A DNA stretch of 14,725 nucleotides from a bacterium (GTDB lineage: Bacteria > Zhuqueibacterota > Zhuqueibacteria > Oceanimicrobiales > Oceanimicrobiaceae): assembly GCA_046757025.1 (NCBI GenBank), contig JBHHXN010000133.1:1-14725 (forward strand), written 5' to 3'. Of the stretch, positions 1 to 14,725 are shown one piece after another (positions within the stretch are counted from its first letter, which is position 1; each line of letters begins with the position of its first letter). A program made the translations under genes and the position numbers. Below the pieces are notes generated by a model that was not told the origin of the DNA, made no database searches, and saw only the letters and a list, made by a program, of their open reading frames with translations.

Positions 1-83
1 GCAGGTATTAGCAAAACTAAAATTAGAAATCCAATTATTAATAGTCTCGCACTAATTGATTGTTTCATCCATTTGCCAAGCAT
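1..83 (-). CDS. creD: N-terminal 27 codons of a probable inner-membrane protein CreD (cell envelope integrity protein); partial, runs off the left edge
   Basis: Not in the ORF track. The reverse complement reads ATG(83) MLGKWMKQSISARLLIIGFLILVLLIP(A), with AAGGAGGA (98..91) 7 nt upstream. The 'SISAR-hydrophobic-LLIP' first TM segment resembles CreD N-termini as I recall them; only 27 residues are visible. Confidence 0.65.
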   Translation of the reverse strand, partial: MLGKWMKQSISARLLIIGFLILVLLIP

Positions 84-119
84 AAGTTTTTCCTCCTTAT
101 TTTCAATATCACCAGGGTT

Positions 120-372
120 TCACAAAACTATCCAAACCCGTTTAACCCGTCAACAGCAATTGATTATACGGTTAAGAAAGATGCATTTATGTGAAGATCG
201 AGGTGTTTTCAATTACAGGTCAACATATCAAGACTCTTGTGGATGGTAGAAAATCGGCTGGCACCTATCAACTAAGGTTCCGAGGGGACCATCTTGTAGG
301 AGGCAATTATTTAATCGGAAGTTCATAGACGGAAGGGTTCAAGAAACTAAGAAGAGGCGATTGCTCAAGTAA
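120..372 (+). pseudogene. Degenerate orphan T9SS type A C-terminal sorting domain (Por secretion tail) relic
   Basis: Reading through two -1 shifts: 120-188 SQNYPNPFNPSTAIDYTVKKDAF; 188-313 YVKIEVFSITGQHIKTLVDGRKSAGTYQLRFRGDHLVGGNYL; 316-372 RKFIDGRVQETKKRRLLK*. This is collinear with the CTD at 14481-14725 and ends in the typical KK..LLK-stop. No room for a cargo domain upstream because the creD RBS is at 91-98. Confidence 0.88.
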
Positions 373-378
373 GATTTA

Positions 379-452
379 TGTAAAAATCACGACACTTCAA
401 TGGCCAACCCGACTTTTGCACCCGACACTTATTGAGTGCTGTGATTTTTACA
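379..452. repeat. Inverted repeat / long hairpin directly after the CTD relic
   Basis: TGTAAAAATCAC (379-390) and GTGATTTTTACA (441-452) are perfect 12-bp reverse complements. Pairing extends imperfectly inward: CACTTCAAT with ATTGAGTG. Confidence 0.75.
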
Positions 453-799
453 CTTTGGAGAATCAAAAGTCCTGTTCTTTTCCGAATGTTTATCATAGAA
501 AAGGCGCGGGTGTAAATCAGGTCGTTACCCCACTCATGGCAACTGCATTCCATTGAGTTTTGCCTCAGGTTAGGGACATTGCAATTTAGATACCTCTTGT
601 GCAATTAATATCTGTTTTAAGCGCTTTAAGCATGAAAGTTTGTACGAACCTGGTAGGCTGTTAAGAATTTGGGTGTACACGCTTTAAAGCTGGTGTGAAA
701 ATAGTGTCCTGAGTTTCATTCCCCCGAAAGCGTTTTGGCGTCAACCTAAGGATTAAATGTCCAGTTTCAGCCCTGTTAAAACCGAAAATCTGCCACGCT

Positions 800-917
800 C
801 TCGTTCCAAAAATTCTATTTTGGAACGCAGGTGCGGAGAAACTCTGTTTCGGATAACGACTTTACTGACAGAAACAAATCGATCTGAGAAAATTTGTTGC
901 CAAACTGGAGGTTGGGA
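800..917. repeat. Degenerate REP-doublet (REPIN-like) element
   Basis: Hairpin CGTTCCAAAA-attcta-TTTTGGAACG (802-827) and hairpin GAAAC-tct-GTTTC (838-850), mirrored by decayed counterparts GAAACAAATCG (871-881) and TGTTGCCAAACTGGAGGTTGGGA (895-917). Confidence 0.6.
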
Positions 918-930
918 TTTCTAAGGTTGA

Positions 931-1030
931 CGTAAGTTCGCGAAAGCGGGACTGCATTGAATTATTAGCTCAAGTTTCTGATAGATTTATCCCTGCAGGC
1001 AGTAAGCAGAGTACCAGTCAGGAATGACAG
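931..1030. repeat. Decayed REP-like element of the GTCATTCCCGCGAAAGCGGGAATCCA type
   Basis: TTCGCGAAAGCGGGACTGCA (937-956) on the left and GGAATGACA (1021-1029) on the right. A related fragment TCATTCCCCCGAAAGCG is at 716-732. Family assignment is from memory only. Confidence 0.4.
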
Positions 1031-1192
1031 TTTGAGATCGATTTAATTTATTTTGCCAATTTTTACATTGTCTCAAGTTGACTTCAAATCAGTAGTGAAA
1101 CCTTTTTGCGCCCGCCGTATTTTTTTAGTAAGCGCTTTCAAAGCATCATTTTGTTTGAATGCAGGAACAAGAAAATACAAAAGGAGCTAAAA

Positions 1193-1588
1193 ATGTTAAC
1201 CCAAAAAAGGAAATCGACTACCGCCGAAGTGCCGGTGGCGTCGCTGGCGGATGTGGCTTTTCTACTGTTGATCTTTTTTCTTGTGACCACCACCATTAAT
1301 GTGGATACCGGTATCGGCCTGACTTTGCCTGAGAAAAGGCAAACGCCTGTCCATCCTGAGAATGTCACGAATCTCCTGATAAATTCTGCTGGTGAGATCA
1401 TGCTTGACGACAAAAGAGTCGAGCTGGATGAAATCAAGCATGTAATTCGCAAAAAAGTGAAGAAGAATCCGAACCTGATCGTGTCGGTGAAAACGGATAG
1501 ATCAACCAAATACGAAAGGTTCGTTCACGCCCTGGATGAACTCAAGATGGCGAAAGCGACGCGGATTTCTTTAGCGAATTTGCAGTAG
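1193..1588 (+). CDS. exbD: Biopolymer transport protein ExbD/TolR family (131 aa)
   Basis: ASLADVAFLLLIFFLVTT TM helix with the conserved Asp, and periplasmic motif VSVKTDRSTKYERFVHALDELKMA..RISLA. Start moved to ATG 1193 because AAGGAG (1181-1186) precedes it; the track start at 1106 is a TTG without RBS. Confidence 0.93.
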   Translation: MLTQKRKSTTAEVPVASLADVAFLLLIFFLVTTTINVDTGIGLTLPEKRQTPVHPENVTNLLINSAGEIMLDDKRVELDEIKHVIRKKVKKNPNLIVSVKTDRSTKYERFVHALDELKMAKATRISLANLQ

Positions 1589-1592
1589 TCGC

Positions 1593-2960
1593 TTATTTGA
1601 CGTACACAGTTTTGATATTCACGAATTCTTTGATGCCGTAATGCGCTAACTCCCGACCGTAACCGCTTTCTTTAATACCACCAAACGGTAAGCGGGGATC
1701 CGATTTGACAAAAGCATTGACAAAACAGCAGCCGGCTTCCAGCGCTTCAGCGGCAATGCGCTCGCCTTTTTCCACATCCTGCGTAAACACCGCCGCACCC
1801 AAACCGAAGATGGTATCGTTGGCTACCACAATAGCTTCGGTTTCGTCTTCTACTGTGATGATGGCGGCTACGGGGCCGAACAGCTCTTCGTCATAAGCCG
1901 GCATGCCTTTTTGAACGCGGGTGAGCACCGTCGGCGGATAGTACGCACCCCGACCCTCGGGGATTTTTCCACCGAGCAGGCAGGTCGCCCCCTTTGCAAT
2001 ACTTTTTTGCACCTGCTTGTGCAGCTCGTCACGCAAATCGAGGCGGGCTTGCGGGCCCATGGTGGTTTGTTCTGAGAACGGATCGCCCATCTTCACCGAT
2101 TGCATGGTCTGCACCAGAAGCTGCTCGAAACGCGCCAGTTGGGAACGCACCACCACAAACCGTTTAGCGGCAATGCAGCTTTGACCGGCGTTGATGAGGC
2201 GGCTGGTGGCACAGGCGGACACTGCTGCTTCCAAATCAGCGTCCTCCAAAATCACGTACGGATCGCTGCCGCCCAATTCGAGCACGGTTTTTTTGAGCAT
2301 TTCACCGGCTTTGCCGGCCACGGCCTTGCCGGCGGGCGTGCTGCCGGTGAGGGTGACGGCTTTTACCATGGGGTTTTCGATCACCGCCGCTACCTGACGA
2401 CTGCCGATGAGCAGCGTTCGGAACGTGTCCGGGGGGAAGCCCGCCTTATGAAACACTTCTTCGATGGCCAGGGCGCAGCCAGGCACATTGGAGGCGTGTT
2501 TTAACAGGCCCACATTCCCGGCCATGAGCGCCGGTGCGGCAAACCGAAAAACCTGCCAGAACGGAAAATTCCAGGGCATGACCGCCAGCACCACGCCCAG
2601 CGGTTGAAAAGTCACGAAGCTTCTGGAAGCATCGGTGGCGATGACTTCTTCCTGCAAAAAAATCTCAGCGTTTTCCGCATAATAATTGCACACCCAGGCA
2701 CACTTTTCGCTTTCCGCCCGCCCATCGCGGAGGGGCTTGCCCATTTCCAGTGCCATGAGTTTGGCGTACTCATCGACGTTGTCACGCAGAATCACCGCCG
2801 CTTTTTTCATCAGGCGTGCGCGTTCAGTAAAAGCGGTATGGCGCCAGGAAAGAAAGGCCGTATATGCGGCCTGGATTATCGACTGGACTTCTTCTGCCGA
2901 CATTTCAGGGTAGGTTTTAATGGTTTCCCCGGTTGCCGGATTGATGGCGGTTATGCTCAT
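1593..2960 (-). CDS. gabD: NAD(P)+-dependent succinate-semialdehyde dehydrogenase (GabD1/Sad/SsaD-type ALDH), 455 aa
   Basis: ALDH motifs MPWNFPFWQVFRF, LKHAS, LTGS, LELGGSDP, NAGQSC (catalytic Cys), EELFGP, PFGGIKESGYGRE. RBS GGGAGG lies inside the upstream gene, with ATGA overlap at 2957-2960. Confidence 0.92.
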   Translation of the reverse strand: MSITAINPATGETIKTYPEMSAEEVQSIIQAAYTAFLSWRHTAFTERARLMKKAAVILRDNVDEYAKLMALEMGKPLRDGRAESEKCAWVCNYYAENAEIFLQEEVIATDASRSFVTFQPLGVVLAVMPWNFPFWQVFRFAAPALMAGNVGLLKHASNVPGCALAIEEVFHKAGFPPDTFRTLLIGSRQVAAVIENPMVKAVTLTGSTPAGKAVAGKAGEMLKKTVLELGGSDPYVILEDADLEAAVSACATSRLINAGQSCIAAKRFVVVRSQLARFEQLLVQTMQSVKMGDPFSEQTTMGPQARLDLRDELHKQVQKSIAKGATCLLGGKIPEGRGAYYPPTVLTRVQKGMPAYDEELFGPVAAIITVEDETEAIVVANDTIFGLGAAVFTQDVEKGERIAAEALEAGCCFVNAFVKSDPRLPFGGIKESGYGRELAHYGIKEFVNIKTVYVK

Positions 2961-4609
2961 GCGTTATCCTCCCAATATTGATTCAGTTTTTCCACCAGCG
3001 CGTTGTTGACGCTGGCGTCCACGGGAATTTCGACCAGATTCAACTCCTTTGACGTGATGGCCGTTTGCAAGTTTTTTTTCAGCTCCGAGAGGTTTTGCGG
3101 CCGGTAGGCCGTGATGCCAAAACTCTCCGCGTACAATTTGAAGTCCGGATTGCTGAGGCGTGTGCTCACCGAGGTGCCTCTGGACATGCTCTGTTTCCAG
3201 CTTATCAGGCCGTAATCGTTGTCGTTAAAAACCACGGTGGTGAAGCGGACGCCCAGTCGTTTGGCGGTTTCTAATTCCTGGGAATTCATCAGGAAACCGC
3301 CATCGCCCATGACCGCCACCACCTGACGCTGCGGCTGCAGCAGTGCCGCGGCGATGGCGCCCGGCAGCGCAATGCCCATGCTCGCTAGTCCGTTGCTGAT
3401 GATGCAGCCGTTGGGTGTGCAGGTGGGAAAATTGCGCGCAATCCACATCTTATGACTGCCGACGTCGCTGATGAGCAATCCGCTGTCGTCCAATACTTGA
3501 CGGATGATATTGAGGGAGCCGGGAATGGTGAACGGCTGGCCCTCTTTGAGATCATAGCTGGCGATGTCGTTCAGGATTTGCTCACGAATGGGTTGATACC
3601 ATTCCGCATCAAATTCCAGGTCCGCATCCATCAGCCGCTGATTGAGCTCCCACAACGCTCCGGAAATATCCCCCACCACTTCCACGTCGGGAAGGTAATT
3701 GCTGTAAACTTCACTTGGAGAGAAATCGATATGAACGATTTGTTTTTCACCTGCGGCGTTCCATTTTTCAGGCGGATATTCCGCGATGTCGTAGCCCACA
3801 GTGAGGATGAGGTCGGCATTTTCCACAGCAGCCATCACAAAATCCTTGAACCCGAGTCCGATGCTCAACAGAGATTGTGGGGACTTATCCGAAATGGCTC
3901 CCTTCCCCATGAAAGTCGAGACCACAGGAATCTGGTGTTTCTCGGCAAGCTGCGTCAGGTGTTTGCTGGCCAGCTTTCGGATGGCGCCGTTGCCGGCGAT
4001 GATCAGCGGCCGCCGGGCGTGCACGAGCAAGTGAATGGTGCGGTTGATGGCCTTGTAGTCCGGACTGGGACGTCGCACGCGTTTTGGCTCGATGGGCGCC
4101 TGTTTCGATTGCACGTTCAGTTTGGCGAGGTCCTCGGACAGTTCGATGTGTGTGGCGCCGGGTTTTTCATATTCGGCGATTTTAAAAGCTTTTCTAGTCA
4201 CTTCACAAACAATTTCAGGAGAAGAGATCGCGGCATTCCATTTGGTGATTGGTCGAAATACGTTGACGATGTCCAGGTATTGGTGGCTTTCGTGGTGTAA
4301 TCGTGTCAAGCCCCCCTGACCGGTGATGGCCACGATGGGCGCCTTGTCTAAATTAGCGTCTGCCACCCCGGTGATGAGGTTGGTCGCACCCGGTCCCAGC
4401 GTGGCCAGACAAACGCCGGCTTTGCCAGTGAGCCGGCCCCAGACATTGGCCGTGAACGCCGCGCCCGATTCATGCCGGCACGGAACGAACTCGATGGCGG
4501 AGTCTTGCAGCGAAAACAGCAGGTCTTCATTTTCTTCTCCCGGTACGCCAAAAATATAGCGAACCCCCTCGTTCTCCAGGCACTTAACGAATAAATCCGA
4601 GACTTTCAT
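2957..4609 (-). CDS. ThDP-dependent acetolactate-synthase-large-subunit-like enzyme, candidate 2-oxoglutarate decarboxylase (OgdA-like), 550 aa
   Basis: LENEGVRYIFGVPGEEN, RHESGAAF (catalytic Glu), TLGPGATNL.TGVADANLD, ESHQYLD, and ThDP motif GDGGFLMNSQELETA...FNDNDYGLI. Fold assignment is secure; the substrate is inferred from subfamily resemblance and gene context. Confidence 0.85.
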   Translation of the reverse strand: MKVSDLFVKCLENEGVRYIFGVPGEENEDLLFSLQDSAIEFVPCRHESGAAFTANVWGRLTGKAGVCLATLGPGATNLITGVADANLDKAPIVAITGQGGLTRLHHESHQYLDIVNVFRPITKWNAAISSPEIVCEVTRKAFKIAEYEKPGATHIELSEDLAKLNVQSKQAPIEPKRVRRPSPDYKAINRTIHLLVHARRPLIIAGNGAIRKLASKHLTQLAEKHQIPVVSTFMGKGAISDKSPQSLLSIGLGFKDFVMAAVENADLILTVGYDIAEYPPEKWNAAGEKQIVHIDFSPSEVYSNYLPDVEVVGDISGALWELNQRLMDADLEFDAEWYQPIREQILNDIASYDLKEGQPFTIPGSLNIIRQVLDDSGLLISDVGSHKMWIARNFPTCTPNGCIISNGLASMGIALPGAIAAALLQPQRQVVAVMGDGGFLMNSQELETAKRLGVRFTTVVFNDNDYGLISWKQSMSRGTSVSTRLSNPDFKLYAESFGITAYRPQNLSELKKNLQTAITSKELNLVEIPVDASVNNALVEKLNQYWEDNA

Positions 4610-4689
4610 TTTTATCTTTCAGTAAATTAAGCAATGCAATTTATAGTATTACATCTGAACTTTTGCATTTTTTTGCCAAGAAAAAAAAT

Positions 4690-4792
4690 CGAAAACCGGA
4701 AACCGAAATTCGTCGTCTATAGATTTTGAAATAGACAAGCCAACTCTGGAATTCCTTTTTACGAATTTCGCTTTTCGGTTTGCGGCTTTTCG
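4690..4792. repeat. Inverted array of heptamer-like units forming a long hairpin
   Basis: Left arm CGAAAAC-CGGAAAC-CGAAATT-CGT; right arm reverse complement CGAAAAG-CCGCAAAC-CGAAAAG-CGAAATT-CGT. Perfect 10-bp core at 4704-4713/4761-4770, plus inner stem GTCTAT (4715-4720)/ATAGAC (4731-4736). Confidence 0.65.
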
Positions 4793-4907
4793 CTGCATTA
4801 GGTAAAACAACTCTTTGAAGAAAACACCTGGCATTTATATTGTATTCCTTTTATTGTGCTGAAGGCTGCATTATCATGCCGTTAGCGTTTGAACGAAAAC
4901 GATTCTA

Positions 4908-4997
4908 TCTTCCCGAAGGCGGCCTGGCCGAGGGTGAATTCCTGCCTGGCTCGGCGGGGCTTTTCTTAGCTTTGTCGAAGGCACGCCTTCGCGAAGA
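4908..4997. other. GC-rich nested stem-loop element just downstream of the methyltransferase gene
   Basis: TCTTCCCGAAGGCG (4908-4921) pairs 13/14 with CGCCTTCGCGAAGA (4984-4997). Inner stem GCCGAG (4927-4932)/CTCGGC (4950-4955). Competing local hairpin CGAAGG-cacg-CCTTCG (4976-4991). Confidence 0.55.
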
Positions 4998-5041
4998 GGT
5001 TTTTAAATCGTGCATTTCTCGAGTTTTCGTTCAATCTTTCA

Positions 5042-6214
5042 TTAATCATGCGTCTGATATTTCTTTTTCTTGCTGCCGGCGTACAATTCGTATTTCTGAA
5101 ACCGGCATTCCAAACCTCCGTTAAAAACCGTCACTTTTTTGGAAGGACGCAGCCCGACATGTTTGAGGGCTTCTTTATTGGCGCTCAAAATCCAGGCTTC
5201 GAATCCGTTGAAACGCTGTTTCAAACAGTCGCCGATCATCTGGTAAAAGGCGCCGATATCGGCTGATTTCATGCGTGTGCCGTACGGTGGATTCATCAGC
5301 AGCATGCCCGCCGGCTCCGGGGCTTCGAGCGCTTCAAATGGCTTCAGCAACAGCTCAATTTTGCTCTGCATTTGCGCCCGCTTGATATTTTCTCTTGCGC
5401 TTTCGATGGCTCGTGTGGATTTATCCGAACCCAGGATAAGCCCTTCGAATGGCGCGGCTTGCTCCGCTGCGGTCTGCTTGATTTTCTTCCACAAATCTGC
5501 ATCATAATCTGGCCATTTTTGAAAGCCAAATTTTTTTCTGTGAAGGCCCGGAGGAACCTGGCACGCCATAGCGGCGGCCTCTATGAGCAGGGTGCCGGAG
5601 CCGCACATGGGATCGATAAAACAGCTTTTTCGGTCCCAGCCGGTCAGCAAGATCAAACCCGCGGCCAGGGCTTCGTTCAAAGGCGCTGCGGTTTTATCCA
5701 GACGGTAACCTCGTTTGTGCAGCGCTTCGCCGGAGCTGTCCAGAGAAAGCGTGCAAACATCTTTGAAAATGTGCACGTTGATGCGTAAGTCGGGATTTTC
5801 CACATCCACTGAGGGACGTCTGCCGGTTCGATCTCGGAACTGATCCACGATGGCGTCCTTGGCTTTTAAAGCCACATACTTTGAATGCTTGAAGTATTGC
5901 GACCCCACCACGCTGTCCACCGCAAACGTGGTCTGCAAATCCAGATACCGGCGCCAGTCGATTTCCCTAAAACTTTTGTAAAAATGTTCGATGCGTCGGG
6001 TGCGGAATTCGTGGATGGGTTTCAGCACCCGCAAAGCGGTCCGCAGCCACAAATTCGCACGATACAGCAGGGTCTGATCCCCGTAAAAAGTCACTGCACG
6101 GTTTTTTAATTCGATGTCACCTACGCCCAACCGTTTTATTTCATCAGCTAGAATCGGCTCCAGCCCGTAAAGGGTTTTCGCGATGAGTTTGAATTTTGGT
6201 TTGTTTTGCTGCAC
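5042..6214 (-). CDS. rlmL: THUMP-domain class I SAM-dependent RNA methyltransferase (stand-alone RlmL/YpsC type, probable 23S rRNA m2G2445), 390 aa
   Basis: Motifs KTLYGLE.IL, YRANLWLRTALRVL, KDAIVDQFR...RPSVD..NPD, SLDSSGEALHKRGYR, APLNEALAAG, DPMCGSGT (SAM binding) and NPPYG. The GTG start lacks a clear RBS, so the exact start is uncertain. Confidence 0.88.
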   Translation of the reverse strand: MQQNKPKFKLIAKTLYGLEPILADEIKRLGVGDIELKNRAVTFYGDQTLLYRANLWLRTALRVLKPIHEFRTRRIEHFYKSFREIDWRRYLDLQTTFAVDSVVGSQYFKHSKYVALKAKDAIVDQFRDRTGRRPSVDVENPDLRINVHIFKDVCTLSLDSSGEALHKRGYRLDKTAAPLNEALAAGLILLTGWDRKSCFIDPMCGSGTLLIEAAAMACQVPPGLHRKKFGFQKWPDYDADLWKKIKQTAAEQAAPFEGLILGSDKSTRAIESARENIKRAQMQSKIELLLKPFEALEAPEPAGMLLMNPPYGTRMKSADIGAFYQMIGDCLKQRFNGFEAWILSANKEALKHVGLRPSKKVTVFNGGLECRFQKYELYAGSKKKKYQTHD

Positions 6215-6330
6215 AGTTTTGGGCCAGTCATTTTATATATTAAAGTCAGATTCTGGCTTCTTCTATTTTATTCGTAGTATAATGACTCGTTGAAAATCTG
6301 TTTTGAATGATGATTAAAGAGTTATCATGG

Positions 6331-6402
6331 TTTCCCGAATTTTTTTCAAGACTCACCATGAAAAAATACGCTTCAGCCTGAGTCCGAAAGAAGTTCGGGA
6401 AA
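6331..6402. repeat. Imperfect ~24-bp inverted repeat with 23-nt spacer
   Basis: Left TTTCCCGAATTTTTTTCAAGACTCA (6331-6355); right arm (6379-6402) reverse complement TTTCCCGAACTTCTTTCGGACTCA. Confidence 0.7.
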
Positions 6403-6541
6403 GGTTCTTTTTTCAACGCATTCAATTAGTGTTAACTCCATGTAATTTATATCTTGTTGATTCTGTTTTATCCTTTAATCCTCTCAATATAGGGATACTC
6501 GAATTTTAGCGCTTTCGATGAATTTTGATTTCGTACTCTCT

Positions 6542-6733
6542 AATATCAAAATTTAATGTTCCTTTGTCAATGAAAATATCTTTCAAAATCATTGTTAATT
6601 GAATTTGCATTTTCTGGATGTTAGAATTTGCGACCGCCATCTATCTAAAAAATAAACAGCCTGGTCTGGCATATTTGTGTGCATTTGTAAAACAAAGATT
6701 TAACTTGACAAAAAGAAAAAAAATTAACATATC
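6542..6733. promoter_or_regulatory. Possible back-to-back sigma70-type promoters
   Basis: Minus strand: TTGACA (6570..6565)-17 nt-GATATT (6547..6542), facing rlmL. Plus strand: TTGACA (6705-6710)-17 nt-CATATC (6728-6733), facing the giant gene. The -35 boxes are perfect but the -10 boxes are weak. Confidence 0.3.
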
Positions 6734-7284
6734 TATTATTAGATTCACCTCCCACAAAAACATTTCTGGTGGGTCAACTCTTTTTGCTAAACTATTCTAA
6801 CACATAAATGACTCGATCAAAAAAATGACCGAGTTGCAAATCATTTGTAGCAGTCATATCAAGTTCAACATCTTCCAGCGGATGTGATGAGTTTTATCCG
6901 TATTTCATCTTTTCCAATACAAACTGGGTCCAATTGCGGCACCATGGAAACTGATTTTGGATTTTCGAGCATCATCGAGTTGATACAAAAACACTTTTCG
7001 CTCCTCTGTGCAAAGGTCCCGCAAATCATCATACCAAATCAATGCATGGTTTTAAGCGATCACGCTTTTTACATACATTTGAATCGAACAATTTGCAATT
7101 TTAAGAGATAACAATGTCTTTTTTTGATACAACGTTGTCTCAATATTATCCTGCTGGGAAATAGACATTCAGAAGGTGTAATTTCTAATTCTATCTGCCC
7201 TGAGCATGGACTTTCGATTTAAATGGGACAATTTATTTTTCCTTAAGTACATGGTTTTTGGACATCTTTGTTGGAGGAGGCATC

Positions 7285-7371
7285 ATGTTTACGAAAATCC
7301 AAAATTGGCTGAGTATTAATAGCTTTTTAATCAGCAGCATTGTTTTTTTTCTGGCGCTACCAGCCCAGGCA
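7285..7371 (+). other. Sec/SPI signal peptide (29 aa), cleavage AQA|Q
   Basis: MFTKIQNWLSINSFLISSIVFFLALPAQA|QDDEF has a basic N-region, a hydrophobic core, an A-x-A box and a +1 Gln. Confidence 0.8.
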
Positions 7372-7392
7372 CAGGATGATGAATTTACCATC

Positions 7393-9290
7393 GAGCCCGC
7401 CAGCCACATTGGCGGCAACACCACCTGCAGCGCAGTACAGGGCAATTACGCTTTTGTGGGCCAGGGCGGATTCCTGAGTGTGGTGGATATTTCCGGCGCC
7501 ATCTTCAGGCAGGTGGCGTAACTTGATCTGCCCGCCAAGTCTGGCGATATCCAGATCGTAGGCAACTACGCCTACCTCGCCACCGACGGCATCAGCATCG
7601 TGGATATTTCCGATCCCCTCAATCCCACGCTGGTGGATTCTCTGCAGCTTGGCACCGGTGCGGCCGCGCAAATCTTTGTTTCGGGTAATTATGCCTATCT
7701 CGCCGCTGCGGGAAATGGACTGTTGGTGATCGACATCTCCAACCCGGCCGCGCCAAATCTTATGGGCACATTTAGCAACGGCAATCGCTTTGGGGATGTT
7801 TTTGTAGCCGGCAATCACGCTTACGTGTTAGATCAATCGTTTAATAAAATGCGGGTGGTGGACATCAGCAACGCCGCTAATCCCACCGAAGTTGCAGAAA
7901 TCGACATCGTGGGCCTTAAATCCATTTATGTGCAAGGGAATTACGCTTACATTGCCGCCGCTCCAATTCCTACCGCGGGTATGCACATCGTGGACATCTC
8001 CAATCCACAAAACCCGACCAAAGTGAGTTTTTTTGAAACCGCTGAAGTAAATGGCCAGAATAAAACATTTCATTTGGCGCGCAAAGTGGCCGTGGACGGC
8101 AGTTACGCTTACATCGGAACCCGTAGCGACTCCTGGCTGTTTATCGTGGATGTTTCCAATCCGGCCAATCCAGTCGAAACCGGCAAAGTCGAGCTGACTT
8201 CCACCTGGGGAACCGTCGTGTCCCTGCAAATCGAATATCCCTCCGCGTATCTGGCGATGAATTTTGAGGTGGATGGATTTCGGGAAATCGACATTTCTAA
8301 CCGGGCGGCGCCGGCCGAGGCCAATCAATACGAAAGTCCGTACGACGTGTTCTGGGTGCAGAGCGCTTCCGACTATCTCTATGTGGCTTCCCTGGCGAAA
8401 CTGTGGATTTACGGCATGTCCGATCCAACGCAGCCCGCTTTTGTCAATTCCTACAACCAATGGGGCGAGATGCTGCGCATCTTCCTAAATGACACTACAC
8501 TCTTCGGTCTTAATTCCGTGGATATGCGCATCCTCGACGTCACGGATGCCTACAACGTAAGTCAGCTTTCGTCTTATCAGCCGGCGGGCGGTCAGCCAGT
8601 GGAAGTGTTCGTTCTCGGTAGTTATGCTTACCTGCTCACAGAAGGCAACCCGGGCAAGCTGGAGATCGTGGATATCTCTGATCTGGCAAATCCCGTGAAA
8701 GCCGGTGACGCCAACTTACTGGGCATAGGACGAGACTTGCTGGTGACCGCTGGTAGTACCGTGGCCTACATCGCTTATTACGCCAGCGGCGCGGACAAAG
8801 GCTTCCAGATCGTGGATGTGTCCGACCCGGCGGCAGCCACGCTTCTTGGTTCGGCGCAAACTGTGGGCGTACCCATATCTATCTGGGTTGAAGGTGACTC
8901 CCTGTTTGTGGGCAGCAATACTGGCGAAGATCCCAATACGCTATGGCATCTTGAAGTGTTCGACATTTCAGATCCATCCAGTCCGACAAAAGTGACAGAA
9001 ATCAGCGATGCCGGCGAAATCTGGGATTTGGAAATGAGAAACGGTTCTATTTTTGCAGGCATTGCCGGCGGCAGCGTGTACGTGTTAGCATGGGACGTGG
9101 ACGCGGCGGGTACTTTGAGCATCCTTGCAATATGCCATTCCGATGACACCCGGCAAATCTCCACCACGCCAAATGGCAGCGCCAGTACGGGCTATGTGGC
9201 CACCACCGAAGGATTTGGCGAAGATAATTCCAACGGGGAAAAAGATATCAGCGGCGACGATGGCGTGGTCATTCAGACTTTCAAATTCCC
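7393..9290 (+). repeat. LVIVD repeat region, about 13-14 blades (probably two beta-propellers)
   Basis: Recurrent 'V.GNYAY.A....GL.IVDIS.P..P': VVDISG, IVDISDP, VIDISNP, VVDISNA, IVDISNP, IVDVSNP, EIDISNR, IYGMSDP, ILDVTDA, IVDISDL, IVDVSDP, VFDISDP, then 1-2 degenerate units. Confidence 0.9.
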
Positions 9291-10071
9291 CAAAGCCAAG
9301 CAGTTTGTGGCGCCAAAGCCGATGAACATCGAAGGCGATTTTAATCCAGGTCACTCTTGCATCACTGTACCCAGCGGCTTCGTGGCCTGTTCCTGTGGTT
9401 CAATCATCCCAATTGCTGCGATAGACAAGGCCCCCTTCTGTGAAAGCTATGGCTGGAATTTTTACGAATGGACCGGCTGCGCCAGCGGCAACAATAAAAA
9501 CACGCAGGTGCAATGCGAGGGCAACGGCCAATGTGAAGCCATTGCCGTGTGGCACATGCCGGTGCTGGGGCTGAGCACTGTTCCCAGTACGCGCAATCTC
9601 TGTGCCAGCGAAGTAAATGACGAGTACGATGCCCTGGATTTCAATCTTTGCGCCAGCGAACTGGACGATTGGAAAGTCTCGTCGTTGACGTTTCAGGCCT
9701 CCGGCGACGGCCGGGATCACGAAGAGATCAAAACCGTCAGACTTTACTGGGAATCCACTTTGCTCGGCGAACAGACCTATCCAGCAGATGACGGCAGCAT
9801 TACTTTTCAGTTTGGCGAAATTACCATTCAAAAGAACGATTGCGAAAGCTTTCTTCTAACTTATGAATTTGACAAGGAAAAGTTAGATTGTCCAATTTGC
9901 GAATTTCCCAATCTCGACGACTGCGACGAATCAAAAGATTTCAGCGTGACGGTGACCAGCGCCCAGGTGGTGGCCTCGCCGGTGAGCTACGCTAATGGTA
10001 AAGTCATCGGCGACGCAACCAGCGGGCCCATCAAGGTTGGCTGCATCCGCAACATCACCAAAGACCTTTTT

Positions 10072-13000
10072 TACAAGACCATCCAGGACGCCGTGGACGA
10101 TGCCAATACAGACGACATCATCGAGGTCTGCGCCGGCACTTACACTGAAAATGTCGATATCCATAAAGCTCTGACCCTGCGCTCCACCAAAGGCTACAAA
10201 GAGACCACCATTCAGGCGCTGCTTTCCACTGACCATGTTCTTCATTTGAAGAGTGACAAAATCACCATCGAAGGGTTTACCATAAAAAAAGCCTCTCTGG
10301 CCGCGGCCGGAATTTTTATTGGCGGCAGCACCATCAAAAACGGCACCATCGCCAACAATTTCATCACGGGGAATATGGTGGGCGTGCACATCAGAGACGG
10401 CGCCCGGTCGAATTTTATCGGCGAAAGCCTGGAGGGCAACGCGGCAAACCTCATTTCAGGAAATAGCGAAGGCGGCATTCTGATCGAAGGCGTCGGCAGC
10501 GATAGCAATATGGTGGCGGGCAATTTTATCGGCACCAAAATAGGCGGCAAGGAAAAGCTGCCCAATGCAAACGGCGTGATCATTAGCGACCAGGCAAAGT
10601 ACAACTTCATCGGCGTGGGTGAATTCGACTGGAAAAAAAATATCATCTCCGGTAACGAATTGTCCGGCGTGCGCATCGACGGTGTGGGCACGGACAAAAA
10701 CAAAGTGCTGGGGAACTACATCGGCACCGACATCGCAGGGGCGGCCGCGGTGGCAAATAAAGACGGCATCCGCATTTCCGGCGGCGCCCAAGCCGACACC
10801 GTAGGCGGCACCAAGGTGTCTGAACGTAACGTCATCTCAGGTAACTCCGAGTACGGCATTCTCATCGACGGCACGGGAACCAGCGGTCACCAGATCCGTG
10901 GCAACTTCATCGGCTTGAAAAGCAACGGCGCTGAAGCGTTGAAGAACGGCGTCGATGGCATCTGGTTGTCGGCAGACGGCGGCTCAAATGTCATCGGCGG
11001 TTCAAAATTGAATGTGCGCAACATCATCTCCGCCCACCCCAAAGCCGGCATCCGCATCGACGGCTCCCACAAAAATAAAATCCTGGGCAATTTCATCGGT
11101 ACCACTGAATCCGGCAAAGAGAAACTCCCCAACAAATGGGGCGTGTACATTCAGGAACAGGCCAAAGGCAGCCTCATCGGCGGCACGGGTACCTGGGAAG
11201 ACAACCTCATTTCCGGGAACCTCGAAAGCGGCGTCCACATCGAAGGGGCGGGTACCGACAGCACACTGGTGGCCGGCAACTACATTGGCATGAGCCATGC
11301 GGGCGCCCGGCTCGGCAACAAATTCGGAATTTACATTACCGACCAGGCGAAATTCACCAGCGTCGGCAACAAAAACACCATCTCCGGCAACGACTCAAGC
11401 GGCATCCTGATCGAAGGCGCCGGCACCGATCAGAACAAAGTGTGGGGGAATCTCATCGGTTTAAATTTCAGCGGTAAGAGTAGCATGGGGAATAGGATCG
11501 GGATTTTAATCCGCAGAGGGGCGACAAGAAATATCATCGGCGGTAATCTGGATGAGGAGCGCAACATCATATCCGGCAACTCCCATAACGGCATCTGCCT
11601 TGAAGGAGAAGGCACAGACAAAAATATGGTTTGGGGCAACTACATTGGCACGGACAAAGAGGGTCAGATCGATCTGGGCAACTTCACCGGCATTACTGTT
11701 CATGCCAGGGCTAAAGCCAATGTCATCGGCCTGAGCGCAAATAGCACCAGCAAAGGCAACTTAATCTCCGGCAACGTCTGGGGTATCGACATCGCCAATG
11801 CCGGCACCGACAGCACCCGAGTCGCGGGTAACCTCATCGGCACCATGAAGGACGGCGAAACCGCTCTGCCGAACTACAAAGGCATTCTCATTACCGAAGG
11901 CGCAAAATACACGATAATTGGAGGGGTGAGAGAGCAGGGCCGAAACACAATCGCGGGGAATAATGAAGAGGGTATCTATATCTCAGGAGATGGAACAATA
12001 AAAAACCAGGTCTGGGGAAATTTCATCGGTACCAATAAAAATAATTCCACGGTTATGGGTAATCAAAACGGTGTGATTATTTCCCATGGAGCACAGGAAA
12101 ATATCATCGGGGTAAACGATTTTGAAGGCCGAGGCAACGTCATTTCTGGCAACGACAGCAGCGGCGTTTTAATAGAAAACCAGGGCACGCTTTACAATCG
12201 TGTCAAAGGCAATCACATCGGAACGGATAAAAGCGGCCGCACACCGCTGCCCAAAATATGTACGGCGTGCGCATCAGAAAACAAGCCAACGAGAACATTG
12301 TCGGCAATGAAAAAGTGGAAGAGGCGCCGGAAGAACGCAACATTATCTCCGGCAACACCCGCGCCGGGGTTTTGATTGAAGACGCCCAGAAAAATCTGGT
12401 CGGAGGAAACTACATTGGTACCAACAAAGACGGCAGCGTTAAATTGCCCAACCAGGATGGAGTGGTCTTGCGCGGACGGGCACAATTCAATTTGATCGGC
12501 GTCCGAGAAGTCTCGTCGTTCAATTATTCCGGCAGCCGCAACCTCATTGCCGGCAATCGCGACGACGGCGTGGAGATCAGCGGTTTCGACACCGACCAAA
12601 ACTACGTCATGGGGAACTTTATCGGCACCAACGACAACCCGGATATCGACCTTTCCAACAGAGTGGGGGTCTTTATTCACAATGGGGCTTATGCCAATCA
12701 GATCGGCGGTACGACTTTTCGTGAAGACAACGTCATCTCTGGCCACCCGCACACCGGCGTGATTATTCAAGATGAAGGTACCACAAACAACCAGATTCGC
12801 GGCAACAAAATTGGCACTGACTGGAGCGGCAAGGGTAAAATTCCCAACCGCTGGGGTGTGTTGATCACCCAGAGTGCAAAATCGAATATTATCGAAAAAA
12901 ATATCATCTCTGGCAATGTGTTCTTCGGCGTCTTTCTCTCGGGGCGCGGCACTAACGACAATAAAATCTGGGGCAACATCGTTGGCAAAATCAGTACCTC

Positions 13001-13610
13001 GCTTTTGGACCTGGCCAACAAGCAGGGCATTTACATCCACGCCCTCGCCGATGGCAATATCATTGGCGGCGAAGGCGCCAAAGCCAACATCATCGCCGGC
13101 AACGACGAAAAAGGCGTGTGGCTGCACCAGGTACGGGACAATGTGGTGACCGGCAATTTTATCGGCACCGACCGCGCCGGCAATGAATTGGGAAACGACA
13201 TCGGCGTGTTCGTTCAAAACAGCGCCAAAAACACCGTTAGCAGCAACAAAATATGGTACAATTGTACCGCGGTAAAACTGGCCGGCTCCTGGCAAAATCA
13301 AATCCTCAACAACGACGAACACGAAAGCTGGTGCCTGTTCACGGGACTGCACGTGAGCAATTCCAGTCCGATGGTCATCGGCAACACCTTTCGCAATGGC
13401 GCAGGCGACGCCATCCTGAGCGAACAAGGTTCCAGCCCGGTCATCCAGAAAAACAATTTCATCAGCAGCGGCGGCTTTGCCATCAACAATCAGGATGCCG
13501 GCGTCACCCTTTCTGCCACCGGCAACTGGTTTGGCGACGCCTCGGGCCCCGGCGGCTCCGGTCCGGGATCCGGCGATGAGGTGAACGGTCAGGTGGATTT
13601 TGCCAACTGG
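10072..13610 (+). repeat. Right-handed parallel beta-helix region: NosD/CASH-like cap plus 15 repeats of about 55-70 aa
   Basis: Cap YKTIQDAVDDANTDDIIEVCAGTYTENVDIHKALTLRS. Counted 15 Nx-I-[SA]-[GA]-[NH] units, each followed by GIxI...GNxIG[TLMK]...NxxGxxI (10 before the frameshift, 5 after). Closes with ATGNWFGDASGP...VDFANW. Confidence 0.9.
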
Positions 13611-13949
13611 CGCGCCACAGCCGTTTCCCTGACCGTGGCGGCTGCAACAGACACCGCTTATTTAGGCAACGGTCAAAGCGATTCGGTGATGTGCTTCTTC
13701 CAGAACTGGCAAAATCTCAGCGACGTGCTCAACGTCACCGTAACCGATTCCCTGGGCTGGCTTTACGGCGCCACCGCCTACTCCCTCACTCTGCGCGACA
13801 GCCTGGGCGCCGATTCTACCGTTTCAGTAGCCGTGCCCGGCGACGCCAAAGTCGGCACCATCAACAAGATCAAAATCCGCGCGGTTTCTCAGTCCAACCC
13901 GGCGATTTCGGACGCGGATTCCTTTCTTGTCATGGTGTACAACCGCTTC

Positions 13950-14447
13950 CTGGCGCAGATGGAAATCTCGCCGGCGTAGGCTGTACTGCGTGCGGGCCAG
14001 ACGCAGCAGTTTAAGGTGCAGGGCTACGACTCACTCGGTAACGCCATGGAGGTGGACGCGGTGTGGAACGCCACCGGCGGCAACATCGACAGCACGGGAC
14101 TCTACACCGCCGGCAGCGCGCCCGGCAATTACGAAGTGACGGCCGAAGAACCCATCAGTCACATACAGGCAACGGCCGCCCTTAAAATCGAGCCCATGCT
14201 GGCGAGAATCGTGGTATCTCCGGATACGGCGGTGCTGGCCACTGAGAAGTCGCAGCAATTCACCGCCCAGGGTTTTGACTCGCTTGGCAACACAGTGCAG
14301 GTGTTCACTCTCTGGCAGGCCACCGGCGGGGAAATCGATGCGACCGGACTTTACACCGCCGGCCTAAATCTGGGATTTTACAAGGTCTTTGCGGAAGATT
14401 CCCGCAACCATTTGCTGAGCTCGGCAGTGGTGCACATCAAAACCGTC
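13950..14447 (+). repeat. Two tandem Ig-like (Big_2-like) repeats, 83-aa period
   Basis: LAQMEISPA*AVLRAGQTQQFKVQGYDSLGN..V.A.WNATGGNIDSTGLYTAG aligns with LARIVVSPDTAVLATEKSQQFTAQGFDSLGN..V...WQATGGEIDATGLYTAG; offset 249 nt. Confidence 0.85.
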
Positions 14448-14480
14448 ACCGAGGTGGTCCAACAGGAGAGTCCGGTTTTA

Positions 14481-14725
14481 CCTGAAGATTTTGTGCTGAT
14501 GCAGAATTACCCCAATCCCTTCAATCCGTCCACCACCATCGAATTCGGGGTTAAAAAAGCCAGCCACGTCAAACTCACCATCTACGACCTGCGCGGCCGT
14601 AAAGTCACCACGCTGCTGGATAAATTTCATCAGCCGGGATTTTACAAGGTAACATTTGAGGCCAGTGAGCTGGCCACGGGTGTCTATTTTTACCAGATTC
14701 AGATGGGACAATTTCAGGCGGTGAA
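14481..14725 (+). other. T9SS type A C-terminal sorting domain of the giant protein (last few residues beyond the window)
   Basis: PEDFVLMQNYPNPFNPSTTIEFGVKKASHVKLTIYDLRGRKVTTLLDKFHQPGFYKVTFEASELATGVYFYQIQMGQFQAV..., in frame with 13980. Missing from the ORF track, presumably because no stop is reached within the window. Confidence 0.95.

Follow-up and report, generated by a model that had tools for sequence, protein, structure and literature searches.

A probable young pseudogene with several lesions, for an uncharacterised cargo protein of T9SS type, in an uncultured hydrothermal-vent population

The gene that starts at position 7285 of the window (the whole stretch of 14,725 nt analysed here, which is the entire contig C133 of genome G000) carries several hits and is likely a young pseudogene; its product would be an uncharacterised cargo protein of T9SS type. 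Three lesions break it in the window, and the breaks are real alleles read from the contigs of separately assembled metagenome runs. The gene is likely to have encoded a type IX-secreted surface protein and to be decaying under relaxed selection. The host genome, G000, comprises 5.96 Mb in 374 contigs, with 47% GC and an estimated completeness of 94.8%.

Gene layout and domain organization

Four open reading frames had been proposed in a preliminary description of this DNA to be the remains of a single gene. This proposal was confirmed with a gene of about 2,486 codons, as the seven full-length homologs chosen are single chains aligned over all three breaks. In the frame of ATG 7285, the sole stop before 12373 is TAA 7519-7521. 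Past 12255 this frame scores as non-coding, with -0.45 per codon in a dicodon model versus +0.11 to +0.24 in the four pieces. At the AAAA run 12253-12256 the coding signal shifts to the frame of ATG 12258, which is interrupted by TAG 13977-13979 and open thereafter to the contig end. The 3' end of the gene lies outside the window on contig C166, which is joined by a 35-nt overlap and bears a stop ending at C166:57. The gene totals 7463 nt including the stop; once the two surplus bases are discounted, it amounts to 2,486 codons. The features of the gene and of its predicted product are the following.

7273..7280, + strand: Shine-Dalgarno-like GGAGGAGG, 4 nt ahead of ATG 7285, recognized from the sequence
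7285..7371, + strand: predicted Sec signal peptide, aa 1-29, with an A-x-A end (by eye; similar leaders in homologs)
7372..9200 (approximate), + strand: LVIVD repeats, likely beta-propeller(s) (Pfam PF08309, E 2e-71; PF09826, E 2e-7)
9280..10070, + strand: Cys-rich segment and predicted beta-sandwich domain, matching no Pfam family
10071..13600 (approximate), + strand: right-handed parallel beta-helix repeats, NxIGT / NxISGN (Pfam PF13229 and PF05048; AlphaFold2; Foldseek)
13959..14430, + strand: pair of Ig-like repeats (Big_2-like) that exceeds the Pfam cut-off in homolog P0012 but not in this gene
14508..14725, + strand: T9SS type A C-terminal sorting domain (CTD), whose final 7 codons and stop are on contig C166

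From the N-terminus, a predicted signal peptide precedes the LVIVD repeats, and these are followed by the beta-helix, the Ig-like repeats and the T9SS type A CTD. The N-terminus was judged by eye from its basic, hydrophobic and A-x-A pattern. The CTD exceeds the family cut-offs (PF18962, E 1e-11, 45 bits versus 27; TIGR04183, 31.6 versus 23), and in the Ig-like region self blastn matches 13999-14114 to 14248-14363 at 71%. Two segments were well modelled by AlphaFold2, with pLDDT values of 84 and 89. The model of 12258-13976 (pLDDT 89) displays an Ig-like domain behind a beta-helix; Foldseek relates this model to tailspikes and alginate epimerases at the fold level only (best E 1e-7). The middle domain gave just weak beta-sandwich and beta-helix matches with Foldseek, and an Atlas search of the same domain, with scores of at most 0.80, provides a lead only. 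Sequence searches of the PDB returned no match.

As the preliminary description had stated, the gene as written specifies a product of 78 aa, ended by TAA 7519, and the 1591-aa and 573-aa ORFs include neither the signal peptide nor the CTD. Cargo proteins of the T9SS need both elements, according to PMC5445135, and the gene fragments are therefore not expected to be exported. No Shine-Dalgarno-like motif is visible ahead of GTG7600, ATG12258 or GTG14016, and a promoter and terminator scan yielded nothing beyond consensus matches. In the public annotation, the fragments are entered as separate proteins (P0123, P0132, P0134 and P0003).

Homologs

Among the 120 homologs listed, seven full-length ones were picked for possession of the whole domain set (P0004, P0005, P0006, P0008, P0012, P0018 and P0066), and five more matches with partial architectures were also compared in the alignment. 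The seven are intact single chains of 2115-2482 aa with 31-41% identity, and they are colinear with the gene over every break. A residue is present at both stop columns in all seven, in agreement with the earlier observation that each break falls inside a repeat which continues on the other side. The first stop column (7519) is occupied by Tyr in four of the seven homologs; at the frameshift column six align across with Asn and one is gapped.

The gene has a match in 57 of 61 genomes and, outside G000, a single internal stop occurs among the matches listed. No genome of the same genus is present among the 60 relatives, the nearest full-length homologs being those at 31-41% identity. When the 573-aa ORF was used as a query (315-1003 aa), identity above 44% was obtained only with the window's own fragment among the 120 matches listed. 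A metagenome scan detected one distant locus. No paralog of the gene exists inside G000 except for the CTDs, and gene conversion from a paralog, which was also considered, is for this reason unsupported.

Alleles in four metagenome runs

Four hydrothermal-vent metagenome runs from one study, X1 to X4, were compared with the window, and two of them may be its source. Alleles were read from assembled contigs, in which minority alleles are dropped and distant sites are unphased. The variable sites are listed below.

7519..7521, + strand: lesion 1; TAA in the window, X1, X2 and X3; TAT (Tyr) in X4
12253..12256, + strand: lesion 2, a +2 frameshift; AAAA in the window, X1, X2 and X3; X4 is shorter by two bases and keeps the frame
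13977..13979, + strand: lesion 3; TAG in the window and X3; CAG (Gln) in X1, X2 and X4
11935..11937, + strand: fourth lesion; CAG in the window; TAG in X3
7343..7350, + strand: T8 run, T9 in X4, where the frame then closes after 31 codons; a lesion proper to X4, depth 5.52
9217..9217, + strand: -1 deletion in X4 only, its second lesion; at depth 4.05 it may be an error
9298..9299, + strand: likely in-frame 24-nt deletion by comparison with X4, flanked by 4-nt direct repeats; window, X1, X2 and X3; depth of the X4 contig 4.05
13325..13617, + strand: six-SNP tract common to X2 and X3, a likely recombination import

TAA7519 and the +2 insertion are found in three of the four runs at depths of 11.5-14.6, and TAG13977 in one of the four (X3, depth 12.2). 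Sense alleles are carried by X4 at all three sites and by X1 and X2 at 13977. The lesions of the window amount to two point mutations and a duplication of AA in a run of four. Lesion counts are nested, with two in X1 and X2, three in the window and four in X3, whose truncated product is P0003 (1446 aa). The preliminary description had counted only three lesions, which is too few: six inactivating alleles are present in the sampled population, along with two in-frame indels. Its statement that the remainder of the gene looked intact held only in part, given the likely 24-nt in-frame deletion after 9298, a site where homologs carry extra residues; the CTD, for its part, is completed beyond the window on C166.

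Among the window, X1, X2 and X3, the 13325-13617 tract is present or absent with either allele at 13977, a set of four combinations that requires recombination, recurrent mutation or a mixed-sample consensus. The two X4 lesions (depths 5.5 and 4.05) are unphased, and an intact haplotype may exist in that sample, or as a minority in any of the samples.

Divergence and timing of the loss

Across the gene 31 substitutions were identified, 17 synonymous, 11 missense and 3 nonsense, where two codons with two changes had each change classed alone and eight of the X4 calls are at depth <5. Changes are few, and the missense ones are below the neutral expectation. Between the window and X4, 13 synonymous and 8 missense differences give an omega of 0.19-0.34, depending on which of five models of mutation is used (P 2e-4 to 0.012 for neutral evolution). 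Since omega is below the neutral value, purifying selection operated through most of this divergence and the loss is therefore recent. The lesions of the window and X4 lineages do not overlap, which suggests two losses. The gene kept its function up to a recent date, and a double loss is probable. The proposal of a very recent pseudogene is upheld by this omega and by the single-chain homologs; its further suggestion, the loss of a costly surface protein, is possible only when taken as a loss by selection.

Genome background and secretion genes

G000 contains 185 ORFs with a CTD, of which 165 have an internal 5' end and 142 pass a crude signal-peptide screen. Inspection by eye finds at least 11 broken genes or remnants in the set of 165, and these include three, besides the gene at 7285, with more than one hit. 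A calibrated detector flagged 46 of 3762 gene models, a number that includes false positives; the gene at 7285 is the only one with three events among them. In its lax setting, the detector recovered 111 and 114 of 150 frameshifts and 66 of 150 stops, with 3 false calls in 150. The strict setting missed TAG13977. With this one detector, breaks are not enriched in CTD genes (4/165 versus 42/3577, P 0.14); an enrichment with P 9e-6 was dropped, as it mixed by-eye and automatic detection. The loss of the gene looks like ordinary cargo turnover.

SprA, 17 PorV-family genes and PorU are above cut-off without internal stops and, because these genes are present, the loss of the cargo is not due to the loss of SprA, PorV or PorU. 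GldM and GldN had no match in G000, G012 or G041 and were matched in both Bacteroidota controls, although diverged forms could escape such a search. The T9SS machine of the host is either non-canonical relative to Bacteroidota or very diverged. The literature searches returned no report of a T9SS in KSB1 or Calditrichota, and nothing on this gene family or on such a case.

Alternative explanations

The intact protein of about 2,490 aa would have crossed the inner membrane via Sec and then the outer membrane via its CTD through SprA/PorV/PorU, and could have served as a glycan-binding or adhesive surface protein. The gene would have kept its function for most of the divergence between the window and X4, before a separate loss in each lineage; in the window lineage TAA7519 and the +2 insertion presumably came first and TAG13977 and TAG11935 later, the lesion alleles being shuffled by recombination or by mixed-sample consensus. 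Decay of this kind, under relaxed selection, is the probable account. A selected parallel loss is a possible but clearly less probable one, in which display of the protein turned harmful (phage receptor, grazing or export cost) and a soft sweep of independent knockouts was stacked by recombination. Purifying selection would then have lasted until very recently, and two to four knockouts per haplotype would outpace the build-up of missense changes. Six knockout alleles against 11 missense changes in the sampled population, distributed over two lineages with non-overlapping lesions, are consistent with such a sweep, as are the four tract/13977 combinations, the clustering of six of eight SNPs in 292 bp (P 2.5e-5) and the position of the gene as the sole three-event case among the flagged models. 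Outside the SNP tract, the window clade shows no missense change beside 2 synonymous and 2 nonsense ones, a pattern which minus TAG13977 has P 0.005-0.013 as a post hoc subset of three. Nonsense changes are in excess, 3 among 14 non-synonymous (P 0.013-0.033), but the gene was chosen for its lesions and P becomes 0.36-0.47 without both ascertained stops. Second hits number 4, where 0.3-5.9 would be expected according to the indel rate and timing assumed; moreover, a gene of 7.5 kb is among the largest mutational targets of the genome, multiple hits are present in other CTD genes too, and no selective agent was found. The knockout excess and the signs of recombination hint at selected loss, more weakly after correction for ascertainment.

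Reversible on/off (phase) variation of the surface protein within the population is improbable. The +1 of X4 does extend a T8 run within the region of the signal peptide, and the X1, X2 and X4 contigs break at 10965/11016, where the window version is of low depth and alleles may be unseen. T runs are common in hydrophobic leaders. No slippage-prone tract exists at the three window lesions, only the T8-to-T9 change of X4 could be of this nature, and a stack of two to four lesions cannot be reverted at a useful rate. That the gene is intact and its lesions are errors of assembly or consensus is more doubtful still. The window differs somewhere from every run and may be a mosaic (its T at 13928 is found in none of the three covering runs), and TAG13977 is absent from both possible source runs. 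Error is nevertheless rejected for TAA7519 and the frameshift, which recur at a depth of about 12 in three separately assembled runs, among them X3, a run not flagged as a possible source, and is unlikely for TAG13977, which is carried by the depth-12.2 contig of X3; nor is the genome error-ridden, with 46 of 3762 models flagged. A full-length protein produced by recoding (read-through of TAA and TAG with a programmed frameshift) was raised in the preliminary description and is rejected here as barely conceivable. G000 does recode TGA, as it has a tRNA-Sec and several in-frame TGA candidates, but TAA and TAG are routine terminators: the 1863 long coding ORFs end in 828 TAA, 676 TGA and 311 TAG, with 48 open. 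RF1 is intact, no match to PylS was found in G000 (94.8% complete), the tRNA list of G000 includes no CUA- or UUA-anticodon suppressor, and sister haplotypes have sense codons; three different events would be required in one mRNA. A functional split into separate cooperating genes has an equally negligible probability. Stand-alone relatives of the modules exist, namely LVIVD + CTD (770-850 aa) and beta-helix + CTD, but the LVIVD + CTD relatives inspected have their own leader and CTD. The window pieces have neither these nor ribosome-binding motifs, and their break points are haplotype-specific.

Comparison with known systems

As a pseudogene the gene is ordinary, and its modest value is that of a worked case of a gene dying in a wild population, followed in four samples. 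If the knockout excess is true, it would be a sign of strong negative selection on a surface protein of a vent lineage, and adaptive gene loss could then be tested on this case among uncultured bacteria.

The gene resembles T9SS type A cargo (PF18962 / TIGR04183) in its CTD with a KxxxK-like final strand and, as judged by eye, in a putative N-terminal signal peptide, and G000 possesses SprA, the PorV family and PorU; it differs in being broken and in a host genome with no match to GldM or GldN. Domain order and length are those of the family with LVIVD repeats, beta-helix, Ig-like repeats and CTD, whose members are intact and among whose seven homologs no functional name or solved relative was found. 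Phage tailspikes, the AlgE4/AlgG epimerases and GH87 share the right-handed parallel beta-helix fold with the model of the gene, with TM-scores by query of at most 0.38 and identities of at most 15%, and no catalytic residues were found.

In Salmonella, Kuo and Ochman (2010, PMC2916853) report one hit in 346 of 378 pseudogenes and an independent origin for two of five shared ones. The gene resembles the young pseudogenes of that study in its near-identity to functional alleles, its stops and short indels and the independent inactivation in sister lineages. It differs from them in that haplotypes here have been hit two to four times and missense changes are very few, and in belonging to a free-living uncultured vent population; pseudogenes have likewise been described, in bioRxiv 10.1101/2025.04.10.648229, in MAGs of free-living chemolithotrophic communities.

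Broken CTD genes

The main gene, the broken T9SS cargo gene running from ATG 7285 past the window end, shares its genome (G000, an uncultured vent bacterium) with further broken genes carrying the T9SS type A C-terminal sorting domain (CTD). The remnant of a second one is located in the window itself, and others are distributed over contigs C92, C309, C52, C113, C47, C250, C138, C71 and C4. The lesions of four of them are as follows.

Lesions in broken CTD genes of G000
Window, about 105-330, + strand: remnant of second CTD gene; frameshift within the CTD, no open frame upstream
C92: TAA and TAG
C309: TAG and frameshift
C52: several breaks

Judged from its sequence, the remnant in the window is an older cargo gene, dead and eroded. 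On C113, the gene upstream of the broken CTD gene appears to be broken likewise.

Neighboring genes and intergenic repeats

The neighboring genes at 1196-1585 (+), 1593-4609 (-) and 5042-6214 (-) look intact. Domain matches among them include ExbD/TolR and an RlmL-like THUMP methyltransferase, and two neighboring ORFs were taken, from their sequence, to be aldehyde dehydrogenase-like and acetolactate synthase-like. The intergenic regions contain repeats, presumably MITE- or REP-like.

Intergenic repeats of the window and their blastn matches in G000
About 700-950: about 12
About 4625-4825: 20-60
About 4875-5045: 100-110
About 6260-6400: about 30

Around 4420-5400, the summed contig depth reaches 270-480 versus about 13 elsewhere.

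Haplotypes and contig break in the main gene

The contigs covering the window in four vent metagenome runs of a single study (X1-X4) were compared along the main gene. A 3-nt in-frame insertion at 7656 is found only in X2 and X3, which are grouped by this insertion together with a SNP tract. The window shares its allele with X2 at 9417 and with X3 at 13977, a lesion site (TAG/CAG). Contigs from each of X1, X2 and X4 break at 10965-11016, where the window's version is carried by short pieces with a depth of 4.2 (X1) and 2.9 (X2), versus 8-15 alongside. This break would represent either a hotspot of sequencing errors or a bubble left unresolved in assembly; no second branch of a possible bubble was seen among the run contigs.

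Selenocysteine and tRNAs

Candidate selenocysteine TGA codons are present in frame on contigs C335, C16, C28 and C53, in genes which we assume to be DUF3179-like and deiodinase-like, and tRNA-Sec is also encoded in G000. ARAGORN additionally detected a tRNA-Leu with anticodon AAG, which is uncommon among bacteria.

T9SS machinery

The genome search retrieved SprA, PorU, 17 PorV-family genes and 185 CTD ORFs in G000. Neither GldM nor GldN was detected in G000, G012 or the single-contig G041, using the same search that matched both in two of two Bacteroidota controls. The T9SS would be read as devoid of a recognizable motor or ring, or as possessing very diverged ones. A literature search gave no paper on a T9SS lacking a recognizable motor/ring; Rhodothermus, we presume, displays a comparable state, without recognizable motor or ring.
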